NCBI GenBank assembly: GCA_018815925.1 | Contig: JAHIWS010000006.1 | Coordinates: 14,286-78,285 of the forward strand | Reading direction: 5' to 3' | Origin: Nanobdellota archaeon | GTDB taxonomy: Archaea > Nanobdellota > Nanobdellia > Pacearchaeales > GW2011-AR1 | DNA: 64,000 nt | Shown here: positions 1-64,000 of the stretch, one piece after another | How the letters are laid out: each line of letters starts with the position of its first letter | Position numbering within the stretch: position 1 is the first letter of the stretch | Notes under the pieces: model-generated | The model's input: the letters and a program-made list of their open reading frames with translations, nothing else | Database searches by the model: none | Told to the model about the DNA's origin: nothing | Position numbers and translations under genes: made by a program

Positions 1-550
1 TATTTTCAGAAGCCATGATAATCTCTTCTGCAAGACTTTGAGTTATTGTTTTCTTTTTATTAAAAGCTTTGTCAGAAGCTCCATGAACAATATGTTTTAA
101 TGCTAAACCAATTCTTCTTAATGGGGAAACATCAACTGCTTGAGGATATCTTGCCCCTCCATATTCAATAACAGTTATTTCATCTCTGGGAGCAGAATTT
201 TCAATTGCTGTAACTAAAACTTGAATAGGGTTTTTCCCTGTTTTTTTCTCTATCATTCTAAATGCTTCCAAAACAATTTTCATATTTTTAGTATATTTTC
301 CAGTAGATTTTCCAAGAATGATTCTGTGTTTTTTACCTCTGTGTCCTGCAACAGAAAGTTTATTCATAAGCCTTTCAACAATATTTACTTTAGTCTGCCC
401 AAATTTTTGAACATTTCTTCCATAACTTTTTAGGATAAGTTTAGGTTCTAAATTTATAGATGCTTTTAAACCAGGATCTTTTACTTCAACTTCTGAAATA
501 TCATAAACATCAAATATTTTGAAGTTAGGAAGCATAGTTGTTTCACTCAT
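1..550 (-). CDS. rps7: 30S ribosomal protein S7 (uS7); C-terminus runs off the window edge
   Basis: Own translation of the minus strand from ATG at 550: MSETTMLPNFKIFDVYDISEVEVKDPGLKA...HRGKKHRIILGKSTGKY...EYGGARYPQAVDVSPLRRIGLALKHIVHGA, typical archaeal uS7. Missing from the ORF track because it has no stop inside the window. Lies downstream of uS12, as in the str operon. Confidence 0.9.
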   Translation of the reverse strand, partial: MSETTMLPNFKIFDVYDISEVEVKDPGLKASINLEPKLILKSYGRNVQKFGQTKVNIVERLMNKLSVAGHRGKKHRIILGKSTGKYTKNMKIVLEAFRMIEKKTGKNPIQVLVTAIENSAPRDEITVIEYGGARYPQAVDVSPLRRIGLALKHIVHGASDKAFNKKKTITQSLAEEIIMASEN

Positions 551-738
551 TTTTTCTTTTTTCCTTGAATATAGAATCTATTATTATTATTCATTTTAAC
601 CACATTTAAATTATAATTAATGTATTCTTTTTTATCTGGACATCTTTTCATAATTCCTTTTTCCATAGGAATAATAATTTCATCTGCTTCACTAAGAGTT
701 GAATTATTTATTGATAATATTTTTATTATTTTAGCCAT
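547..738 (-). CDS. hypothetical small protein (63 aa) wedged between uS12 and uS7
   Basis: ORF track 547..765; internal ATG at 738 gives MAKIIKILSINN.... Its TGA stop overlaps the uS7 ATG (ATGA overlap at 547-550), which suggests translational coupling. No recognisable family. Confidence 0.35.
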   Translation of the reverse strand: MAKIIKILSINNSTLSEADEIIIPMEKGIMKRCPDKKEYINYNLNVVKMNNNNRFYIQGKKKK

Positions 739-739
739 T

Positions 740-1069
740 TTATTCAATAACCTCCATATAGGCAACTTTATTGTCTTGGTTTATTTCAGGAAATATATTT
801 ATAACTTGTTTAAATCTTTCTATTGAATACCATTTATTTCTAATTTTAATTCCTCCTCTATGTCTTAGGTTCATCTTTGAAAGAAGGCCTTTTATTTTTC
901 CTTCTTTTTTATGATCTAATTCTAAATTTCCTGAATCGTTTTCAAAAAATCTTTTAGGAATATCTTCTGAATTATTTTGTGTATTATAAAATATATTTAT
1001 AAGGGATCCCTTTACCTCATATTGTTTATATAATTCTGCCATATCTTCATTACCTTCAGATGCTCCCAT
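740..1069 (-). CDS. hypothetical protein (109 aa) wedged between uS12 and uS7
   Basis: ORF track 740..1099. The ATG at 1069 (MGASEGNEDMAELYK...) lies 1 nt after the uS12 stop codon. No clear family. Confidence 0.4.
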   Translation of the reverse strand: MGASEGNEDMAELYKQYEVKGSLINIFYNTQNNSEDIPKRFFENDSGNLELDHKKEGKIKGLLSKMNLRHRGGIKIRNKWYSIERFKQVINIFPEINQDNKVAYMEVIE

Positions 1070-1070
1070 T

Positions 1071-1493
1071 TTATCTCCTACCTTTTTCAATCTTACCACT
1101 AACTAATCTAGCTAGAGGTTGATCATTTACTTGAATAACTTGAAATCTAACTCCAGGAATATCTCCTTTAGATCTTCCTTGTTTTCCACCTATTCTTTCA
1201 ATCATAACTTCGTCGTGCTCATCAATAAATTTTTGAGCTAAATTTCCAGGAATAAATGCAGTTACTTGTTTGCTGTTTTTTTTAAGCTGGACTCTGCAAC
1301 ATTTTCTCATAGCAGAGTTTGGTTGTTTAGCTTCTTTTTGAACTTTTTGTAACACAATTCCCTTTGCCTGATTAGCTCCTTCTAAAGGATCTGATTTAGC
1401 ATAAAGATTTAGGGTTTTCACTTTATAATGTCTATCTTTCCATCTAAATTTTTTCCTATTCTTCTTTAATTTTGTTGCACTTTTTAATCCCAT
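1071..1493 (-). CDS. rps12: 30S ribosomal protein S12 (uS12)
   Basis: [41 protein letters not shown]...[21 protein letters not shown] is the conserved archaeal uS12 core. Confidence 0.95.
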
Positions 1494-1549
1494 AGGTCTC
1501 TTAGAAAAAATTAGTTTTTAAACGTTTCTCATTTAAAAAAGAATGATAG

Positions 1550-1849
1550 TTATATCTTGATATTTTTATTAGCATATCCCAAAATCCTTCTTGAAAGTTC
1601 CAATCCTACTATTTTCCCTAAAAAATACCCAAAGTCATTGTAAAGTGCATAAGTTCCCATTTTAAACATTTCTATAAGATCACCTACAAGAGTTGCACCT
1701 AACATACATCTTGCTTTTTCTTTTAAATCTAGTTTTTCTAATGTTTCAGGTTTAAAATAATAATTAATGAAACACCCCTCAATAAAACCCGAAAAAGTTC
1801 CATCAACAAGATTTTCTATGTTGGTTTTTATTAAAAAATCTAGTTTCAT
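1550..1849 (-). CDS. hypothetical protein (99 aa)
   Basis: ORF only; no recognisable motif. Confidence 0.35.
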   Translation of the reverse strand: MKLDFLIKTNIENLVDGTFSGFIEGCFINYYFKPETLEKLDLKEKARCMLGATLVGDLIEMFKMGTYALYNDFGYFLGKIVGLELSRRILGYANKNIKI

Positions 1850-1928
1850 CTAAGATTTCATAGGCTATCCTTTAAAAAGTTCACTAAATCATTAAATTTA
1901 TTAAGCTGTTCTACTTTTCTAAAGAAAA

Positions 1929-2492
1929 ATGCAGGAAAAAAATAACATCCTTAGAATATTTCAAGAAACAAAACAAGCTCTAGGTAAAGAGGATATCATT
2001 AAATTAAAAGACCTTAGCAATCAAACAATTCATACAGCGTCTATAACTCAGGATCCAGATAATATTGTTATTGCAGTAATAATTTACACACTTTCAAAAA
2101 TAATTGAGAGGAAAGAAAATTATGGTACTAAACCAGGCTGGAATAGATTTTATAAGGGAGTTTTAGCTGAAATATCTAATTCTATAAATATTCTTAAAAA
2201 AGGGGATGATAAACATTTAAGAAGTAATTTACAAAGATTAAGAAAAAAAGTTGAAGGTGTTTCTGGACAGCTTAAGAAATATATAAAAGATGTATTTATA
2301 AAAGCAAGAATAAACAAAGCTTCTAGAATTTATGAACATGGTATTTCAATGGAAGCAACAGCTAGTTTGCTTGGAATAACAATGTTTGATCTTGCAAGTT
2401 ATGCAGGACAAACAGGGATTTCTGATGTTCCACTAGGACAGACAATGGATACTAAAACACGAATTAAAGTAGCTCTGGAGATGTTTGCATGA
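1929..2492 (+). CDS. hypothetical protein, possible C-terminal HTH
   Basis: 187-aa ORF. 4-nt ATGA overlap with the next ORF. The C-terminal ASRIYEHGISMEATASLLGITMFDLASY looks like a helix-turn-helix. Confidence 0.45.
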   Translation: MQEKNNILRIFQETKQALGKEDIIKLKDLSNQTIHTASITQDPDNIVIAVIIYTLSKIIERKENYGTKPGWNRFYKGVLAEISNSINILKKGDDKHLRSNLQRLRKKVEGVSGQLKKYIKDVFIKARINKASRIYEHGISMEATASLLGITMFDLASYAGQTGISDVPLGQTMDTKTRIKVALEMFA

Positions 2493-3241
2493 ATTTAAAA
2501 AAAGAATTAAAAACAAACAAACAAAAATCAGAGGTGTTAGATACTTCATCTACAGATAGTCAATGCAAAGCAATAATATTTGATGCAAGTACACTTATTA
2601 GTTTATCTATGAATGGTTTAATTAATGAATTAATAAAATTAAAATCAATTTTCAAAGGATATTTTATTGTTACAAGTGATGTTAAAAGAGAAATAATAGA
2701 CAAACCAATCACAATAAAAAGATTTGAGCTTGAGGCTTTAAGATTAAAGCAATTATTAGATGAAAAAATTCTTGAGATGCCTTCTGTATTAAATGTGGAT
2801 GAAAAAGAGCTTTCACAAAAAATGCAAGAGATAAAAAAAATATCTAATACAACATTTTATGGAAAAGATAAAAATCTTAATTTAATTCATTCAGGTGAAG
2901 CATCTTGTTTGGCTCTTAGTAAAATTTTGACTAATAAACAAATTAAAAATGTTGTTGCTGTTGATGAAAGAACAATGAGAATGTTTTGTGAAAAACCTCA
3001 AAATCTTAAAAAATTATTAGAAAAAAAATTACACACACAAATAAGTGTAAAGACTCAAAATTTTGAACATTTTAAAGGATTTAAATTAATAAGATCTGCT
3101 GAACTAGTTTATGTTGCTTATAAAAAAGGACTTGTAAATTTAAAAAATGAAATGGTTCTTGATGCCCTTTTATATGCTGTTAAGTTTAAAGGATGTTCAA
3201 TTTCTGGAACAGAAATTGATGAGATAAAGAGGATAAAATAG
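2489..3241 (+). CDS. hypothetical protein, PIN-like nuclease fold suspected
   Basis: Acidic residues spaced as in PIN domains: IIFDASTLI, VKREI, HSGEASCLALS, VAVDERTM. Weak call made by eye. Confidence 0.4.
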   Translation: MNLKKELKTNKQKSEVLDTSSTDSQCKAIIFDASTLISLSMNGLINELIKLKSIFKGYFIVTSDVKREIIDKPITIKRFELEALRLKQLLDEKILEMPSVLNVDEKELSQKMQEIKKISNTTFYGKDKNLNLIHSGEASCLALSKILTNKQIKNVVAVDERTMRMFCEKPQNLKKLLEKKLHTQISVKTQNFEHFKGFKLIRSAELVYVAYKKGLVNLKNEMVLDALLYAVKFKGCSISGTEIDEIKRIK

Positions 3242-3279
3242 ATAAAGTTAAAAAACCACTATTTCTTGTAAACCAATAC

Positions 3280-3350
3280 GGGTGCGTAGTTTAGTGGTAA
3301 AATAGGCGGCTCCAGCCCGCCAGCTGGGGGTTCGATTCCCTCCGCGCCCA
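3280..3350 (+). tRNA. tRNA-Trp (anticodon CCA), no intron
   Basis: Hand-folded cloverleaf: acceptor GGGTGCG/CGCGCCC, anticodon stem GGCGG/CCGCC with loop CTCCAGC, T arm GGGGG-TTCGATT-CCCTC, discriminator A. CCA is not encoded. Confidence 0.85.
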
Positions 3351-3422
3351 TCATAGATGGTGTGGTTTTTGTTAAAAATCTCCGTGCCCATAGCTTAGTT
3401 TAGGGGTGCAAGACCAACATTT

Positions 3423-3809
3423 TTATTTTCCATTTTTATTTTTTTCCTCAAAATTCTCTATGGCTTTTTTTAAAGCATCAATACCCAGAACAGAACAATG
3501 AACTTTAATTGGTGGCATTCCTTTGAGTTTTTTAATTATGTCTTTTTTTGTTAATTTTTTAGCTTGTTCTAGGGTTTTACCTCTTGCTAATTCACAAACA
3601 ACATCAGAGCTAGCAACTGCTGCAGGGCATCCAAAAGTGTGAAATCCAATATCTTTTATTTTATTTTCATCAACTTTGATTTGAAGATTCATAATATCTC
3701 CACATTTTATATTTCCAACCTCTCCAACTCCATCTGGATTTTTAATTTTCTTAACATATTTTGGGTTTCTAAACCTCTTTACAAGCTCTTTTGAATATCT
3801 TAGTGTCAT
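3423..3809 (-). CDS. iscU: Fe-S cluster scaffold protein IscU/NifU N-terminal type
   Basis: GNIKCGDIM...HTFGCPAAVASSD...VHCSVLG carries the three conserved Cys of IscU. Last gene of the cysteine desulfurase operon. Confidence 0.9.
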   Translation of the reverse strand: MTLRYSKELVKRFRNPKYVKKIKNPDGVGEVGNIKCGDIMNLQIKVDENKIKDIGFHTFGCPAAVASSDVVCELARGKTLEQAKKLTKKDIIKKLKGMPPIKVHCSVLGIDALKKAIENFEEKNKNGK

Positions 3810-4501
3810 TTTTTAACATCATATATTGATTGTATTCCAAACCATTTTTTATTTATGTTATGAGTATTTATTGTTGATTTTAGATTTAGATTAAAATTTA
3901 ATTTTCCTTTTTTAACTTCAATTACTTTTTTTCCATTACCTAACTTGATTATTTTAATAGGTTTGAAGGTTTTAATAAATTTTTCAAAATGAATTTGTTT
4001 AATTTTATCTTGTATTTTTAATAAAGGAAGAAACTCTTTAGAAATATTTGGATTTTCATGAAGGGTTATTCTTGCTATCCCTTTTTTTGATAAAATTCTT
4101 GTAACTTCTTCATAAAAATGAATTTTATCTTTGTAAAGATAAGTTGAGGTTTGACTATAAACTAAATCAATTGATCCTGATTTAAAAGGTAATTTTTTTC
4201 CAGCATCACCAAAAATTATTTTTGGAAGCTTTATCTTCTTTAAATCTTCTTTATTAATTATTTTTTCTTTTAATGCAAAATCAACCATTATTTTTTTATT
4301 TCCATGACTAGGTTTTAAATTCATTCCAATAATTTCAACTTTATTTCCAAATTTTTTAGTTAATTCCATCATTATCTTACCATAACCCGGACCTGATTCA
4401 AATATCTTGACTTTCTTTTTCTTTTTTAAAAGCATTGAAATTATTTTTTCTAGATCTCCTAGCTTCTTTTTTGCTTCTTTTAATCCCCTTGTTTTTGTCA
4501 T
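3806..4501 (-). CDS. class I SAM-dependent methyltransferase
   Basis: Motif I-like IFESGPGYGKIM, later IDLVYSQ. 4-nt overlaps with both neighbours. Confidence 0.65.
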   Translation of the reverse strand: MTKTRGLKEAKKKLGDLEKIISMLLKKKKKVKIFESGPGYGKIMMELTKKFGNKVEIIGMNLKPSHGNKKIMVDFALKEKIINKEDLKKIKLPKIIFGDAGKKLPFKSGSIDLVYSQTSTYLYKDKIHFYEEVTRILSKKGIARITLHENPNISKEFLPLLKIQDKIKQIHFEKFIKTFKPIKIIKLGNGKKVIEVKKGKLNFNLNLKSTINTHNINKKWFGIQSIYDVKK

Positions 4502-4701
4502 ATTTTATTCAACCTCTCTACAATTTCATCAATATCTTTTTTATTCATTCCATGAGCTTTGCAGCCTTGTTCAAGTGTTTCTTGTGCTGCTGCAGGACAC
4601 CCAACACAGTAAAGACCTACTTCAAATAAAATCTCAGAAACTTTAGGGTTCATGCTAAGTAGCTCACTGAGTTTTGTTTTTTCTGTTATTTTCTTTTTCA
4701 T
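4498..4701 (-). CDS. DUF1858-type small redox/disulfide protein (hybrid-cluster-associated family)
   Basis: 67 aa, LSMNPKVSEILFEVGLYCVGCPAAAQETLEQGCKAHG resembles the CxxC-containing DUF1858 family. Confidence 0.6.
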   Translation of the reverse strand: MKKKITEKTKLSELLSMNPKVSEILFEVGLYCVGCPAAAQETLEQGCKAHGMNKKDIDEIVERLNKI

Positions 4702-4826
4702 TTTCTAATTATCTTCATAAAATTCTTTTTCTGAATCTTCTAAATTTATGTTAGATTCATCAAATTCTTCTTCACATTCAGATTCATTCTTGAACTCACA
4801 TGCATGTTGTTTAAATTTATCTTTCA

Positions 4827-5489
4827 TTATGATTCCTTCTCCATAAAAATATAATTCCAGATATTGTTTCCTCCAACACCTGGTTTTTCACACACTTTAC
4901 TTTCAATTATTTTGAAATGAGGGTCAAATAATTCTTTAAGTTCATCTAAGGAGGAAAAATACAATGTTGCTCCTACTGGTCTTGTTACACCTTCAGGTCT
5001 TTTTTGTTTTCCAATAACTTCTTTAGATTTTTTCCCTTTACCAGATTTTCTATCTTTAACATTAAATGAAATAGAGAGATACTTTCCATTTTTGTTTAAT
5101 AATTTATTTATTTCTTTAACATATTTTTTTCTTCTTTCATGTGAAATATGATGCAATATAGCCCATTCAAGTATAAAATTAAATTTTTCATTTATTTTAT
5201 TTAAATCTTCAACATTTGTTGCTATGAATTTTATTTTAACTCCTGCTTTTTCTGCATTTTGTTTTGCAAGATTTATTGCATTTTCTGATATATCAATTCC
5301 AGTAACTTCAAATCCTTGTTTTGTCAAATAAATAGCATAAAACCCTTCTCCACACACAACATCTAAAACTTTACAAGGTTTAATCTTTTTTGTTTCTATT
5401 AATTCTACTAGTTCCTCTGGAGGAGTAGTTGAAGTCCAAACTGCAGGGGGGTTTTTATAAACTTTTTCTAAAGCTTTTTTGTCATCCAT
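4827..5489 (-). CDS. class I SAM-dependent methyltransferase
   Basis: VLDVVCGEGFYAIYLTKQGFEVTGIDISENAINLAKQNA is SAM-binding motif I plus post-I. 8-nt overlap with the cysteine desulfurase gene. Confidence 0.8.
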   Translation of the reverse strand: MDDKKALEKVYKNPPAVWTSTTPPEELVELIETKKIKPCKVLDVVCGEGFYAIYLTKQGFEVTGIDISENAINLAKQNAEKAGVKIKFIATNVEDLNKINEKFNFILEWAILHHISHERRKKYVKEINKLLNKNGKYLSISFNVKDRKSGKGKKSKEVIGKQKRPEGVTRPVGATLYFSSLDELKELFDPHFKIIESKVCEKPGVGGNNIWNYIFMEKES

Positions 5490-6636
5490 TTTTATTAACC
5501 AAAGGACTTATTTTCCGAAGTTTTTCAACTATTCTTGGGATTTCTTTTAAAAAATAATCAACTTCCTCTTCTGTTGTAAATTTACTTATACTTATTCTTA
5601 GTGAACTATTAGATTGTACTGGGCTTGTTCCAATTGCTTTTAAAACATGACTTGATTCTAAAGAGTGAGACATACAAGCAGAACCTGTTGAAGTATAAAT
5701 GCCTAACTCTTCTAAATAACCTCCAATTGCTTCACCTTCAATATTATTAAATGAAATATTAATATTATTACACAACCTATTTCCTCTAGGTCCGTTAAGA
5801 GTTATATTGGAAACTTCTAATAATCCTTCTATTAATTTATCTCTGAGTTTTTCCATATTTTTTACATCTTTATTATTGGCAATATCAACTGCTTTTGCAA
5901 AACCAACAATTCCAGAAATATTTTCTGTTCCACTTCTTAACCCTGATTCATGTCCTCCTCCATGAGCTAGAGGAATTATTTTAATTCCTTGTTTTATATA
6001 AAGAGCTCCTACACCTTTTGGTCCATGAATTTTATGTGAATTTAGACTAACTAAATCTAAATTTTGTTTTTTAACATCTAAAAAAGTTTTAGTAAAACTT
6101 TGACAAGAATCTGTATGAAATAAAACTTTTTTCTCTTTACAGATTTTTCCAATTTCCTCAAGATTTTGAATTGTACCTATTTCATTATTTCCATGAATAA
6201 TTGAAACAAGAAATGTTTTATCTGTAATGGTTTTTTCTAATTCTTGTAGATTAATAAATCCCTCTTTATCTAAATCTAAATAAGTGACTTTTGCTCCTTT
6301 TTTTTCAAGCCATTTACAAACATTTAAGATAGAATCATGTTCAATTTTTGTAGTAATAATATGATCTTTTTCAGGATAATTTGAAAAAAACAATCCCTTA
6401 AGTGCAAGATTATTTGACTCTGTGCCTCCTGATGTAAAAAATATTTCTTCTCTATTAGCCCCTATTGCTTTTGCAATTTGTTTTCTGGATTTTCCAAGAG
6501 CAAAATTTGCTTCTTCTCCTATTAAATGTTGAGATGATGCATTTCCATATTTTTCATCAAAATAAGGAAGCATAGCTTCCAAAACTCTTCCATCTACTTT
6601 TGTTGTTGATGCATTATCAAAATATATTTTTTTCAT
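5482..6636 (-). CDS. iscS: cysteine desulfurase (NifS/IscS family, PLP-dependent)
   Basis: FTSGGTESNN, HTDSCQS, SLNSHKIHGPKGVGALY (PLP lysine) and the active-site SGSACMS segment. Confidence 0.92.
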   Translation of the reverse strand: MKKIYFDNASTTKVDGRVLEAMLPYFDEKYGNASSQHLIGEEANFALGKSRKQIAKAIGANREEIFFTSGGTESNNLALKGLFFSNYPEKDHIITTKIEHDSILNVCKWLEKKGAKVTYLDLDKEGFINLQELEKTITDKTFLVSIIHGNNEIGTIQNLEEIGKICKEKKVLFHTDSCQSFTKTFLDVKKQNLDLVSLNSHKIHGPKGVGALYIKQGIKIIPLAHGGGHESGLRSGTENISGIVGFAKAVDIANNKDVKNMEKLRDKLIEGLLEVSNITLNGPRGNRLCNNINISFNNIEGEAIGGYLEELGIYTSTGSACMSHSLESSHVLKAIGTSPVQSNSSLRISISKFTTEEEVDYFLKEIPRIVEKLRKISPLVNKNG

Positions 6637-6642
6637 CTTCTT

Positions 6643-6951
6643 TTATTTTTTATTTGGACAAAATTTACACCTATGTTTATCTATTAAATTAAGCATAGGT
6701 AGGATTGTAGACTTGTTTAAAAAATAAATCCTATGTTTGCCTTTTTGTTTGGCATTAACTATGCTGCAATTTTTTAAATTAGTAAGAGCATGAGAAAGTT
6801 TACTTTGTTCTATTTTAAGTTTTTTTGATAATTCACCTACAGAAGCTGGGGCTTCTTTTAAACTAGATATGATCGATATCTTTACAGGATTTGCTAAATT
6901 TCTAAAAAACAGGTGATAAGACCTAGGACTACATTTGACATTATTTTTCAT
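6643..6951 (-). CDS. ArsR/SmtB-family HTH transcriptional regulator
   Basis: 102 aa. FRNLANPVKISIISSLKEAPASVGELSKKLKIEQSKLSHALTNL is the ArsR winged-helix pattern. First gene of the Fe-S operon. Confidence 0.75.
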   Translation of the reverse strand: MKNNVKCSPRSYHLFFRNLANPVKISIISSLKEAPASVGELSKKLKIEQSKLSHALTNLKNCSIVNAKQKGKHRIYFLNKSTILPMLNLIDKHRCKFCPNKK

Positions 6952-7041
6952 ATGAAATATATTTCATATGTCTTTATAAATCTTGTGTATCATTGATAAT
7001 TCAATAAAAAATTAAAAAGTGAATAAAAAATTAAAAAAGAA

Positions 7042-7779
7042 TTATTTAAGTTTAAAAATTGCTGTTACTCTTGCTGAAATTTGTTGTTCTCCTGGTTGAA
7101 TTTCTGTTGTAGCTTCTTTAGCAACTGCCATATCTTCTGCTCCTGAAACTGCTCCATAAACTTGCCATGGTCTATATCCAAAATTACTATCAGATACAGA
7201 AATTAATTTTCCAAGTTCTTTACCAAGGCCTGCTGCTAAGGATTCTGCCTTTATTCTAGCATCTTGTGCTGCGAGTTCTATTGCTTCTGCTTTGTACTCA
7301 TTTTCTTTTTCTTGACTAAGCTCAAAGTTAATATAACTTATTCCTGCTCCAGCATCAACACCAGTATCTATTGCCTCTCCAATTTTATTAGATTCATCAG
7401 TAGACATTTTAACAACAATTGAATGTGTTGCCCGATACCCATATAATTCCCTATTTCCATTTCTCCAGTCATATTCAGGATATATATTAAAATTTTGAGT
7501 TTGGATGTCTTTTCTTTCAAAACCCTCTCTAACTAAAGCAACAATTAATTCATCAACTATTTCTGCATTAGCATCCTTTGCCTCTTGACTTGTATCACCT
7601 TCTGTTTCTACATTAAAATACACTTTAACTAAATCAGGAATAACCTCTACTATGGCTTCTCCATTACCTGTTACAGTATTTGATAAAGGAATAAGTGAAG
7701 AAAACGCCGTATATCCTATTGTTGCTAAAACAACAATTCCTAACACAATTATTAGTGTTATTTGAACTGCTTTATCCAT
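7042..7779 (-). CDS. SIMPL/DUF541 domain protein with N-terminal membrane anchor
   Basis: N-terminal TM helix, then VTGNGEAIVEVIPDLVKVYFNVETEG...AKDANAEIVDELI...IQTQNFNIYPEY, typical of SIMPL (26-kDa periplasmic immunogenic protein) family proteins. Confidence 0.7.
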   Translation of the reverse strand: MDKAVQITLIIVLGIVVLATIGYTAFSSLIPLSNTVTGNGEAIVEVIPDLVKVYFNVETEGDTSQEAKDANAEIVDELIVALVREGFERKDIQTQNFNIYPEYDWRNGNRELYGYRATHSIVVKMSTDESNKIGEAIDTGVDAGAGISYINFELSQEKENEYKAEAIELAAQDARIKAESLAAGLGKELGKLISVSDSNFGYRPWQVYGAVSGAEDMAVAKEATTEIQPGEQQISARVTAIFKLK

Positions 7780-8385
7780 TTATTTTCGACCCCCTTTCAT
7801 TTTTATTATTTTTTTAACTATGAAAAGAATTATTAATCCAACTAAAATTCCTCCTAGGACCCAGATCCAAATAGATGATTGGTTCATTACTTCAGGTATT
7901 ATAATTTTTGTAAATTCCTGTGCATCATTTGAAGCAACACTAATTGCAGGAAGTGCTTCAGTACTTGTTCCAATAAGTTGTTTAGTGGCTTCTTGACTTG
8001 CTAAATAAAACTTTCTTACCATTAAACCTCCAATACCAGATAAAAGTGCTACTGGAAGAAGATTTGTGATACTATTTATTATTCTTAATTTAGGCGAAAT
8101 AATTATTGATTTGTTTGAGACTTTATACATTGGAATTTTCTTTCCTTTTTTACTCCAAAAAAAGTTTTTAGTTTTTTCAATTAAATTTGATTTGAGGAGT
8201 TTTTTAAGATTATATTCTACTGTGTTTAAAGGAATTTTTAAAGAATCAGCAATATCTTTTTCACTAGCTTCTTTAGTTTCAGAAAGAAAATCTAGTATTT
8301 TTTTACATTTCTTGTTTCCTAAGACTGTTGATAAATTCCTAATATTTTCATCATCCATTGAAAACATAACATACTTTTTTGCCAT
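7780..8385 (-). CDS. membrane-anchored ArsR-like HTH protein
   Basis: N-terminal winged-helix-like segment (KKILDFLSETKEASEKDIADSLKIPLNTVEYNLKKL) and C-terminal TM helices. Confidence 0.5.
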   Translation of the reverse strand: MAKKYVMFSMDDENIRNLSTVLGNKKCKKILDFLSETKEASEKDIADSLKIPLNTVEYNLKKLLKSNLIEKTKNFFWSKKGKKIPMYKVSNKSIIISPKLRIINSITNLLPVALLSGIGGLMVRKFYLASQEATKQLIGTSTEALPAISVASNDAQEFTKIIIPEVMNQSSIWIWVLGGILVGLIILFIVKKIIKMKGGRK

Positions 8386-8455
8386 GTTTTTCTTAAGAAA
8401 AAGTTATTTATAAATAAACCGAAGACTTCAAAAAGCTTCGAAGTTATGATAAATT

Positions 8456-9262
8456 ATGAACCTAAAAACCCAAATTTCAAACACAATCAAGAAATATAAA
8501 ATATGTAATAAACATGAAAAAGTGCTGGTTGCACTTAGTGGAGGAAAAGATTCAACAGTTTGTGCTTATATGTTGCACAAATTAGGGTATAATCTTGAAG
8601 GATTTCATATTAATCTTGGTTTAGGAGCATATAGTGAAAGGTGTGAGAAATCAACTAAGGAATTATGCACTCAATTAGAAATTAAACTTTATGTTTATGA
8701 TTTTACAAAAAAACATGGATCAAGTATGTGTTATTTAAGAACTACTATACAAAGCAAAAAAGCATTAAAAAATTGTGCAATTTGCGGAGTAATTAAAAAA
8801 TATATTATTAATAAAGAAGCTAGAATATTAAAAGCAGATAAAATTGCTACTGGACATCATTTAGATGATGAAGCTCAGACATTTTTTCTTAATATTTTAA
8901 AAGGAGCTCCTGAACTCAGTGCAAGCACAGGACCCTTAACAAGAAACATAAGTGATAAAAAATTTATCCCAAGAATAAAACCTTTGTTTTTTTGTTTTGA
9001 AGAAGATATTAAAAACTTTGCAAAACAAAAAAAACTTCCTGTGGTTTATGAACCCTGTCCATGTGCTTTAGATTCTTATAGATTGCAGGTCAGAAATTTT
9101 TTTAAGACACTTTCAACTAAAGAAAAGAAAAACATAATTAATAATTTTGATAAAATAAAAGATAAAATAAAAAAACAATCTGGAAAAATGAATTACTGCA
9201 AAATTTGCGGAGAACCTACAAGGAAAAAAATTTGTAAAAGATGCGAATTAATTAAAAATTAA
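8456..9262 (+). CDS. PP-loop ATPase, tRNA 2-thiolation family (TtuA/NcsA/TtcA-like)
   Basis: SGGKDS PP-loop (ALSGGKDSTVCAYML), TGHHLDDEAQTF, plus Cys pairs CAICG and C-terminal CKICG...CKRC. Confidence 0.8.
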   Translation: MNLKTQISNTIKKYKICNKHEKVLVALSGGKDSTVCAYMLHKLGYNLEGFHINLGLGAYSERCEKSTKELCTQLEIKLYVYDFTKKHGSSMCYLRTTIQSKKALKNCAICGVIKKYIINKEARILKADKIATGHHLDDEAQTFFLNILKGAPELSASTGPLTRNISDKKFIPRIKPLFFCFEEDIKNFAKQKKLPVVYEPCPCALDSYRLQVRNFFKTLSTKEKKNIINNFDKIKDKIKKQSGKMNYCKICGEPTRKKICKRCELIKN

Positions 9263-9516
9263 TCTTGTTCAAAAGTATGCTTCCAATTGGCTCCTACTTT
9301 TGCATTCCTAGTTTGTTCACTAAAATGATTAGATGTTCCTACACCCCAATCTCTAGCAACAGCATTAAAATAATTTTGAACTCCTTGTATTTCTTCTTGT
9401 GATTTTTTCATTATCCTACTTTCCCGTGCTTCCTCACTATTCGGATCTACAAAACGTCCTGATTCTACTTGAATTAATCCTTCTACTTGATGTTTATATT
9501 GGTTATATTTTGCCAT
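9259..9516 (-). CDS. hypothetical protein (85 aa)
   Basis: ORF only. Confidence 0.3.
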   Translation of the reverse strand: MAKYNQYKHQVEGLIQVESGRFVDPNSEEARESRIMKKSQEEIQGVQNYFNAVARDWGVGTSNHFSEQTRNAKVGANWKHTFEQD

Positions 9517-9789
9517 TTTATAAAAAACGTTATGATAAAAAATAAAAACTCTTTATAAACTTTGCGCTTAAAAACCTAAAAAAGATTAAACATTACTATT
9601 GTACCTATAAAGGAGTAACAATAGTAATGTTTATAAAGATCAAATACCATAATAATATATGGAAACAAATCAAACTGAATTGAGCAAACTAACTAAAAGT
9701 GAATTAATTGAATTAATTCAAGGTTATGAAGAAAAATTAAAAAACATGGACGAATGTAGAAATCTGTTAAGAATTGACTCTAGAAGTTT

Positions 9790-11730
9790 TTAACCATAAT
9801 TCTCAAAAGCATCTAAAACTCTAGAATCTGGTGATAGCACAAAGATATGATCATTTTTAGACCTTACCCCCCTGTATACTTTTTGCCATAATTCTCTTCT
9901 GGCTTTGTCTTTATAAAAAGCCCAATAATGTTGAGGATTTGCCCTGTTTAATATTTTCCAAAAAGCATCTTGAACATTAGGATTTGGGTATTTTGTAAAA
10001 ATAATACTATTACATTGACTTCCTGGAAAATCTATTCCTCTTGAAACTCTTGTAGAAAATAAAACATCATTATATCCTTTTTTAAATTCTTCAACCAATC
10101 TTCCTATTTTATCTTGTTCTTGATTAAACCTAAAATTATCTTTTGCTATTAAATTTTTTAAATCTAATAATTTTATTTCTTGTTGTGTTGGCAGATCTGC
10201 AAAAGAATTAACATGCACTAAACAAGGCTTTTTAGCAATTTCAACACATAAATCTAATGCCTTTAGATAATCTTTTCTAGTGTTTTTTCCATTAGAAAAA
10301 TTAGAGTATTTGCAGTCTATTTCTTTTCCTGTTCTTTTTACTTGTATTTTACCTTGGTTTTCAACTTCTGCTTCAAGAATTTTAAAATTCTCCAAACCAA
10401 ATATATCTTTTAAGACTTCTTCTGAATGGACTGTTCCTGACATCAATACAATGTTTTTACTTTTATTTATCATTTCTTTAAATTTTTTAGCTAGATTTGT
10501 TGTGACAAGACTAAAAAACAGATTATTTTCTATTTTATTAACTGTTACATAAGTTTCATCCATAAAATCCTTAAACATTAAGGCAGTTTCCTCTACATCA
10601 AAAACATAATTTTCATCATCTGCTTCTTCAAAAAGTTTAGGGCAATTTAAGATCATTCTTAATAAATCATAGATCCCTGTTTTTTTTAAGGGCAATATTT
10701 CTTTTGAAATAATAGCTTGTTTTATTTTTTTGTCCTTTTTTATGCTGGAGATTATTTTGAATATTTCTGCAATAGTATCATCTACTTCTTGATTTACACT
10801 TATCACCCTTGTTAAAGAATTTTGAAATCTATCAAGATTTATGTTTTTTTGATTGGAAAAACTATCTAAAAAATCATCACATTCATCAATAATTTCTACT
10901 TCTGTAAAAGGTTTTCTATTTAATAAACTTTCTAGTTTGTATTTTAAAGAATTAAACACAAGGATATCAGAAGTAATAAATGAATCAAATTGCTCATAAA
11001 AACCACATCCTTTTTTCCTTTCATAATAATTAAATTTTATTCCTGAAAGACCTTCATATTCTCTTTTTCTTGCTTTATCAAAGATTGGTCCTTTTAGTTC
11101 ATATTCTGAAGGTAAAACAGGAGACCAATAGGGGCATACACTTGCAACAGGAACTCTTTTTATGTGTTTTATATCTGTAAAGTTTCTTACATCAATGTAT
11201 TTATTTTGTTTAATATAATGCTTTAGTTTATTGTAGTTTTTTTCTTTTATTTCTATTTTGCAAGGAATTGAATTATTATTTGCAGAAATATCTTTTTCAA
11301 ATTTATTATCTAGCTCTTTAGATTTCCCATCAAAAATATCATTTAATTTTGCATCAACTTCTTTTTTTATTGTAGGTACTGATTCTTTATTGTTTTTTAA
11401 AAATTTGCAGACATGATTGGCTCTTCCTGTTATTATACTTATTTTTAGTTTTTCTTTGTTTTCTTTAAGAAGATATTTTTGCTTTTCATAATCTTTTTTA
11501 TACTGGCTCTGAAGATTTTTTCCTGGGACAACTATGGAGGCTTTTCCTAATTCTTTAGCAATATTTAATGCTATTGCTGATTTTCCAGTTCCACAGACTC
11601 CTTTGATAAATAAGATATTATTTCCCTTTTTTATTTCATTTAATACTTCTTTAACAATATCTTCTTGAGATTTTCCATTTGAAAAAACCAAAGGTTCTAG
11701 AAATTTGCCATTTTCATATAGGCTCCACAT
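9790..11730 (-). CDS. XPD/Rad3/DinG-family (superfamily 2) DNA helicase-like protein
   Basis: Walker A GVCGTGKSA, GRANHVC, four spaced Cys (HVCKF, IPCKIE, SVCPYW, KGCGFY) compatible with an Fe-S domain, motif II IIDECDDF, MSGT, C-terminal SRGIDFPG and YRGVRSKND. Confidence 0.65.
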   Translation of the reverse strand: MWSLYENGKFLEPLVFSNGKSQEDIVKEVLNEIKKGNNILFIKGVCGTGKSAIALNIAKELGKASIVVPGKNLQSQYKKDYEKQKYLLKENKEKLKISIITGRANHVCKFLKNNKESVPTIKKEVDAKLNDIFDGKSKELDNKFEKDISANNNSIPCKIEIKEKNYNKLKHYIKQNKYIDVRNFTDIKHIKRVPVASVCPYWSPVLPSEYELKGPIFDKARKREYEGLSGIKFNYYERKKGCGFYEQFDSFITSDILVFNSLKYKLESLLNRKPFTEVEIIDECDDFLDSFSNQKNINLDRFQNSLTRVISVNQEVDDTIAEIFKIISSIKKDKKIKQAIISKEILPLKKTGIYDLLRMILNCPKLFEEADDENYVFDVEETALMFKDFMDETYVTVNKIENNLFFSLVTTNLAKKFKEMINKSKNIVLMSGTVHSEEVLKDIFGLENFKILEAEVENQGKIQVKRTGKEIDCKYSNFSNGKNTRKDYLKALDLCVEIAKKPCLVHVNSFADLPTQQEIKLLDLKNLIAKDNFRFNQEQDKIGRLVEEFKKGYNDVLFSTRVSRGIDFPGSQCNSIIFTKYPNPNVQDAFWKILNRANPQHYWAFYKDKARRELWQKVYRGVRSKNDHIFVLSPDSRVLDAFENYG

Positions 11731-11797
11731 TTTAAGATTTTAGAAATAAGTTTGCACTAATAAATGTTTGTTACTTATTTCTGAACATCCTATTTTT

Positions 11798-12619
11798 TCA
11801 CTTAAAACTTTTACTTATTGATTCTTTCCAAAAACTTGGCAAAGGATTTGAGACAAATCCTCTAAAATTTCCAGAATAAAGATATGTAAGGCCTTTATCT
11901 TCTTTGTATTTTTCAAATTTATCTTGTGTTTTAGAATATATTTTTTGTATTATTTTTCTCTCAAATTCTTTTTGAAGTAAAGAAGAGGTTTTTAGAGCTA
12001 AGAAATCAGCTTGTCTTAAAATATTTACTTCTAGATTAGAAGAATTTTGAGAAATAAAAAGAATGTTAATGTTTTTATGTCTAGCTATTAATATTAACTT
12101 GCTTAAAAGCTTGTTTGCACTGCTCATTGAGCTCCTTGAACTAAATAAAATTCCCCCCTCATCTATTAAGACCCAGGAATCATTTTCTAATTCTGAGATA
12201 TCTGAAACAACTTTTATCCAAGAAGGAAATTCATTTGGATTAAATCCTATTGCAAAACATTTTTCTTTATGTTTAGAATAAATATTTTCAAGTAATTTAA
12301 CTCCAAATGCTGTTTTTCCAGAACCTCTTGCACCAATTATAATTCCAATCTGGCTATCTGACTCTATTGTTTTATTAAACCAATTTTTATAATCTCCTTC
12401 AAGAGTTTCAATAATCTTAAAGCAGACATATTTACCTCTGATTGACTCTCTTTTCTTTTTTATTTTATCTTCTTTAGATTTTTTAGACATTTTTTCACTT
12501 ATTGTAATGATTCCCTTAACAAAATAATAAGGTATTTTAATTATGAATAGCAAGCCTTTTCCAAGATATTTCCAGAAATTAGATTTGTTTTTTATTTTAG
12601 ATTTTCTCTTTTTTGTCAT
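11798..12619 (-). CDS. membrane-anchored P-loop NTPase (Zot/AAA-like)
   Basis: Basic N-terminus and one TM helix, Walker A GARGSGKT, Walker B WVLIDEGG, then ILFISQNSS. Confidence 0.55.
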   Translation of the reverse strand: MTKKRKSKIKNKSNFWKYLGKGLLFIIKIPYYFVKGIITISEKMSKKSKEDKIKKKRESIRGKYVCFKIIETLEGDYKNWFNKTIESDSQIGIIIGARGSGKTAFGVKLLENIYSKHKEKCFAIGFNPNEFPSWIKVVSDISELENDSWVLIDEGGILFSSRSSMSSANKLLSKLILIARHKNINILFISQNSSNLEVNILRQADFLALKTSSLLQKEFERKIIQKIYSKTQDKFEKYKEDKGLTYLYSGNFRGFVSNPLPSFWKESISKSFK

Positions 12620-12785
12620 GGTTGGAATAAGAAAATAAGGATAATAAATGTATCTGTATTTAAGGAAAAGATGTTGGGCATATTGTAATAGTTAATAATC
12701 GTGTCTTAAAATGTCTAAGTTTATCTCAATAACACAAAATATAAAAATAAAAAAATCTTAAAAAGAATAAGAAAAGGAGGTCAAA

Positions 12786-13010
12786 ATGAAAAAGAAATCT
12801 AAAAAAGAAGAATTATCTAGCCCACATTTAAAAACTTTACAAAAAGATTTTGAAAAACTTCAAAAAGCAGGAAAGTATTTGGAAAGTGAAAGGAAAAAAT
12901 TAAAAAAAGAAAAAGAAAAAATTAGAAAAAAATTAAAAAAAGAAAAACAAATACTAAAATTAAGAAAACAAATTGATAGATTACAAAAAAGACCCAAAAA
13001 TAATTCTTAA
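12786..13010 (+). CDS. hypothetical lysine-rich coiled-coil protein (74 aa)
   Basis: ORF preceded by a strong GGAGG Shine-Dalgarno-like motif (aaaaggaggtcaaaATG). Low-complexity K/E sequence. Confidence 0.35.
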   Translation: MKKKSKKEELSSPHLKTLQKDFEKLQKAGKYLESERKKLKKEKEKIRKKLKKEKQILKLRKQIDRLQKRPKNNS

Positions 13011-13098
13011 TCTTACTTTTCGTGCAACGCCAAACCTTGTCACCTTTGGAAAATAGTTCTAAATGTTTAAATACTAAATAAGGCAAGATTTCTAATCC

Positions 13099-13148
13099 AT
13101 ACAAATTATGGGTATAAGGAGGTACATGACATACAATATATTGTATGT
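13099..13148. promoter_or_regulatory. tandem NrdR-box operator: imperfect box about 13099-13114, perfect palindrome 13129-13148
   Basis: ACATACAATATATTGTATGT (13129-13148) is a perfect 20-bp palindrome. Its 16-bp core ATACAATATATTGTAT fits the published NrdR box consensus acaCwAtATaTwGtgt. A weaker copy, ATACAAATTATGGGTA, is centred about 32 bp upstream, which matches the canonical tandem-box spacing. It sits immediately upstream of nrdR-nrdJ. Confidence 0.6.
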
Positions 13149-13159
13149 TGAAATAAAAC

Positions 13160-13600
13160 ATGGATTGTGTGTTTTGTTCAAATAAAAAGACAAGAGTTAC
13201 TGATAAAAGACCATCTCCTGAGGGAATAAGGAGGAGAAGAGAGTGCCTCAAGTGTAGAAAGAGGTTTACTACTTATGAAAGAATTGACAAAACAGGAATG
13301 TTTGTTATTAAAAAAGATAATAGTAGAGAAATATTTAGCCGGGACAAATTAGAAAAAGGAATAAATAGGGCTTTTGAAAAACGCCCTATATCAAAAGAAA
13401 AAATTAACAAGATGATAAGTGAGATAGAAGAGCAATTAAGAAGAAAAGGTAAAAAAGAAGTCAAGAGCAATATTATTGGTGAATTAGTATCTAAAAAAAT
13501 AAAAAGGCTAGATAATGTAGCTTACATAAGGTTTGCATCTGTATATAAAAATTTTCAAGATATTAAAGATTTTAAAGATGAACTAAAAGAGTTGAATTGA
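13160..13600 (+). CDS. nrdR: transcriptional repressor NrdR (zinc ribbon plus ATP-cone)
   Basis: MDCVFCSNKKTRVTDKR...RRRRECLKCRKRFTTYERID is the NrdR zinc ribbon. It is followed by an ATP-cone (REIFSRDKLEKGI...). The gene is 1 nt upstream of the RNR gene. Confidence 0.9.
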   Translation: MDCVFCSNKKTRVTDKRPSPEGIRRRRECLKCRKRFTTYERIDKTGMFVIKKDNSREIFSRDKLEKGINRAFEKRPISKEKINKMISEIEEQLRRKGKKEVKSNIIGELVSKKIKRLDNVAYIRFASVYKNFQDIKDFKDELKELN

Positions 13601-13601
13601 G

Positions 13602-16349
13602 ATGATTACAAAGTTACAACAAGAAAGAGCATTTTCTGGATTAAGTCAAGAACAAAAAAAAGAAATAGAAAACTCAATAAAAACCAGATATAATGTTTCT
13701 AATTGGAATGATGAAAATGGAGTAGGTTATAAAATAAAAGATATAAAAAACAAAGAAAACATTTATTTTGATTCTAATGCAAGGACTACTCTTGAAAAAA
13801 GATATCTTGAAAAAAATACAAAAAGACAGATTGTTGAAGATTGTTTAGATTTATTTACGAGGGTAGCAGTAAATATTGCAGAAGCCGATATCAAATATGG
13901 TTCTGAAAACATAACTAATACTGCAGAAGGATTTTTAGAATCCTTAGTTTACAAAGAATTTATGCCAAATACCCCTACATTATGTAATGCTGGGAGGTCA
14001 TTACAACAACTTTCTGCTTGTTTTGTATTGCCTGTTGAAGATTATATGGCAACAGATGATATTGGGGAAGATCCTGAAAAACAAGGAAATGGTATTTATG
14101 ATACTTTAAGATTTATGGCAATGATTCATAAGTCAGGAGGGGGAACAGGATTTAATTTTTCAGATTTAAGGCCAAGAGGAAATTTAATTTCTACAACTTT
14201 TGGATCTTCAAGTGGGCCAGTATCTTTTGCTAAGTCTTATGATGCTTCAACAAATGCGGTAAATCAGGGGGGTTTTAGAAGAGGTGCAAATATGGGAATT
14301 CTTGAATACTGGCACCCAGACATTTTTGAATTTATAGGAGAAAAAGCAAGAAATGGTAGCTTAACTAATTTCAATTTATCTGTTGGTGTTGATGATGAAT
14401 TTATGAAATTAGTTGAAAATGATGGATATTTTAAAATGATTAATCCTAAAAATAAAAATACAATTTCCTTAGAAAAAAGAGTATGGAAAGCAGACAATTT
14501 ATTAAACAGTGATGATCTTGATTTTGAAACGAATTTTGATGAATTAGAACCTTCAATTTATGTTTTAGGAAATAAAGTTATTAATGCTTACAATAAAAAA
14601 GAAGTTGGAAAAATAGATGAAAATGGAATAGTTTTAATTAGGGCTAGAGAAGTTTTTGATGAAATAGCTCAATATGCTTGGGAAGAGGGGTGTCCTGGAA
14701 TAATATTTTTAGATAGATTAGAAAAAAATAATAAAACACCACATATAGGACAGATAAGATCTACTAATCCTTGTGGGGAACAGCCTTTGCTTCCTTTTGA
14801 AGCATGTAATCTTGGAGCAATAAATTTAGCTACTTGTGTTAAAAATAGTGAAATTAATTATGATGAAATAGAAAAAAGAGTTAAGAAAGGAGTTCATTTT
14901 TTAGATAATGTTATTGACATGAGTAAATTTCCATTTCAAAAAATATATGGGATGGTTCATGGAAATAGGAAAATTGGGTTGGGATTAATGGGCTGGGCAG
15001 AAATGCTCTCTCAATTAAATATTTCTTATGATAGTAAAGAAGCAGTTGATTTAGCAAAAAAACTTTCTCATTTTGTAACAGAAACAGGAAGAAAGAAATC
15101 AGAAGAATTAGCTAAAGAAAGAGGAGTTTTTCCTTTTTGGGAAGGAAGTGAGTGGGAAAAACAAGGAAGAGAAGTTAGAAATGCAACAATAACCACAATA
15201 GCTCCTAATGGAACAACAGCTATGATTGCAGGATGTACAGGAGGAATTGAGCCTTATTTTAAAGTTTCTTTTACAAAAACATGTATGGATAAAAAAAAGT
15301 TAATTTATAGAAATAAAGGTCTTAATGATGAACTAAGAAGACATTTTGAAGGGGAAAAGTTAGAAAGAATATTAAGGGAAGTTGATAAAAAAGGAAGTAT
15401 TCAAGATATACCCGAAATACCTCAAGAGATAAGAGAGAGATACAAAACATCACATGATGTTTCTCCAGAAATACATGTAAAAATGCAGGGGGCATTTCAA
15501 TTAGGAATAGATAATGCTGTTTCTAAGACAGTTAACCTTTCTAACAGTGCTACAGTTGAAGATGTAAAAGAGATTTATAAAAAAGCTTATGATGAGGGCT
15601 GTATGGGAATTACTATTTTTAGAGACGGTTCAAAAGAAGGAGTATTAAGTGGAATAGAAAAAAAAATAGAATTAGTCCAGAATAATGTTTCAAATGACCC
15701 TAGAATAGAGATAAAAGATCAAGCACTCAAATACAAAGTTAAAAGACCTCAAAATGGGGATAATTTGCATATTACAATTGCAAGTGATTTACATGTTAAT
15801 GACCAAACAAATAAAGCATATTTTATACCCTCAGAAATTTTTCAAGAAAGAGCTCCCCTAGGAGATTGTTCAACTGTTAGTTTTCAACAATCAGGAATTG
15901 ATAGAACAGAAATATTAAGAGGACCTAACCCAGATTATGTGGAGTTAATAACAAGATGGCAATCAGCATCTTCAAATGAAGAAGAAGGAATAGGACCTAA
16001 TAAAATAAAGTCAATAGAACATGCTGTTGGTCTTGTTCTTGAAAATTGTTTACTAGGAAATGGTCTTGTTGAGTATGATAAATTACTCACACCTCCAAAA
16101 TTAAAAAATAGTGTAAGGAAAAAAGATCTAAGAAGAGTAGAAAGAGGAAGTGAGGAATGGATGGATATAATGAGTCAAGTAAGAATTATTCACTCTGATA
16201 AAGAACTTATTGTTTCTGGAAATTATGGTAAAAGAGGAAAAAAGTTTATATGTGCAAATTGTTCTTGTGAAGAGTATACATTTGAAGCAGGATGTAATCA
16301 TCCCAAATGTATAAATTGCGGAGAATATGAAAATGGTGGATGTGGCTAG
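13602..16349 (+). CDS. nrdJ: class II (adenosylcobalamin-dependent) ribonucleotide reductase
   Basis: PNTPTLCNAG, LSACFVL, STNPCGEQPLLPFEACNLGAINL, TIAPNGT, GIEPYF. Cys-rich C-terminal tail CANCSCEE...CNHPKCINCG. Confidence 0.92.
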   Translation: MITKLQQERAFSGLSQEQKKEIENSIKTRYNVSNWNDENGVGYKIKDIKNKENIYFDSNARTTLEKRYLEKNTKRQIVEDCLDLFTRVAVNIAEADIKYGSENITNTAEGFLESLVYKEFMPNTPTLCNAGRSLQQLSACFVLPVEDYMATDDIGEDPEKQGNGIYDTLRFMAMIHKSGGGTGFNFSDLRPRGNLISTTFGSSSGPVSFAKSYDASTNAVNQGGFRRGANMGILEYWHPDIFEFIGEKARNGSLTNFNLSVGVDDEFMKLVENDGYFKMINPKNKNTISLEKRVWKADNLLNSDDLDFETNFDELEPSIYVLGNKVINAYNKKEVGKIDENGIVLIRAREVFDEIAQYAWEEGCPGIIFLDRLEKNNKTPHIGQIRSTNPCGEQPLLPFEACNLGAINLATCVKNSEINYDEIEKRVKKGVHFLDNVIDMSKFPFQKIYGMVHGNRKIGLGLMGWAEMLSQLNISYDSKEAVDLAKKLSHFVTETGRKKSEELAKERGVFPFWEGSEWEKQGREVRNATITTIAPNGTTAMIAGCTGGIEPYFKVSFTKTCMDKKKLIYRNKGLNDELRRHFEGEKLERILREVDKKGSIQDIPEIPQEIRERYKTSHDVSPEIHVKMQGAFQLGIDNAVSKTVNLSNSATVEDVKEIYKKAYDEGCMGITIFRDGSKEGVLSGIEKKIELVQNNVSNDPRIEIKDQALKYKVKRPQNGDNLHITIASDLHVNDQTNKAYFIPSEIFQERAPLGDCSTVSFQQSGIDRTEILRGPNPDYVELITRWQSASSNEEEGIGPNKIKSIEHAVGLVLENCLLGNGLVEYDKLLTPPKLKNSVRKKDLRRVERGSEEWMDIMSQVRIIHSDKELIVSGNYGKRGKKFICANCSCEEYTFEAGCNHPKCINCGEYENGGCG

Positions 16350-16351
16350 AA

Positions 16352-16780
16352 ATGGTGATTCTTAAAGTCAAAAAACTTCATCCAGATGCTATTATTCCAA
16401 GTTATGCTCATGAAGGTGATGCGGGATTAGATTTGTTTTCTTGTGAAGAAACAGAAATTCTTCCAGGTGAAAAAAAATTAATATCAATTGGACTTTCTAT
16501 TGAATTGCCAAAAGGATATGTTAGTTTAGTTTGGGATAAGAGTGGAATTGCATCTAATTTTGGAATAACTACAATGGCAGGAGTAATAGATTATACCTAT
16601 AGGGGAGAATATAAAATTCTTTTATTTAATACAACTAAAGAATCTTTTAAAATACATAAAAAACAAAAAATAGCTCAATTGCTTATTCAACCAATTGAAA
16701 CAGCAGAAATACAAGAAGTTAATGAACTTTCAGAAACACAAAGAGGTAAAGGTGGTTTTGGAAGTACAGGGTTGAAATAA
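16352..16780 (+). CDS. dut: dUTP diphosphatase (trimeric dUTPase)
   Basis: SYAHEGDAGLDLFS, GVIDYTYRGE, QRGKGGFGSTG motifs. The ORF track starts at 16340, overlapping nrdJ. The ATG at 16352 (MVILKVKK) is the more likely start. Confidence 0.9.
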   Translation: MVILKVKKLHPDAIIPSYAHEGDAGLDLFSCEETEILPGEKKLISIGLSIELPKGYVSLVWDKSGIASNFGITTMAGVIDYTYRGEYKILLFNTTKESFKIHKKQKIAQLLIQPIETAEIQEVNELSETQRGKGGFGSTGLK

Positions 16781-16828
16781 CTTTTCCAACACAATTATAT
16801 TTATAAAAAAATTATAATTCTATTGAAA

Positions 16829-18499
16829 ATGGTAAAATTAGTTAATCCAAAAGTAAAAATTCTTGATTATGGTCCTAAAATCATGAGTAAAAATGGAAAA
16901 GTAATTCTTACCCCTGATGAACTTGTTTATGGAGGAGCTATAGCAACTTATCAAGATGTTGATTCTATGCAAGAATTATTAAATAAAAAGAAAGAATATT
17001 TTCAATTAAAAAAAAGATTAGATAATACAACAGATTTTGCTAAAAAACAAAATCTTGAAGCAAAAATAGAAGATTTAGATTATAGTCCAAAAAAAATTAA
17101 AAATAAAATTTTAGGTATTTGTGCAAGAGGTCATGCTTCTATGGCTACAACTCCTGTTGTCTGGTTTGATATTATGAATTCTTCAAAATTAATTGACTCT
17201 ATTTTTACTGGAGCAAGATTTGGAAGTTTTTTAATGCCTTCAAGTAGAAGAGTTCCAATAACAAAAGAAAATATTGTTATACCAAGAGGAGTTAAGGAAA
17301 AAGGTAGGAGAGCTGAAAAAATATATGTTGAATCAGCTGAAAATAATGTTGAAACCTATGAAAAAGTTCAGAACAATAATGTTGAAACCCAAGATGCAAG
17401 CAAAATAGTTCATTATGGCCATGCTGGAGGCGGAAGATTACAAATGCCTTTAGACACAATTATTTATTTTAAAAATTTGATGGATAATGATTTTGATAAT
17501 GCTATTCCTAGAGAAGGCAAAGAAATCATATCACAATTAGATTCTTGGATTAGGGATGGTAGTGGAATGGAAAATATTTATGTGGGAAAATTAAGAGCTC
17601 CTAGAACAAGTTGTGTTAATCCGAATATTTTTACATTTAGAAGAAACAGAGCCGAAAAATTAAAAGAAAAACTTGGAATAGGAATAGAACCTATGATATT
17701 AAATAAAAATATTGAAAAAGATAATGAAACTATTTATAGGATGCAACAGTGGTTAGATTATAGAAAGGAAATTTTTTCTGATTCAGATAGACTCAAAAAT
17801 GAAGGAAAAAAATTATTAGACAAATTAGATGAGATTATTGTGGATAATAATGGATTGATTAATTTTGAAATGGGTGTTAAAATTCCTTGGAGAGTTTGGG
17901 GTGAAGTAAAAAGACACAGGACAATGCCTCAAACAACAGAATCAGTTTATAATGCAATGGACAAAACTTTAGAAGTTGTGCACAATTTTGAGTTACATAA
18001 GAGAAATGTAGATGTAGAAGTAATACTTGATGCTTATCTTCCAATAATTGATATCCCTATCCCTGTTCAAAGAAATGAAGATAATCTTGAGTTATGGATT
18101 AATGCTTGGGATAAATCTGCTTTAGCTTATCAAAAACTTGTTGAGATGGGTGTTGAAAAAAGTGATGCAATTATGATAGTTCCAAGAGCACTTTTACTTG
18201 CAAATATTAAAACCTATGATTTGTACAACGCTACAACAGGATATGGGTCTTTAAGAAAATGTAGCTCAGTAGAGAATAAAATGAAAGAAATAACAAGAAA
18301 AGAATTGGAATTAATAAAGGAAAGTGTTGATTATAAAATTGGTTGCTTATTAGAACCTAAATGTGAGTATATTGGTTATTGTCCTGAAATAAATACTTGC
18401 GGGAATATTACTCAAAAATTTCTTCCTTCATATACAAAAGAGTTTCATAAAAATTTTAATAAAAAAAGGATTAAAAAGATTAGAGAAGAGTTAAAGTAG
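16829..18499 (+). CDS. thyX: ThyX-like flavin-dependent thymidylate synthase, double-length form
   Basis: RGHASMATTPVVWFDIMNSSKLIDSIFTGARFGSFLMPSSRRV resembles the ThyX core with a degenerate signature. A second repeat, FEMGVKIPWRVWGEVKRHRTMPQTTES, carries RHR. Located between dut and thioredoxin. The ORF track starts at a TTG at 16823; ATG at 16829 is preferred. Confidence 0.55.
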   Translation: MVKLVNPKVKILDYGPKIMSKNGKVILTPDELVYGGAIATYQDVDSMQELLNKKKEYFQLKKRLDNTTDFAKKQNLEAKIEDLDYSPKKIKNKILGICARGHASMATTPVVWFDIMNSSKLIDSIFTGARFGSFLMPSSRRVPITKENIVIPRGVKEKGRRAEKIYVESAENNVETYEKVQNNNVETQDASKIVHYGHAGGGRLQMPLDTIIYFKNLMDNDFDNAIPREGKEIISQLDSWIRDGSGMENIYVGKLRAPRTSCVNPNIFTFRRNRAEKLKEKLGIGIEPMILNKNIEKDNETIYRMQQWLDYRKEIFSDSDRLKNEGKKLLDKLDEIIVDNNGLINFEMGVKIPWRVWGEVKRHRTMPQTTESVYNAMDKTLEVVHNFELHKRNVDVEVILDAYLPIIDIPIPVQRNEDNLELWINAWDKSALAYQKLVEMGVEKSDAIMIVPRALLLANIKTYDLYNATTGYGSLRKCSSVENKMKEITRKELELIKESVDYKIGCLLEPKCEYIGYCPEINTCGNITQKFLPSYTKEFHKNFNKKRIKKIREELK

Positions 18500-18500
18500 A

Positions 18501-18576
18501 CATAATTTTCGGCTTTGCACATTTAAATGATTCTGCACATAAATATGCTTAAATTAAGTGCAAAGCCATAATTTTC
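18501..18576. mobile_element. 57-bp MITE-like inverted-repeat element (18511-18567) with 9-bp flanking direct repeat ATAATTTTC
   Basis: The termini GGCTTTGCAC ... GTGCAAAGCC are perfect inverted repeats. (c)ataattttc is present on both flanks. A second copy of identical length lies at 19460-19516. Confidence 0.5.
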
Positions 18577-18590
18577 AAAACCTTTATAAA
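18577..18590 (+). promoter_or_regulatory. BRE/TATA promoter of the thioredoxin gene
   Basis: AAAACCTTTATAAA. The TATA ends 23 nt before the ATG at 18614, which implies a leaderless or near-leaderless mRNA. Confidence 0.55.
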
Positions 18591-18613
18591 TATCTTTTTT
18601 CCTTAATTAAATA

Positions 18614-18955
18614 ATGAGTGAAAATAAAATGGCTGGAAATGATAAAGTTCCTGAACTAACAAATGCAGAATTTAATGATTTTACTAAAGAAGGTTTAGCA
18701 CTTGTGGATTTTTTTGCAGAATGGTGTATGCCTTGTGTTATGATGGGTCCTATTATTGACGAACTTTCTGAAAAATTCAAAGGAAAAATTAAATTCGGAA
18801 AAGTCAATGTTGAAGATAATCAAAGCCTAGCAGCTAAGCATAATGTTTCTTCTATACCTAATATGATTTTATTTAAAAATGGAAAAGAGATTGAAAGATT
18901 TATTGGTTCTGTTTCTGCAGAGGATTTTGAGGTGAAGTTGAAGAAATTTCTCTAA
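18614..18955 (+). CDS. trxA: thioredoxin
   Basis: VDFFAEWCMPCVMMGP (WCxPC active site, here WCMPC), VDVEDN, SIPNMILFKNG. Confidence 0.9.
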   Translation: MSENKMAGNDKVPELTNAEFNDFTKEGLALVDFFAEWCMPCVMMGPIIDELSEKFKGKIKFGKVNVEDNQSLAAKHNVSSIPNMILFKNGKEIERFIGSVSAEDFEVKLKKFL

Positions 18956-18993
18956 GTAAAACTTTTTAAACACATTTTAATTTATTGAGCTAT

Positions 18994-19113
18994 GGCTCCG
19001 TAGCTCAGCCTGGCAGAGCACTGGACTTTTAAGCTGAAACATGTTTCGCTTCCTTAGCGAATTTGATTCACAAAGGAATCCAGGTGTCGAGGGTTCAAAT
19101 CCCTTCGGGGCCA
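18994..19113 (+). tRNA. tRNA-Lys (anticodon UUU) with 46-nt intron (19032-19077)
   Basis: Acceptor GGCTCCG/CGGGGCC, D arm GCTC-AGCCTGGCA-GAGC, anticodon stem CTGGA/TCCAG with loop CTTTTA|intron|A, T arm GAGGG-TTCAAAT-CCCTT, discriminator A. The intron is at the canonical 37/38 position. Confidence 0.85.
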
Positions 19114-19450
19114 TACTTTTTTGAGTAAGTAATTTATCTTCCAAATTGCTTATTGAATTATAAAAAGAGGAAAAAAGAAATAAATTAATGCCTGATTATT
19201 TAGTAAATCTTAAAAAATTACTTCTTAGGAGACAATTTCCAGTATCTTATATGAGAATCTAGATTTAGTTCTCTTCCCCTTCCATCAGTAACTTTAACAT
19301 AGGATGCAAATACTGGTAAAGACCTATAACTGTTTCTTTCATTGGATCCTCTTTTTTACCATTATATTCTTTACCTGTTCAAATATATAAACTACTTGTC
19401 TAAATATTACTAGAATAATTCTTATAAATAGATACCTTTAATACACCAGA

Positions 19451-19525
19451 GAACCCACCGGCTTTGCACAATAAGTGGTTCTTGCACAAAAAGTCATCTA
19501 GTTATTGTGCAAAGCCGAACCCACC
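19451..19525. mobile_element. 57-bp MITE-like inverted-repeat element (19460-19516) with 9-bp flanking direct repeat GAACCCACC
   Basis: GGCTTTGCACAATAA ... TTATTGTGCAAAGCC (15-bp inverted termini). Exact 9-bp GAACCCACC on both sides. Same length as the 18511-18567 copy, with the same internal TGCACA at the same offset. Confidence 0.55.
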
Positions 19526-19539
19526 AAAACCTTTTTAAA
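19526..19539 (+). promoter_or_regulatory. candidate BRE/TATA promoter of the RNA polymerase operon
   Basis: AAAACCTTTTTAAA directly after the MITE-like element, about 80 nt upstream of the rpoH ATG. Confidence 0.4.
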
Positions 19540-19619
19540 CCAAATTTTACTTTCTTTTATTATTGCAAAGTTATTAAAATTTTCACTTGGTTGATACTCT
19601 GCAAAACCCTATTACAAAA

Positions 19620-19829
19620 ATGCCACATATTCTGCAACCAAAACATGTCAAGCTTAATGAAAAAGATGCTGAGAAATTGCTACAAGGATTAAATATTTCT
19701 AAAGCCCAATTACCCAAAATTCTTTCTACAGACACTGTGCTTCCAGAAGGATGTCAGGTAGGGGATATAATTAAAATAGAAAGAAAAGATAGAGACAAGG
19801 TTTATATTTATTATAGGGTGGTAGTGTAA
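19620..19829 (+). CDS. rpoH: DNA-directed RNA polymerase subunit Rpo5 (RpoH)
   Basis: MPHILQPKHVKLNEKDAEKLLQGLNISKAQLPKI...GDIIKIERKD...YYRVVV matches the RpoH pattern (HxLVPKH ... QLPxI ... GDVVxIxR ... YRxV). The ORF track's TTG start at 19587 is unlikely. Confidence 0.85.
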   Translation: MPHILQPKHVKLNEKDAEKLLQGLNISKAQLPKILSTDTVLPEGCQVGDIIKIERKDRDKVYIYYRVVV

Positions 19830-19830
19830 A

Positions 19831-22800
19831 ATGGTTAAAGATTCACAACACATCGTGGTTAAAAAATACTTGAAAGATCATTCGCTAGTTGAATCTAACA
19901 TAACATCTTTTAATAATTTTATTGAAAAAAGAATGCAGGAAATTGTGGATGAAGTTTCTGAAACAATAAATCCAGAGGATTTTGAAATTAGGTTAGGGAA
20001 AATAAAAGTAGGGAAACCAAAAATAGTAGAATCAGATGGAAGTTCTTCTTTAATTATGCCTTATGAAGCTAGATTGAGAAATCTTACTTATGCTGCCCCT
20101 ATTACCTTGGAAATCACAGTAAAAAAAGATAATCAAATTGATTCTGAAATAGTTGAAATAGGAAGAATTCCAATTATGGTAAAAAGTAAAGTGTGTAATA
20201 CTTTTGGAATGGATTCTGAGGAGTTAATAAAAAGTTATTCTGATCCATTAGATCCAGGTGGATATTTTATCATTAAAGGAAATGAAAGAGTCATGGTTCT
20301 TGCAGAAGATTTAGCAGAAAATCAGCCTTTTATTGAAACAGATAAAAAAGATGGGTTGACCTTAAGAGTTTTTTCTTCAAAAGGAACTTATAGAATACCT
20401 TCTTTAATTTCTGAAAATAAAGAAGGAATTTTTGATGTTTCATTTAGTAAATTCAAAAATCTTCCAGCAATAGTTGTTTTAAAAGCATTAGGTTTGACAA
20501 AAGAATCAGATATTTCAAAATACATTGGGAAAGAAACAGATAGTTTGATTGTTAATCTTTACGAATATGTAAGTTTAGCAAGTAGAGATGATGCAATAAT
20601 GTATATTGCTGAAAAAGCCAATTTACAAGGAACAAAAAAAGAAATTGTTGATAGGGTGCAGCAAAGATTAGATTCATATCTTTTTCCACACATAGGTCAA
20701 AAAAAAGAAGATAGAATAAAAAAAGCAGTAACTTTGTGTAAATTAATAAAACAATATATGATTGCAAAAGAAAATCCAAAATTAAGAACAGACAAAGATC
20801 ATTATGCAAACAAAAGAGTTAGACTTTCTGGAGATTTATTATCTACTTTATTCAGAGTTAATCTTGGAATTTTAATAAGAGATATTCAATATTCTTTGCA
20901 AAAATCATCTAAGAGAAAAAAGTTTTTCTCCATAAAAATAATTGCAAAATCTACTTTATTTTCCCATAGGGTTGAATCTGCAATTGCTACCGGAGCTTGG
21001 ACAGGAGAAAGAAGTGGTATTACTCAAAACATGGATAAAACAAATTATTTGGCAACAATTTCTCAACTACAAAGAGTTTCAAGTATGTTACCTAGTGATC
21101 AAGAAAATTTTATGGCAAGAATACTTCACCCAACCCATTATGGAAGGTTCTGTCCTATTGAAACTCCTGAGGGAACAGAAATAGGTCTAAGAAAGAATTT
21201 AGCAATTTTAAGTAGGGTTTCAACAAGAGTGGATTTAGATGAAAATCAATTTTTAAAGGATTTAGAATCTCAAGGATTAAGTAAAGAAGGCTTAGGAAAT
21301 ATAGACATTTTCTTTAATGGAAAATTTATAGGGAGTACAGATAAACCTGAAGAGTTTGTATCTAAAATACGTGAAAAAAGAAGAGATAATGAACTTCCAA
21401 TGCAACTTAATATCAAACATGATTTTCTCTACCAAATAATTGTTATTTCAACTGAACCTGGAAGAGTTTTAAGACCCTTGATAATTGTTGAGAATGGGAA
21501 CCCAAAATTAAAAAATGAACATCTTATTCAATTAGAACAAAATGAAATAAAATGGGGCGATCTTATCTCAAAAGGAATAATTGAATATCTTGATGCATCT
21601 GAAGAAGAAAGTTCATTAGTAGCTTTGTATGAGGAGGAATTAACTCCTGAACACACTCATCTAGAAATAGATAGTTTAGATTTATTTGGGGTTGTAACCA
21701 GTCTTGTTCCTTATGGAAATCATGATCAAAGTTCTAGACTTAATAGAGGAAGTAAAACTCAAAAACAGGCTCTTGGTATTTATGCTGCAAATTATCTTTG
21801 TAGGTTAGATACAGATGTCAGTGTTTTGCAATATCCCCAAAAACCAATTGTAAAAAGTTTTGTATATGATACTCTTAATACTTATCCTGCAGGTCAAAAT
21901 CTAGTTGTGGCCATTATGACTTATGAGGGATATAATATGCAGGACGCACTGGTATTCAATAAAGGGAGTTTAGATAGAGGAGTAGGAAGAAGTTTTTACT
22001 TTAGACCATATTCAGCAATAGAAATGAATTATGCTGGAGGTTTAAAAGATGAAATTGTTATACCTGATAAAGATGCATCAGGTTATAAAACAGAAGAAGA
22101 TTATAGATATTTAGAAAAAGATGGTGTTGTTTATCCTGAAGCAAATGTTGGAGAAGGAGAAGTTTTAATTGGAAAGATTTCACCTCCAAAATTCCTTTCA
22201 GAAGCCCGTGAAATTTCTGTAAGAGCAAAAAAAGAATCAAGTATAACTATGAGACAAGAAGAAAAAGGAATTGTTGATACTGTGTTCATAACAGAAGATG
22301 ATGAAGCAAACAAAGTTGTACAGGTTAAAACACGTGACCAACGTATTCCAGAATTAGGAGATAAATTTGCTACAGCTCATGGACAAAAAGGAGTTATTGG
22401 TATGATTGTTGATGAAAATGATATACCTTTTACTTCAAGAGGAATTAGGCCAGATGTAATTTTTAATCCACATGGTTTACCAAGTAGAATGACTGTTGGT
22501 TATTTACTAGAATTATTAGCAGGTAAAATAGGTTGTTTAAGAGGCAAAGTTGTTGATGGAACTTGTTTTTCAGGGGAAAGTAAAGAAAAACTAGAAGATC
22601 AACTAAAAAATTTAGGATTTAGATATGATGGAAAAGAAACAATGTATAGTGGAGTTACTGGAAAAAAATTTGTTTCAAAAATATTTATTGGTAATCTTTA
22701 TTATTTAAAACTAAAATATATGGTGGCTAATAAATTACATGGAAGAGCTTCAGGAAAAATTGCACTTTTAACAAGACAACCTGTGGAAGGTAGATCTAGG

Positions 22801-23088
22801 GGAGGGGCATTAAGGTTAGGAGAAATGGAACAGCAGGTTTTAGTTGCTCATGGTGCATCATTATTGTTAAAAGAAAGATATGATTCAGATAAAGTTACAA
22901 TTCCTATTTGTACAAAATGTGGTGCTATAGCTATTGATGATAGTGTAAGAAGTAAAATTTCATGTCCTATTTGTAATAGTGAAGATGTTGAATTTGTTGA
23001 GATATCATATGCATTTAAACTTCTTTTAGAAGAACTTCAAGGATTACATATACACACCAATTTTAAATTAAAAAACAAATACGAATAA
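19831..23088 (+). CDS. rpoB: DNA-directed RNA polymerase subunit Rpo2 (RpoB), unsplit
   Basis: 1085 aa. GYFIIKGNERV, HPTHYGRFCPIETPEGTEIGL, GDKFATAHGQKGV, LRLGEMEQQVLVAHGA, C-terminal zinc ribbon CTKCG...CPICN. Confidence 0.97.
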   Translation: MVKDSQHIVVKKYLKDHSLVESNITSFNNFIEKRMQEIVDEVSETINPEDFEIRLGKIKVGKPKIVESDGSSSLIMPYEARLRNLTYAAPITLEITVKKDNQIDSEIVEIGRIPIMVKSKVCNTFGMDSEELIKSYSDPLDPGGYFIIKGNERVMVLAEDLAENQPFIETDKKDGLTLRVFSSKGTYRIPSLISENKEGIFDVSFSKFKNLPAIVVLKALGLTKESDISKYIGKETDSLIVNLYEYVSLASRDDAIMYIAEKANLQGTKKEIVDRVQQRLDSYLFPHIGQKKEDRIKKAVTLCKLIKQYMIAKENPKLRTDKDHYANKRVRLSGDLLSTLFRVNLGILIRDIQYSLQKSSKRKKFFSIKIIAKSTLFSHRVESAIATGAWTGERSGITQNMDKTNYLATISQLQRVSSMLPSDQENFMARILHPTHYGRFCPIETPEGTEIGLRKNLAILSRVSTRVDLDENQFLKDLESQGLSKEGLGNIDIFFNGKFIGSTDKPEEFVSKIREKRRDNELPMQLNIKHDFLYQIIVISTEPGRVLRPLIIVENGNPKLKNEHLIQLEQNEIKWGDLISKGIIEYLDASEEESSLVALYEEELTPEHTHLEIDSLDLFGVVTSLVPYGNHDQSSRLNRGSKTQKQALGIYAANYLCRLDTDVSVLQYPQKPIVKSFVYDTLNTYPAGQNLVVAIMTYEGYNMQDALVFNKGSLDRGVGRSFYFRPYSAIEMNYAGGLKDEIVIPDKDASGYKTEEDYRYLEKDGVVYPEANVGEGEVLIGKISPPKFLSEAREISVRAKKESSITMRQEEKGIVDTVFITEDDEANKVVQVKTRDQRIPELGDKFATAHGQKGVIGMIVDENDIPFTSRGIRPDVIFNPHGLPSRMTVGYLLELLAGKIGCLRGKVVDGTCFSGESKEKLEDQLKNLGFRYDGKETMYSGVTGKKFVSKIFIGNLYYLKLKYMVANKLHGRASGKIALLTRQPVEGRSRGGALRLGEMEQQVLVAHGASLLLKERYDSDKVTIPICTKCGAIAIDDSVRSKISCPICNSEDVEFVEISYAFKLLLEELQGLHIHTNFKLKNKYE

Positions 23089-23090
23089 AA

Positions 23091-23384
23091 ATGATTCCAG
23101 AACATAATTTTGAGAGAATGAAAAAATATAAAATTACTGTACCAACAGGATCAGGGAAAAAAGAGATAGTTAGAGCAAGATATAAGGGATTAATAGAGGG
23201 AACCCATGTATTTGAAAATGAAGCTAGTTATGTAGTAGCTGAAGATGATCAAATAGTTGTTGGAGGAGATATTATTAATCAAAAATTACACTTATCTTCT
23301 ATAGGTATCGGAAGAATTAATAAAAGTTTATTAGGCCTCACTAGAAAAATAAATAAATTAGAACAAACAAACAATAAAAAATGA
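23091..23384 (+). CDS. hypothetical protein (97 aa) between rpoB and rpoA
   Basis: Starts 2 nt after the rpoB stop. 4-nt overlap with the next ORF. No recognisable family. Confidence 0.45.
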   Translation: MIPEHNFERMKKYKITVPTGSGKKEIVRARYKGLIEGTHVFENEASYVVAEDDQIVVGGDIINQKLHLSSIGIGRINKSLLGLTRKINKLEQTNNKK

Positions 23385-23608
23385 ACCAAAAAAATAACCG
23401 TGAAAGAAAAATGATTAAATTGTTTAATTCTATAAAATTAGTAGATAGGTGGGACAATCTTTGTAGATATATTCAAAATCCATTAAATTCACAAGATGAT
23501 GAATGTGGAGATTGCAGTGCTTTAGAAATTGATGCTAAAAATAAATGCCCAATTTATAAAATGAACATACAAAAAGAATATAGATTAAATCAAAATTTAT
23601 CAGAATAA
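23381..23608 (+). CDS. hypothetical Cys-containing protein (65-75 aa) between rpoB and rpoA
   Basis: ATGA overlap with the previous ORF. Ends 7 nt before rpoA. Cys residues at NLCRY, ECGDCS and KCPIY. Confidence 0.4.
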   Translation: MNQKNNRERKMIKLFNSIKLVDRWDNLCRYIQNPLNSQDDECGDCSALEIDAKNKCPIYKMNIQKEYRLNQNLSE

Positions 23609-23615
23609 AACTAAA

Positions 23616-26600
23616 ATGCAAAAAATAATCAGAAAAAAAATAGGAGAAATTAGATTTAGTTTACTTAGTCCAGAAAAAATTAAAAAATTATCAGCAGCAA
23701 AAATTGTAACACCTGAACTTTATGATATAGATGGTTATCCTGTTGATGGGGGTTTAATGGATCTTAGGCTAGGGGCAATTGATCCTGGAGTAAGATGTAG
23801 GACTTGTGGTGGAAGACTTAAAGAATGTTTAGGGCATTCTGGAAGTATTGATCTTGCCAGACCAGTAATTCATTTAAAATACATACCTTTAATTGAACTT
23901 GGATTAAGGTGTTTTTGTCATTCATGTAAAAAATTAATGATAGCAGATAAAGATTTAGAAAAATATTCTGCAAGTCAAAGAGCTAAGAAATCAAAAGATG
24001 CTAAAAAATGTCCTCACTGTCAATCAGCTCAAGATAAAATTAAATTAGATAAACCAACAAATTTCCTTAGGGGAAAAACAAGATTATTTCCTACAGAAAT
24101 AAGAGAAATACTAAGTAATGTTCCTGATTCTGAATTAAGAAAAATAGCAATTGACCCAACAACTTCAAGACCAGAGTGGGCTATATTAACAACTCTTTTA
24201 GTACCTCCTGTAACAGTAAGACCAAGTATTATTCTTGAATCTGGTGAAAGAAGTGAAGATGATCTTACACATAAACTTTCTGATATTATCAGGGCAAATC
24301 AAAGACTTTGGGAAAACCTAAATGCAGGAGCTCCAGAAGTTATTATTGAGGATCTTTGGGATTTATTACAATTTCACATCACAACTTTTTTTGATAATAC
24401 AGTGGCTAGAATTCCCCCTGCAAGACATAGAAGCGGACAACCACTTAAAACAATAACAGAAAGAATCAAGGGTAAGGAAGGAAGAATAAGAAAAAATCTT
24501 GCTGGTAAAAGAGTTAATTTTTCTGGAAGAACAGTTATTTCACCTGATCCTTCAATAGAAATAAATGAAGTGGGTATTCCATATGAAATTGCTAAAGTTG
24601 TCACTGTTGCTGAAACAGTAAATGATTTAAATATTGAAAAATTAAAAAAATTGATTCAAAAAGCAGAAGTTTATCCTGGAGCAAATTATATTATTAGACC
24701 TGATGGCAAAAGAAAAAAAATAACTGCTGACTTAAAAGAAGAAATAGTTGCTGAAATATCACCTGGTTATAAGGTAGAAAGACATCTTCAAGATGGAGAT
24801 ATTGTATTGTTCAATAGACATCCAAGTCTGCACAGGGGTAGTCTCATGAGTCATTATGTAAAAGTTCTTCCAGGTAGAACATTTAGATTACATCCTGCTG
24901 TAGCTTTTCCCTATAATGCTGATTTTGATGGAGATGAAATGAATATTCATTCCCCTCAAACAGAAGAAGCAAGATCAGAAGCAAAAGTACTTCTTGATGT
25001 TAAACAAAATTTAATTTCACCAAAAAATAGCACCAATTTTATAGGGTGTGTGGATGATTCAATAACAGGAAATTATTTGATTGGAATGGACACTTTTTCA
25101 AAAGAAGATGCAAATCAAATTCTTTATAAATCAGGAATAAAATCCCAAATTTCAAAGAAGACCATTTCAGGATTAGAATTATTCTCAAAAGTTCTTCCTA
25201 AAATTAATTTTTCAAGTGATTCTATTAATATCAAAGAAGGAGAAATAATTAAAGGAGTACTTGATAAAACAGTTTTTGGTGATGAAGGAGGAGATTTAAT
25301 TAAGGAATTAGATAAAAGTGTTGGAAGATTAGAGGCTTTTGATACAATAAAAAGAGCATTTAACATGGGAAAAAATTATTTAACAGATAGAGGTATAACA
25401 ATATCAGTTGAAGATCTTGATTTAGACAAATCAGTTGTTGAAAAAGCAAAAGAAATCATTGAGAAAGCAGAACAAAGGACTAAAGAAGTGATTGTTTCCT
25501 ACGATGAGAGAACTCTTGAAATTATTCCTGGGAAGACAAAAGAAGAATCAAGAGAATTAAAAATACTTAAAATTTTAAACGAAGTAAGAACAAAAATAGG
25601 GGAGATTGTTAAAAAAGAGTTTTCTGCAGAGAATCCTGTTTCACATATGATTAAGTCTGGGGGGGGAGGGAATATTTTGAATATAACTCAGATGGCTTGC
25701 TGTGTTGGACAGCAAGATTTAGAAGGTAAAAGAATTGATTTAGGCTATAATGATAGAACACTTTCATTTTTTAAGAAAGGAGATTTATCACCAAAATCAA
25801 GAGGGTTCATAAATAGTCCTTTTATAAAAGGATTAAGACCAGATGAATTCTTTTTTGGAGCTATTACTGGTAGGGCTACACTTATGGATACTGGATTAAG
25901 AACTCCAAAATCAGGATATTTATATAGAAGATTAGCAAATGCATTACAAGATCTTAAAAAAGAGTATGATGGAACAGTAAGAGATAGCAACAACAATATA
26001 ATCCAATTTGAATATGGAGAAGATGGTTTAGATGTTTCACAACTTCACCTGAAAAAGGAGCTTGATCCTGGAGAAGCTATTGGAATCATTACTGCCCAAT
26101 CATTTGGAGAGCCTTCAACACAAATGGTTTTGAGAACTTTTCATTTTGCAGGTGTTTCTGAAATGCAAGTTACCCAAGGTCTTCCAAGACTTATAGAAAT
26201 TTTTGATGCTAGAAAAAAACCTTCATCCCCAAAAATGGAAATTTATTTGAATAAAGATAATAATAATGAAAATTCAGCAAGAGTATTTGCTGAAAAAATA
26301 AAAGAGGTTTCAATAAGAGAAATCTCTTCAGAAATTAATTTGAATTTTAGTGATAAAAAAATAGAAATCAAAATTGACAAAGAAGGGTTAAAACAAATTC
26401 ATACTTCAGTAGCAAAAGTTGTGGAAAGACTTAAAGATTTAAAATTTAAGGCTAAAGAGACTGGAGATTCAATAATTCTAAGTGCTAGTGATTTAAATTT
26501 CAAAGAAATTTATAAACTTAAAGAAAAATTAAAGAACACAGTAATATCAGGAGTTAAAGGAGTAAAACAAGTTTTAGTTGTAAAAAGGGGAAAGGATTTT

Positions 26601-27104
26601 ATTGTAACAACCCTTGGGACTAATTTAAAAGACATATTAGAATTAAAAGAAGTTAGTAGGGATAATATTATTTCAAATGATTTGCATGAGGTGGAAAAAG
26701 TTTTTGGAATTGAAGTAGCAAGACAATTAATAATAAATGAAATATATGAGGTTATTAATGTTCAGGGATTAGATATCGATAAAAGACATCTTAAATTAGT
26801 AGCAGATGCTATGACAAATACAGGTAATGTGAAAGGAGTTACAAGAATAGGAATAATTGCTCAAAAATCATCTATTTTAGCAAGAGCTACTTTTGAAACC
26901 CCAGTAAAACAATTTGTTAATGCTACAATAAAAGGTTCTGGAGATAAATTATCTAGTGTTATTGAAAATATAATTCTTAATCAACCGATTCCTGTTGGAA
27001 CAGGATTACCTGGATTATTGGTTAAGGTTATAGGCCCTCTAACTAAAAAAGAAGAAGAAAAGAAAACAGCAAAGAAAAAAATTGTTGAACAAACTAATAG
27101 ATGA
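23616..27104 (+). CDS. rpoA: DNA-directed RNA polymerase subunit Rpo1 (RpoA), A' and A'' parts fused in one ORF
   Basis: 1162 aa continuous. Zinc site CRTCGG...CLGHSG, catalytic YNADFDGDEMNIH, and in the same frame the A''-type trigger-loop region GEAIGIITAQSFGEPSTQMVLRTFHFAGV. Confidence 0.95.
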   Translation: MQKIIRKKIGEIRFSLLSPEKIKKLSAAKIVTPELYDIDGYPVDGGLMDLRLGAIDPGVRCRTCGGRLKECLGHSGSIDLARPVIHLKYIPLIELGLRCFCHSCKKLMIADKDLEKYSASQRAKKSKDAKKCPHCQSAQDKIKLDKPTNFLRGKTRLFPTEIREILSNVPDSELRKIAIDPTTSRPEWAILTTLLVPPVTVRPSIILESGERSEDDLTHKLSDIIRANQRLWENLNAGAPEVIIEDLWDLLQFHITTFFDNTVARIPPARHRSGQPLKTITERIKGKEGRIRKNLAGKRVNFSGRTVISPDPSIEINEVGIPYEIAKVVTVAETVNDLNIEKLKKLIQKAEVYPGANYIIRPDGKRKKITADLKEEIVAEISPGYKVERHLQDGDIVLFNRHPSLHRGSLMSHYVKVLPGRTFRLHPAVAFPYNADFDGDEMNIHSPQTEEARSEAKVLLDVKQNLISPKNSTNFIGCVDDSITGNYLIGMDTFSKEDANQILYKSGIKSQISKKTISGLELFSKVLPKINFSSDSINIKEGEIIKGVLDKTVFGDEGGDLIKELDKSVGRLEAFDTIKRAFNMGKNYLTDRGITISVEDLDLDKSVVEKAKEIIEKAEQRTKEVIVSYDERTLEIIPGKTKEESRELKILKILNEVRTKIGEIVKKEFSAENPVSHMIKSGGGGNILNITQMACCVGQQDLEGKRIDLGYNDRTLSFFKKGDLSPKSRGFINSPFIKGLRPDEFFFGAITGRATLMDTGLRTPKSGYLYRRLANALQDLKKEYDGTVRDSNNNIIQFEYGEDGLDVSQLHLKKELDPGEAIGIITAQSFGEPSTQMVLRTFHFAGVSEMQVTQGLPRLIEIFDARKKPSSPKMEIYLNKDNNNENSARVFAEKIKEVSIREISSEINLNFSDKKIEIKIDKEGLKQIHTSVAKVVERLKDLKFKAKETGDSIILSASDLNFKEIYKLKEKLKNTVISGVKGVKQVLVVKRGKDFIVTTLGTNLKDILELKEVSRDNIISNDLHEVEKVFGIEVARQLIINEIYEVINVQGLDIDKRHLKLVADAMTNTGNVKGVTRIGIIAQKSSILARATFETPVKQFVNATIKGSGDKLSSVIENIILNQPIPVGTGLPGLLVKVIGPLTKKEEEKKTAKKKIVEQTNR

Positions 27105-27115
27105 TTTTTCCTGTG

Positions 27116-27129
27116 GAAACCTTTATAAA
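27116..27129 (+). promoter_or_regulatory. BRE/TATA element upstream of nusA
   Basis: GAAACCTTTATAAA. The TATA ends 26 nt before the ATG at 27156. Confidence 0.5.
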
Positions 27130-27155
27130 CAAACTTCTTTTTCAAAAATCATAAG

Positions 27156-27572
27156 ATGGTAAATGTAATAGATATGAGGGATCTTAGATATCTTAATTTA
27201 TTTGGAAACATTACTAAAATAGATACAAAATTTTGTTTCAGATATAATGAAGTATTAATATTTTGTATCCCAAAACAACTTATTAGAAGAGCTGTTGGAG
27301 AAAATGGAAGAAATGTAAAAAAACTTAGTGAAATTTTAAGGAAAAAAATAAAAATAATTCCCATACCCCAAAACCCAGAACACATAAGGCCATTTATTGA
27401 ATCTGTTGTTAGTCCTGTAAAATTTAAAGATTTGGAAGTTAAAGATAATGAAGTAATTTTAACTGCAGGAAGTAATAGTAAAGCAGCACTTATTGGAAGA
27501 AATAAGCGTAGATTTTTTGAAATGCAGGAAATTATAAAAGATTTTTTTAAAAAAGATTTTAAGATTATTTAA
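27156..27572 (+). CDS. nusA: archaeal NusA-like transcription termination factor (two KH domains)
   Basis: 138 aa. RRAVGENGRNVKKLSEIL and AALIGRNKRRFFEMQEI are the GxxG-type KH motifs. Conserved position after rpoA. Confidence 0.8.
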   Translation: MVNVIDMRDLRYLNLFGNITKIDTKFCFRYNEVLIFCIPKQLIRRAVGENGRNVKKLSEILRKKIKIIPIPQNPEHIRPFIESVVSPVKFKDLEVKDNEVILTAGSNSKAALIGRNKRRFFEMQEIIKDFFKKDFKII

Positions 27573-27579
27573 AACTAAA

Positions 27580-28143
27580 ATGGATTTAGAAAAACAAACT
27601 AAAAAAATAATCCTAAATTCAGTTAGATCAAAAGATATTGAAGGAGCCATGGATTATTTAGTTAAGACTTACAAACACAAGGCAGGATGTTTAGCTTATA
27701 GGTTTGTAGGTAATTATGAAACTGCTAGAGAGGTTATTCAAGAATCTTTTATAGAGCTTTTTAAAAATCTTCATAAGTTTAATCCCACCCATAATTTTTA
27801 TACGTGGTTCTATACAATAATAAAAAATAAATCAATTAATTATCTTAGATATAAAAATAGACAAATTTATCAAACTAGACTAGATTACAATTCTTTTAAA
27901 ATACCAGATCCTAACTTAAATCCAGAGGAACTTTTTGTTGAAAAACAAAAACAAGAATTATTAAAAAAAACAATAGATACTCTTCCTGAAAAATATAAAA
28001 CAATATTAATCTCCTCTTTAGAAAATTCTAGTTTAAGAAAAGTATCAGAAACACTTAGCATTCCCAGAGCGACAGTAACGTGGAGGTTTAATAAAGCAAA
28101 AGAAAAATTAAAACCTCTTTTAGCAAATCTTGTTTATTCGTAA
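27580..28143 (+). CDS. ECF-type sigma-70 family protein (regions 2 and 4)
   Basis: Region 2: AYRFVGNYETAREVIQESFIELFKNLHKFNPTHNFYTWFYTIIKNKSINYLRYKNR. Region 4: IDTLPEKYKTILISSLENSSLRKVSETLSIPRATVTWRFNKAKEKLKPLL. Size (187 aa) and motif spacing are typical of ECF sigma factors. Starts 7 nt after the nusA stop. Confidence 0.8.
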   Translation: MDLEKQTKKIILNSVRSKDIEGAMDYLVKTYKHKAGCLAYRFVGNYETAREVIQESFIELFKNLHKFNPTHNFYTWFYTIIKNKSINYLRYKNRQIYQTRLDYNSFKIPDPNLNPEELFVEKQKQELLKKTIDTLPEKYKTILISSLENSSLRKVSETLSIPRATVTWRFNKAKEKLKPLLANLVYS

Positions 28144-28174
28144 CATTTAAAAGCATATATTTCATTTTTTCACT

Positions 28175-29755
28175 ATGAAAAAAAATAGCAAAACACAGGA
28201 TAATGAACAGACAATTCCAGAAATGGAGATTAATAATAAATATTCTGAAAAAAAACAAGTAGTTCCTGAAAATACAGAAAAAATAAAAAAAGATATGGAT
28301 AAAACAAAAAAAGAACTTGAAAAAATAAAAAATTTTATCCTAAAGAAATATCCTTTCACCCAATCTATAAGTATTTTACCACCACAATCAATTCCCCTTT
28401 TTATTGAAGAAGAAGAAGTTCCAAAACAAACAGAAAAATACATTCAGTTATATGTTGTTGTTCCTGAAGAAAAACTTAAACAGATTCCACAAATTAAACA
28501 GGAAATAGTAAAACAATTAGATTCTCTACAAAAAATTTTAAAACAAAAAATATGGGTTCAAATAAAGACCCCTGTGGATATCTGGGAAGTTTGCCTTGAT
28601 TCTAAGTTTGAATTAAGTGCGGCAATTGCGATGTCTTTTCCACTTTATGATAAGGGATTTTTAGGTGCTTTAAGGGTTGCTGAAATTCATAAATCTCTTG
28701 TCTTACAGAAATTTGAAAAATATGTTGTAAGTTATGTTATTGGTGGAAGTCTAGTCAGAGGTGAAGCTGTTAAAACTTCTGATATTGATGTGTTTGTTGT
28801 TATTAATGATACAGATGTTAAAAGAATGCCTAGACTTGAACTTAAAGAAAGGCTTAGAAGTATTATTTACCAATATATTGAACAAGCAGAACAACTCGCT
28901 GGAGTAAAAAATAAACTTTCCCCCCAGATTTATTTATTAACTGATTTTTGGGAATCAGTAAAAGATGCCCATCCTGTTATTTTTACATTTATTAGGGATG
29001 GTATACCTCTTTATGATCGGCATACTTTCATGCCCTGGAAGGCTCTTTTAAAAATGGGTAAACTTAAACCTTCCCCAGAAGCAATTGATATGTTTATGTC
29101 TATGGGGGATCAAACAGTAAAAAGAGCTAAAAGGATGTTATTGGATATTGTGGTGCAAGATATTTTTTATGGAATTAGCACCCCTAGTCAAGCATTGCTG
29201 ATGCTTTATGGACTTCCACCAACAAATGTTAAGGAAACAGTAAAAGAAATGAAGAGAATATTTGTGGATAAAGAAAAAATGCTTGAGAAAAAATACTATG
29301 ATATTCTTGAAGAAATTATGATTAAATATTATAAGGGTTATGAACATGAAAAAATTAAAGAAGTTTCTGGAAAAGAAGTTGATAGACTCTTGAAAAATGT
29401 TGAGAGTTATACAAAAAGATTAAAAGAATTAAGAGGTCAAATTGAAAAAAGAGCTCAAGAAAAAACAATAGAACAAATTTATAAAGATGTTTTTGAACTT
29501 TTAAAATCAATTATTAAAGTTAAAGCACAAAAAGCAGTTATTGAAGAGTTTGAAAAGAGTTTTGTCAAAAGCGGACAATTTACCCCTCAAGATTTAAGAA
29601 TTTTAAAAGATATTGTGAAGGCAAGGGCTGATTTTAAAAAAGGAAAACTAAATGCCCATACTGTCAATGAAGCTAGAAAAAATGCATCAATTCTCATAAA
29701 CAATTTAATTGAATATAATCAAAGATGTGAACTTGCTAACAATAAAAAGGAATAA
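28175..29755 (+). CDS. nucleotidyltransferase-domain protein with helical (HEPN/KNTase_C-like) C-terminal domain and K/E-rich N-terminal extension
   Basis: GGSLVRGEAVKTSDIDVFVVIND (GS...DxD NTase motif). Collinear similarity to the 287-aa ORF at 32312-33175. Confidence 0.6.
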   Translation: MKKNSKTQDNEQTIPEMEINNKYSEKKQVVPENTEKIKKDMDKTKKELEKIKNFILKKYPFTQSISILPPQSIPLFIEEEEVPKQTEKYIQLYVVVPEEKLKQIPQIKQEIVKQLDSLQKILKQKIWVQIKTPVDIWEVCLDSKFELSAAIAMSFPLYDKGFLGALRVAEIHKSLVLQKFEKYVVSYVIGGSLVRGEAVKTSDIDVFVVINDTDVKRMPRLELKERLRSIIYQYIEQAEQLAGVKNKLSPQIYLLTDFWESVKDAHPVIFTFIRDGIPLYDRHTFMPWKALLKMGKLKPSPEAIDMFMSMGDQTVKRAKRMLLDIVVQDIFYGISTPSQALLMLYGLPPTNVKETVKEMKRIFVDKEKMLEKKYYDILEEIMIKYYKGYEHEKIKEVSGKEVDRLLKNVESYTKRLKELRGQIEKRAQEKTIEQIYKDVFELLKSIIKVKAQKAVIEEFEKSFVKSGQFTPQDLRILKDIVKARADFKKGKLNAHTVNEARKNASILINNLIEYNQRCELANNKKE

Positions 29756-29785
29756 ATTTATAAAGCATTTTTCTTGAAACTATTC

Positions 29786-30199
29786 ATGGAACTAAAAGAA
29801 TTAGGAAAAAAAGTTATGGAGATATCCTTGATTTCAACACTAGGATTAGCATCTGCTATTTTGTGTAGGACTCTTCAGTCTTTAAATGAGTTTAGCTTAA
29901 ACAGAATTAATTCAGAAAAAGAACTTCAAATGATTTTAAAAGAAAGAGCAGAAAAAATAGGATTAGATTATTCTAAAATATCAATAAGTTTTAGAAAAAG
30001 GTATGGATCAACAACACGTAATGTTCCAAATGGATACTACATAGAGATTAATAGAGGATGTCCTGTTAAAGATCTTGATCATGAGCTATACCATATTTTT
30101 AAGAAAGATCCTGATAAAAAGCAAAAATCCCTATTAAATTATTTATTAATTGAAGAACCAAGAGCAACTTTGTATGAAACTTTTGGAGTTAAAATATAA
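29786..30199 (+). CDS. hypothetical protein with HExxH motif
   Basis: DLDHELYHIF near the C-terminus. TATA TTTATAAA at 29757-29764 sits 21 nt before the ATG at 29786, which favours this start over the TTG at 29774. Confidence 0.35.
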   Translation: MELKELGKKVMEISLISTLGLASAILCRTLQSLNEFSLNRINSEKELQMILKERAEKIGLDYSKISISFRKRYGSTTRNVPNGYYIEINRGCPVKDLDHELYHIFKKDPDKKQKSLLNYLLIEEPRATLYETFGVKI

Positions 30200-30243
30200 T
30201 CTTTCTAAAAACATTTAAAAAGTCACTTTCTTCTCTATTAATT

Positions 30244-30501
30244 ATGAAGGGCAAAGTTATTCAATTCAGACGAGGAAGACATACTATTAAAGAAAAACAT
30301 TTTTTAATAGAAATTGAAGCATGTAAAACTCGCAAAGATGCTGAAAAATTTGTTGGAAAAGATGTAGAATGGAAATCTCCAGCAGGAAAAATTATCCAAG
30401 GAAAAATATCCGGGGCTCATGGAAATAAAGGTGTTGTAAGGGCTATTTTTGAAAAAGGCTTACCAGGTCAAGCAATCACAACAAATGCGGAAATAAAATG
30501 A
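30244..30501 (+). CDS. rpl35ae: 50S ribosomal protein L35Ae (eL33)
   Basis: MKGKVIQFRRGRHT...FVGKDVEWKSPAGKIIQGKISGAHGNKGVVRAIFEKGLPGQA. Confidence 0.85.
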   Translation: MKGKVIQFRRGRHTIKEKHFLIEIEACKTRKDAEKFVGKDVEWKSPAGKIIQGKISGAHGNKGVVRAIFEKGLPGQAITTNAEIK

Positions 30502-30806
30502 ATATTAAAAAAGGAATTATCTGGGATAAAGAAATGATTGTTGAAGATGACAAAATAAATAAGATGAATGCTAAGAATGAAATGATTATAAAAAAAGGTC
30601 AAAAATTTAATTATGAAAAAGCTAATTTAGATAAGAAGGGTAAGTATGGTATTAGATTAACTAGACACACATTAATATCAAATAAACTAGTGACAGGTGA
30701 TAATATTGAATCAAGAATAATTGAATTAGGTTATTATAATGGTTGTGCAAAAGAAGACTTTGTAATAGAAGGCAAATTTAAATATTTGGATTTGGAGGTA
30801 AAATAA
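30498..30806 (+). CDS. hypothetical protein (102 aa) inside the eL33-uL16 operon
   Basis: 4-nt overlap with the eL33 gene. No recognisable family. Confidence 0.4.
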   Translation: MNIKKGIIWDKEMIVEDDKINKMNAKNEMIIKKGQKFNYEKANLDKKGKYGIRLTRHTLISNKLVTGDNIESRIIELGYYNGCAKEDFVIEGKFKYLDLEVK

Positions 30807-30807
30807 A

Positions 30808-31077
30808 ATGTTAGTAGATAAATTTAGTGAAAAAACCTTTCTTGTTGAATTGAAAAAAGGAGAAGTAAGGTCTAAACATATTGCAGGATTACATGAAACA
30901 TTACCTGAAGGAAAATATGATATATTTATTAATGGCATACCTTATATAAAAGAAATTACCTTAACAAAAGATGATTTAATAGAGAATATAAAAAATAGAA
31001 ATCCAAATAGTTTTCTTATAACTACTGCAGGTTTATATGGAAAGGTTTATAAAAATAAAGAGAGGGTAGCAGCATAA
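30808..31077 (+). CDS. hypothetical protein (89 aa) inside the eL33-uL16 operon
   Basis: Starts 1 nt after the previous stop and ends 1 nt before the uL16 start. Confidence 0.4.
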   Translation: MLVDKFSEKTFLVELKKGEVRSKHIAGLHETLPEGKYDIFINGIPYIKEITLTKDDLIENIKNRNPNSFLITTAGLYGKVYKNKERVAA

Positions 31078-31078
31078 A

Positions 31079-31627
31079 ATGGCATCATTAAGAAAAGCAA
31101 ATGCATATTCAAAAAAGAAAGTTGTTCCTTATACTAGGATTAGTAAGAAAAAAAACAAATCATTTATAAAAACAGTTCCTCAACAAAAAATTGTTAAATT
31201 TAGTATGGGAAAAGAAGATTTATTTACTAATGGAAAACTACCTTATAATTTGACTTTAATATCAACTGAAAAAGTTCAGTTAAGACATAATGCTCTTGAA
31301 GCATGTAGGCAGTATATTAATAAAAAACTAGATAAAGAGTTATCAGGACAATATTTGTTTAGAGTTATCCCCTTTCCACATCATATTCAAAGAGAAAACA
31401 AGATGCTTACTGGTGCAGGTGCTGATAGAATGCAGACAGGAATGCAATTAGCTTTTGGAAAAGCAATGGGAAAAGCTGCAATTTTAAAATCAGAAAGTAA
31501 AATATTCTTTGTTGCTGTTCCAAATCCAAAAGCAGTCTCATTTGCAAGAAAAACTTTAAAACAGATAAAATCAAAACTTCCTTGCAAAACAAAGGTAATA
31601 TACGAAGATAAGAGTAAAAAAAAGTGA
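31079..31627 (+). CDS. rpl10e: 50S ribosomal protein L10e (uL16)
   Basis: RVIPFPHHIQRENKMLTGAGADRMQTGMQLAFGKAMGKAA is the conserved L10e core. Confidence 0.92.
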   Translation: MASLRKANAYSKKKVVPYTRISKKKNKSFIKTVPQQKIVKFSMGKEDLFTNGKLPYNLTLISTEKVQLRHNALEACRQYINKKLDKELSGQYLFRVIPFPHHIQRENKMLTGAGADRMQTGMQLAFGKAMGKAAILKSESKIFFVAVPNPKAVSFARKTLKQIKSKLPCKTKVIYEDKSKKK

Positions 31628-31702
31628 TTATTCTAATTTCTTAAGTAATTATCCACATATAATATATTGAAGTAACTCCTAAGGAGTAACAATATAGAAA
31701 CA

Positions 31703-31710
31703 TTTATAAA
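31703..31710 (+). promoter_or_regulatory. TATA box for the ORF at 31739
   Basis: TTTATAAA 28 nt before the ATG. Preceded by the shared motif AAGGAGTAACAATA (31681-31694). Confidence 0.45.
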
Positions 31711-31738
31711 CCCAAACTACTATAGATTATTAAGAAAA

Positions 31739-32311
31739 ATGGCATTAGAAGATTTAACACGATATGAGAATGCAATCTTAGCTGGTCGTTTTGCAATGTC
31801 AGAACTTGATCAGCAATATGTACCTTCTGCATTAAAAGGCTTAGCTGATTCTCTTGATGAAGATGCAAGAGATTCAACAAATATAGCTTTAGATTTAGGT
31901 GGAGCAGAAAGAATAATTGATCTTTATTCTAGAAAATATAATAAAGTTTTAGAATCAGCAAATATGTCTGATTTATCAAATCACTACTCTCAGATAATTG
32001 AGAATTATTTAGAACCTGCACTTGCAAATAAAGTTAAAGGAGAATTTGGAAGATTCTCTAATAAAACCTATGGAGATATTAATAAGGAATTAAAGAAAGC
32101 AAAACACATTATTAGTGGTGAAGATACTTATGAGTATCCTAAGTCTGAAAAAGAATGGGCTAAACATATTATAGAGGAATATAAAAGTATAAAGACTATT
32201 ATGGCAGTTTTAGAAGCTGATAAAACAGAAAAATTAAGGGCTAAATTCACTGGAAAAGCTCATAAAGACGCCTTAAAAGGTCTTGCAGAAAAATTAAATT
32301 CTAGAGAATAA
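31739..32311 (+). CDS. hypothetical protein (190 aa)
   Basis: ORF with its own TATA box. Predicted helical. No recognisable family. Confidence 0.45.
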   Translation: MALEDLTRYENAILAGRFAMSELDQQYVPSALKGLADSLDEDARDSTNIALDLGGAERIIDLYSRKYNKVLESANMSDLSNHYSQIIENYLEPALANKVKGEFGRFSNKTYGDINKELKKAKHIISGEDTYEYPKSEKEWAKHIIEEYKSIKTIMAVLEADKTEKLRAKFTGKAHKDALKGLAEKLNSRE

Positions 32312-33175
32312 TCACTCCCCAATAAGTTCTTTGACTAATTGAGCCATTACACTTAAAAATTCTTCAGCTCTATCTTGCCAAACGTCTATTTCAACACCTT
32401 TTAAATTTTTTATTTCACCATGGGATATTTTTTTGTGAAGCATTAAAAGATCTCTATACCACACAATATATTTACCTTTTAATTTACCTTGGTTAACAAA
32501 AACTTCTTTAAGGTCAGCAGCAACATGTTCTGGTGAAGCAGGAGGTATGTTTGCTGCTATTAAAGCAGCATGAGCAGAATCAACCATACTCCAATATAAT
32601 CCTTCAATAGAATTTAGTTCTGCTATCTTGCTTCTTACAATGTGCATTGGGGCTCTTTGAAGTGCACTATAAATTGCTTCCGGAGTTGATTTTATTTTTC
32701 CATTAATTAATAAATATTTTAAAGGTTCAAAAAAACCAGCTAAATCAATCATTGCCTCCCCATACCTTAAAATATTTAAGACAACAGGATCTCCCCTGAT
32801 TAAGTCTTCCCACCAGCTACTAAGTTTTATTGTGTTAATATGAAGGCTTTTTTTGTAGGGTGTTGATCTTAAAATCTTATCAAGTTCTTCCCTATACCAA
32901 GCAATTAATTCTTGATCCCATTTAATTGTAACATCATCCAGAATAATCACAACATCAATATCAGAACTAGAAGTTGTTTCTGATTTTACTACAGAACCAA
33001 AAAGCACAACTGATTTAATTATTTTGTTAAATTTTTTATAAGTTTTTGTAGCAAAATCCATTGCAATATCATGGTCTGTTTTAAGTTGTAAACTAGGATA
33101 TTTTTCTAAATCTTCTTTAGATGTTTTTTTAGTTTTTTTTACAACATTCTTTTTAGAAATTTTTTTCTTAGACAT
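32312..33175 (-). CDS. nucleotidyltransferase-domain protein with helical (HEPN/KNTase_C-like) C-terminal domain
   Basis: LFGSVVKSETTSSSDIDVVIILDD NTase motif. Paralog of 28175-29755. Confidence 0.6.
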   Translation of the reverse strand: MSKKKISKKNVVKKTKKTSKEDLEKYPSLQLKTDHDIAMDFATKTYKKFNKIIKSVVLFGSVVKSETTSSSDIDVVIILDDVTIKWDQELIAWYREELDKILRSTPYKKSLHINTIKLSSWWEDLIRGDPVVLNILRYGEAMIDLAGFFEPLKYLLINGKIKSTPEAIYSALQRAPMHIVRSKIAELNSIEGLYWSMVDSAHAALIAANIPPASPEHVAADLKEVFVNQGKLKGKYIVWYRDLLMLHKKISHGEIKNLKGVEIDVWQDRAEEFLSVMAQLVKELIGE

Positions 33176-33528
33176 TTTTATTGATATTTATGAAGTGTTG
33201 AAACAATGTTTACAAATATTAATGATACTAATCCTATGAAAGATAAGCTCATTTGAAATGTATTGAAACATTTTGTATTTACAATATTTATCGCTATGAA
33301 GGCTAATATTAAAAAGTTTAGGAAGTTACTCCACCAACTTAATAATTCCTTATTCATCTTAATTTAAAGACACAATTATCCCATAAAGCAAAACTAACGC
33401 AGCAATTCCTCCAACTATCCATGCTAAATAGTCTAATAGTTTTAAAGTCTTTTTTTCCATATTTAATTCGCCTTCTTTTATATTTTTGTTACGTTTTTCT
33501 AGTTTTTAAATTTACTGAATTAGAGTAG

Positions 33529-35289
33529 TTATTCCATGGGAGTTCCACTCATTCTGCTTCCTTGTGCACCTGGTCTTTGTCCTCCAAGCTCTTTTGGAAG
33601 TTGCATAAAACCAGCTCCAAAAGTTTCATAATTTGTTTGAGGTATCCAAGCCCCTTCAAATCCTCCGACATAACCTTGTTGATATCCTAAAGTTTGATTC
33701 CAATAAGGAGCCATTTCCATTGAATATACAGGAGAACCAAATGCTTCTAATGTAGCCGTAACAGCAGGAGTTTTAAAATGTTGATAAAAACTTATAGCTT
33801 CAACAATTTTTTTAATATCTTTTTCAGGAAGTTTTTGCATCATTTCTTTGATAGGCACATTTCCCATACCCATCGGAAGTTCAGTATGTTCAAAACCAAA
33901 ATTATCAGAAAGATGAATATGTTTAACCAATGGAGCCACTTTTTTTGTTTCTTTAATAATCTCTTTATCATCATATCCAAATTTTTTCATCATATTTATA
34001 TGCCCAACATCCCATGTGACTCCAAGTAATTTTTCTGCTTTTTCTCTTGCAGTTGCTTCAGATAATCCAAAACCTCCCTGATCCTTTGGTTTCATAGCTT
34101 TTTCAACAAATTTTTTTCTAGATTTTTCTATTAGCTCTTTAAGTTCTTTACCTGTAGAAAAAGCTCCTCCTGCAGGAGGATTTTCAACTGAAATTATAGG
34201 TGCTTTATCTTTGAATTTTTTATAAGCGTTAAGGGCCACATTTGAAAAAGTTTCTGTTGTTTTTTCTTGTGCAAAATCATTTAATGGTTTAAATATTTGG
34301 GGAGAAGTTTCAATTTTATTAAATGCTTTGACACCCTCTTTAATTATATCTGCCATTAAGTAAACATTTTCTTTTTGCCTTGGATTTTCTTGTATTTTTT
34401 TTGCATTTTCTTCAATTTTTTCTTTAAATTGTCCTAAAACTTGTTTGTCTGTATGACTTCCATATTTATTTGCTGTTTCAAAAAGATCTTTTAATTGTCT
34501 ATAAGAATCATTTAAAACAGAAACTCCCATATTAAATGAAGATTGTGCTGATTTTTCTTCAGGATATAATTCTTTTCCTGCTTTTTCTTCTGCTTCAGCA
34601 CCCCTTGCTAAAAATCCAGAACGTCTAATAGCTTCTTCACCCATGTCAGCATAATAAGATAAACTTCTAATGCCCTGACTCCATTGTTCTTCATTAATTT
34701 TTGCAATTTCTTTACTAACATTAGCCTCTTCTTCACCAGGAAATGCCCTTGTTTTTATAGGAAGACGATGAAGAGAACCTGTTTCAGAATTAATTATAAA
34801 TGTCTCTTCTGGTTTTTTTCCTTTTTCAGCAATCTCACCTGGAAGCATCGCTGAAGAATGAAGTGTTACTGGAATATTACCTTTTGAACTCATTTCATGT
34901 GCTCTTTCTACAAATTGATTTATTTGTCTTTCAATAGCATTTCTTCCTGATTCACTAAAACCTTGTTGAGTCATTCCAGAGGGTTCTACTACAGGGGCAT
35001 GCACAGTAACATCTACACCTGTTAATTTACTAAGTCTTTTGACCTCTTTTAATTGTTGGTTTGGAATTGATTCAAAAACCTCAGGAGAAATAGAACCTAC
35101 TTCAATTGTTTTTAATCCTTTTGAAATCTGATCACTTAAACTTTGTAAAATGTTTGCTGTCCTGCCATCAGTTGTGGTTCCAAAGTTTCCTGCATTAGTT
35201 CTATAACCTGTAAAAATATCCCCATAGGTAGGACTTAAACTAGAATATCCTCCTTGATAAATATCTTTCACAGTATAATTTTCTGGCAT
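33529..35289 (-). CDS. xylose-isomerase-like TIM-barrel protein with a large internal insertion
   Basis: N-terminal KTIEVGS...VDVTVHAP and C-terminal VTWDVGHIN...VKHIHLSDNFGFEHTELPMGMGNVP resemble sugar-phosphate isomerase/AP-endonuclease-2 barrels. About 250 aa of helical sequence lie in between. Confidence 0.45.
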   Translation of the reverse strand: MPENYTVKDIYQGGYSSLSPTYGDIFTGYRTNAGNFGTTTDGRTANILQSLSDQISKGLKTIEVGSISPEVFESIPNQQLKEVKRLSKLTGVDVTVHAPVVEPSGMTQQGFSESGRNAIERQINQFVERAHEMSSKGNIPVTLHSSAMLPGEIAEKGKKPEETFIINSETGSLHRLPIKTRAFPGEEEANVSKEIAKINEEQWSQGIRSLSYYADMGEEAIRRSGFLARGAEAEEKAGKELYPEEKSAQSSFNMGVSVLNDSYRQLKDLFETANKYGSHTDKQVLGQFKEKIEENAKKIQENPRQKENVYLMADIIKEGVKAFNKIETSPQIFKPLNDFAQEKTTETFSNVALNAYKKFKDKAPIISVENPPAGGAFSTGKELKELIEKSRKKFVEKAMKPKDQGGFGLSEATAREKAEKLLGVTWDVGHINMMKKFGYDDKEIIKETKKVAPLVKHIHLSDNFGFEHTELPMGMGNVPIKEMMQKLPEKDIKKIVEAISFYQHFKTPAVTATLEAFGSPVYSMEMAPYWNQTLGYQQGYVGGFEGAWIPQTNYETFGAGFMQLPKELGGQRPGAQGSRMSGTPME

Positions 35290-35553
35290 TTTTCCACCTT
35301 TTTTTATAAAAGTTATAGGAAAGAATTATTTATATAGTTATTGAATATATTAATTTCAATATCTATACTTAACTTAAATTTACTAGCAACAAGTTGCTTA
35401 ATTGATGACTCATAATAGGCCCTGGCAAATTATATATGAACAACATAATTAAGTGAAAAGCTAGGAGAATCCAGCTTTGAGTCATCAATATCACGAAGTG
35501 CTAATGTTAGAATAAAAGATTTACTTACAGAATAAAATTAAATTGCATTTTAA

Positions 35554-36078
35554 TCAAGGCATGAATTCTTCATACTTTTTTTTATCTTCAAAAGGAAGAT
35601 CTGTCCTTGTTCTTACAGGCTCGATATTAGGAAAATCAAAATTAAATTCATTATCTGTATTAATATTTCTTAAACGTGGGTCTAGAAAATTATGTCTTAG
35701 AATTTTATTAAATGTTTCTCTTGCTTTTAAAACAGGTGGCTCAAATACTTTTTCATAACCCTCCTCATCAGAAGTTCTTCTGGATACTGATGAATATTTT
35801 GGTTCATTTATTATATAATTCATCTTAGTTGGTTTTTCTTCATCTTGTATTTGTGTGGAAAAATTTTCTTCTAAACTAGGTGTTTCTTGAAAAATTTCGT
35901 TTTTTTCTAAAACTGGAGAAATATTTTTATTTTCTCTTTGAATTTGTCCAGAAGATTGCATAAAAGATTGAAACTGATTTTCATCTCTTTGAATATCAGA
36001 ATCTTCTTCATTAATTTCTTCTGATATTTCTTCTAATTCCTCTACTTCCAGTTCTTTTTCTAATTTGTCATTATCCAT
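35554..36078 (-). CDS. hypothetical acidic protein (174 aa)
   Basis: ORF 2 nt downstream of the 487-aa ORF. E/D-rich N-terminus. Confidence 0.45.
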   Translation of the reverse strand: MDNDKLEKELEVEELEEISEEINEEDSDIQRDENQFQSFMQSSGQIQRENKNISPVLEKNEIFQETPSLEENFSTQIQDEEKPTKMNYIINEPKYSSVSRRTSDEEGYEKVFEPPVLKARETFNKILRHNFLDPRLRNINTDNEFNFDFPNIEPVRTRTDLPFEDKKKYEEFMP

Positions 36079-36080
36079 TT

Positions 36081-37544
36081 TTAAGTAAAACTAGCCATTC
36101 CATGAGCTTTTTTATAAATATCAAATAAATCAAAAGCTATTTTTTCTGCTTTTTTTGCAGCTAAAGGTCTTAAGAGTTCTGATTCAGTCCAATCATCTTT
36201 TTTTACTATAATTTCTTTAGATTCTTTAAGTTTTTCCTTTTTTTCAGGTTTATCATAATGGCCTATTAAAGCTAAAAAAGGATTAGAAGTATCACTTGAT
36301 TTTTCAGGTTTATTAATTTGTTCTTGTTCTTCTAAAAAATAATTAATTTCTTCTTGCAATTGTTCTAAACTTTCTGTTGTTGACCCTTCTATAAGTTTTA
36401 AAACATCTCCTAAATCAGAATCGTTCATTTCTTGGTTTATTTTTTTAATTTCATCATCATTTAAAGAATAAGCCCTAAACATAACATCAGCTTTTCCTCC
36501 AAAAACATAATGAGATTGTTGAGATGGTAATCTTGATGGAATTCCTCTAAATGTAAAATCAACTAAAATACATGTGTAATAATTTCTTTTTATTGTTTTA
36601 AGAAAAGATTCTTTTGAAAAGTCCTGTGGAAGATCACCTTCAAGTGCTGAATCTCTAATCTTTAATTTTGATTTTCCTAAAAGAGTTAGTTCAAGCAGCA
36701 TTGTGTTGAATATTTTAACTAATGCAGGCTCTCTTCCAGATTCTTTCATTTCAAGTTGCGAAGCTGCTTTTAAATATGGTTTTGCCCATCTTGAATATAA
36801 CTTAAGAGAATTAACTTGACTTTTTAAGTAAGCTCTTTCAAGGGCATATCTTCTTCTAAGTTCTTGTTCAGATTGGTTTAACCAAGACTCAAACTCCATA
36901 ATTCTTGGCCTTAAAATCCTTTTTATCCTATCATTTAAATCTATTTTATCAATATCTTTTTGATTTTTAACAATTAAAAAAGCATCAAGTAAAGTTTGAA
37001 ATCCTGCTTGACCTAGAGCCATGGCTTTTATACTTGAATTTCCTTTCACAATATCAACCTTATCTAACCAAATTTGTTTTAAGGCTAATACAGACGCTTC
37101 TTGGGTTTCCTTTTTTTTGGATTTTAAATAATCATAATGTTCTAATCTTATTTTAAAGTCCCTAAGATCATAAGTAATATTTAAAATACTTTTTAAAATG
37201 GTATTTACAGTAGCTAAAGTATTTGATGCTTGTTGTTGCATTGAAGTGGCTCTTAATCCTAATTCTTGAAAATGTCCTGATCCAGGTGTTGAAGTAAAAT
37301 TATCAATATATTTTTCTGGAGCAAGTCCAAAATCATTCATTAAATCTAAAATAAAAAAATAAAGTGGTTCAAGTGTTTCAGATGATGAGTTATAACCAAG
37401 ATGATGTTCTGAGATTGATTTAGGTTCAACTTCTTCAGCAGGAATATTATCAGAATTTTTATATTTTTTTAAAAGTTCTTTTCCATTTGCAGCATATAAT
37501 CTAGGATTAACTTTTCCTATAATTTGTTGAACACTCGCGACCAT
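36081..37544 (-). CDS. hypothetical protein (487 aa), largely helical
   Basis: Long ORF with non-repetitive sequence. No family recognised by eye. Confidence 0.5.
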   Translation of the reverse strand: MVASVQQIIGKVNPRLYAANGKELLKKYKNSDNIPAEEVEPKSISEHHLGYNSSSETLEPLYFFILDLMNDFGLAPEKYIDNFTSTPGSGHFQELGLRATSMQQQASNTLATVNTILKSILNITYDLRDFKIRLEHYDYLKSKKKETQEASVLALKQIWLDKVDIVKGNSSIKAMALGQAGFQTLLDAFLIVKNQKDIDKIDLNDRIKRILRPRIMEFESWLNQSEQELRRRYALERAYLKSQVNSLKLYSRWAKPYLKAASQLEMKESGREPALVKIFNTMLLELTLLGKSKLKIRDSALEGDLPQDFSKESFLKTIKRNYYTCILVDFTFRGIPSRLPSQQSHYVFGGKADVMFRAYSLNDDEIKKINQEMNDSDLGDVLKLIEGSTTESLEQLQEEINYFLEEQEQINKPEKSSDTSNPFLALIGHYDKPEKKEKLKESKEIIVKKDDWTESELLRPLAAKKAEKIAFDLFDIYKKAHGMASFT

Positions 37545-37625
37545 ACTAAAACAAGGTTTATGTTCTTAAAAAAGGTTTCTAATCATAACAACTAACTTTA
37601 AAAATAAGAAGTACTTCTCTATGTA

Positions 37626-37979
37626 ATGGGTTGGTTTGGATTAGGCAAAAAAGATAGGGTAATTGATCTTGCTGAGCACTATAGGAGACAGCAAGAACAA
37701 ACTGCCAAAATCCAACCAAATACCCAACCTAACTCTTTTGAAAATACTGGAAGTTCACTAGGGTTTCTAGGAAGCATAGCAGGTGCTACGCCATCAGGTG
37801 GGGTTTCTGATGATGTAGTTGATCTTTCAAGCACTCCTGGAACAGAAGAAAGAAAAAAAAGATTAGCTAAAAGATTGATGGACATGACTGAAAAGTTAGA
37901 AGATTTAAATAACCAGATTTACCATCTTCAGCAAAGGATTGAGGTCCTTGAAAGAAAATCAGGTGTAAGTGGATTTTAG
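37626..37979 (+). CDS. hypothetical protein with C-terminal coiled coil (117 aa)
   Basis: MGWFGLGKKD... followed by a disordered Gly/Ser segment and the heptad-like segment KRLAKRLMDMTEKLEDLNNQIYHLQQRIEVLERK. Divergent from the 487-aa ORF. Confidence 0.4.
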   Translation: MGWFGLGKKDRVIDLAEHYRRQQEQTAKIQPNTQPNSFENTGSSLGFLGSIAGATPSGGVSDDVVDLSSTPGTEERKKRLAKRLMDMTEKLEDLNNQIYHLQQRIEVLERKSGVSGF

Positions 37980-38295
37980 TTGTTTCCAAGAATTCTTGTT
38001 TATAATAAATAAAATCAGCTAAACTCTATAAATTTTTCCTCTCATTCTGAACAATAATAAAACTTTAAAAACCTTGATTAATTTTTTTAGATTATTAGAG
38101 CAATTTACTATTGATCTTCTTGTAGTTCATCCTGGAGATCTTCATCATATTCATCACTTGGTTCAGAATCCATTTCCTTGAAATAATGTATAGAACTGCC
38201 CATAACAATTCGTTTTTCCATAAAAAATCAAGGTCATTGAACTATATAAACATATAGAAATAAACCTTTTTCAAAAAGGTTACTAAAACTAAAAA

Positions 38296-40077
38296 ATGAA
38301 AAACAAACGCGGAGAAAAAATAAATTTTAAGTACAATATGAGTGAATACTGGAGTATTTTGAAAAAATATAAATCATTATTTTTTCCACTTTTAGTTATT
38401 TCTCTAGTAGTTGAGGCCTTATTTACAGCAGATAAATTTCTTTTTAAAAAGATTATTGATGATGGAACAGAATTTCTTGCAGGAAATATTATCCAGAATG
38501 TTTTTATTCAAACCCTAATAATTTTGGCATTAATTTTTGCTAGTATTGTTATTTTAAGAACCATTGGAAAATGGATTATAATACAATTTATGAATGTATT
38601 AACCTCCAGACAAATAAAAGACATAAAAACAAAATATTTTAATCATATACTTAGATTGAGTCATAATTTTCACACTACACATAAAACAGGTAGTTTAATT
38701 TCTAGACTTGGAAGAGGCTCTGGAGCAGTAGAGACAATGACAGATATTCTTGTATTTAATATAGCCCCCCTAGTTTTTCAGTTATTTGTTGTTGGAATAT
38801 CACTTGCATATTTTAGTATTAGTTCAGCACTAACTATTTTAATTGTTGCTATTCTGTTCATTTCTTATAGTTTTTATATTCAACAAAAATAACAAGATTC
38901 TAAGTTAAAATTTATTAATTCACAAGATAGGGAAAGAGGATTTATTGGAGATGTTTTTACAAATGTAGATTCAATAAAATACTATGGAAAGGAAAAAAAT
39001 ATAGAAAGAATTTTTGATAAACACACCACTAGAACAAGAAAAAGAGCTTTAAAATATTGGGGATATTATAAGTGGTTTGATGCAGGTCAAATTTTTATTT
39101 TGGGTTTGGGAACATTCCTCTTAATTTATTTTCCATTAATGGACTTTATAGCTAAAGAAATTACTTTGGGAACCCTTGTATTTATTTATACAATTTATGG
39201 AAATGTTGTTGGTCCAATGTTTGGATTTGTATGGGGAATGAGAAGTTTTTATAGAGCAATGGCAGATTTTCAGGACTTGTTTGAATATGGGAAAGTTGAA
39301 AATGAAATAGAAGATAAATTTAATGCTGAAGAAATAAAAATAGAAAAAGGAACAGTTGAATTTAAAAAGGTTTATTTTGGTTATCAAAAAAGACAATTAT
39401 TTAGGGATTTTAATTTAAAGATAAAAGCAAATGAAAAGGTTGCTTTAGTAGGACATTCTGGGAGTGGAAAAACAACTTTAGTTAAGTTAATCAATAGATT
39501 TTATGATGTTAGCTCTGGAGCTATTTTAATTGATGGAAAGGATATAAGGAATTTTAAACAAGAATCTGTAAGAGAGCAGACAGGAATTGTTCCTCAAGAG
39601 TGTATTTTGTTTGATGATACTATTTACAATAACATTAAATTTTCTAATCCAAAAGCATCTAGAAGAGAAGTTATAAGGGCAATAAAACTAGCAAAACTAG
39701 ACGAAGTGATAAGAGAATTTCCAAAAAAAGAAAATACAATTGTTGGAGAAAGAGGAGTAAAACTTTCTGGAGGAGAAAAACAAAGAGTGTCAATTGCAAG
39801 ATCTATACTTGCAAACAAAAAAATACTTATTCTGGATGAAGCCACATCTAGTTTAGATTCAGAAACAGAACATAAAATACAAGAAGCACTTGCAAAACTT
39901 CTTGAAGGAAGAACATCAATAATAATTGCTCACCGTCTTTCTACAATAATGAATGCAGATAGAATTATTGTTATGAAGAGGGGGGATATAATTCAGGAAG
40001 GAAAACATTTTGAACTTATAAAACAACTCGGAGAATACAAAAAGCTTTGGGATTTACAGAAAGGAGGTTATTTGTAG
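38296..40077 (+). pseudogene. ABC exporter (fused TMD-NBD, MsbA/ABCB type) interrupted by one in-frame TAA at 38890-38892
   Basis: ORFs 38296-38892 and 39100-40077 are in the same frame. The 207 nt between them translate without a further stop (QDSKLKFINSQDRERGFIGDVFTNVDSIKYYGKEKNIERIF...), as expected for the TMD. The NBD has Walker A GHSGSGKTT, signature LSGGEKQR and Walker B ILILDEATS. Confidence 0.8.
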
Positions 40078-40205
40078 GGTGAGATACAAAATACCAAACC
40101 TAAAAAAGTACTAATAATCAAATTGAGGTTTTAGCAATTGTTTTAGATTGGATAGACCACAAAGACTATGAAAGGTTATTTAAATTTACTTAGCATTGAA
40201 CTAAT

Positions 40206-41402
40206 ATGATCTCTGACAAAAAAATCCAAGCATATGCATTGAAAAATGCAATAACACATGAGGGAAAAGCAAATCCAGGGCCTGTAATTTCTGCACTTTT
40301 TAATGAAGGTTTGAAAAAGTCAGATATGAAAAAATATGGGAAAAAAATAAATCAGGCAATTAATCAAATAAATGAACTATCCTTAGATGAACAGAAAAAA
40401 GAATATGAAATAGCTGAGAAAATTGTGAGTAGAAGAGAAATAAGAGAAGGATTGCCAGAGCTCCCAAACACTAAAAAAAGAAAAGTAATTATGAGAATTG
40501 CTCCGAGTGCTTCAGGTCCTTTGCATGTTGGTCATGCACTTGTTGCTGGATTAAATATTCTATATGTAAAGAAGTATGGTGGAAAATTTTATGTTAGAAT
40601 TGAAGACACAAACCCAGAGAATATTGACTCTAAGGCTTATGACCTCATTAAAGAAGATTCAAAATGGTTATACAAGAATTCTAAAATCATTATTCAATCA
40701 GATAGGATGAACATTTATTACAAATATTCAGAACAATTGATAAAGAAAAAGGTTGCTTATGTTTGCACTTGTTCTGGTGATACTTTTAGAGAATTTGTAA
40801 AAGAAAAAAAAGATTGTCCTTGTAGAAAAAAAAATGTAAAAGAAAACATAGAAAGATGGAAAAAAATGCTAGATGAAAATGGTTTTAAGCAAGGTGAAGC
40901 TGTTTTAAGGTTTAAATCTAATATGAAAGATAAAAATCCTGCTATGAGAGATTTTCCACTTGCGAGAATAAACACCACACCCCACTTATTACAAAAGAAA
41001 AAATACAGAGTATGGCCTTTAATGAACTTAGCAGTAAGTTCAGATGATATTGATCAAAAAATGACCCACGTTATAAGAGGTAAAGATCACAAAGATAATG
41101 CTAAAAGACAAGAAATGATATATAAAATATTGGGTAAAAAATATCCTTGGACTAGTTTTATAGGAAGAGTTCATTTTAAGGGAATGGAATTATCTACTTC
41201 ACAAATGAGAAAAGGAATTCAGTCTGGAAAATATAAAGGATGGGATGATAAAAGACTTCCAACATTAATTTCATTAAAAAAACAAGGATATAAGCCAGAA
41301 GCTTTTTTAAAATTCGCAGAAAAAATTAGTTTGGGTGAAAATGACAAAATTATTGATAAAAAAGAATATTTCACAATGTTAAATAATTTTAATAAGGACT
41401 AA
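40206..41402 (+). CDS. gltX: glutamyl-tRNA synthetase (archaeal/eukaryal GluRS-GlnRS type) lacking the C-terminal anticodon-binding domain
   Basis: IMRIAPSASGPLHVGHALV (HIGH motif), YVRIEDTNPEN, VIRGKDH, MELSTSQ in the KMSKS position. The ORF stops about 60 aa after that motif. Confidence 0.7.
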   Translation: MISDKKIQAYALKNAITHEGKANPGPVISALFNEGLKKSDMKKYGKKINQAINQINELSLDEQKKEYEIAEKIVSRREIREGLPELPNTKKRKVIMRIAPSASGPLHVGHALVAGLNILYVKKYGGKFYVRIEDTNPENIDSKAYDLIKEDSKWLYKNSKIIIQSDRMNIYYKYSEQLIKKKVAYVCTCSGDTFREFVKEKKDCPCRKKNVKENIERWKKMLDENGFKQGEAVLRFKSNMKDKNPAMRDFPLARINTTPHLLQKKKYRVWPLMNLAVSSDDIDQKMTHVIRGKDHKDNAKRQEMIYKILGKKYPWTSFIGRVHFKGMELSTSQMRKGIQSGKYKGWDDKRLPTLISLKKQGYKPEAFLKFAEKISLGENDKIIDKKEYFTMLNNFNKD

Positions 41403-41848
41403 AATTTTAAAAAGAAGTTATTTGGTAAAATTCTAAAAGAGGATATAGAGATTTGGTAAACAATGTCTTACATAATTGCAAGGATTCAAAGAGTTTAGAT
41501 GCACGATTAGGAAGAATTATTATGCAATTGGAAAGTGAGAAGTTAAAACAAAATTGCAAATTAACAGGGCCAGGTAGAATAGAAGATCATGATTCTGGAT
41601 GAATCTGAGGGGTGGTGGTAAGAAGATTTGAAGATGATAGGTATTAAAAACCAAAACCCTTAAAAACTAAAAAAAACTTGATTTTTTATGGCAATTAAAA
41701 TGGATCAATATCGGCATTGCTGAGAAAGATTTTAATAGCTTGGCTTCTAAATTAAATATAAGAAATAACCCTAAGCTTTGGTTGTTAATCAGGCTTGACC
41801 CTAATTTAAAGGAAAGGTTGATAAGGGAAACCTTGGTTTCCTTTATAT

Positions 41849-41921
41849 GGCGAATGTGGTCTAACGGTTATGACGTGTGGTTGTGGTCCGCAAAAAGGGA
41901 GTTCGACTCTCCCCTTTCGCC
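41849..41921 (+). tRNA. tRNA-His (anticodon GUG) with encoded G-1
   Basis: G-1 plus acceptor GCGAATG/CTTTCGC (one U-U mismatch), anticodon stem TGTGG/CCGCA with loop TTGTGGT, T arm GGGAG-TTCGACT-CTCCC, discriminator C73 able to pair with G-1. HisRS gene lies 0.5 kb downstream. Confidence 0.85.
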
Positions 41922-41998
41922 CTTGGTGAAGGTTAACCGAATCTCTGATTTGAGTCCCCTTTCGCCCTTACGACGACCACTCCTGGGCAGAGTTTAAA

Positions 41999-42409
41999 AT
42001 GGTGAAAAATATCCTTTTTGTATGCAAGCACAATGTATTTAGGAGCAAGGTAGCTGAAACTTATTTTAAAAAAATTAATAAAAACAAGAACCTCAAAGCT
42101 AGCAGTGCAGGAATAATTAAGTGGTATTCTATTCGACCCAATACAAAAAAAGTTTGTAGGAAATTAGGAATAAAATTAAAGGGAAAATCAAAACCAATAG
42201 ATTTCAAAATATTAAAAAAAACAGATTATGTGGTGATTGTTGCTGATAATGTTCCTAAATCAATTTTTAATCAAAAATATCTTAAAAAAGTTATTATGTG
42301 GAAAATAAAAGATGTTAGTTCAAAAGACAATAAAGGCATAGAAAAAACAGTTAAACAAATAATTAAAAAAGTTGATCCATTAGTTAGAAAATTGGAGAAA
42401 TTAAAATGA
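41999..42409 (+). CDS. low-molecular-weight protein-tyrosine phosphatase / ArsC-like
   Basis: ILFVCKHNVFRSKVAE contains the CX5R(S/T) P-loop at the N-terminus. Confidence 0.8.
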   Translation: MVKNILFVCKHNVFRSKVAETYFKKINKNKNLKASSAGIIKWYSIRPNTKKVCRKLGIKLKGKSKPIDFKILKKTDYVVIVADNVPKSIFNQKYLKKVIMWKIKDVSSKDNKGIEKTVKQIIKKVDPLVRKLEKLK

Positions 42410-43584
42410 ACACAGATACAGTCAAAGGATTTAAAGATTTTACAGGAGAAGAAGCTAGAAAAAGAGAAAAAGTAAGAAAAATTCTAGTGGAAACCTTTGA
42501 AAAATATAGTTTTGAACCAGCTGAGACACCTATAATTGAATATGAGGAATTTGTAAGAGGACAAAATCAAAATGATGAAGCTGTATCTGAAATATTTAAA
42601 TTAAAAGATAGGGGAAAAAGAAAACTAGCATTAAGGTATGAATTTACATTTCAATTAAAAAGAATTGCACAAGGGAAAAAACTTCCTTATAAAAGATATC
42701 AAATAGGTCCTGTATTTAGAGATGAGCCTGTTTCAGAAAATAGATTTAGACAATTTACCCAGTGTGATGTAGATACAATTGGTTCAACAATAAAAGATGA
42801 AGCTGAAATTTTAGCTTTAACTTCAGAAATTTTAAAATCCATAGGGATATCACCTCTTATATTGATTAATAATAGAAAATTAATGGATGAAATCCTTAGT
42901 GATAATGGTATTTCTGAAAAAAATAAAACCCAGGTTTTAAGGGAAATCGATAAATATGATAAACTTCCAGAATCTCAAGTTAGGGAATTATTAAGGAATC
43001 TTGATGCTGAAAATGTTTTAGATTCTCTTAAAAAAGGTGAAAAATATTTTTCCCAGTTTCAAACATATAAAAAAATAATAAGCCTTATGGAATATTGTAA
43101 AGCCTATGGATTAAAAGTAAATTTTGCTCCAAGTATTGTTAGGGGTTTATCTTATTATAATGGAAGTGTATTTGAGATAAAAGCAAATGGTGTTAAAGAG
43201 AGTTTGGTAGCAGGAGGAAGTTATAAAGTTGGAGAAGTTCAAGCAACAGGATTGTCGTTTGGATTAGAAAGAATATGCAAAATAACTAAATTAGAAAAAT
43301 CAGAAGACAAATTTCTTATTGTTTCTTTAGACCAAGATAGGCAAGCAATAAATCTTTTAAATAAATTAAGGACACAAGGAAAAACCACTAGTATTTTTTA
43401 TGGAAAACCTTCAAAAGCTTTAGAATATGCTAATTCTTGTAAAATAAATAATGTTATTTTTGTAGGGGCTAAAGAAGTAAAAGCAAAGAAATTCAAGGTC
43501 AAAGACATGAAAACAGGAAGACAAAAAACATTAGTTATACAAAAAGTCACAAAAAAGAATGTTTTGATGAAGAAGAAAGGTTGA
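42406..43584 (+). CDS. hisS: histidyl-tRNA synthetase (class II)
   Basis: KGFKDF, ALRYEFTFQLKR, YQIGPVFRDEPVSENRFRQFTQCDVDTIG (motif 2), GLSFGLERI (motif 3 region). 4-nt overlap with the upstream phosphatase gene. Confidence 0.9.
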   Translation: MNTDTVKGFKDFTGEEARKREKVRKILVETFEKYSFEPAETPIIEYEEFVRGQNQNDEAVSEIFKLKDRGKRKLALRYEFTFQLKRIAQGKKLPYKRYQIGPVFRDEPVSENRFRQFTQCDVDTIGSTIKDEAEILALTSEILKSIGISPLILINNRKLMDEILSDNGISEKNKTQVLREIDKYDKLPESQVRELLRNLDAENVLDSLKKGEKYFSQFQTYKKIISLMEYCKAYGLKVNFAPSIVRGLSYYNGSVFEIKANGVKESLVAGGSYKVGEVQATGLSFGLERICKITKLEKSEDKFLIVSLDQDRQAINLLNKLRTQGKTTSIFYGKPSKALEYANSCKINNVIFVGAKEVKAKKFKVKDMKTGRQKTLVIQKVTKKNVLMKKKG

Positions 43585-43630
43585 GGATTTAAACAATAAA
43601 GTTAATAAATTAATTTTTAATTAATTTTTA

Positions 43631-44866
43631 ATGTCAAAAAACCTTTATAGTGTTATTACAGGAACAGGGAGTTACATTCCTACTCAAAAGATTCCTAATA
43701 GGTATTTTCTTAATAGTGAGTTTTATGATGTTGAAGGAAAAAAAATTGAAATATCTAATGAAGAAACAATAAAGAATTTTGAAAAAATAACTGGAATCAA
43801 AGAGAGAAGATATGTGACAAATGATTTGCTTACTTCTAATATTGCTTCTTATGCAGCAGAAAATTGTTTGAATTCTTCTAGAGCTAGTAGAGAAGATCTT
43901 GATTATATAATTGTTGCTCATAATTTTGGTGATGTGAGGGCTGATAATAAAAGATCTGATTTTGTTCCAAGTTTAGCCTCAAGAGTTAAAATTAAATTAG
44001 GGATTAAAAATCCTTATACAGTTGCTTATGATCTTCCTTTTGGTTGTCCTGGTTGGTTACAAGGAATAATACAAGCTGATTCTTTTATTAAATCAGGTAA
44101 AGCAAAAAAAATTCTTGTTATTGGTGCAGAAACTCTTTCAAGAATTTCTGATATTCATGATAGAGATAGCATGATCTACTCTGATGGAGCAGGATCTGCT
44201 CTTGTTGAAGCATTAGAAAATGATAAACCTGTTGGAATATTATCAAATAAAACAAGATCTGATAGTTCATATATGCTTTGGATGGGTAAATCAAATAATC
44301 CTTATTATAAAGGAAATGAATTATTTCTTAAGATGTATGGTCACGATGTATTTGAATATGCTGTAAAATATGTTCGTGATGTTGTTAAAAAAAGCCTTGA
44401 TGAAGCAAATTTAGGTATAAGAGACATAAAAAAAATTCTTATTCATCAAGCAAATGAAAAGATGGATGAGTCAATTGTGAAATGGTTATTTAAATTGTAC
44501 GGTATTAAGGCTTCACAAAATGATATACAAGAAATAATGCCCATGACAATTTCTTGGCTTGGAAATAGTTCTGTAGCAACCCTCCCAACTTTACTTGATT
44601 TGTTGATGAAGGGGAAGTTTAATGATATTTCCTTTTCACAATCTTTTGAGGGAAATTCTGTTATGCCAGAAATTATAAAAAATGTAACTAATAATGGTGG
44701 TCCTTTTGGAATTCTTAAAGCTCCTGAATCTTTAACAATAGATGATTCAAAAACAAAAAATTTCCAACCTAATTATATACATAAATTAAATAGTGGAGAT
44801 AATGTTGTTTTTGCTTCTGTGGGTGGGGGAATGAATATTAATTCTGTTGTTTATAGAATGCCTTAA
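43631..44866 (+). CDS. FabH-like 3-oxoacyl-ACP synthase III / thiolase-fold condensing enzyme
   Basis: ITGTGSYIPTQKIPN, ITGIKERRY, active-site Cys in FGCPGW, IHQANEKM (His), GNSSVATLP (Asn). About 55 extra aa before the C-terminal FASVGGGMN. Confidence 0.7.
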   Translation: MSKNLYSVITGTGSYIPTQKIPNRYFLNSEFYDVEGKKIEISNEETIKNFEKITGIKERRYVTNDLLTSNIASYAAENCLNSSRASREDLDYIIVAHNFGDVRADNKRSDFVPSLASRVKIKLGIKNPYTVAYDLPFGCPGWLQGIIQADSFIKSGKAKKILVIGAETLSRISDIHDRDSMIYSDGAGSALVEALENDKPVGILSNKTRSDSSYMLWMGKSNNPYYKGNELFLKMYGHDVFEYAVKYVRDVVKKSLDEANLGIRDIKKILIHQANEKMDESIVKWLFKLYGIKASQNDIQEIMPMTISWLGNSSVATLPTLLDLLMKGKFNDISFSQSFEGNSVMPEIIKNVTNNGGPFGILKAPESLTIDDSKTKNFQPNYIHKLNSGDNVVFASVGGGMNINSVVYRMP

Positions 44867-44869
44867 CTT

Positions 44870-45538
44870 TTATGCTAAATCAACATCCATCTTCCAAGAA
44901 TTTTCAGATCCACTAATTTTTTTGTTTTTGATTGTTAGGGGTTTAGAGAATAATGGACAATTAATGACTAATGTTTCAAATTCTCCTCCTTCCCCAACTG
45001 CATTAATTTTATATTTGTTATTAAGCTCTATTGTATCACTTACAAATTTTTTATCAATTAATTTTCCAAGCCAACTTTTATCTAAAGGATATGCAGCAAC
45101 ACCTGTAATTATAATTTTGAATTTATTGTTGATTAATTCATGAAGATATTTAATTTCATCTTTATGCCATAGTGGATTTAAACATTTTAATTTGAGTTTA
45201 GCACATATTTTTTTTATTCTAGAAGACTGATATTCAGATGCTATTGCTCCTGTAACAATACCTTCAATTTTGTATTTTGTTTTAGCCTTTTTTATTGCAG
45301 TTTCTAAATCTTTTAATTCATCTTCTTTTTTTCCTTTTGTTTTTTCAATGATTAAAGGAATTTTCATTACATTAGCTTGTTCTTTAACTCTTTGTATATT
45401 TGGTGTATGGAACATGTAAGAATCTTGATTTTGAGAAAAAATAGAAATAAGACATGATAGTTCATTACCTTGTTGTTTAACAATATATGCTGCATAACAA
45501 GAGTCTTTCCCTCCTGAAAATAATATTCCGAGTTTCAT
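44870..45538 (-). CDS. PP-loop ATP-binding protein, Dph6/MJ0570 (diphthine-ammonia ligase) family
   Basis: MKLGILFSGGKDSCYAAY, GIVTGAIASEYQ, NPLW, GEGGEFETLV. Confidence 0.75.
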   Translation of the reverse strand: MKLGILFSGGKDSCYAAYIVKQQGNELSCLISIFSQNQDSYMFHTPNIQRVKEQANVMKIPLIIEKTKGKKEDELKDLETAIKKAKTKYKIEGIVTGAIASEYQSSRIKKICAKLKLKCLNPLWHKDEIKYLHELINNKFKIIITGVAAYPLDKSWLGKLIDKKFVSDTIELNNKYKINAVGEGGEFETLVINCPLFSKPLTIKNKKISGSENSWKMDVDLA

Positions 45539-45582
45539 GAAATTTGGAATTAGATAAGGTTTTTAAAGTTTAGGATTTTAAT

Positions 45583-45768
45583 ATGGAAATGGAGAATAGG
45601 GCAAGTAAAGAGTATGTAAAAGATGCTAAATATATAGGAGAAAAAGCCAGATTAAGAGTGGATACAGGGTACAAGGATGGATGTGTTGTTCCAAAACAAA
45701 GATTTGATTTCTTAGCAAGATTAGAAAGAAAATTATTTGGTATGTCTCCGAAAGTAATTAATTGCTAA
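45583..45768 (+). CDS. hypothetical protein (61 aa)
   Basis: ORF only. Confidence 0.25.
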   Translation: MEMENRASKEYVKDAKYIGEKARLRVDTGYKDGCVVPKQRFDFLARLERKLFGMSPKVINC

Positions 45769-46679
45769 TCAAATAAATGAGCAAGAGGATTTTCAAAATT
45801 CTTGTTAATTTCTTGTATTCTTTTTTTTGCCCCTTTGTCATATTTTTTTAGTTGGTTTATTTTTTCAGTAATCTCTTCTTTAAGATCTGCAAAAGGGTTT
45901 GGATTATGTTTAAAATAAACATGTTTAAGCCAGATAAAAATTTCATCAAAATGATTTTTTTGCTCTAACCAAACTTTTTTCTGATTTTCAAGATGTAATA
46001 ATGGACCAAAGGAGATTATTCTATCTTCTTTATTTTTACCAATAAATTCTGTAAATGAAACTTTTTTTTTAGAACCATTTTCTTTAAAATGGGTAAATAA
46101 ATTATCATAAATCTCTTTAATTTTATTTTTTATACTAAAATTTCTTTTTGGGAGAACTACTGCTGTTTCTCTAAGAGCATTTCTATGAAGAATTTCTTTT
46201 TTTATTCTTCTATTTTCAGTGCTAATTGCTTTGTTTAATGATTCAACTAATTCTTTTAAAGTAACTTTCTTAAATCTTGGAATAGGACTTCTAGGAACAA
46301 GATCTGGAATACCTTCTTCTAATTCAATTCTTTCTAGCTCATACTTCTTTTTTTCTTCTTTTCCAAAAAGAATATCATCAATGCTTTTGATATATTTATT
46401 AAGAAGTATTTCTGATTTAATTCTTAAAAGGAGTGATGCTGCTAATAAAACCTTACTTGAGACAAAAAAATCTGTTTCTTCAAGATTTTGTATTTTAACA
46501 AGATATTTATCAGTAAGAATAACAATATCAATATTCCAAGGGTCTAATTGTTCTGTATTAATTAGGTCGTAAATGATGTCTTGCCAGCCTATTTCACGAT
46601 TAAAGAGCAAATCATGAACTTGATTTTGGTTTACACTTTGAATAGCCTCTTTTGAATCCATAAAAAGCATAAGAAACAA
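45765..46679 (-). CDS. scpA: segregation and condensation protein A (ScpA kleisin)
   Basis: WQDIIYDLINTEQLDPWNIDIVILTDKYL...ETDFFVSSKVLLAASLLLRIKSE is the ScpA N-terminal pattern. The true start may be the internal Met (MDSKEAIQ) at 46661. Confidence 0.75.
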   Translation of the reverse strand: MFLMLFMDSKEAIQSVNQNQVHDLLFNREIGWQDIIYDLINTEQLDPWNIDIVILTDKYLVKIQNLEETDFFVSSKVLLAASLLLRIKSEILLNKYIKSIDDILFGKEEKKKYELERIELEEGIPDLVPRSPIPRFKKVTLKELVESLNKAISTENRRIKKEILHRNALRETAVVLPKRNFSIKNKIKEIYDNLFTHFKENGSKKKVSFTEFIGKNKEDRIISFGPLLHLENQKKVWLEQKNHFDEIFIWLKHVYFKHNPNPFADLKEEITEKINQLKKYDKGAKKRIQEINKNFENPLAHLFD

Positions 46680-46972
46680 GCATTTTTATTCTTAACTAAT
46701 CCATGTAGTTGTTAAATATTTCAATAAGTAGTGTATAAATAACTCTAGTGTAGGAATCCTATTTACTACTTTAGATTAAGTAAAGCTTGTCATTTTAAAA
46801 GAGTAACACAATAGAAAGGTTTAAATACTAGAACATACTCAATATAATATCACCTCTTTTTCCCCAGGAGTAGGCTTCAAGTTAACTCTTTTTTTGACTT
46901 GAAGACTCTCCCAGGGTTATAATTATTATTAAAAATTATTTTTAATATGCGGGCTTAATAAATTATTTATTT

Positions 46973-47245
46973 TTAGATAATTTGCCCAATACATATTCTT
47001 AAAAACATATTTTTAATCCAAATCCAATTTAATAAAAGATGAATTATAATCAAAATTATCAATAAAACAGATGTCCAGTGATGGATAAATAACCAATCTT
47101 CTCTTAAAAAAATAAATAGGTTTCCTAATTTTCCACCTCCACGAGGTAAAACTAACCACAAAATAAAACCAGAAATAGCAATTAGCAAAAAGTCAATAAA
47201 CATGAGTAAATCTATTGTAAATTTAACTTGATTTTTATTCATCAT
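46973..47245 (-). CDS. hypothetical small membrane protein (90 aa, 3 TM)
   Basis: Hydrophobic ORF. Confidence 0.4.
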   Translation of the reverse strand: MMNKNQVKFTIDLLMFIDFLLIAISGFILWLVLPRGGGKLGNLFIFLREDWLFIHHWTSVLLIILIIIHLLLNWIWIKNMFLRICIGQII

Positions 47246-47295
47246 CTTAGAAATAAAAAAGATTATATAAAATTATCTTGCCAAATTATAATCAT

Positions 47296-47523
47296 TTATT
47301 TTTTCTTTTCTTCGACTTTTTTACTCTCAAACTCTGAATAATGGCACTTACCGCAGTAAAATCTTCCTTTAGAGTTCATTAAAAATACTCCAGGTCCACA
47401 ACGAGGGCAAAATCTCCCTCTTGTTAATTTATCGCCTTCTAGTTTATATTGAGTATATTTTTTGCTAGTAGGTTTGTTTTTGTGCGGTTTTTTACCCTTT
47501 TTTGGTTTTGATTTTTTAGGCAT
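47296..47523 (-). CDS. rps27ae: 30S ribosomal protein S27ae (eS31)
   Basis: RGRFCPRCGPGVFLMNSKGRFYCGKCHY zinc ribbon with a basic N-terminus. Confidence 0.85.
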   Translation of the reverse strand: MPKKSKPKKGKKPHKNKPTSKKYTQYKLEGDKLTRGRFCPRCGPGVFLMNSKGRFYCGKCHYSEFESKKVEEKKK

Positions 47524-47785
47524 TTTTAATATAATCTATGTAAACTCTATAATTATTTAATTCAGAAACCGGGATACTAAATGATCCTGGGTCTTTTTTC
47601 CAGGAGATTGACTCCAAAGTTAAAACACTTTTCCTTATCTCATTTATTTTTCCGGCTCTTCCATGAACACTCCTACCTACCTCAAAAAGATATTTCCCTT
47701 GCAAATCTTTTAATTTCATCTTTGTAGCATTATCTGTAATCATTGTCTTATAATCATACTTATAATCTCCACCCATTAATATCAT
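47516..47785 (-). CDS. hypothetical protein (89 aa) between eS24 and eS31 genes
   Basis: Overlaps both neighbours (4 nt with eS24, 8 nt with eS31). No family recognised. Confidence 0.4.
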   Translation of the reverse strand: MILMGGDYKYDYKTMITDNATKMKLKDLQGKYLFEVGRSVHGRAGKINEIRKSVLTLESISWKKDPGSFSIPVSELNNYRVYIDYIKNA

Positions 47786-48255
47786 TTTTTTTCCTCAACT
47801 TCTTCTTGTTTAATTTCACTCGCTTCACTCGATTGATTAGGGTTATTATCTTTAACTTGTTCTTCTTTATTAATTTCTTTCTTATCAATATCTATGTCAG
47901 TAGCATTTTTTTTGGGTATTTGTTCAGCAGATTCTGTTTTTTCTTCTACAGATTTCTCTTCTAATATTTTCTTCTCAGCACTCACTATTTTAGAATCTTT
48001 TTTCTTTTTCTTTTCAATATTATTTTTATCTTTTTCAGATGCATATATGTTAGTGTTGATTACGAATATTTTTGATCCAAATTTTCCTAAAATGTTTTTT
48101 ATTTTAATATTTTCAGCTTGAACAGAAAATTTTTCAGATAATAACTTTAATACATCTTGTCTACTAGGGGCAACTCCTGATTCCAAACTTGCTTTAATTT
48201 CTCTTCTATTAAATAAAGAATTTTTATGGTCATTAATAATTTTAAAATTTTCCAT
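47782..48255 (-). CDS. rps24e: 30S ribosomal protein S24e (eS24) with K/E-rich C-terminal extension
   Basis: NSLFNRREIKASLESGVAPSRQDVLKLLSEKFSVQAENIKIKNILGKFGS...IYASEKD. Confidence 0.85.
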   Translation of the reverse strand: MENFKIINDHKNSLFNRREIKASLESGVAPSRQDVLKLLSEKFSVQAENIKIKNILGKFGSKIFVINTNIYASEKDKNNIEKKKKKDSKIVSAEKKILEEKSVEEKTESAEQIPKKNATDIDIDKKEINKEEQVKDNNPNQSSEASEIKQEEVEEKK

Positions 48256-48260
48256 GAGAA

Positions 48261-48449
48261 TTACCTTGTTTTAATTGCAAAATTACCCTTATCTTTTATG
48301 TTTATTTTTTTAGCAATCTCTGATTTTTCAGGATTTATAATAACTATTCTGCCTTTAAATGAATCAGTAAATTCTTTAGAACCACATTTAGGACATTTTT
48401 CTCCATTTTCATATATTGTATTGCAAAGTCTACATGCTTTTGATTTCAT
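48261..48449 (-). CDS. spt4: transcription elongation factor Spt4 (RpoE'')
   Basis: KACRLCNTIYENGEKCPKCGSKEFTDSFKGRIVIINPEKSEIAKKI is the zinc ribbon plus NGN-binding segment. Confidence 0.8.
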   Translation of the reverse strand: MKSKACRLCNTIYENGEKCPKCGSKEFTDSFKGRIVIINPEKSEIAKKINIKDKGNFAIKTR

Positions 48450-48500
48450 TTAATTTTCCTCCAAATGAGATTAAATGAAAATCTTTGATTTACTTTTGAT

Positions 48501-48743
48501 TTAACCATTTTGTATTGTATTTTGTTTAGCACCTTGAGCCTTATATTGAACAAGTTCTAATTCATATCTTTCTAATTCTTTAATTAAACTCATAATTCCA
48601 GAATTATATCTTAACAAATTTTCTTTTTTTTCAAATGCTTCTCTCCTATCATTCCTTAAAGCAGTAATTTTGTTTTTAATTACATTTATATTATTTTTTA
48701 GTTCTAATTGTTCCATCTTATTTATTTGTTCTAAGGTATTCAT
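48501..48743 (-). CDS. hypothetical coiled-coil protein (80 aa) between Rpo7 and Spt4 genes
   Basis: 4-nt overlap with the Rpo7 gene. Heptad-like sequence. Confidence 0.35.
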   Translation of the reverse strand: MNTLEQINKMEQLELKNNINVIKNKITALRNDRREAFEKKENLLRYNSGIMSLIKELERYELELVQYKAQGAKQNTIQNG

Positions 48744-49354
48744 TTTTTCTTTACTTTTCCCTTCATTGTTTTAGCTTCTTTATCAGCAACTTTAGCTGCT
48801 TTTTTATTTTCTTTTTCTTTTTTAATTTTATCTTCTTTAATCCATTCAAGTTTTCCTAATCCAGGTTGTCTCATTGTTAATCCTATTTTTGGCTCACCAC
48901 TCTTATGGGAAAGAGCAACAATTCTTGCTAAACATAAATCACCTTGTTTTAAACTTCTTTTAGATGATTTTCCCATTAAAGAATTTGCTTTTGAAAAACT
49001 AACATAATCATCCATTGTTTGACTTATGTGGATCATACCTTTCATCACTCCCATATCAATAAAAGCACCAAAATCAGTAATTTCTGATATTATTCCATAA
49101 ACCAATTCTTGCATCTCTGGTTTCCAAACAAGCAATTTAAATCTTGAATTATAATAAGCAGCACCATCTCCAGGAATTATAACACCTTCTCCAACTTCTA
49201 AAACCTCAACAACCACAACTACTTTTCCGAGTTCTTTATCATAATAGTCACTATATGTTTCTTGGAGTTGTTGATCAATAGCTTCGATAGTAGGTAAACC
49301 AAATAATTTTGGATCTACTCTAATATAATCTCTAACTTCAGTCAAATAGAACAT
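48740..49354 (-). CDS. rpoE: DNA-directed RNA polymerase subunit Rpo7 (RpoE')
   Basis: MFYLTEVRDYIRVDPKLFG..., then the S1 domain GIISEITDFGAFIDMGVMKGMIHISQ. Confidence 0.88.
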   Translation of the reverse strand: MFYLTEVRDYIRVDPKLFGLPTIEAIDQQLQETYSDYYDKELGKVVVVVEVLEVGEGVIIPGDGAAYYNSRFKLLVWKPEMQELVYGIISEITDFGAFIDMGVMKGMIHISQTMDDYVSFSKANSLMGKSSKRSLKQGDLCLARIVALSHKSGEPKIGLTMRQPGLGKLEWIKEDKIKKEKENKKAAKVADKEAKTMKGKVKKK

Positions 49355-49461
49355 TTTACTTGAAAAAGATAGTAAAAATCGGTTTAAAAGCTCTTCGGTC
49401 AGTTCAAAAGAGATTTTGGTGAAAATTTTATATTTGCTCTTGAGAGGTTTTCTTACACTAA

Positions 49462-49839
49462 TTAAACAACTTCTAACTTTTTTTTGCCTCTGAGAACTAT
49501 TTTGTTATTTTTTATTTTATTTTTTAATTCCTTGTCCATTGTAGCCATAACAATATCTTTGTTTTTTTCTGAAAATTTTATGAGGCCATTATCAACATTT
49601 TTTATCCCAAGATCAATCTCTTCAAAATTACCTCCAATGTTTTCCAATATTTTCAAGGCAATTCTAGCTTCATCTCTAAAATGAAGCTTTTGTTTTGATT
49701 TAAGAATTCCACCTAATTCAGCAAAAACTTGTTTTGGAATTAAGATAGTATAACCCCTAAAGTCCAACTCTTCAATAAAATCAAATTTTTCCCTTACACA
49801 ACTAAGGATAAAACTTGTATCAAGTACTACTTTCTTCAT
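49462..49839 (-). CDS. PIN-domain protein (Fcf1/Utp24-like, conserved neighbour of rpoE')
   Basis: VVLDTSFIL, FAELG, VMATMDKELK acidic-residue pattern. Conserved position upstream of Rpo7 in archaea. Confidence 0.7.
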   Translation of the reverse strand: MKKVVLDTSFILSCVREKFDFIEELDFRGYTILIPKQVFAELGGILKSKQKLHFRDEARIALKILENIGGNFEEIDLGIKNVDNGLIKFSEKNKDIVMATMDKELKNKIKNNKIVLRGKKKLEVV

Positions 49840-49918
49840 TTTATTAAGTAGAACTTATAGTTTTTATATTTATTTAAATAGAAAGCTTTTTAACAAATAA
49901 AAATAGATTTTATAGTAA

Positions 49919-49990
49919 GGTCCATTAGTCCAACGGCTAAGACACCTCGTTTACACCGAGGAAACCCAGGTCCGACTCCTGGATGGACCA
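49919..49990 (+). tRNA. tRNA-Val (anticodon UAC)
   Basis: Acceptor GGTCCAT/ATGGACC, anticodon stem CCTCG/CGAGG with loop TTTACAC, T arm CCAGG-TCCGACT-CCTGG, discriminator A. Confidence 0.85.
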
Positions 49991-50029
49991 TGCTAATTTT
50001 TTTAAAGTCTTTTTTCTAATTAAACTCAT

Positions 50030-50200
50030 GCGTGGATGGTTTAGTGGTAGAACATAACGTTGCCAATGATGGAAACCAATGTTTCCCTTCACAACCCTTC
50101 CTTTTTAGTACAGAAAGGTACTTCCTTTCTCTTCCTCTAATAGGAAGTAAGAAGAAAAAGCAAAAACGTTAGGATCCGGGTCCGATTCCCGGTCCGCGCA
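50030..50200 (+). tRNA. tRNA-Gly (anticodon GCC) with about 100-nt intron (50066-50165)
   Basis: Acceptor GCGTGGA/TCCGCGC, D arm GTTT-AGTGGTA-GAAC, anticodon stem TAACG/CGTTA with loop TTGCCA|intron|A, T arm CCGGG-TCCGATT-CCCGG, discriminator A. Confidence 0.8.
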
Positions 50201-51136
50201 TTAATCAAAATAAGGATTAATTAATTCTAAATCTTTTGGTTGTAATCTTTTATACTCGCATTCAACATTTATTGTTTCAGGAAAAAAATATAATCCAACT
50301 TTTGCTTCAAGATTCCTATTTTTTCTTTTTTTGTTTATTCTCATATTACTCGCTCCTTTTAATTTAGGACCTATTGGTGTAAATTCAGAAAATAGTTCAA
50401 TGTATTTTGATGCAGGAATTTGTCCTTTAATTTCCATGTTTGTATAATTATCAGATAAAAAATAAGCACCCTTTATATCCAACTCATTGGTTGAAAATGA
50501 AAATGCAAGAGTTTCTCTTTCAAGGTAATACTTAGCATGAATCCTTTTTATATCTTTTTTTCTTTTTGGATTAATACTTTTAATTTTGTTCAGTCTATTT
50601 GCTTTTTGGTCCACTAGTTTAAACATTAAATACTTCTTAACTAAATTAGGATCAACCACTTTTTCTCTTTCATTCTTATAAGCTGTTAATATAGTTTCTT
50701 CCTTAGGATTTTTAAGATAAGTTGTAATAATTTTCTCAATAGAATCTGTTTCAATTCTATTAATTTCAGCAATACTAATTCCTCCTCCAGTAAAAATCTT
50801 AAATTCATAATGTGTAAATTCATTTGAAACTCTATAGAAATCTGTGTTAATGCTTTCTAAAAGATATTTAGCAACATGAATATTAAGTGTATCCCCTTCA
50901 AGATGCTCTCTTTTCAGGTTGTATTTTACTTCTTTAGAAAACTCTCTTTTTCTATATTTTCCATAATTTTCTTTTAAATCTCTAGCTAATCTTATTAAAT
51001 CCTTCTTAAATTGTGCAAAAGATTTTAAGGATTCATTTCTTATATCTTGGTATACTTGAATTTTTAATTCCTTTTTACTTTTTTTTTCAAATTCAAGACT
51101 TAAAATTTCTCTAATCTCTTTCCATATAGGATCCAT
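50201..51136 (-). CDS. hypothetical protein (311 aa)
   Basis: ORF whose stop codon abuts the 3' end of tRNA-Gly (convergent). No family recognised. Confidence 0.45.
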   Translation of the reverse strand: MDPIWKEIREILSLEFEKKSKKELKIQVYQDIRNESLKSFAQFKKDLIRLARDLKENYGKYRKREFSKEVKYNLKREHLEGDTLNIHVAKYLLESINTDFYRVSNEFTHYEFKIFTGGGISIAEINRIETDSIEKIITTYLKNPKEETILTAYKNEREKVVDPNLVKKYLMFKLVDQKANRLNKIKSINPKRKKDIKRIHAKYYLERETLAFSFSTNELDIKGAYFLSDNYTNMEIKGQIPASKYIELFSEFTPIGPKLKGASNMRINKKRKNRNLEAKVGLYFFPETINVECEYKRLQPKDLELINPYFD

Positions 51137-51241
51137 CTCTTATATGGAAAAAATAAGGTTTATAAAAACATGCATAAATAGAAATAAGTTTTTTCCCAAG
51201 TTTTTTAAAGCATTTTTCCTTATTTCTTATAAGAGGTAAAA

Positions 51242-52105
51242 ATGTCATTATCAATAATCATTCCTTTAATTGGAGCAGTAGCTTTAGGAACAGGAACAAT
51301 ACTTGAAAAAATAATATTAAGAAAAAGAAAAATTAATATCAAGTTATTTCAGACTACTGGATTTTTAGCAATTATTCTAGTTATGTTGCCTCTTCTTTAT
51401 TTTTTCTGGGAATTTGATACAGCTGCATTATCTACTAAAAATATTTTAATTATGTTTGGAGTTGTTACAGGCTCTATAATTGCGAATATTCTTGTTTTTT
51501 ATGCTATGAAATGGGAAAAAATAACTAACATAGAACCTGCTAGATTAGTAGAGCCTTTATTTACTATTGGATTGGCAATAATTTTTAGTTTTATTTTTGG
51601 AGAAGCTTTATTTGAAAGAAACACAAAAGTAATAATTCCTGCGATGATTGCAGGAGTTGCTTTGATTTTCTCACACATAAAAAAACATCACTTAGAATTT
51701 AATAAATATTTTATAGCAGCAATAATTGGGAGTTTTTTCTTTGCTTTTGAATTAGTTCTTTCAAGATTAATTCTAGACTTTTATTCACCCATAACTTTTT
51801 ATTTTATTAGGAGTACTTTAGTTTTTTTAATTAGTTTTATAATTTTTCAACCACATTTTTCAAAATTAAATTCAAAAATAAGATGGGAGATTTTAATAAT
51901 AGGGGCTATTTGGGTGCTTTTTAGAGTATTAGTTTACTATGGTTATTTAAACTATGGGGTTATTTTTACAACTTTAATATTAATGCTTGGTCCAGTTTTT
52001 ATCTATTTATTTGCATGGAAATTTCTTAAAGAAAAAATAAGTTGGAGAAACCTAGTCGCAGCAGGAATAATAATTGCAGCTGTTTTATATACTTTATTGG
52101 GTTAA
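51242..52105 (+). CDS. EamA/DMT-family transporter (10 TM)
   Basis: Two repeated 5-TM halves with the hydrophobic pattern typical of EamA domains. Confidence 0.7.
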   Translation: MSLSIIIPLIGAVALGTGTILEKIILRKRKINIKLFQTTGFLAIILVMLPLLYFFWEFDTAALSTKNILIMFGVVTGSIIANILVFYAMKWEKITNIEPARLVEPLFTIGLAIIFSFIFGEALFERNTKVIIPAMIAGVALIFSHIKKHHLEFNKYFIAAIIGSFFFAFELVLSRLILDFYSPITFYFIRSTLVFLISFIIFQPHFSKLNSKIRWEILIIGAIWVLFRVLVYYGYLNYGVIFTTLILMLGPVFIYLFAWKFLKEKISWRNLVAAGIIIAAVLYTLLG

Positions 52106-52305
52106 AAAGAAGCCTTTGTTCCATCTAAATTATAAAAAACTTTTTTAAAAGTAAGTGTATTTTTCCTAATAATAAGATTTCCTTCTATTTTATAAGTATA
52201 TATAGAACCTATCTTTTTTTTATATACTTTAACAATATCAACAATATTTTCAGGCAATTGGTAAGGCTCTATAATGCTTTGTATAATTTTTCCTAAATTA
52301 CCCAT
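52102..52305 (-). CDS. hypothetical protein (67 aa)
   Basis: ORF only; downstream of the thermosome gene. Confidence 0.3.
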   Translation of the reverse strand: MGNLGKIIQSIIEPYQLPENIVDIVKVYKKKIGSIYTYKIEGNLIIRKNTLTFKKVFYNLDGTKASF

Positions 52306-52335
52306 TATAATTAAATATTTAATTGGTTTTTAAAT

Positions 52336-53949
52336 CTAATCATACCCCATGCCAGGAGGAATTCCTCCAGGCATATTTGAACGTCTTTTATCCCCAGAAC
52401 TAGCGATTACATCGTCAATTCTTAAAATCATAATTGCAACTTCACTTGCAGAACTAATTGCCTGACTCTTTATTTTATAAGGTTCAATAATTCTGGCTTC
52501 TAAAACATTTTCAACTTTATTAGTAAAAAGATTAAGACCTGCATTTTTTTCACCTGCATCATGTTTAGATTTTAGTTCTGTTAAAACGTCAATAGGGTCA
52601 ATTCCTGCATTTTCAGCAAGAGTTGTTGGTATAAATTCTAAAGCAGAAGCAAATTCTTCAACAGCTAACTGCTCTCTGCCTGAAAGCTCCTGAGAAAATT
52701 CCCTCAGTCTTTTTGCAAGTTCAATTTCTACTGCTCCACCCCCAGAAACAATCATTCCAGATTTTAAAGAAGCAATAACATCACCCAAACCATCTTTAAT
52801 TGCTCTTTCAATTTCATCAATTACATGACTAGTTCCCCCATGAATTAAAATAGTTAGTGATTTTGGATTTTTACAACCCCTAACATAAGTTAAAACATCT
52901 TCACCAGATTTTACTTCTTCTACTGTTTGAGCATTTCCTAATTCAAAATTAGTAAGTTCTTCTAAATTACTAACAATTTTTCCGCCAGTTGCTTTAGATA
53001 TTTTTTCCATATCAGACTTAGCAACTCTTCTACAAGCATAAATACCCTCTTTACTTAATAAATACTGGGCAAAATCATCAATTCCTTTTTGACAAAAAAC
53101 AACATTAGCTCCAGACAATTTAACTTTCTCAATCATTTCTTTTATTGTTCTTTCTTCTTGAGTAAGAAAATTTTGTAATTGCTCTGGTGAGGAAATAGAA
53201 ATCTTGGTATCTATTTCTGGATTTTTTAGTTCTAATGGAAAATCAATTAAAGCTATTTGTGCATTCTCTACTTTTTTAGGCATATCATGTGAAACCTTTT
53301 CTTTATCTAAAACAACACCAGAAATTAATTCAGTATCCTTAATACCTTCTCCTTTTGATTTTACGATTTTAATATCATCTAAATCAATTTTTCCATTATT
53401 TCTGATTTGTTTAACAGCTCTAACAATGATTTCAGAAAAAATCTCTTTAGAATCTTCTGCACCTTTTCCAGTCATAGCAGTCATAGCAATTTGTTTTAAA
53501 ATATCTTCATCATCAGATGTTATTCTTAAAGAAACATCTCTTAATATTTGTTGAGATTTTTCAGCAGCAAGCCTATAACCTTTTGTTATAACAGTTGGAT
53601 GTATTTTTTTATCTAAAAGTTTTTCAGCATTTTCTAATAATTTTCCTGCAATCATAACAGCAGTGGTTGTGCCATCTCCAACTTCCGATTCCTGAGTCTT
53701 TGCAATTTCAACCATCATTTTTGCGGCAGGATGTTCAATCTGCATTTCATCTAAAATAGTCACTCCATCATTTGTAACTATTATATCATTTGTTGGGGAA
53801 ACAAGCATTTTATCCATTCCTTTTGGGCCTAAAGTAGTTTTAACTATCTCAGAAACCATTTTTGCAGCTAAAATATTATTTCGCTGTGCATCTTTTCCCA
53901 TTATCCTCTGGATATCTTCTGGCATAAGAATTACTGGTTTTTCAGGCAT
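52336..53949 (-). CDS. ths: thermosome subunit (group II chaperonin)
   Basis: [38 protein letters not shown]-terminal GGIPPGMG tail. Confidence 0.95.
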
Positions 53950-53970
53950 ACTAAACCTTCTTCTTGCCCA

Positions 53971-53978
53971 TATTTAAA
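53971..53978 (-). promoter_or_regulatory. TATA box of the thermosome gene
   Basis: Minus-strand TTTAAATA, 21 nt upstream of the ATG at 53949. Confidence 0.45.
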
Positions 53979-54057
53979 CATTATTGTGATAAAATGAAAA
54001 TGAAAACCTTTATAAGTAAATGTTATTAAAGAGTGATAACAAAACTTGGAATTTAAA

Positions 54058-54306
54058 ATGGATAAAATAAATAAATATTATCAAAAGCAAGCACAAGGTA
54101 TTGAAACAAATAAAGAAAAAATATCAAGCATAGTTGGAAAATTTATTGCTAAAAAGTTTGATCGATTTGGGAATAAACTTGTTGATGCTTGTGTATCTCT
54201 TGATGAAAGGGTTAGAGGACCAATTATTTCTGATGAAGATTACTATGTTAATGGAGAATACCCTTTAAGAAATAAAGAAAAAAATAAACCTAAAAACAAA
54301 TTTTAA
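54058..54306 (+). CDS. hypothetical protein (82 aa)
   Basis: ORF with an upstream GAAAACCTTTATAAG BRE/TATA at 54002-54016. Confidence 0.3.
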   Translation: MDKINKYYQKQAQGIETNKEKISSIVGKFIAKKFDRFGNKLVDACVSLDERVRGPIISDEDYYVNGEYPLRNKEKNKPKNKF

Positions 54307-54482
54307 AATGAAATATCCTTTTAAACAATTTATGGGGGGTGTTGGAGATAAAGTAGCAAATGCTTATCTTTTTTTAAATAACATACCCAGACCTGATGAA
54401 CAACTAGCTAAAGAGGGTTTAGATTATATAATTAGAAAAGTCCAGGTTTACAGGTATAAAAGAAGAGAGGCAAGGAAATAAA

Positions 54483-55499
54483 ATGACAAATTCTATTGAT
54501 AAGAATATAGATAATTATTCTATAAAAAATTTAATCAAAAGAGAGACTAAAATAGCAACTTATAATGCCTTTAAATATGCAATAGGTATGCCTTTGAAGG
54601 GACTAGTTGTTTATGGGGTGGGTTTACCTTTTTGGGCTGTAAAAAAAATATTGGTTGATAGGATTTATAAAATAGATGAAGATGAAGTAGGGGTTGTGTT
54701 TCAAGGACATAAGTTATTTAAAAAAAAGCAAGGAGATGTTGCTATGAATTTATATGAACAAATTTTAGAAACAAGAGGAAATGAATTTTTTGGAGAACAA
54801 ACAACTGCTGATCAAGTATTATATAAAGAAAATAAGGATATATTTTTACCAAGAGCAAAAATTGTTGGTCCTGGAATTTATTATAAACTTCCTTTTACAA
54901 AAATAGTTAGGGTTGATGTAAATAAATGGCCAATAAATCCAGAACCAAGATCTTTTCCAACAGAGACTAAAGGAGGAATAGTAATTGAAATGGATGTTGA
55001 TTTAAGAGCAAGATATCAAAAAATCCCTATACCTTTTTCTTTTATTAATTTTGGGAGAATAATGAGAAATGATACTGATTGGGAAAAAGACCTAGAAAAA
55101 AATGTAGAAACAGAAGCCTACAATATAATATCAGAACATTTTGAAAAATATGATTTTCCAGGTATATTAACTAATCCCATAAATTCTCCTAGCAGGATAA
55201 AACAAAAAAAAATAATGAAAGATATTGGGGTAAAAATATTTCCTTCAAAAGAAGGTTATAAAGTTTCAGAAAGTCAAAAAGATGCCCTGACAAATGCTCT
55301 TGTAGAACAACAAAGACTTGCTGAATCAGGTAGAATACATAGAGAAGATTTTGTTAAAGCAATTAATGCTATAGAAGATTTAGCTAAAAACAGTAAATAT
55401 AGCGGAGATTTTTTTAGATTATTAGAAGAATTTAGAAAATTTAAACAAGGTTATGAAAGAATTCCTATTCACCCAATTCAGATAAAAGAAACAAATTAA
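54483..55499 (+). CDS. SPFH/Band-7-like domain protein, divergent
   Basis: N-terminal TM, DEDEVGVVFQG, VGPGIYYKLPFTKIVRVDVN...ETKGGIVIEMDVDLRARYQ follows the stomatin/prohibitin pattern, with an insertion. Confidence 0.45.
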   Translation: MTNSIDKNIDNYSIKNLIKRETKIATYNAFKYAIGMPLKGLVVYGVGLPFWAVKKILVDRIYKIDEDEVGVVFQGHKLFKKKQGDVAMNLYEQILETRGNEFFGEQTTADQVLYKENKDIFLPRAKIVGPGIYYKLPFTKIVRVDVNKWPINPEPRSFPTETKGGIVIEMDVDLRARYQKIPIPFSFINFGRIMRNDTDWEKDLEKNVETEAYNIISEHFEKYDFPGILTNPINSPSRIKQKKIMKDIGVKIFPSKEGYKVSESQKDALTNALVEQQRLAESGRIHREDFVKAINAIEDLAKNSKYSGDFFRLLEEFRKFKQGYERIPIHPIQIKETN

Positions 55500-55554
55500 A
55501 GTGGAAAAGTTTATAAATAGTACTTACTCAAAAATTACAACATAATAAAATAAA

Positions 55555-56016
55555 ATGGTTAAAACTTCAGACGGACGAGAGCATGTTATAGGTGCAGAAT
55601 TATTAAGCGCAAGTGGAAGTGCAGGATATAATGGTCTTAAAAAAGTAGTATATGGTGGAGGAGTTGCTGTTGTTTTAGGATATACTATACTAACAGGAGT
55701 TCATGCTACTAAAGGAATAATGGAGGCTATTATTGTTGCAGGCAAAGAAGCCTTACCTAATACATTAGAGGAAACAGGAATGCTTTTAATTCTAGGAACT
55801 TTAGGTTATTTGTTTGGAGATAAAACTTTTCCTTATATTAATGGTGTTTGTCAAAAAGGAAAAGCATATCATTCAGCTGGTGTTGATGCTGCTGCTACAA
55901 TAACTGAAGAAAAACAACATAGTAAAAATTTAGAAAGAGAAATTAGAAAAGTTGAAAATGAAGTGAAGGCTCAAAACAAAATAAATAAATTAAGATCTTC
56001 TACAGGATCAGCTTAA
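55555..56016 (+). CDS. hypothetical membrane protein (153 aa)
   Basis: Two or three hydrophobic helices and a C-terminal coiled coil. Confidence 0.4.
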   Translation: MVKTSDGREHVIGAELLSASGSAGYNGLKKVVYGGGVAVVLGYTILTGVHATKGIMEAIIVAGKEALPNTLEETGMLLILGTLGYLFGDKTFPYINGVCQKGKAYHSAGVDAAATITEEKQHSKNLEREIRKVENEVKAQNKINKLRSSTGSA

Positions 56017-56141
56017 TTCTTTATTTACCCAAAGAAAACACACAACTTATCAAATTTATCCTTCTTTTAAGTATTATTGTGTTTTAGAAACTAGTTCTTA
56101 TTCTAGATAAACTTTATAAGTAATAAATATATAACAAAATT

Positions 56142-56705
56142 ATGGGGGAAATACTTGTTTCAGATATTATGACAAGAGACCCTATTACTGTCAAACCAGA
56201 AACAAATCTCTTAGAATGTGCAAAACAAATAGTGAGAAAAAGAGTAGGAAGTATACTTATCACTCAAAAAAAGAAACTTGTTGGGATTATTTCTGAAAAA
56301 GATATTTTATGGGCTTTAATAAAAAAATCCAAAGAGGATCTATCAAAAATAAAAGCAATAGAGATTTCACCTAAAAAAATAGCAACAATACAACCTTTTT
56401 CTACTATAAAAGATACTATTAAAAAAATGAATAAATTCAAGTTTGACAAACTTCCAGTTATTCAGAAAAAAGAACTTGTTGGGGTCGTCACAGTAAGAGA
56501 TATACTTAATTTTCATCCAGAATTATATAAAGAAATTGATGAATTTGCTCAAATTAGAGAAGAAACAAAAAAATTCAAAAGAATAAAAAAAGCAAAAGAA
56601 AGAAAATCAATGCATGAAGGAATCTGTGAAGAATGTGGTAATCAAGACTTTTTAAGAAAAGTAGATGGAAGAGTAATTTGTGAATCGTGCAGAGATGCAA
56701 TGTGA
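56142..56705 (+). CDS. CBS-domain pair protein with C-terminal zinc ribbon
   Basis: VSDIMTRDPITV...VGSILI...LVGIISEKDIL and a second CBS repeat, LPVIQKKELVGVVTVRDIL. C-terminal CEECG...CESC. TATA TTTATAAG at 56113-56120, 21 nt before the ATG. Confidence 0.8.
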   Translation: MGEILVSDIMTRDPITVKPETNLLECAKQIVRKRVGSILITQKKKLVGIISEKDILWALIKKSKEDLSKIKAIEISPKKIATIQPFSTIKDTIKKMNKFKFDKLPVIQKKELVGVVTVRDILNFHPELYKEIDEFAQIREETKKFKRIKKAKERKSMHEGICEECGNQDFLRKVDGRVICESCRDAM

Positions 56706-56842
56706 TGTTTCTTTTAGAAGGTATTAAGTGAAAGACTTGACAGGGTCAGTCTTGAGTAACAAAGCTAATATAGGTCCAATAATAAAATCCCCTCAAAGAA
56801 AACTATTTAAACAAAGTTTCATATTTATTATTAAAAGTAAAA

Positions 56843-57346
56843 ATGGCTGAAAAAGAAACTATATTCTCAAGTAAGATGAAATACAAAGGTATTTTTTCTT
56901 TTCAAAATTTCTATAAGTTCTGCTATAATTGGGTAATAGATGAGCTTGATCTTGATATAAATGAAGATAAATATAAAGAGACTATAACAGGTGATTCTAA
57001 AGAAATAGAGGTAAAATGGACAGGAAAAAAAGATGTAACTGATTTTTTTCAAGTAAAAATAGAATTTGCTTTTATAGCTCGTGCTTTAACACAAATAGAA
57101 ATAATGCAGGATAATACAAAGGTAAAAACAAATAAAGGAATAATAGAAGTAAAAATAAAAGGAATTCTTGTAAGTGATTATAAAGGAAAATTTGAATTAA
57201 GTGCATTTAAAAAGTTTTTAAGAGGAATTTATGAAAAATGGGTTATAAGTTCTAGAATAGACCAATTGAAAACCAAATTAGCAAATGACTGTGATGATTT
57301 CTTATCTCAGGCAAAAGCCTACCTAGATTTAGAAGGAAAAAGATAA
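56843..57346 (+). CDS. hypothetical protein (167 aa)
   Basis: ORF only. Confidence 0.4.
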   Translation: MAEKETIFSSKMKYKGIFSFQNFYKFCYNWVIDELDLDINEDKYKETITGDSKEIEVKWTGKKDVTDFFQVKIEFAFIARALTQIEIMQDNTKVKTNKGIIEVKIKGILVSDYKGKFELSAFKKFLRGIYEKWVISSRIDQLKTKLANDCDDFLSQAKAYLDLEGKR

Positions 57347-57391
57347 AATTTTATAGAAATCTTTAAATAGAAATCACCTTTAGTTTTTACT

Positions 57392-58774
57392 ATGAAAAAA
57401 CCCTTTATTTTTCCAGTAATTATCTTATTAATTCCTTGTATTTTAGCAATAAATATTGATATTGAAAAAAAAAGCTCAAATGAAGTAATGATTTTTGGAA
57501 TCAAAAAACCAGTAACATTTGATTTAGAATTAACAAATAATGGGGCAACAGATTATTTTGAATTTTACAATCTTCTTGGATTTGAAATGTATCCTGTTGG
57601 AACTATTTTAATTAATGCGGGTGAAACAAAAGAATTTCAGCTTAAAGTTTCCCCAATAGGTGAATTTGATCATAGGGGTTACTACACTTTTGAATATTTT
57701 ATTATGGGGCAAGATGATACAAAAATAAAAGGAGTTCTAACTTTTAAAATAGTGGATTTAAAAGATGCTTTTGAAATAGGCTCTGGAGAAGTAGATCCAA
57801 GTTCTAACTCTGTTGAAATTTATATACAAAATAAAGTCAATTTTAATTTTGGAGAAATAAGTGCAAGATTCTCTTCTGCATTTTTTAATTTTGAAGAAAC
57901 ATTTGAATTAGGGCAAAATAAAAGAAAAAGTTTTGATATACAATTAAACAAAGAAGATTTTAAAAAACTTTTAGCAGGATTTTATACTTTAACTGCAGAA
58001 ATAAAAGCTCAAGATCAGAAAGCAGATATTGAAGGAATCATAAAATTTATTGAAGAAAATATTGTCACCTCAACAAAAAAAGATTATGGATTGATTATAA
58101 GTACAAAAATAATTGAAAAAACAAATGAAGGAAATGTTGTCTCTCCATCAGAAACAACAATAAAAAAGAATATCATTTCTAGGTTGTTTACTAGTTTTAG
58201 TCCTGAACCAGATATTGTTGAAAGAGAAGCTTTGGTTATTTATTATACTTGGAATAATGAAATAAAACCTGGAGAAACATTGGAGATTAATGTAAAAACT
58301 AATTGGCTTTTACCATTATTAATAATATTATTTATTGTAATTATTGTTTTGTTGGCAAAACAATATTCAAAAACAAATCTTGTGATTAAAAAAAGAGTTT
58401 CATTTGTTAAAGCAAAAGGCGGAGAATTTGCATTAAAAGTTTCAATTTTTCTAAATGCAAAAAAATATTTGGAAAGAGTAAATATTATTGATAGACTTCC
58501 TCCTTTGGTTAAAATTTATGAAAGATTTGGAGCAGAAAAACCTTCAAAAATAGATGAAAAAAGTAAAAAACTAGAATGGACTTTTGAAAAACTAGAAGCA
58601 GGAGAAATTAGGGTTTTATCTTATATTATTTATTCTAAGGTTGGGGTTCTTGGGAAATTCGCATTACCTACAGCAACAGCAATTTATGAAAAAGAAGGAA
58701 AAGTTCGTGAAACTATTTCTAATAGAACTTTTTTTGTAGCAGAACAAAGAACAAAAGATATAGAAGAAGAATAA
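57392..58774 (+). CDS. secreted/membrane-anchored beta-sandwich (DUF11/CARDB-like) protein
   Basis: Signal peptide, repeated beta-rich segments, one TM near residue 300, C-terminal IDRLPPLVK...LEWTFEKLEAGEIRVLSY pattern. Confidence 0.45.
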   Translation: MKKPFIFPVIILLIPCILAINIDIEKKSSNEVMIFGIKKPVTFDLELTNNGATDYFEFYNLLGFEMYPVGTILINAGETKEFQLKVSPIGEFDHRGYYTFEYFIMGQDDTKIKGVLTFKIVDLKDAFEIGSGEVDPSSNSVEIYIQNKVNFNFGEISARFSSAFFNFEETFELGQNKRKSFDIQLNKEDFKKLLAGFYTLTAEIKAQDQKADIEGIIKFIEENIVTSTKKDYGLIISTKIIEKTNEGNVVSPSETTIKKNIISRLFTSFSPEPDIVEREALVIYYTWNNEIKPGETLEINVKTNWLLPLLIILFIVIIVLLAKQYSKTNLVIKKRVSFVKAKGGEFALKVSIFLNAKKYLERVNIIDRLPPLVKIYERFGAEKPSKIDEKSKKLEWTFEKLEAGEIRVLSYIIYSKVGVLGKFALPTATAIYEKEGKVRETISNRTFFVAEQRTKDIEEE

Positions 58775-59000
58775 AATCTTCCCACGTTTTAGTGATAAAC
58801 ACAAAAAGAGAAAGAATAATTAATTATAAATTATTCCAAATCTAGATTTACCAAATCCTAATTCTATTTTTAAATCTTTTTCAGTCATTTTAAGTATCTT
58901 AGAAATATCTATTGATTCACCTCTATCCCCTAATAGATTGAGCTACTCTAACCCTATCACTATTAATTCCAGAAATATTTTTATAATGATTATAATTCGC

Positions 59001-59299
59001 TTATCCATTAGCTACTTTATATAGAGCGTCTTTTAGTTCTCTCCTATTTGTAATTGATCTATGAATTCTAATTTGTGGTTTTGTTCTATAATGTTTTGGA
59101 CCTTTTCTAGCCTCTTCATCAACAAAATTTCCTGTTTTGTTAGGCCAATGAGATTTAGGTATCTGATAATAAGATTCATTATATCCATATTTTTGTTTTC
59201 TTCTTTTTGCTACTCTTGCTTTTTTTCTAGTCTGTCTTTGTATAAATTATCTCCATGATTTTCTATTTCTTCTTCAGGCAAAATATTAGTTTTAAACAT
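59001..59299 (-). pseudogene. about 99-codon ORF split by a 1-nt frame shift in an A7 homopolymer (59220-59226)
   Basis: Own translation: MFKTNILPEEEIENHGDNLYKDRLEKK stops 3 codons after GAAAAAAAG. The adjacent frame continues ARVAKRRKQKYGYNESYYQIPKSHWPNKTGNFVDEEARKGPKHYRTKPQIRIHRSITNRRELKDALYKVANG with no start codon of its own. Confidence 0.4.
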
Positions 59300-59472
59300 A
59301 AAAATATATCTTTATTTTTGTTTATAAATTTTATTATGTTTAGATAATTTAAGGAACAAAAACCCTTAAAAACTAATTAATTCTCTTTATTTTATTCATA
59401 ATCTCTTTATGTTTCGAAAAACAATAAATCCATTTAGGAATGTAATGAGATAAATTTCGTAAGAAATTTCAT

Positions 59473-59636
59473 CCCTTCGTAGCTTAGTGGTTAAAGCGCC
59501 TGGCTGTAGAATAGGGTGGATATTCCGCTATCATATTTGTGGAAATTAAATGAAACCTGATTAGTCAGCTCCTGTTGACTGCCTATTAAAATATGCAGTG
59601 CCCGGGAGATCCCCAGTTCGAATCTGGGCGAAGGGA
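59473..59636 (+). tRNA. tRNA-Tyr (anticodon GUA) with about 91-nt intron (59510-59600)
   Basis: Acceptor CCCTTCG/CGAAGGG (the archaeal C1-G72 identity pair), D arm GCTT-AGTGGTTA-AAGC, anticodon stem CCTGG/CCGGG with loop CTGTAG|intron, T arm CCCAG-TTCGAAT-CTGGG, discriminator A. Confidence 0.8.
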
Positions 59637-59762
59637 TATTTTTTATTTTAGAAAATGAGAATTTTATACCCCAGATTCTAATCTAGGTTAAATTAAATAA
59701 TATTTTTATTTCTAGTTTGCATTTCACATAAATATTTAAAAACCGTTACTCTATAAAAAATC

Positions 59763-60038
59763 ATGACAAATGACCAAGATAAATGGTATTCTTCTAATTT
59801 GGGACATGGAATAGGAATAGGAATAGGTGCTTTTGGAATTTTTGTGGGTATTGGATCATGTTCTTACTTGCTTGATATTGGAGCAGCGAAACGTGAAGAA
59901 GAAAAAGCAAAACACCCAGTAATACAACAACAAGATCTTAATTATAATCAATTATCAGAAACATTTGTTGAAATAAATAAAGTTAGATATTTTTCAACAA
60001 TAGATGGAAAACTTTTACAAGACAATCTAAAAAAATAA
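59763..60038 (+). CDS. hypothetical small membrane protein (91 aa)
   Basis: Gly-rich TM segment GHGIGIGIGAFGIFVGIGS. Confidence 0.3.
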   Translation: MTNDQDKWYSSNLGHGIGIGIGAFGIFVGIGSCSYLLDIGAAKREEEKAKHPVIQQQDLNYNQLSETFVEINKVRYFSTIDGKLLQDNLKK

Positions 60039-60246
60039 GTCAATTTTATAATCTCTTCGATAATAGAAGAATTTAAAAACCCAAAATATCTTAAGAGAGA
60101 ATAAAAGGGGGATGAGGGCCAAAGGCTTTTAGAAACCAAAAAATGGAGGAAGAACACAACTTTCCTGATAACGAAGAATTCTTTGATGAGATAATTGACG
60201 ATCTTGAACTTGACGATTAATTCTTTTTATCTTCTTTTTTTTTAAT

Positions 60247-61161
60247 TTATTTTTTTGTTTTTAAGACAGCAACATTATTGGATTTATCTAACTCATCAAA
60301 ATTAGAATCTATAACAAATTTAATTTCATCAATACTTAATTGTGTAATCCAAATATTAGCCAAACTTATTATTTTTCCGCTTCCAATTTCTAATGATTCA
60401 ATAGGAATTTCCTTTATTATTTTTCCATCAGCATAAATTACAATCTTTACACTTTCAGTTTTTTTAAGACCATTATTTCTTATGCTTATTTCAGCATCAA
60501 GATATTTTCCCTTCATAACAGCAGATATGTTTTCAAAAGAAAGATCAGGTAAAGTTTCAAAGGAATATAAATAATTTACCCAATAAGGAATATCTTCTCC
60601 TATTGATTGACCACACTTTGTAACAGGATACATAATATTATTTTTATTAGAAGAATGATCAAAACCTAAGGCATGTAACAATTCATGTATTGCAACATTA
60701 GGAATATCACATCTAAAATCTTGTATTAATAAAATTCTTGCATTAAAAATAACATTAAAATTATCTGTCTGGGTTATGTTTACTGGACCTCCTTCACCTG
60801 CAATAAACAAATCATTTTCTATTTTATTTTTTTCATCACAAAAAATAGAGAGCCCTTCATTAAAATTTACAGAATAAAATTTCAAAACAGTTAGATTAGA
60901 TATAATCTCGAATGCTCTTTCCATATCTTGTTTTTTCTGTAATGTGCACTCATCATATATTTTATAAGAAATTTCTGAATCAGGATATCTCAAATTAGAA
61001 TAAAATTGCATATTATTTAGAGAAGTTGAATTTAAATTAAAATTTGGATTGGAAATAGAAGTTCCAAATTCAACTGTATCAAACGGAATAAACCAATATA
61101 AAATAAGCAAAGCAATTACTAACAAAAAAAACAAAAAACTAAGAAATGCTTTCCAACCCAT
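60247..61161 (-). CDS. membrane-anchored metzincin (matrixin-like) zinc protease with C-terminal CARDB-like domain
   Basis: N-terminal TM. HELLHALGFDHS (HExxHxxGxxH) followed by NIMYP (Met-turn). C-terminal beta domain ISIRNNGLKKTESVKIVIYADG. Confidence 0.75.
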   Translation of the reverse strand: MGWKAFLSFLFFLLVIALLILYWFIPFDTVEFGTSISNPNFNLNSTSLNNMQFYSNLRYPDSEISYKIYDECTLQKKQDMERAFEIISNLTVLKFYSVNFNEGLSIFCDEKNKIENDLFIAGEGGPVNITQTDNFNVIFNARILLIQDFRCDIPNVAIHELLHALGFDHSSNKNNIMYPVTKCGQSIGEDIPYWVNYLYSFETLPDLSFENISAVMKGKYLDAEISIRNNGLKKTESVKIVIYADGKIIKEIPIESLEIGSGKIISLANIWITQLSIDEIKFVIDSNFDELDKSNNVAVLKTKK

Positions 61162-61249
61162 ATTATTATTTTAATAATAGATTATATAAAACTGTTGAAA
61201 AAGAAAAAACACCCCTCTATTCAGCAGGTGTTTCTGATTCTGAAAAACT

Positions 61250-61438
61250 TTAGTCTTCTAAATCTTCTGGAGCTTCTTCTGGCTCTTCAGAACTTTCTTC
61301 TTCTGGAGCTTCTTCTGGCTCTTCAGAACTTTCTTCTTCTGGAGCTTCTTCTGGCTCTTCAGAACTTTCTTCTTCTGGAGCTTCTTCTGGCTCTTCAGAA
61401 CTTTCTTCTTCAGTTCCTTTAATTTGTTCTTCATCCAT
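61250..61438 (-). CDS. hypothetical highly acidic repeat protein (62 aa)
   Basis: MDEEQIKGT followed by four copies of EEESSEEPEEAP. The coding strand is uncertain. Confidence 0.35.
   Translation of the reverse strand: MDEEQIKGTEEESSEEPEEAPEEESSEEPEEAPEEESSEEPEEAPEEESSEEPEEAPEDLED
61262..61409. repeat. perfect tandem repeat, 36-nt unit, about 4 copies
   Basis: The CTGG landmark recurs at 61267, 61303, 61339 and 61375 (period 36). The units are identical by eye. Confidence 0.85.
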
Positions 61439-61643
61439 TTTTAAATCTCCTCAAATTTAAGTAATATCAAAAAGCAAAATTCTTTTTTAAAGGTTTTGTA
61501 AAATTATTTTACTACTCAAACATAATTCACAAAGTTTTTATATAGCAAATATATAATATAAAAAATATTTTTTTCTTATAAAACACACTTATTATAAATT
61601 GTTAAAAGTAACATTTAAATTCTCCTAACCCCTAATTTTTATT

Positions 61644-62549
61644 ATGGAAAAGAGGATTTTAATAATATTAATAGTTATTTGGTTTATGGGTGTTGTTTCA
61701 GCAGCATATGGTTGTACTGAAGGAGAAGTTACATCTGAAAAAGATTTTATTAATTTGGGTGAAATAGAACCTATTAGCAAACTAAAAATAGTACTAATTT
61801 CAGGTACAGACACTGCAGCAGACATAATAGTAGATGCTAAAAAACTCACACTCACAAATTTAGCTCCTTCAAAAGAAATAGAAATACTAAAAGGAGAATA
61901 TAATGTTAGTATAATTAATTCAACAGAAGAATTTGCATGGATAAAAGTTGGAGGGGGTAAAGAAGAGATTAATTTAAAAGAAGTTAAAAAAACAGGGGGT
62001 TTAGAAATATATATTTCAAGCCTAGACGGCTCATATCCTGGAACTGCAAATATTGATTTGTTTGTGGGAGCAGAATACTTTTTTCTTTATAGAAATGAAA
62101 TGTCTAAAAAAGCAACAATAGGGGGTATAGAATACGCTGTTGAACTAATCTCCCCGTTTAGCTCAGGGGCCATGATAGAAGTATCTTATTGTGAAAATGG
62201 AACATTAGTAAAAGTAAATGATTCTATTGAAGTAAACACAAACAATTCTGATTCAACTAATACCTCTATACAAAATGATAGTTCTGAAAACACACCTCAA
62301 AATACCTCTTCAAATGATTCTCTTAACACTAATGAGGGAAATGATTCAATTATAGAAAATATGACTGGGGATGATTTAGAAGACAAAACACTAAATACCT
62401 CAACAAAAAATATATCAATCGTCATTTCAGCTATTACTATTTTAGTAATAATTGTAATTCTTATTTTCTTTTACAGAAGAACCAAAGCATATGATAAAGG
62501 GATTAAGAGTCAAAACCCAACAGAAAGCGTAGATAAAAGTGAATTTTAA
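61644..62549 (+). CDS. secreted, C-terminally membrane-anchored protein with N/S/T-rich stalk
   Basis: Signal peptide MEKRILIILIVIWFMGVVSAA, low-complexity NNSDSTNTSIQNDSSENT linker, TM ISIVISAITILVIIVILIFF. Confidence 0.45.
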   Translation: MEKRILIILIVIWFMGVVSAAYGCTEGEVTSEKDFINLGEIEPISKLKIVLISGTDTAADIIVDAKKLTLTNLAPSKEIEILKGEYNVSIINSTEEFAWIKVGGGKEEINLKEVKKTGGLEIYISSLDGSYPGTANIDLFVGAEYFFLYRNEMSKKATIGGIEYAVELISPFSSGAMIEVSYCENGTLVKVNDSIEVNTNNSDSTNTSIQNDSSENTPQNTSSNDSLNTNEGNDSIIENMTGDDLEDKTLNTSTKNISIVISAITILVIIVILIFFYRRTKAYDKGIKSQNPTESVDKSEF

Positions 62550-62610
62550 TAATTAACATAATTAAGCCAAACTTAGCAAACAATTTAAACTAAAATTTCT
62601 AATTCTTAGT

Positions 62611-63147
62611 ATGGATGTAATATCACATGGATTATGGGCTATACTTCTTGTAAAAGGAATTTTTAATAAAGGAAAGCTCTGGTTAGCTTTTTTAGTAGGG
62701 ATATTACCAGATGTGATTCCTTTTGGAATACCTTTTGTTCAAATAATTTTTTCAGGATCAACACTAGGAAAAGAACAGGTAATTAATGCACCCTCATATG
62801 TTCATATTTTATATGGGCTAACTCACAGCTTGCTTATTGTAACAATTGTGTTTTTGTTAATCTATTTAATAAAAAAGAAAATTTATATTTGGGTTTTGGC
62901 TTGGCCTCTACATATATTAATAGATATTCCTACACATTCAAATGAATTTTTTCCAACACCTTTTCTTTATCCAATAAGTAACTTTACTGTAAATGGAATC
63001 CTTTGGACAAATCCTTATATCTTTTTTCCAAATTGGGTTTTACTAATAATACTTTTTATAATTGTATTTTGGAAAAATATTAAGGAATTTGTGAATAGAA
63101 TAATTAAAGATAAAAAACTAAGATTCTTACCAAAAAAACCTGTTTGA
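62611..63147 (+). CDS. membrane-bound metal-dependent hydrolase (YdjM/DUF457-like)
   Basis: MDVISHGLWA start, multiple TM helices, His residues in LTHSL and IPTHS. Confidence 0.55.
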   Translation: MDVISHGLWAILLVKGIFNKGKLWLAFLVGILPDVIPFGIPFVQIIFSGSTLGKEQVINAPSYVHILYGLTHSLLIVTIVFLLIYLIKKKIYIWVLAWPLHILIDIPTHSNEFFPTPFLYPISNFTVNGILWTNPYIFFPNWVLLIILFIIVFWKNIKEFVNRIIKDKKLRFLPKKPV

Positions 63148-63159
63148 TTATCAAATAAA

Positions 63160-63405
63160 TTAATCAAACCAACTTAATTTACTATTTCTTGGTAAATTTT
63201 TTATAGCATATTCACATTTACAAGCTTCAGATTTATCCTTACACTGCTTAGCTCGAAGCAGTCTCTTAAATCCATTCTTATCAACATATTTGCTTCCTTT
63301 ACCTGTAGCATGAGCCTTCATTCTGACATCAATATCATTAGTCACACCAGCATAATATGAACCATTTTGGCATTCAAGGAGATATACATACCATTTTTTT
63401 TCCAT
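63160..63405 (-). CDS. GIY-YIG domain nuclease-superfamily protein (UPF0213-like)
   Basis: WYVYLLECQNGSYYAGVTNDIDVRMKAHATGKGSKY is the GIY-YIG core. Start taken at the internal Met (MEKKWYVY). Confidence 0.75.
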   Translation of the reverse strand: MEKKWYVYLLECQNGSYYAGVTNDIDVRMKAHATGKGSKYVDKNGFKRLLRAKQCKDKSEACKCEYAIKNLPRNSKLSWFD

Positions 63406-63735
63406 TTTATTTTCCTTTATTATAATATAATTTTTTATCATTTATAGATATTAACTAATAATTTTTATATACATCCCAAAACAAGAGATAGTTAAAGTTG
63501 CATATTTGAATAATATAAGGATATATAAAGGGTAAGTGATGGTCTTTTTAATGGTTAAAAATCAATTAGAAAAAAAACAATCAAAAAAAACTTGTTTTGG
63601 AACAAAAGAATGGTCCAAAAATTCAGGGATTTGTAATGGATGCAAGTGGAAAGTTGATTGTGGTAAGATTAAAGCAAAAAAAGGATAATATTATTTATGT
63701 TCATGTGTAGATAATTTATTTTAACTTTATAAAAT

Positions 63736-64000
63736 TTATTGTCGTACTAAATAGCTGGTAAGTAATTTTCTCTCTTTATCATCAACTGGATTGTTTCTAT
63801 CTACAAGGTAAACCTCTGCTTTAAGTCTATTTGATCTTTTTGGATCAAACAAACCTTCGAAAAGAAATGGTCTCTTATTTTGAGTTAATTTAGTTTCATT
63901 AACAGGTCTCAAAGTTCCTATTTTAACTAATCTTAAAATTTCTTTTTCAGTTAATATATTTTTTAAATCCAAACCCTGAATATATTTTCCTCTGACTTTT
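63736..64000 (-). CDS. C-terminal part of an unidentified protein; ORF is open to the window edge
   Basis: The reading frame upstream of the track's TTG start (63972) stays open to position 64000 (...KVRGKYIQGLDLKNILTEKE...), so the gene probably begins outside the window. Confidence 0.35.
   Translation of the reverse strand, partial: KVRGKYIQGLDLKNILTEKEILRLVKIGTLRPVNETKLTQNKRPFLFEGLFDPKRSNRLKAEVYLVDRNNPVDDKERKLLTSYLVRQ

Follow-up and report, generated by a model that had tools for sequence, protein, structure and literature searches.

Organization of the trx–rpoH locus

The window analysed here is a 64,000-nucleotide stretch of a Nanobdellota archaeon (contig JAHIWS010000006.1, positions 14,286 to 78,285 of the forward strand), and it carries two 57-bp elements, one in front of the trx gene and the other in front of rpoH. 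The features of the locus, in window coordinates, are as follows.

18502-18510, unstranded: left TSD of copy 1, ATAATTTTC, starting 2 nt past the TAG stop (18497-18499) of a ThyX-like ORF
18511-18567, + strand: copy 1 (putative MITE), 57 bp, GGCTTTGCACATTTAAATGATTCTGCACATAAATATGCTTAAATTAAGTGCAAAGCC, outer ends GGCTT/AAGCC
18568-18576, unstranded: right TSD of copy 1, ATAATTTTC, directly touching the trx BRE
18577-18590, + strand: BRE/TATA of trx, AAAACCTTTATAAA; the same promoter occurs without the element in relatives
18629-18955: trx coding sequence (Pfam Thioredoxin, E = 4e-26)
18994-19113, + strand: intron-containing tRNA-Lys(UUU) gene (Rfam tRNA, 55 bits), between the copies and not part of the element
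19451-19459, unstranded: left TSD of copy 2, GAACCCACC
19460-19516, + strand: copy 2 (putative MITE), 57 bp, GGCTTTGCACAATAAGTGGTTCTTGCACAAAAAGTCATCTAGTTATTGTGCAAAGCC
19517-19525, unstranded: right TSD of copy 2, GAACCCACC, directly touching the rpoH BRE
19526-19539, + strand: BRE/TATA of rpoH, AAAACCTTTTTAAA
19553-19579: conserved leader of rpoH, between BRE/TATA and coding sequence
19620-19829: rpoH coding sequence (Pfam RNA_pol_Rpb5_C, E = 7e-18)

The first-pass annotation had described the two elements, and its coordinates, the perfect termini GGCTTTGCAC/GTGCAAAGCC of both copies and the internal TGCACA (18534-18539 in copy 1, 19483-19488 in copy 2) all proved exact, as did the different 9-bp direct repeats around them. 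Its placing of the copies against the BRE/TATA boxes upstream of trx and rpoH was likewise confirmed, with both genes identified by Pfam. The tRNA gene that it had noticed between the copies is borne out by the Rfam match and can be read as tRNA-Lys(UUU) because its anticodon loop reads CTTTTAA; this gene has its own BRE/TATA at 18958-18970. The 335-bp spacer that follows it (19114-19450) showed no blastn or tblastx similarity among the loci compared.

Neither 57-bp element contains an ORF, and small size without coding capacity is in keeping with a MITE. The perfect terminal inverted repeat (TIR) measures 10 bp in copy 1, and in copy 2 it measures 15 bp inside the element or 16 bp with the flanking C/G, so that both copies reach the length of at least about 10 bp expected of a MITE. 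Copy 1 holds three TGCAC-N8 sites, namely L1 at 18516, L2 at 18534 and an inverted R1 ending at 18562, and belongs to a subfamily designated 'TGCAC-ATTTAAAT'. The corresponding sites of copy 2 read TGCAC-AATAAGT (L1), TGCAC-AAAAAGT (L2) and, inverted, TGCAC-AATAACT (R1), and its L2 site contains TTGCACAAA, the same as in the ISAba12 TIR. The interiors of the two copies are only ~50% identical, though TIRs and TSDs are perfect in both, a combination that fits two subfamilies with constrained sites and would also fit selection on the elements.

The full pattern with up to three mismatches matched exactly twice in the window, against 0 expected from 100 shuffles, while no further copy was found in an extension of ~10 kb beyond both window ends, which gives two copies in ~74 kb. 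The chance of one 9-bp flank identity was calculated as ~2e-5 at the local base composition, and such identity is seen at both copies.

Both elements are predicted to fold into hairpins (-16.7 kcal/mol, z = -3.0 for copy 1; -27 kcal/mol, z = -6.7 for copy 2), and one could therefore read them as the gene of a structured small RNA, or as a terminator hairpin, instead of a DNA-level element. The stability on both strands and the position of copy 1, 2 nt past a stop codon and followed by TTTT, would suit such an RNA, which is nevertheless scarcely credible: the stem is simply the TIR, the loops are unconserved except for the TGCAC sites, and flanking duplications and empty sites are signatures of DNA transposition. 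In Rfam searches of the elements at gathering and permissive thresholds, only sub-threshold noise was returned (E = 3-10). A C/D-box sRNA was rejected by eye for want of a RUGAUGA/CUGA arrangement on either strand, replication-origin ORB elements were rejected since no orc1/cdc6 gene is adjacent and the element sequence is presumably unlike known ORBs, and integron attC-like sites belong to the wrong domain of life, with no integrase present.

Empty sites in relatives

The element is absent from all 63 orthologous rpoH loci of relatives and from L128-L131, of which L131 is the closest relative, as well as from the trx promoters of relatives. Several of these loci (L131, L148/150, L153, L156, L173 and L180) carry ..AACCAC.. 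once, directly beside the conserved BRE/TATA, in the place that GAACCCACC-MITE-GAACCCACC takes up in the window. A single target 9-mer beside the same BRE/TATA is the empty site expected of a MITE, for which the first-pass annotation had advised a search. As a consequence of the insertions, the regulatory DNA upstream of trx, like that of the rpoH-rpoB-rpoA operon, is shifted by 66 bp, solely in the lineage of the window.

The same loci bear on the other reading that the annotation had offered, a conserved three-site operator whose TGCACA boxes bind a host factor co-regulating trx and rpoH, the repeats being incidental. Three TGCAC sites at fixed spacing in both copies, each copy lying immediately upstream of near-identical BRE/TATA boxes, would agree with it. 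An operator should, however, be conserved at orthologous promoters, while at least 63 promoters of relatives keep BRE/TATA and leader without the element, so its conserved-operator origin is refuted by the very comparison that had been proposed for it. Moreover, the same element stands before unrelated genes in distant phyla, with differing 9-bp duplications, and has cargo-carrying versions with TSDs, which together leave an operator next to no likelihood.

A family of mobile elements in archaea

Among the matches listed, the hosts of elements bearing these ends include Pace-, Woese-, Nano- and Aenigmarchaeota, Thermoplasmatota, ANME-1, Methanosarcinales and Hadarchaeota, all as named in the titles of the MAG records. 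Exact 9-bp flanks (9/9) were found at 12 of the 120 matches listed, comprising both window copies and 10 others, and all of them differ from one another; a fixed duplication length (9 bp) with differing sequence among copies is what a MITE should leave. Near-identical copies (55/57) also lie at unrelated sites of other DPANN genomes, and L069, for example, is 55/57 identical to copy 2 yet flanked by GGCTTTCTC. Mobility is shown by the differing TSDs together with the empty sites. The window copies themselves are best explained as two distinct subfamilies that were inserted after the split from the closest sampled relatives.

The archaeal elements range from 47 to 77 bp. Longer elements that carry cargo between the same ends, again with TSDs of 9 bp, are also present (L063, 1603 bp; L061, 1107 bp; L068, 1941 bp), and two scans of viral contigs yielded solo ends and a 781-bp cargo element (L123). 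Near-identical copies in distant DPANN hosts and the presence of the ends on viral contigs point to horizontal spread.

The internal CTGCAC hardly varies, if at all, in the alignment, although the search pattern did not contain it, and the 7-8 nt behind each TGCAC co-vary across the three sites of a single element, as would be expected of transposase-binding sites. The arrangement of direct, direct and inverted TGCAC(A) sites had thus been seen rightly from the start, though the data indicate putative transposase-binding sites.

A literature search on the 10-mer terminus returned primer noise only, and in the searchable literature neither the terminus nor an archaeal MITE of IS903-like type nor insertion phased to promoters was found described. 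The family is widespread in archaea, with at least six lineages, and, as far as that literature goes, appears to be undescribed.

Insertion in phase with the archaeal promoter

The duplicated 9 bp are the 9 bp directly upstream of the BRE, and this positional rule holds across archaea. Among the matches listed, the BRE stands at offset 9 and the TATA box at offset 15 in 24 of 38 archaeal copies (63%, against 12% expected under a non-coding null; P = 1.4e-13), and an in-phase promoter-like flank is absent in 14 of the 38. In DPANN, 6/13 copies have a perfect BRE/TATA motif beginning at offset 9-10 (P ~5e-14), and none of these 13 copies has one at any other offset of 0-47. Offset 15 is likewise the start of an A/T octamer in 9 of 26 DPANN flanks and in 11 of 40 other archaeal flanks, compared with a background of 0.015 per position, and in none of 173 bacterial flanks. 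The rule is obeyed by four of five independent imperfect copies, and real genes begin 44-76 nt downstream of the in-phase promoter motifs. The first-pass annotation had been right about the adjacency to BRE/TATA, although it did not recognise it as an insertion-position rule of the whole family.

The rpoH promoter is occupied in three genomes, the window, L026 and L051, and was hit independently: the 9-mers differ, the orientation is opposite, and the L026 and L051 hosts are more distant from the window than its MITE-free relatives. The L051 copy has no TSD. Generally, the asymmetric element lies beside promoters in both orientations, 7 versus 3.

The phase might be thought an artefact of survivorship, in which insertion is random and only the spacer between stop codon and BRE tolerates 66 extra bp. 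Copy 1 does sit within an 11-nt spacer of this kind, and DPANN genomes are very compact, with only ~16% of the analysed archaeal loci non-coding. Such an artefact is nonetheless highly unlikely, for the TSD preserves both neighbours, so that about (spacer + 9) positions would be tolerated, yet one offset recurs; the rule is also found where intergenic regions are long, as in Methanosarcinales, ANME-1 and Thermoplasmatota; copy 2 lies within a non-coding region of ~400 bp; and the null that gave 12% was itself confined to non-coding DNA.

Selection offers a second way to account for the placement: an element of MITE origin might have been exapted as a mobile regulatory module, its abutment on the BRE being kept because it serves as an activating or insulating sequence. 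Archaeal activators typically act just upstream of the BRE, which counts for this reading, and the binder could be, for example, a transposase-derived factor. Perfect TIRs and TSDs kept despite the strong divergence of the interiors also speak for it, as does the occupation of the same promoters in different lineages, three times for rpoH and probably twice for trx. Occupancy is patchy, however, with 63 rpoH loci lacking the element; the downstream genes are functionally unrelated; the asymmetric element lies beside promoters in both orientations; and a phase exact to one nucleotide in more than 20 independent copies is explained more simply by the cut site of the enzyme than by selection acting on random insertions. 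Exaptation is thus an unlikely explanation of the phase.

Targeting by the transposase, which is the preferred reading, could use the promoter in two ways, either by direct reading of RAAA-NN-TTTWWA or by recognition of TBP/TFB-bound, bent DNA. In the latter case the archaeal pre-initiation complex might direct the transposase, which would cut at the BRE's upstream border, a tentative proposal that stays on the doubtful side. Such guidance would explain why the rule holds across phyla of very different base composition, why it is one-sided despite both orientations of the element, and why insertions recur at strong housekeeping promoters, rpoH among them. If true, it would be the first prokaryotic counterpart of initiation-factor-directed integration as in Ty3 and Dictyostelium TRE5-A.

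Ends related to IS903 and ISAba12, and the search for a transposase

The ends of copy 2 are identical to the IS903 IR (GGCTTTGTTGAATAAATC, checked on an annotated copy) at 14-15 of the first 20 positions, and an opening GGCTTTG is common to both. They do not resemble those of IS1, whose IR we take to be GGTGATGCTGCC...: copy 2 agrees with it at 8/20 and the ends of copy 1 at 5/20 and 10/20. The annotation had suggested looking for an IS with the same termini, and both IS903 and the ISAba12 group match, with the same TSD length; ISAba12-group elements of ~1,040 bp have the TIR GGCTTTGTTGCACAAA and a TSD of 9 bp (PMC6382973 Table 2), and share GGCTTTG and TGCACAA with the window elements. Members of the IS903 subgroup are recognised by their length (950-1150 bp), their DDE transposase and a DR of 9 bp (PMC8431375); the window elements have the 9-bp DR and the GGC-type end.

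Moreover, the IS903 enzyme reads the bases flanking the duplication, with the palindromic target motif WTTYA-N9-TRAAW (PMC2577343), of which the TRAAW half resembles the RAAAM that starts the BRE. One flank of the archaeal elements, R-A-A-A-M, fits T-RAA-W at 4/5 positions, while the other flank lacks the mirror motif, and promoter-like flanks on both sides occur in 3 of the 38 copies listed. IS903 differs in that it is an autonomous IS of bacteria, 1057 bp long, whose preferred target is palindromic, whereas the preference of the archaeal family is one-sided, takes in the full BRE and TATA (~14 nt) and is seen in archaeal copies only.

A transposase was sought in several ways. The Pfam scan took in the 30 window ORFs (170 aa or longer) that had no clear identity beforehand, and no transposase family was found among them; six of them had no Pfam match, and for these NCBIfam likewise gave nothing significant and no transposase model. 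The best tblastn hit of the IS903 transposase in the window (E = 0.18, at 35773-35985) falls on an ORF with no family match, which adjoins a 487-aa ORF unlike a transposase, and the earlier statement that the window holds no transposase therefore stands. Likewise, a search of ~1.2 Mb of loci, of viral contigs and of the window with ~10 kb of extension turned up no autonomous element and no transposase associated with these termini. Because none was found, the family assignment is made from ends and TSD length only.

A number of candidate partners were discarded. L061, L063 and L068, found as terminus pairs 500-4000 bp apart with TSDs, have ORFs without a Pfam transposase match and are considered cargo or composite elements, and L083 and L103 have ordinary genes inside. 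L004, the only IS903 tblastn match among the loci (E = 1e-4), is an unrelated IS5-like fragment with a different terminus. In addition, a TnpB-like ORF 430 bp from a solo end on a viral contig (L125) is probably unrelated.

From the ends and the duplication, we infer that the mobilising transposase is an IS5-family DDE enzyme of IS903/ISAba12 type. A parent in another family with 9-bp TSDs and GG-NNN-TG ends, for instance IS1 (archaeal ISMhu11-type with passenger genes), is rather improbable but deserves consideration: two binding sites at one end are, to our knowledge, no described feature of IS903, no IS903-like transposase was found near any copy of the archaeal family, and cargo-carrying derivatives of 781-1941 bp are present in it. 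IS1-family elements likewise give 9-bp TSDs (ISKpn14, PMC9430514). Apart from the scores of the copy 2 ends given above, it is opposed by the GGCT(TTG)TTGCACAA that these ends share with ISAba12 (PMC6382973) and by the flank preference of IS903, T-RAA-W, which is compatible with the observed R-AAA-M at 4/5 positions (PMC2577343).

Proposed mechanism and significance

Both elements are very probably MITEs with IS903/ISAba12-like ends, mobilised in trans and targeted to the 9 bp upstream of the BRE; the original suggestion of a very small MITE is supported by the further copies, the empty sites and the IS elements with matching termini. As non-autonomous DNA transposons they would consist of little beyond transposase-binding sites, with a cleavage-proximal GGCTT end on each side, two direct TGCAC-N8 sites at one end and a single inverted site at the opposite end. 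A transposase supplied in trans would bind the TGCAC-N8 sites and move the element, and integration through a 9-bp staggered cut would then produce the flanking 9-bp duplication. The target chosen would be the 9 bp immediately upstream of an archaeal BRE. A cut at this place leaves both the core promoter (BRE, TATA and start site) and the upstream gene intact, which would make the insertion site a safe harbour in a compact genome, and the insertions are probably roughly neutral for trx and rpoH expression.

The placement of 9-bp duplication, BRE and TATA implies a DNA transposon that reads archaeal promoter architecture. If the rule holds, in-vivo promoters of uncultured archaea would carry a natural marker, archaeal genetics would gain a candidate system for safe-harbour integration, and recruitment of a transposase by TBP/TFB could be put to a tractable test.

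Comparison with known elements

Ty3 of yeast and TRE5-A/DGLT-A of Dictyostelium keep a constant distance from an initiation complex containing TBP when they integrate, and so find a safe harbour in a compact genome. Their likeness to the archaeal family is one of functional analogy only, as they are eukaryotic retroelements relying on TFIIIB protein contacts, whereas the archaeal family equally fits sequence-directed targeting.

MITEAba12, with its IS5-family-type parent ISAba12 (Acinetobacter, ~1,040 bp), is also a non-coding MITE moved in trans with a 9-bp TSD, and the resemblance extends to the GGCTTTG and TGCACAA of the ISAba12 TIR and to TTGCACAAA, which is exact in copy 2 (PMC6382973). 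It differs in its length of 113 bp, its bacterial host with co-resident parents, its AT-rich targets without a sequence pattern and its outward sigma-70 promoters. The archaeal elements, in contrast, are 47-77 bp long, have an extra internal (putative) binding site and a TIR without a 3-nt TGT, have no parent found, and are inserted in phase with BRE/TATA. Correia elements, which are Neisseria MITEs, are similarly short elements with TIRs, are found mostly just ahead of genes and can affect the promoters next to them (PMC10969869), but their duplication is TA, they bring promoters of their own along with an IHF site, and they keep no fixed distance to a host promoter.

Archaeal MITEs (Sulfolobus SM1-4, Halobacterium, Haloquadratum) are likewise non-autonomous, intergenic TIR elements (PMC10969869). 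A MITE in a DPANN genome is as such ordinary, and high MITE densities have been described in DPANN genomes (PMC11602168).

Two MITEs at the trx and rpoH promoters

The two inverted-repeat elements in front of trx and rpoH, whose gene identities are confirmed by Pfam, are both 57 bp long, and their first-pass description holds in the sequence: both start with GGCTTTGCACA, end with GTGCAAAGCC, carry TGCACA at element positions 24-29 and are followed immediately 3' of the right repeat by a BRE/TATA element.

Window 18511-18567: copy 1, flanked on each side by ATAATTTTC, with AAAACCTTTATAAA before trx
Window 19460-19516: copy 2, flanked on each side by GAACCCACC, with AAAACCTTTTTAAA before rpoH

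The full element pattern occurs twice in 64 kb, while none is expected from shuffles. The element is absent from all loci fetched for the nearest relatives by RpoB and from 63 metagenome rpoH loci, only the locus from the window's own genome (L127) being positive. The rpoH promoter and its long leader are kept across the relatives' loci, where a single sequence containing AACCAC stands directly 5' of the rpoH BRE (L131, L148/L150, L153, L156, L173 and L180), and the same site in the window reads GAACCCACC-MITE-GAACCCACC; by comparison of the loci, this is the classical empty-site pattern. The elements are short, bounded by terminal inverted repeats (TIRs), flanked by target-site duplications (TSDs) and absent from orthologous sites. 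The relatives' trx promoters are empty as well, except in one population (L129/L130/L137), where an 8-nt match to the right end of the MITE is followed by exactly 9 nt and then by BRE/TATA (L129 120-165, ..GACGCAAAGCC-GTATTTTAC-AAAACTTTTATAAA). In L129 the upstream ORF ends just 11 nt before this match, and what remains here is probably a second insertion, decayed or truncated, that struck the same position in another lineage. The alternative of a three-site TGCACA operator is not borne out, since the orthologous rpoH and trx promoters of relatives lack the element.

Insertion in phase with the promoter

The 9-bp duplication stops precisely where the BRE starts. In L026 and L051, the element stands directly 5' of the conserved rpoH promoter and leader that they share with the window, and in L087, L113, L052 and L004 a BRE/TATA-like sequence stands immediately after the 9-mer. 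Positional statistics were drawn from 38 archaeal copies among the matches listed, the offset being counted in nt outward from the element end. In 6 of the 13 DPANN copies listed (26 outward flanks), the strict motif R-A-A-[ACG]-N-N-T-T-T-W-W-A-A starts at offset 9-10, and no perfect motif is present at other offsets from 0 to 47; at a background of 2.3e-4 per position, the chance of finding 5 or more of 26 at a single offset is 4.6e-14. Free of any motif, the start of an eight-A/T run peaks at offset 15, which equals the 9-bp TSD plus the 6-nt BRE, in 9 of 26 listed DPANN flanks and independently in Methanosarcinales, ANME-1, Thermoplasmatota, Hadarchaeota and Aenigmarchaeota (11 of 40 flanks among the matches listed), against a background of 0.015, and the bacterial-labelled loci used as control have no peak (0 of 173 listed flanks at offset 15). 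The rule is also kept in four of five imperfect archaeal copies, which are independent of the exact pattern, such as those of L039 (GAAATGTTTAAAT) and L083 (CAAAAGGTTTAAAT), both at offset 9.

Under a relaxed criterion, 24 of the 38 listed archaeal copies are in phase and 14 are without an in-phase promoter, where non-coding positions of the same loci would give 12% per copy (P = 1.4e-13). The position-matrix consensus, N8-S followed by R-A-A-A-M-S-T-T-T-W-W-A-W-A, is as a motif the canonical archaeal BRE/TATA, and the genes starting 44-76 nt 3' of in-phase motifs include those for a SecE-like protein, proteasome alpha and AlaRS, as well as rpoH and trx. The asymmetric element occurs next to promoters in both orientations (7 versus 3 among the matches listed). 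At rpoH, the flanking 9-mers differ among the three insertions (window, L026 and L051), the L051 copy being without a TSD; L026 and L051 are opposite in orientation to the window, and their hosts are 70-73% identical to it in the RpoB N-terminus, against 83-84% for MITE-free relatives, so that these are independent insertions at one promoter.

A DDE transposase of the IS903/ISAba12 type, acting in trans, would bind the TGCAC-N8 sites, cleave at GGCTT and integrate the element by a 9-bp staggered cut, at a position that would be determined by the promoter. The IS903 transposase has been reported to read five bases on each side of the 9-bp duplication, WTTYA-N9-TRAAW (PMC2577343 Table 1); four of the five positions in its half-site T-R-A-A-W fit the R-A-A-A-M seen here, so that an ancestral flank preference could have extended to BRE/TATA recognition. 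Reading of sequence alone, as by IS903, could choose the target; against it, the preference seen in this family is one-sided and covers about 14 nt, TATA box included. The alternative is recognition of bent DNA bound by TBP/TFB. By either route, because the TSD would regenerate the target on both sides, the end of the upstream gene and the core promoter would both remain intact, and the element would sit in one of the few harmless positions of a compact genome; at copy 1, the spacer from stop codon to BRE was originally just 11 nt. Survivorship alone cannot give a phase of single-nucleotide precision, and long-spacer genomes show the rule as well. Selection for a regulatory role of the elements may contribute, but the data do not call for it. 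Correia elements offer the closest functional analogy for the placement, as they lie upstream of genes, but out of phase, and Ty3 and TRE5-A are more distant functional analogies for the placement rule.

Transposon type and predicted binding sites

IS903 from an annotated plasmid is 1057 bp long, has inverted repeats GGCTTTGTTGAATAAATC and carries the annotation 'IS5-like element IS903 family transposase', and the ends of copy 2 share 14-15 of their first 20 nt with it. With what we take to be the IS1 end, 8 of 20 are identical. Elements of the IS903 subgroup measure 950-1150 bp, have a DDE transposase and show direct repeats of 9 bp (PMC8431375). The ISAba12 group has about 1,040 bp, a DDE transposase, a 9-bp TSD and the TIR GGCTTTGTTGCACAAA, and from it derives the MITE MITEAba12, which measures 113 bp and likewise has TSDs of 9 bp (PMC6382973 Table 2). 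GGCTTTG and TGCACAA, the two halves of the ISAba12 TIR, are found in the terminus of the window family, and TTGCACAAA is exact in copy 2 at 19482. MITEAba12/ISAba12 is the closest described element, and the IS903 transposase is the closest studied enzyme. Regarding an IS with the same termini, the IS903/ISAba12 ends and the TSD length of 9 bp agree, but a transposase-bearing element with these ends was not found in the fetched loci. As no transposase partner was found in the fetched loci, the viral contigs, the window (in agreement with the first-pass annotation) or about 10 kb past its ends, we infer the IS903/ISAba12-type assignment from the termini and the 9-bp length of the TSD.

L125 677-1789: TnpB/IS605-OrfB-like ORF on a viral contig, 371 aa, zinc-finger motif at the C-terminus
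L125 2222-2239: solo GGCTTTGCACCTAAAGTC terminus, 430 bp from this ORF
Window 35554-37544, minus strand: two adjacent ORFs of 487 aa and 174 aa, no Pfam/NCBIfam match

The TnpB-like ORF near the solo terminus is probably a coincidence, and a weak tblastn match of the IS903 transposase within the 174-aa ORF (E = 0.18) is most likely noise.

In an alignment of 17 oriented copies, the internal CTGCAC, which lies outside the search pattern, is invariant or nearly so, and the elements are made of three co-varying sites, in which the 7-8 nt 3' of each TGCAC change together within each element (AATAAGT / AAAAAGT / AATAACT in copy 2, CTAAAGT two times in L085 and TTTTATT / TTTTAAT / TTTTATT in L056). 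This is what the predicted binding sites of a cognate transposase should look like. Members of 47-50 bp consist of two TIRs only and those of 57-77 bp have an extra site, and copies 1 and 2 differ strongly inside because they represent two subfamilies.

Distribution and mobility of the family

MITEs as such are known from archaea, including Sulfolobus, Halobacterium and Haloquadratum (PMC10969869), and DPANN genomes showed very high MITE densities in a census (PMC11602168), but a literature search of incomplete coverage found no description of the terminus of this family, of an IS903-like archaeal MITE family or of promoter-phased insertion. A scan for GGCTTTGCAC-N27-57-GTGCAAAGCC in one genome per prokaryotic species gave at least 119 loci, with taxon labels taken from MAG titles. 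Part of the listed matches are unrelated GC-rich bacterial repeats, and many belong to Pace-, Woese-, Nano- and Aenigmarchaeota, Thermoplasmatota, ANME-1/Methanophagales, Methanosarcinales and Hadarchaeota. Further copies with their own duplication do exist, as exact boundary 9-bp repeats are present in 12 of the 120 matches listed and are all different.

The Woesearchaeota copy L069 (3668-3724), in a different DPANN genome, differs from copy 2 (window 19460-19516) at 2 of 57 positions (55/57 identity) and has the flank GGCTTTCTC; L037 and L026 are also close to copy 2, with different flanks. Together with the solo or complete family ends on IMG/VR viral contigs (L121-L125), the L069 copy suggests horizontal spread, possibly viral. 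The family ends also bound five elements of 0.8-1.9 kb, three of them with 9-bp TSDs.

L063 1689-3291: 1603 bp, ANME-1, same ends, 9-bp duplication
L061 2039-3145: 1107 bp, same ends, 9-bp duplication
L068 3002-4942: 1941 bp, same ends, duplication matching at 8/9
L123 4555-5335: same termini
L103 1837-3399: same termini

Their cargo comprises small unknown ORFs, a membrane protein and a glycosyltransferase, and no transposase; the passenger ORFs of L063, L061 and L068 have no transposase match in Pfam. Passenger genes between MITE termini indicate that MITE ends can mobilise cargo, partly as MITE-pair composites. A 68-bp member in L017 (5140-5207), a contig labelled Desulfobacteria, is flanked by an exact TSD of 9 bp, with AAAAACTTTTTAGG, a motif of archaeal type, at offset 9; the contig may be mis-binned archaeal DNA.

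Surroundings of the two copies

The window has a G+C content of about 28%, and its intron-containing tRNAs and the gene order rpoH-rpoB-rpoA mark it as archaeal. Its RpoB is 100% identical to an RNA polymerase subunit B recorded for a Nanoarchaeota archaeon, and its closest relatives by RpoB are labelled Pacearchaeota, a DPANN placement. Three intron-containing tRNA genes (18994-19113, 50030-50200 and 59473-59636; introns of about 46 to 100 nt) were detected by Rfam and missed by ARAGORN. The gene 5' of trx varies among close relatives: window 16823-18499 encodes an unusually long ThyX-like protein of 558 aa, with Pfam Thy1 at residues 346-500 only, where the closest relative, L131, carries ThyA and DHFR (3397-4992). 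Judging from gene content, the thymidylate-synthase system is exchanged, with the breakpoint at the MITE/trx-promoter position.

About 335 bp (window 19114-19450) separate tRNA-Lys from copy 2, with no ORF of at least 30 aa, only noise in Rfam and no blastn or tblastx similarity among the fetched loci; in L131 and L129 the corresponding spacer measures about 90 bp and about 60 bp, respectively. In L131 (5590-5690), the tRNA-Lys 3' end (CAAATCCCTGCGGGGCCATT) is duplicated about 80 bp 3' of the tRNA, which resembles the leftover att site of an integrated element since lost. A strongly conserved block, ATCTTTTATTATT-N3-5-AGTTGTTAAAG (window 19553-19579; also upstream of rpoH in L128-L194), lies about 10-40 nt 3' of the rpoH TATA and covers the expected transcription start and early leader. 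For the rpoH-rpoB-rpoA operon, it could be an initiator or a regulatory element in the 5' UTR, and by a strict regex it is present in 42 of 67 relatives' loci.

Follow-up and report, generated by a model that had tools for sequence, protein, structure and literature searches.

Few gene boundaries in archaea are considered as fixed as that between rpoB and rpoA, which encode the two largest subunits of RNA polymerase. In the window analysed here (the whole stretch of 64,000 nt, from a Nanobdellota archaeon), two small ORFs, ORF97 and ORF75, lie between these genes. An earlier sequence-only reading of the DNA had offered lineage-specific small polymerase subunits, assembly factors or a selfish insertion as candidate roles for them. 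The locus thus raises the question of whether these ORFs are genuine genes and, if so, whether they are parts of the polymerase or passengers of its operon.

Organization of the polymerase operon

The features of the region are listed in Table 1. The coordinates agree with the layout described in the sequence-only reading (ORF97 2 nt after rpoB, an ATGA overlap, a Cys-containing ORF75 and 7 nt before rpoA), except that the spacer, given there as 528 nt, is 527 nt long. The rpoH stop codon lies 1 nt ahead of the rpoB ATG. RpoB terminates in ...KNKYE, followed by TAA, and the 3' end of its gene, AAATACGAATAA, is kept in relatives. If the internal Met11 is taken as the start of ORF75, the predicted product is 65 aa in length. 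ORF97 and ORF75 carry the NCBI locus tags KKF48_01775 and KKF48_01770, respectively.

Table 1. Features of the polymerase operon in the window
Feature	Position	Strand	Basis or remark
rpoH (Rpo5)	19587..19829	+	Pfam RNA_pol_Rpb5_C, E 9e-18; first gene of the operon
rpoB (Rpo2), unsplit, 1085 aa	19831..23088	+	Pfam Rpb2 domains 1-7 complete
rpoB–rpoA slot, 527 nt, two cassettes	23089..23615	+	left border rpoB, right border rpoA
ORF97, cassette 1, 97 aa, no Cys	23091..23384	+	ATG 2 nt past the rpoB TAA
ORF75, cassette 2, 75 aa, four Cys	23381..23608	+	ATGA overlap with ORF97
ATGA stop/start overlap (-4), ORF97/ORF75	23381..23384	+	coordinates of both ORFs
Right junction, 7-nt spacer ending in TAAAATG	23609..23618	+	ORF75 stop to rpoA
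rpoA (Rpo1), fused A'+A'', 1162 aa	23616..27104	+	Pfam Rpb1 domains 1-5
nusA (NusA-type KH protein)	27156..27572	+	downstream of rpoA
ECF sigma-70 family gene	27580..28143	+	TIGR02937, 95.8 bits; Pfam Sigma70_r2, E 1e-15

In the fused rpoA, NCBIfam places A' at residues 3-817 and A'' at residues 807-1131. A fused rpoA of similar length (1143-1166 aa) is present in the 60 relatives with sufficient flanking sequence, and the A'+A'' fusion is therefore a trait of the lineage. The spacer between rpoA and nusA is 51 nt in the window (27105-27155); in relatives this spacing ranges from 1 to 985 nt and exceeds 150 nt in 24 of 72. In other archaea, rpl30e is found at the position between rpoA and nusA, and the long spacers may hold this gene or further cassettes.

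Coding signal, homologues and selection

In the spacer (23089-23615, GC content 26 %), 98 % of the sequence lies in stop-free plus-strand frames that are 120 nt or longer. Shuffled versions average 14 %, and none of the 200 shuffles reached 98 %. The GC contents at the first, second and third codon positions (0.40/0.30/0.13 in ORF97 and 0.32/0.25/0.16 in ORF75) follow the pattern of rpoA and of rpoB, in which they are 0.44/0.33/0.13.

Word-indexed searches of 5.8 billion clusters with ORF97 and ORF75 returned only the ORFs themselves. A tblastn comparison with 160 related loci (described below) revealed no homologue of either, and no paralogues were found in the window or in these loci. With the two proteins concatenated as the query, exhaustive scanning of 1.84 billion representatives by HMMER gave a single homologue per ORF, each on short contigs: P0010 (142 aa) for ORF97 (42 % identity, E 3e-11) and P0011 (74 aa) for ORF75 (44 % identity, E 5e-4). 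Identity of these homologues to the window ORFs is 38-45 %, varying with the alignment. Both are situated at the same site as in the window. The gene order in L161 is rpoB–P0010–rpoA, with P0010 alone at the junction, and that in L162-L164 is rpoB–P0011–rpoA, with P0011 likewise alone. P0011 retains all four Cys residues of ORF75 at 38 % overall identity, and the blocks LC.Y, NSQDDxCGDC and CPxY are common to the two proteins. As P0010 and P0011 each occur alone, ORF97 and ORF75 are independent cassettes and neither a pair nor a unit.

Nei-Gojobori estimates of dN/dS are 0.45 for ORF97 versus P0010 (bootstrap 95 % CI 0.24-0.77) and 0.41 for ORF75 versus P0011 (bootstrap 95 % CI 0.17-0.87); these values are rough because dS is ~1-1.5, near saturation, and they are probably upper estimates. 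For both ORFs, more than 99 % of bootstrap replicates yield a value below 1. In the adjoining segments of rpoB and rpoA, the ratio is 0.07-0.15. The dN values for ORF97 (0.48) and ORF75 (0.60) are four to five times higher than that of the flanks (0.12). L162, L163 and L164 are identical over the P0011 gene and hence uninformative on selection within the population. The sequence-only reading had named the lack of any conserved relative, with a dN/dS near 1, as grounds for abandoning the ORFs; what was found instead is homologues at the same site and the dN/dS values given above. Together, the open frames, the codon-position GC, the same-site homologues and the dN/dS values indicate that ORF97 and ORF75 are real genes that are inherited separately and are under selection that is purifying but relaxed.

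The rpoB–rpoA junction in related loci

The 160 related loci were retrieved from GTDB genomes and JGI metagenomes with the N terminus of RpoA and the C terminus of RpoB. These loci, which carry the names Pacearchaeota, Woesearchaeota or Nanoarchaeota, are 78-88 % identical in the query segments. In 89 of the 151 loci with a measurable rpoB–rpoA junction (~60 %), the gap is 130-1015 nt; it is 41-129 nt in 13 loci and 40 nt or less in 49, a length of 1 nt (TAAAATG) being commonest. The expectation, also voiced in the sequence-only reading, that rpoB is directly followed by rpoA is thus borne out in approximately a third of relatives (49/151), but fails in the 89 with inserts of at least 130 nt.

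The term slot is used here for an insertion of at least 130 nt that contains one or more ORFs on the same strand, with stop/start junctions of -4 to ~8 nt. The window, with junctions of 2 nt, -4 and 7 nt, has this arrangement, and the same layout is seen in the 89 loci. The window and these loci together have 90 long gaps, 87 of which are open in a plus-strand frame over 80 % or more of their length; mean open plus-strand cover is 97 %, compared with 18 % for shuffles. The cargo is typically ~50-130 aa in length, and the 107 gap ORFs form at least 16 small families and 54 singletons.

The two largest gap families are F1, with 11 members and the motif RTIELSDKVD, and F2, a Cys-rich family with 13 members after profile iteration and the motif ICEYA..C..F..YC..N....C.xY. 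Both retain invariant motifs at ~20 % identity, and in ~1 Mb of locus sequence their profiles match almost only within the slot. Four or more Cys residues are present in 34 of the 102 unique gap ORFs, whereas the background Cys frequency of 1.0 % predicts such a content in ~0.9 %. The families combine freely: gap contents include F10+F1, F1 with a Cys ORF, F7+F4, F4 alone and F1+F1+F12. F1 is present in the L131, L133 and L073 gaps, as tandem duplicates in the first two, and L017 has one copy beyond the slot, past rpoA and nusA (10781-11113). The L102 gap encodes a 323-aa protein with HD and OB-fold domains (Pfam HD, E 1e-15), while that of L157 encodes a 239-aa multi-pass membrane protein with an N-terminal CxxC...CxxC motif; small hydrophobic proteins are encoded in the L136 and L020 gaps.

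The slot is specific to rpoB–rpoA as opposed to rpoH–rpoB, where the junction reaches 130 nt in only 6 of 113 loci. The usual length at rpoH–rpoB is -8 to +12 nt; the junction is longer than 100 nt in nine loci (L011, L054, L004, L002, L013, L018, L073, L127 and L131), all nine of which have an occupied rpoB–rpoA slot. Small ORFs are present at the rpoH–rpoB junction of L011 and L054, and ORFs at this junction have no homology to the rpoB–rpoA gap families.

Predicted products of the cassettes

Neither ORF97 nor ORF75 matches any Pfam family at E values up to 1 or any NCBIfam family at E values up to 10, in keeping with the earlier remark that they do not resemble Rpo8, Rpo10, Rpo12 or Rpo13. 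The Pfam models covered include RNA_pol_Rpb8, RNA_pol_N, DNA_RNApol_7kD and RNA_pol_Rpo13 for these four subunits. Comparison of each protein singly, and of the two-sequence profiles, with Pfam, NCBIfam, PHROGs, PADLOC and PDB sequences yielded nothing meaningful; a GajB line for ORF97 in PADLOC was sub-threshold (E 0.025, 11 bits) and was taken as noise. Viral contigs scanned with the two-sequence profiles of ORF97 and ORF75 contained no relatives. When the F2 profile and representatives of the other gap families were run against the same databases, only the HD and OB-fold protein of L102 was matched.

As judged from sequence, the product of ORF75, in which the Cys residues are spaced C28-x13-C42-x2-C45-x10-C56, most likely binds metal as a small four-Cys protein. 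A zinc-binding anti-sigma (ZAS) domain was considered and rejected: there is no Pfam match and the H-x3-C-x2-C motif is absent, both ORF75 and P0011 having Q, not H, four residues ahead of CGDC. ORF75 resembles the F2 proteins, which have four or five Cys residues, in position and approximate size. In a MAFFT alignment, C28, C42 and C56 of ORF75 align to three of the four Cys columns of F2 and the third Cys of F2 is missing; a CPIY motif is common to ORF75 and L094. An F2 HMM built without ORF75 gives ORF75 8.8 bits (E 0.011), a score reached by 9 of 2000 shuffles (p ~0.005). This support did not extend to the true homologue P0011, which scores only 3.2 bits, or to hhalign, which gives a probability of 1 %, and membership of F2 is doubtful. 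ORF75 and P0011 are best treated as a putative four-Cys family of their own that shares a theme with F2.

The ORF97 family, as delimited by sequence comparison, is defined by ORF97 and P0010 alone. No relatives of these two are detectable among the other gap ORFs, and a kinship of ORF97 with L074, L057 and L060, suggested by weak, short similarities, is not credible. AlphaFold2 models of both proteins are of low confidence and are unusable. For ORF97 (single sequence, pLDDT 48.5) the model has four beta-strands and a basic C-terminal helix, and for ORF75 (8-sequence alignment, pLDDT 47.6) it has helices flanking the Cys region. ORF97 is probably a small beta-rich protein with a basic C-terminal helix.

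Turnover among close relatives

The nearest sampled relative of the window, L003, has an empty junction of 12 nt at 15 % amino-acid divergence over 400 flanking residues. Among 23 pairs of loci whose flanks differ by 2-6 % (94-98 % identical), a homologous cassette is common to both members in one pair only; four pairs have unrelated cassettes, ten have one empty site and eight are empty in both. F1 and F2 recur in genomes at ~20 % flank divergence. The phylogeny of the flanks is nearly star-like and is compatible with horizontal replacement or with repeated loss from an ancestral array. These patterns suggest frequent gain, loss and replacement of cassettes, for which recombination between the very conserved flanks is probably the simplest route.

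The turnover bears on the proposal that ORF97 and ORF75 are lineage-specific RNA polymerase subunits, assembly factors or regulators that bind Rpo1/Rpo2, their position securing matched production. Such a role would fit the location between the genes of the two largest subunits and the coupled-translation geometry, as coupled gene pairs often encode subunits of the same complex (PMC10666635). It would also fit the confinement of the slot to rpoB–rpoA rather than rpoH–rpoB, the presence in the same operon of a transcription-related accessory gene (the ECF sigma-70 gene after nusA) and the four-Cys mini-proteins, which are reminiscent of the zinc-binding Rpo10 and Rpo12. However, the ORFs are absent from L003, 49 of the 151 loci have 40 nt or less at the junction, and very close relatives with 94-98 % identical flanks have unrelated ORFs or none. 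In addition, no profile matches any RNA polymerase subunit family, and the slot cargo includes membrane proteins and an HD/OB-fold protein. The proposal, in the form given in the sequence-only reading, is not upheld, and this wider version of it is unlikely. Because they are optional, differ among close relatives and occupy a slot whose cargo is partly unrelated to the polymerase, ORF97 and ORF75 are, as judged from these comparisons, not fixed polymerase subunits. A variable, optional polymerase modulator is possible; a fixed subunit is not.

Junction geometry and probable translational coupling

The ATG of the first cassette lies 1-2 nt after the rpoB stop in 63 of the 89 loci, and in 69 of the 89 the distance between the stop of the last cassette and the start codon of rpoA is -4 or 1-2 nt. 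TAAAATG is the consensus of the empty sites and of both cassette borders. Termination-reinitiation in archaea requires overlaps or very short spacers, and a -4 overlap is the classic arrangement for it (PMC6728339, PMC10666635). The window ORFs, which are co-directional and have a -4 overlap and short spacers, correspond to the coupled pairs described in these studies. The spacer of the window (23089-23615) contains no promoter-like site, terminator-like site or Rfam match. A T5 run is also absent, which is not significant because 44 % of shuffles contain one. The junction geometry and the lack of a promoter or terminator of their own make it likely that the genes are co-transcribed and that translation passes in relay from rpoB to the cassettes and on to rpoA. 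The earlier suggestion that the tight packing fits co-transcription and coupled translation gains from the recurrence of the same junction geometry in 89 related loci.

Coupling of this kind could itself favour open frames. In the extreme case, the inserts would be translated spacers, kept open only for the passage of ribosomes from rpoB to rpoA, for coupling and for avoidance of polarity, and the peptides would be functionless. This would agree with the almost exact filling of the gaps by ORFs whatever their sequence, with the high proportion of singletons (54 of 107 gap ORFs), with nonsynonymous divergence four to five times that of the flanks, and with content that varies while the junction geometry stays. 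It is nevertheless very unlikely. dN/dS is significantly below 1 for both ORF97 and ORF75; the four Cys residues and the NSQDDxCGDC block of ORF75 have been kept, as have the invariant motifs of F1 and F2 at ~20 % identity; and the strong Cys enrichment is unexpected for functionless peptides. Moreover, the empty 1-nt junction is the simplest arrangement for coupling, and spacers would need a reason to persist. Selection for openness, through coupling, could explain part of the filling of the gaps by ORFs without any function of the products.

A selfish or mobile element, whether a toxin-antitoxin pair, a homing-endonuclease-type insertion or an integron-like cassette, would be another way of accounting for the insert. 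An ATGA-overlapped pair of ~100 aa and 75 aa resembles a toxin-antitoxin module, and the behaviour of the cassettes (promoterless, in one orientation and quickly turned over) resembles that of a cassette array. However, the homologues occur singly in other genomes, so that there is no obligate pair, and no relatives are found in viral contigs. There is no match in Pfam, NCBIfam or PHROGs, with only the sub-threshold GajB line in PADLOC. No direct or inverted repeats bracket 23089-23615, and the sole common border is the 7-nt TAAAATG, which is accounted for by coupling alone. A toxin-antitoxin module was rejected on the single occurrence of the homologues and the absence of a toxin or antitoxin domain, and an integron-type or transposable cassette on the absence of bracketing repeats at the locus, where TAAAATG is the only border motif. 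In the mobile-element sense, the selfish insertion proposed in the sequence-only reading is highly improbable: the searches revealed neither repeats at the flanks nor a nuclease, recombinase, integrase or toxin-antitoxin signature.

Proposed expression and role of the cassettes

We consider, with fair confidence, that ORF97 and ORF75 are independent accessory cassettes, promoterless and translationally coupled, in an rpoB–rpoA slot specific to Pacearchaeota/Woesearchaeota-type DPANN archaea. The cassettes would be read within a transcript comprising rpoH, rpoB, the cassettes, rpoA and nusA, because no promoter or terminator of their own is detectable. Ribosomes ending rpoB would restart at ORF97 (2 nt away), then at ORF75 (through the ATGA overlap) and then at rpoA (7 nt away). 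To judge from the junction geometry and published termination-reinitiation, the cassettes could in this way be expressed with the coupling of rpoB to rpoA intact. Their products would be accessory and dispensable, with fast turnover between species by gain, loss and replacement.

That the cassette products act on the polymerase or on transcription is a tentative suggestion, and somewhat doubtful; it is kept alive by their position, the Cys-rich bias and the specificity of the slot. It is rather unlikely, although conceivable, that the slot is a dedicated site for interchangeable, fast-evolving RNA polymerase-binding mini-proteins, many of them metal-binding. Such mini-proteins may be accessory subunits of an optional kind, serving perhaps as guards or decoys against viral inhibitors of the polymerase or as host-specific transcription modulators in these symbiotic archaea. 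If so, the slot would represent a variable accessory-subunit system for archaeal RNA polymerase, without known counterpart, of which ORF97 and ORF75 would be two modules.

Other features of the window

The ECF sigma-70 gene, which is full-length, lies within the polymerase operon, 7 nt past nusA. None of the 160 related loci, 60 of which have enough downstream sequence to show the post-nusA position, contains it (tblastn, E 1e-5). Sigma-70 genes in DPANN have already been reported (PMC8204110); the position beside archaeal polymerase genes is notable. An identical 13-mer, TAAAACTAAAATG, is found at the ORF75–rpoA (23606-23618) and nusA–sigma (27570-27582) junctions. It was rejected as a signal, since in this AT-rich window the repeat is not significant (14 of 100 shuffles give at least three near-matches).

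Upstream of the operon, a tRNA match of 120 nt at 18994-19113 on the plus strand (Rfam RF00005, 55 bits) is not called by ARAGORN; the tRNA presumably contains an intron. The non-coding leader of the operon is ~470 nt long. Upstream of rpoH, at ~19450-19520 (+), there is a 13-nt inverted repeat, ctttgcacaataa / ttattgtgcaaag, flanked by direct gaacccacc repeats, which could be a regulatory hairpin or the remnant of a small mobile element. In a 558-aa protein encoded at 16823-18499 (+), the ThyX (Thy1) domain is confined to the C-terminal part (residues 346-500). The usual ThyX proteins are much shorter than this.

Comparison with known systems

In a large DPANN lineage without cultivated members, the content of the rpoB–rpoA junction changes readily: this slot holds dozens of unrelated small-protein families, a third of them Cys-rich, which would be tied to the translation of the two catalytic polymerase subunits. 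In annotation, ORFs labelled 'hypothetical' at this site should be taken as real genes, yet not as conserved subunits. The slot is also a defined and readily sampled locus at which to ask how essential operons take up new small genes and stay intact, whether the polymerases of archaea have partners that are optional and evolve fast, and what role small Cys-rich proteins have in reduced symbiotic archaea.

The slot resembles integron cassette arrays in that one to three short, promoterless ORFs lie in the same orientation behind an upstream promoter, with unrelated cargo that is mostly of unknown function and changes fast. In contrast to integrons, no attC-like repeats, integrase or attI are seen at the locus, the host is an archaeon, the borders consist of just TAAAATG, and the site is inside an essential, coupled operon.

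As proteins, ORF97 and ORF75 may be compared with Rpo13 and Rpo8 of the Crenarchaeota/Korarchaeota, which are also small and taxonomically restricted; for the two ORFs, too, a link to RNA polymerase is conceivable. Within their own lineages, Rpo13 and Rpo8 are conserved, and their genes lie elsewhere in the genome. ORF97 and ORF75, in contrast, have no Pfam match and are not kept even among close relatives. ORF145/RIP of ATV (PMC5123050) and phage gp39 (PMC3351154), polymerase-binding modulators of viral origin, are likewise small, fast-evolving and devoid of conserved domains, and the window ORFs, like them, could target the polymerase. There is no homology to either, however, nor any relative in viral contigs or PHROGs, and ORF97 and ORF75 are encoded by the cell within its own rpo operon, their binding to the polymerase being hypothetical.

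Hotspots flanked by core genes, such as the core defence hotspots (PMC10250203), share with the slot a fixed position and variable cargo, which fits recombination through the flanks. The slot differs in its tiny, single-ORF cargo and in interrupting an operon rather than lying between operons; no known defence model was matched, apart from one sub-threshold PADLOC line. No description of an rpoB–rpoA slot was found in the literature searched. Core-gene hotspots and promoterless cassette arrays are known; what is new is a variable array of small genes between archaeal rpoB and rpoA.

Follow-up and report, generated by a model that had tools for sequence, protein, structure and literature searches.

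Introduction

Sigma factors and the TBP/TFB/TFE set are the textbook markers of bacterial and of archaeal/eukaryotic transcription initiation, respectively. The clamp coiled-coil of archaeal Rpo1 is structurally conserved with the clamp helices of bacterial beta-prime. It is established that TFE and Spt4/5 use this coiled-coil, the counterpart of the sigma docking site on beta-prime, and that the reader and linker of TFB follow a path analogous to that of the sigma linker (PMC7289017). TFB and TFE are functional analogues of sigma, and are the initiation factors that the archaeon studied here is expected to use, but they have no sequence or fold kinship with the open reading frame (ORF) described below.

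Sigma-70 genes in archaea are already on record. Castelle et al. (2021; PMC8204110) described such genes (fam00359) in DPANN, which are predicted symbionts, and found them to be particularly prevalent in Woesearchaeota; in the sections of that report dealing with these genes, mis-binning is excluded, no anti-sigma factors are found and the mechanism is left open. The paper re-classifying the ECF sigmas makes no mention of archaea. Here, we describe a gene of the same kind, in the same kind of organism, as in those sections of the DPANN report, so a sigma in an archaeon is less novel than a preliminary description of this DNA had supposed. We add to what those sections cover the placement of the gene behind nusA and a hypervariable slot between a tRNA-Val and a nucleotidyltransferase gene. 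The window is the whole 64,000-nucleotide stretch of DNA analysed.

Results

The ORF encodes a complete ECF-type sigma

The predicted protein matches the NCBIfam sigma70-ECF model TIGR02937 at 95.8 bits (cut-off, 42.9) over residues 23-178, and Pfam Sigma70_r2 (PF04542) at 57.2 bits (cut-off, 24) over residues 28-94. Sigma70_r4_2 (PF08281) covers residues 126-177 at 22.5 bits, slightly below its cut-off of 25.7, and is borderline taken alone. The sigma-70 assignment of the preliminary description is thus above threshold for Sigma70_r2 and TIGR02937 and below it for the C-terminal profile, and the two ECF segments it had read from the 187-residue translation do occur in it, spanning residues 47-90 and 135-177. 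No NCBIfam equivalog model scored above its cut-off, the best being SigW PRK09641 (103 versus 209 bits), with TIGR02985 at 96 versus 126 bits. NCBI names the identical protein [quoted passage not shown].

In a sequence search of the PDB, the protein aligned end to end, at ~27-28% identity, with Bacillus subtilis SigW (5wuq, E=2e-19) and Escherichia coli sigmaE (1or7/6jbq). The AF2 model (mean pLDDT, 92.5) consists of helical bundles at residues 3-100 and 115-185, joined by a flexible linker that is modelled with low confidence. The second bundle is a confident four-helix unit that aligns with sigma4 of SigW and sigmaE. The top Foldseek matches in the PDB were all ECF sigmas, and sigma2 superimposed on region 2 of E. 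coli sigmaE (4lup) with an rmsd of 1.5 A over 90 residues and a TM score of 0.88. Regions 1.1 and 3 are absent, which leaves a minimal two-domain protein, in the ~180-220 aa size range of such sigmas, with the sigma2-linker-sigma4 layout of the bacterial group IV (ECF) sigmas, including SigW and sigmaE/RpoE. Region 2.2 (EVIQESF), regions 2.3/2.4 (FYTWFYTIIKNKSINYLR) and the helix-turn-helix of region 4.2 are all ECF-like. The ORF is a full-length two-domain ECF-type sigma-70 family protein, its match far above chance.

Several features set the gene apart from its bacterial relatives. The only polymerase of the host archaeon, in the window and as reported for DPANN, is archaeal. No cognate anti-sigma gene, a usual though not obligatory companion of an ECF gene, lies beside the sigma gene or is co-transcribed with it; the downstream neighbour is a nucleotidyltransferase gene with its own promoter. 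Sigma4 is unusually divergent, with the usual "GTVKSR" replaced by "ATVTWR". Among the PHROGs, only a generic viral sigma family (PHROG 1740) matched, at 81 bits. Like phage sigma factors, the gene is accessory and fast-evolving and lies near an integration hot spot, but it has neither viral nor integrase genes beside it. PADLOC gave no match for the sigma, and we found no paralogue in the window; a weak sigma HMM match at 7780-8385 on the minus strand belongs to a winged-helix HTH_20/TFE-like protein, and so is not a sigma.

Table 1. Features of the sigma locus and of related genes elsewhere in the window
Feature	Position	Strand	Evidence or remark
Ribosomal protein S7	2-577, leaves window edge	-	phmmer with S12/S7 of related loci (261 and 288 bits for the pair)
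Ribosomal protein S12	1071-1493	-	phmmer with S12/S7 of related loci (as for S7)
rpoH	19587-19829	+	Rpb5_C on 80-aa product
rpoB, unsplit Rpo2, 1085 aa	19831-23088	+	Pfam Rpb2 domains 1-7
Two small ORFs, unannotated	23091-23384, 23381-23608	+	between rpoB and rpoA
rpoA, unsplit Rpo1, 1162 aa	23616-27104	+	Pfam Rpb1 domains 1-5
nusA, archaeal NusA-like KH protein, 138 aa, conserved last polymerase-linked gene	27156..27572	+	TIGR01952, KH_2
ECF-type sigma-70 family gene, 187 aa, ATG start	27580..28143	+	profiles, PDB alignments, AF2, Foldseek
sigma2 domain	~residues 28-94, nt 27661-27861	+	Sigma70_r2
Flexible linker	~residues 101-114	+	low-confidence ~14-residue stretch in AF2 model
sigma4 domain	~residues 126-177, nt 27955-28110	+	Sigma70_r4_2, TIGR02937
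Conserved archaeal BRE/TATA element GTAACATTTAAAAGC, includes sigma stop codon	28140-28154	+	precedes orthologous nucleotidyltransferase genes
T6 run and short leader up to nucleotidyltransferase ATG	28165-28170, leader to 28174	+	sequence
Nucleotidyltransferase-domain protein, 526 aa, highly conserved	28175..29755	+	NTP_transf_2 at residues 177-254
L35Ae	30244-30501	+	3' of nucleotidyltransferase gene
L10e/uL16	31079-31627	+	3' of L35Ae
tRNA-Val(TAC)	49919..49990	+	ARAGORN

The gene is native to an archaeal genome

With a GC content of 28% and intron-containing tRNAs, the window is archaeal and Pacearchaeota/Woesearchaeota-like. As first described, the sigma ORF starts 7 nt past the nusA stop codon, on the strand of rpoH-rpoB-rpoA-nusA, and its composition resembles that of its neighbours: its GC content is 26.1% and its GC3 15.4%, within the 11-18% GC3 of the adjacent genes. 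Eight contigs that encode an identical protein were read. At three places, each from a different sample (ENA ERZ27247121; Logan SRR6514271 and SRR6514274), nusA lies immediately 5' of sigma. We therefore reject a chimeric assembly, a possibility that the preliminary description had raised, since the junction repeats in independent assemblies and the composition fits the neighbours; a mis-join at this point is unlikely. We propose that the sigma gene is a native, long-resident gene in the flexible part of the genome.

The NusA-like protein upstream scores 56 bits against TIGR01952, under the cut-off of 74.35, and matches KH_2. Neither of the two small ORFs between rpoB and rpoA had a Pfam, PADLOC or PHROGs match, or a homolog in the 80 related loci considered below.

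Promoter signals around the gene are archaeal

The earlier statement that no TATA box lies between nusA and sigma holds for the 7-nt gap, which also lacks a T-run, but a TATA-like run is present further upstream, inside the 3' end of nusA (27542-27554, i.e., -38 to -26 relative to the sigma start). This run arises from the conserved NusA C-terminal codons KDFFKK; because it encodes these residues, we do not accept it as a private sigma promoter, and it might just conceivably act as an internal one. It is plausible that sigma is the final gene of the polymerase operon, as had been claimed. A T6 run and the conserved promoter of the next gene follow it, which fits the claim; same-strand genes run on for 4 kb beyond it, which does not.

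In the window as a whole, TATA-like motifs start at -36 to -27 in 24 of 60 ORFs, versus 3.0 expected. Related-locus sigmas follow this genome-wide promoter geometry: every sigma with an upstream intergenic region has a TTTTTAAA-type box ~30 nt 5' of it, an archaeal TATA box rather than the ECF-type -35/-10 promoter of bacterial ECF genes. On the other side, the BRE/TATA element of the nucleotidyltransferase gene is kept 5' of its orthologues both in loci with and in loci without a sigma, and in several lineages the sigma stop codon abuts or falls inside this conserved element (GTAACATTTAAA). Scans for sigma-70 promoters and intrinsic terminators gave background levels, with models that are not applicable to archaea.

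Adjacency to the polymerase operon is private to one species

The position of the gene had been taken as an argument for a polymerase-linked function. We compared the corresponding loci of 80 related species, in which the Rpo1 C-terminus is 73-80% identical to that of the window. The order rpoH-rpoB-rpoA-nusA is conserved, with nusA 3' of rpoA in 74 of the 80 and its C-terminus conserved, but none of them has an ECF sigma at a distance of 10 kb or less from the polymerase operon. Instead, S12 follows nusA in 54 of the 62 loci with enough downstream sequence, usually with S7 and EF2 next. The nusA-sigma synteny does not recur, and the argument from operon position is not supported.

In the window, S12 and S7 are found 26 kb from nusA on the opposite strand. 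Given this displacement, the nusA-sigma adjacency would seem to be a side effect of rearrangement: as deduced from gene order, a single inversion can explain it, no un-inverted close relative having been recovered. Two other loci fit an ancestral divergent arrangement: in L092, rpoB and rpoH are divergent from a sigma-nucleotidyltransferase pair, and in L041 the L35Ae-L10e block is divergent from rpoH. The adjacency of nusA and sigma is private to the species of the window and is not a conserved polymerase link.

The recurrent partner is a nucleotidyltransferase gene

The gene downstream of sigma is probably essential. Its product is 67-83% identical to that of locus L004 and those of 80 metagenome loci, and the mean column identity over 24 orthologs is 73%; sequence and profile searches of the PDB returned no match for it. 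A sigma gene lies immediately upstream of it in L004 and L005, and the same slot is occupied in 8 of 53 informative metagenome loci (six distinct sequences), one of which carries two sigmas in tandem. The slot is thus filled in ~15% of related loci, and in the remaining ~85% the nucleotidyltransferase gene stands without any sigma. In a rough neighbour-joining tree of the nucleotidyltransferase, built without support values, a single clade holds most of the sigma-bearing loci, with sigma-less relatives interspersed. The closest relative of the window in this tree, L086, has no sigma, and no sigma remnants were found in the sigma-less loci of the same clade.

In related loci, the tRNA-Val gene closely precedes the sigma/nucleotidyltransferase slot, from which it has been parted by rearrangement in the window. 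Perfect, att-like duplicates of its 3' half occur in three loci (L146, L086 and L130), and small toxin-antitoxin-like ORFs, recognised by eye, adjoin the slot. In L146, the sigma gene is outside the att-flanked insert. The recurrent partner of sigma is the slot upstream of the nucleotidyltransferase gene, not the polymerase.

Slot sigmas diverge much faster than their neighbours

Pairs of slot sigmas are 23-36% identical, versus 59-83% for the adjacent nucleotidyltransferase. Between the window and L004, for example, the sigmas share 36% of residues, the nucleotidyltransferases 83%, and L35Ae and L10e 81% each. All nine slot sigmas are encoded by intact ORFs and match both Sigma70_r2 and Sigma70_r4_2. 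Despite the overall divergence, most of the positions that are near-invariant in the family persist in them: W76 and L135 (9/9), F73 and N83 (8/9) and Q54 (6/9), the last being the equivalent of Q406 in region 2.2 of sigma70. In the window-type orthologs, sigma4 reaches 29-63 bits, well short of the ~75-79 bits that is the median for bacterial ECFs, and these low scores could reflect relaxed constraint.

When the single protein served as query, a word-indexed homolog search retrieved nothing but that protein. Exhaustive phmmer against 1.84 billion cluster representatives returned, besides the protein itself, a flat tail of matches at 33-37% identity. By genomic context, this tail mixes bacterial proteins (P0002, P0003 and P0010) with one archaeal positional orthologue (P0004), and the bacterial top matches are followed by an overlapping gene of ~168 aa. 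All-against-all BLAST placed the slot sigmas no nearer to each other than to bacterial ECFs, with divergence at saturation, so that the case for orthology is made by position and junction rather than by a resolved tree. As a marker, a profile built from the nine slot sigmas defined no archaeal clade, because its matches were mainly apparent bacterial ECFs (one named: Oscillospiraceae).

Discussion

Taken together, the sigma identity of the gene and the incidental nature of its position next to the polymerase genes are very probable. The home of the sigma in this clade would be a variable slot, with the tRNA-Val hot spot on one side and, on the other, the promoter of the nucleotidyltransferase gene at the head of the L35Ae-L10e block. 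One inversion would have broken the nusA/S12 junction and set the operon end against this slot, which would make the position of sigma incidental; 7 nt after nusA, the gene is now probably transcribed by read-through from the operon. Our best guess for the product is an accessory regulator of transcription, in which sigma2 and sigma4 would still work in the manner of a sigma, on the archaeal polymerase. The region 2.2 helix would dock on the Rpo1 clamp coiled-coil of the cell's only polymerase, regions 2.3/2.4 and the sigma4 helix-turn-helix would read DNA, and initiation would be modulated or redirected at a small lineage-specific gene set.

We lean slightly towards this account as a whole, that is, a native slot sigma, an adjacency made by inversion and an accessory regulator with a sigma mechanism. 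Polymerase docking as such, predicted from sequence, is a possible but tentative part of it; the retention of region 2.2 residues is weak evidence for docking because the same residues serve the domain fold. That the archaeal machinery has co-opted the protein, region 2 competing with TFE and Spt4/5 for the Rpo1 clamp and sigma4 helping to recruit or redirect the polymerase to lineage-specific promoters, seems distinctly unlikely.

Other readings have to be weighed against a sigma mechanism. The protein might be a stand-alone DNA-binding regulator with no polymerase contact, its sigma4 helix-turn-helix binding operators near TATA/BRE elements to repress or activate, with sigma2 perhaps a dimerisation or sensor module. 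Archaea are known to govern TBP/TFB/TFE largely with bacterial-type HTH factors, and neither the window nor the related loci have an anti-sigma neighbour, in line with what the sections on these genes in PMC8204110 report. The strong departure of sigma4 from the bacterial consensus is what one would expect had new targets taken the place of flap-tip and -35 constraints, and locus L026 encodes a protein with an XRE-HTH and a sigma4-like segment but no sigma2 (seen by eye in the translation; weak 21-bit HMM match). We nevertheless consider a stand-alone regulator unlikely. Of the two halves of the window-type orthologs, sigma2 is the better conserved, and it retains the W76/F73/N83/Q54 signature of core docking and -10 strand capture, a pure HTH factor would have no need of sigma2, and free ECF sigmas are established to be generally poor DNA binders without core.

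It is also conceivable, if quite improbable, that the gene is a dispensable passenger: an old bacterial gene from the integration hot spot, under weak or no selection, lost lineage by lineage and without a role in transcription. Its occurrence in just 8 of 53 related loci, the absence of sigma or remnant from the nearest relative by the nucleotidyltransferase tree, its divergence far beyond that of the adjacent gene, the att-like repeats and toxin-antitoxin cargo beside the slot, and the fact that the sole close sequence among the cluster representatives is the protein itself would all be expected of a passenger. A pseudogenising gene should show frameshifts or stops, but none is seen: all nine copies are intact with both domains recognisable, AF2 confidence is high, the composition is fully ameliorated and archaeal promoters lie 5' of the sigmas. 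Moreover, copies are kept in reduced genomes of ~1 Mb, and in one lineage the gene is duplicated in tandem. The entirely speculative notion of an effector, sent into a bacterial host cell where it reprograms host transcription and diverges in an arms race, would account for a canonical bacterial ECF architecture kept in an archaeon without a bacterial polymerase and for the very rapid evolution typical of host-interaction genes; DPANN are, moreover, predicted symbionts according to the part of PMC8204110 that concerns them. It is extremely improbable. The sigma has no evident signal peptide and the locus no evident secretion-associated neighbour, the known hosts of DPANN are archaea, and no delivery route is known for a cytoplasmic protein of 21 kDa.

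An intact sigma in a reduced archaeal genome raises the question, already raised for DPANN, of whether the two initiation systems can mix, and its role in a cell without a bacterial polymerase is a real question. A misleading clue is now removed, since the polymerase-operon location of the gene is a private rearrangement. New here are the genomic home of the sigma, the archaeal promoter elements upstream and an evolution far faster than that of its neighbours. The analysis also supplies a defined set of positional sigma orthologues for work on Rpo1 clamp binding and DNA motifs. If co-option were true, a bacterial initiation factor would be operating on a eukaryote-like polymerase, and the rapid divergence of the sigmas would mean shifting target specificity in an accessory regulon.

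An ECF-type sigma factor in an archaeal genome

The preliminary description had read the small ORF behind nusA as a bacterial-type ECF sigma factor, and profile searches and structural comparison agree. Both peptide segments that it cited are found in the ORF, and the start codon lies 7 nt past the nusA stop, as claimed. The product matches Pfam Sigma70_r2 with 57.2 bits (residues 28-94; cut-off 24) and NCBIfam TIGR02937, "sigma70-ECF", with 95.8 bits (residues 23-178; cut-off 42.9); the Sigma70_r4_2 match (22.5 bits, residues 126-177) falls slightly below its cut-off of 25.7. No NCBIfam equivalog cut-off is attained, the top model being SigW with 103 bits versus 209. PDB sequence searches gave full-length alignments to Bacillus subtilis SigW (5wuq, E=2e-19) and Escherichia coli sigmaE (1or7, 6jbq). 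An AF2 model built from 120 homologues (mean pLDDT 92.5) has two helical domains joined by a low-confidence linker: sigma2 (residues 3-100) and sigma4 (residues 115-185), the latter of four helices. Foldseek ranks only ECF sigmas at the top of its PDB matches, and over 90 residues sigma2 superimposes at 1.5 A on sigmaE region 2 with bound -10 DNA (4lup). The match to ECF sigmas is confirmed as far above chance.

The surroundings are archaeal. RpoH, Rpo2 (unsplit, 1085 aa), Rpo1 (unsplit, 1162 aa) and archaeal NusA are encoded on the plus strand, the same as the sigma, as had been stated. The window has 28% GC throughout and carries long-intron tRNAs, and the closest RNA polymerase (RNAP) loci come from Pacearchaeota/Woesearchaeota MAGs. 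The NCBI entry for the identical protein reads [quoted passage not shown]. An identical sigma is present on eight contigs examined, and nusA immediately precedes it in all three places displayed, from three samples (ENA ERZ27247121; Logan SRR6514271 and SRR6514274). The claim of neighbour-like composition also holds: at 26.1% GC and 15.4% GC3, the gene falls within its neighbours' range. Because of this composition and the nusA-sigma order in three samples, a chimeric join or recent transfer is unlikely.

Features of the window and of tRNA-Val-flanked loci
Feature	Coordinates	Strand	Remarks
S7	2-577	-	26 kb upstream, like S12
S12	1071-1493	-	26 kb upstream
Archaeal NusA-like KH protein	27156-27572	+	138 aa
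ECF-type sigma	27580-28143	+	187 aa, ATG start
Nucleotidyltransferase	28175-29755	+	526 aa; single NTP_transf_2 domain, residues 177-254
tRNA-Val(TAC) 3'-half duplicate, L146	81-151 and 1365-1397		perfect direct, 33 nt
tRNA-Val(TAC) 3'-half duplicate, L086	2624-2696 and 2766-2808		perfect direct, 43 nt
tRNA-Val(TAC) 3'-half duplicate, L130	4201-4274 and 4364-4386		perfect direct, 23 nt

Several other features of the window deserve mention. The genes for Rpo1 and Rpo2 are split in many archaea; here rpoA (23616-27104, +) is a single ORF of about 1160 aa with A' and A'' fused, and unsplit Rpo1 and Rpo2 are general in the clade (80 related RNAP loci). Between rpoB and rpoA lie small ORFs of 97 and 75 aa (23091-23384 and 23381-23608, both +) with no Pfam, PADLOC or PHROG match and no homologue among the 80 loci; many relatives also have an rpoB-rpoA gap, of 150-770 nt. 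Three tRNA Rfam matches of 120-171 nt (18994-19113, 50030-50200 and 59473-59636, +), uncalled by ARAGORN, are presumably intron-containing archaeal tRNAs; one closely precedes rpoH and another comes straight after tRNA-Val. The ThyX-like protein of a nucleotide-metabolism cluster, which also includes ribonucleotide reductase and dUTPase, is unusually long (16823-18499, +; 558 aa), and its Thy1 domain is confined to residues 346-500. A 201-aa winged-helix protein (7780-8385, -; HTH_20, 36 bits; weak TFIIE_alpha match) could be a TFE-alpha homologue; its weak match to the sigma HMM was judged spurious.

The polymerase-operon position is private

For 80 loci, each representing a species, we took the Rpo1 C-terminus (73-80% identity) with 10 kb on either side and scanned all six frames with the window's neighbouring proteins and with an HMM made from the 150 best matches of the sigma. 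The rpoH-rpoB-rpoA-nusA order is kept, with nusA detected in 74/80 loci, yet none of the 80 yielded an ECF sigma at E<1e-5. The sensitivity of the HMM was adequate, since it picks up all of the very divergent archaeal sigmas described below. Its sole weak match (21 bits) was an opposite-strand ORF of a Pacearchaeota MAG (L026, 12407-13117, -), 5.7 kb downstream of nusA, in which an XRE-type HTH and a sigma region 4-like HTH, without sigma2, were recognised by eye. Where at least 1.2 kb past nusA was available, S12 came next in 54/62 loci, usually followed by S7 and EF2. The nusA-sigma adjacency, which had been taken to argue for a polymerase-linked function, is thus absent from these relatives, demonstrating that the position is private and incidental.

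The nusA-S12 junction is itself a hot spot of lineage-specific insertions: many species have one or two unrelated small ORFs there (70-266 aa), some membrane-like or secreted-looking. Two contigs with Rpo1 76-78% identical to that of the window, L011 (JAHIVH010000133.1, archaeal rpoA) and L017 (DATKUW010000051.1, full rpoH-rpoB-rpoA-nusA operon), belong to MAGs labelled "Proteobacteria bacterium" and "Bacillota bacterium" and are likely mis-binned DPANN contigs.

A variable slot upstream of a nucleotidyltransferase gene

The best archaeal relative, P0004 (36% identity), has the downstream neighbours seen in the window, namely a 531-aa nucleotidyltransferase, L35Ae, L10e and others, and has a glycoside hydrolase upstream instead of nusA. 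Neighbours in the two organisms are 81-83% identical, versus 36% for the sigmas. Scanning metagenomes with the 526-aa nucleotidyltransferase gave 80 loci (67-81% identity). Upstream sequence exceeded 700 nt in 53 of them, and in eight of these (six distinct sequences) the gene immediately before the nucleotidyltransferase, in the same orientation, encodes an ECF sigma; one locus has two sigmas in tandem. Both Pfam sigma domains are matched in all nine slot sigmas, which are pairwise 23-36% identical, versus 59-83% for the adjacent gene. They are at least as distant from one another as from bacterial ECFs, so the case for common descent is their position and a 3' junction that they share: the element GTAACATTTAAA(A/T)GC, conserved in front of every nucleotidyltransferase gene, contains the sigma stop codon in several lineages or has it no more than 9 nt away. 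A neighbour-joining tree of the nucleotidyltransferase, rough and without support values, places 6/8 of the distinct loci that bear a sigma in a single clade, intermixed with sigma-less relatives. This fits inheritance and repeated loss; no sigma remnants were found in sigma-less clade members. In the tandem locus (L118; 359-892 and 941-1495, +), the two sigma genes differ; the upstream one has a canonical "GTVKSRIYRARK" sigma4 and best matches uncharacterised ECF sequences, not other archaeal slot sigmas.

The nucleotidyltransferase, extremely conserved in the clade (mean column identity 73% over 24 orthologues), heads the L35Ae-L10e block with a conserved BRE/TATA element of its own. Neither an NCBIfam equivalog nor a PDB match, by sequence or profile, was found for it, and it is probably an essential, uncharacterised enzyme. 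A paralogue of 287 aa is encoded at 32312-33175 (-).

Upstream, the slot borders variable sequence: tRNA-Val(TAC), often joined by tRNA-Gly, is found there in most of 24 loci checked. Duplicated tRNA-Val 3' halves in three loci (see table) mark integration events; they are att-like scars that integrative elements left at this tRNA, a hot spot for them in DPANN genomes. The inserts between them hold small ORFs resembling, by eye, RelE and DUF4258/DUF2283 toxin-antitoxin genes; the L146 sigma is outside its att-flanked insert.

Expression signals and a proposed ancestral gene order

A TATA-like motif (TTTWAAW/TTTATAW) starts at -36 to -27 from the start codon in 24/60 window ORFs versus 3.0 expected, with its mode at -29/-30, the spacing of archaeal promoters whose transcripts have a short leader or none. 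Every slot sigma with an upstream intergenic region has such a box at about -30, so these genes appear set up for the archaeal transcription machinery. A TATA-like run in the window (27542-27554) was not accepted as the sigma promoter, as it encodes the conserved NusA C-terminal residues KDFFKK. Read-through from nusA is the simplest reading. The sigma had also been called the last gene of the operon; it is indeed followed by a T6 run and by the promoter conserved in front of the nucleotidyltransferase, so it may be the last cistron of the unit.

From gene order, one inversion would account for the present arrangement, including the displaced S12 and S7, with breakpoints at nusA|S12 and just upstream of the sigma; the ancestral RNAP operon and sigma block would then have been divergent. 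Consistent with this state, rpoB(-) and rpoH(-) adjoin sigma(+) and nucleotidyltransferase(+) in L092, and the L35Ae-L10e block is divergent from rpoH in L041.

Possible function

The sigma is real and native, and its operon position holds no evidence for a polymerase-linked function. A retained sigma-like mechanism is favoured, because both domains persist in nine copies otherwise saturated with change, near-invariant family positions largely survive (W76 and L135 in 9/9, F73 and N83 in 8/9), and sigma2 is better preserved than sigma4 in window-type orthologues. The region 2.2 glutamine, Q54, is kept in 6/9. The docking site of sigma region 2.2 is the beta-prime clamp helices; archaeal Rpo1 has a structurally conserved counterpart, to which TFE and Spt4/5 bind. 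The most likely mechanism, put forward tentatively, is that the sigma would dock on Rpo1 while sigma4 reads DNA; Rpo1 is preferred because the sole polymerase expected in the cell is archaeal.

A strongly selected role is argued against mainly by the erosion of sigma4 and by the patchy distribution. Among the rival readings, a stand-alone HTH regulator is unlikely, a drifting passenger gene somewhat more so, and an effector directed at a host is very hard to credit.

Castelle et al. (2021; PMC8204110) had already described sigma-70 family genes in DPANN, calling them "particularly prevalent in Woesearchaeota"; they excluded mis-binning, left the mechanism open and found no anti-sigma factors. 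Archaea are unmentioned in the ECF re-classification paper. The sigma is a highly divergent further case of these reported genes. What appears to be new is where it resides, in the slot before the nucleotidyltransferase gene, how extremely it has diverged compared with the genes around it, and the demonstration that its place in the polymerase operon is private and incidental. Its interest is as an instance of an acknowledged puzzle.
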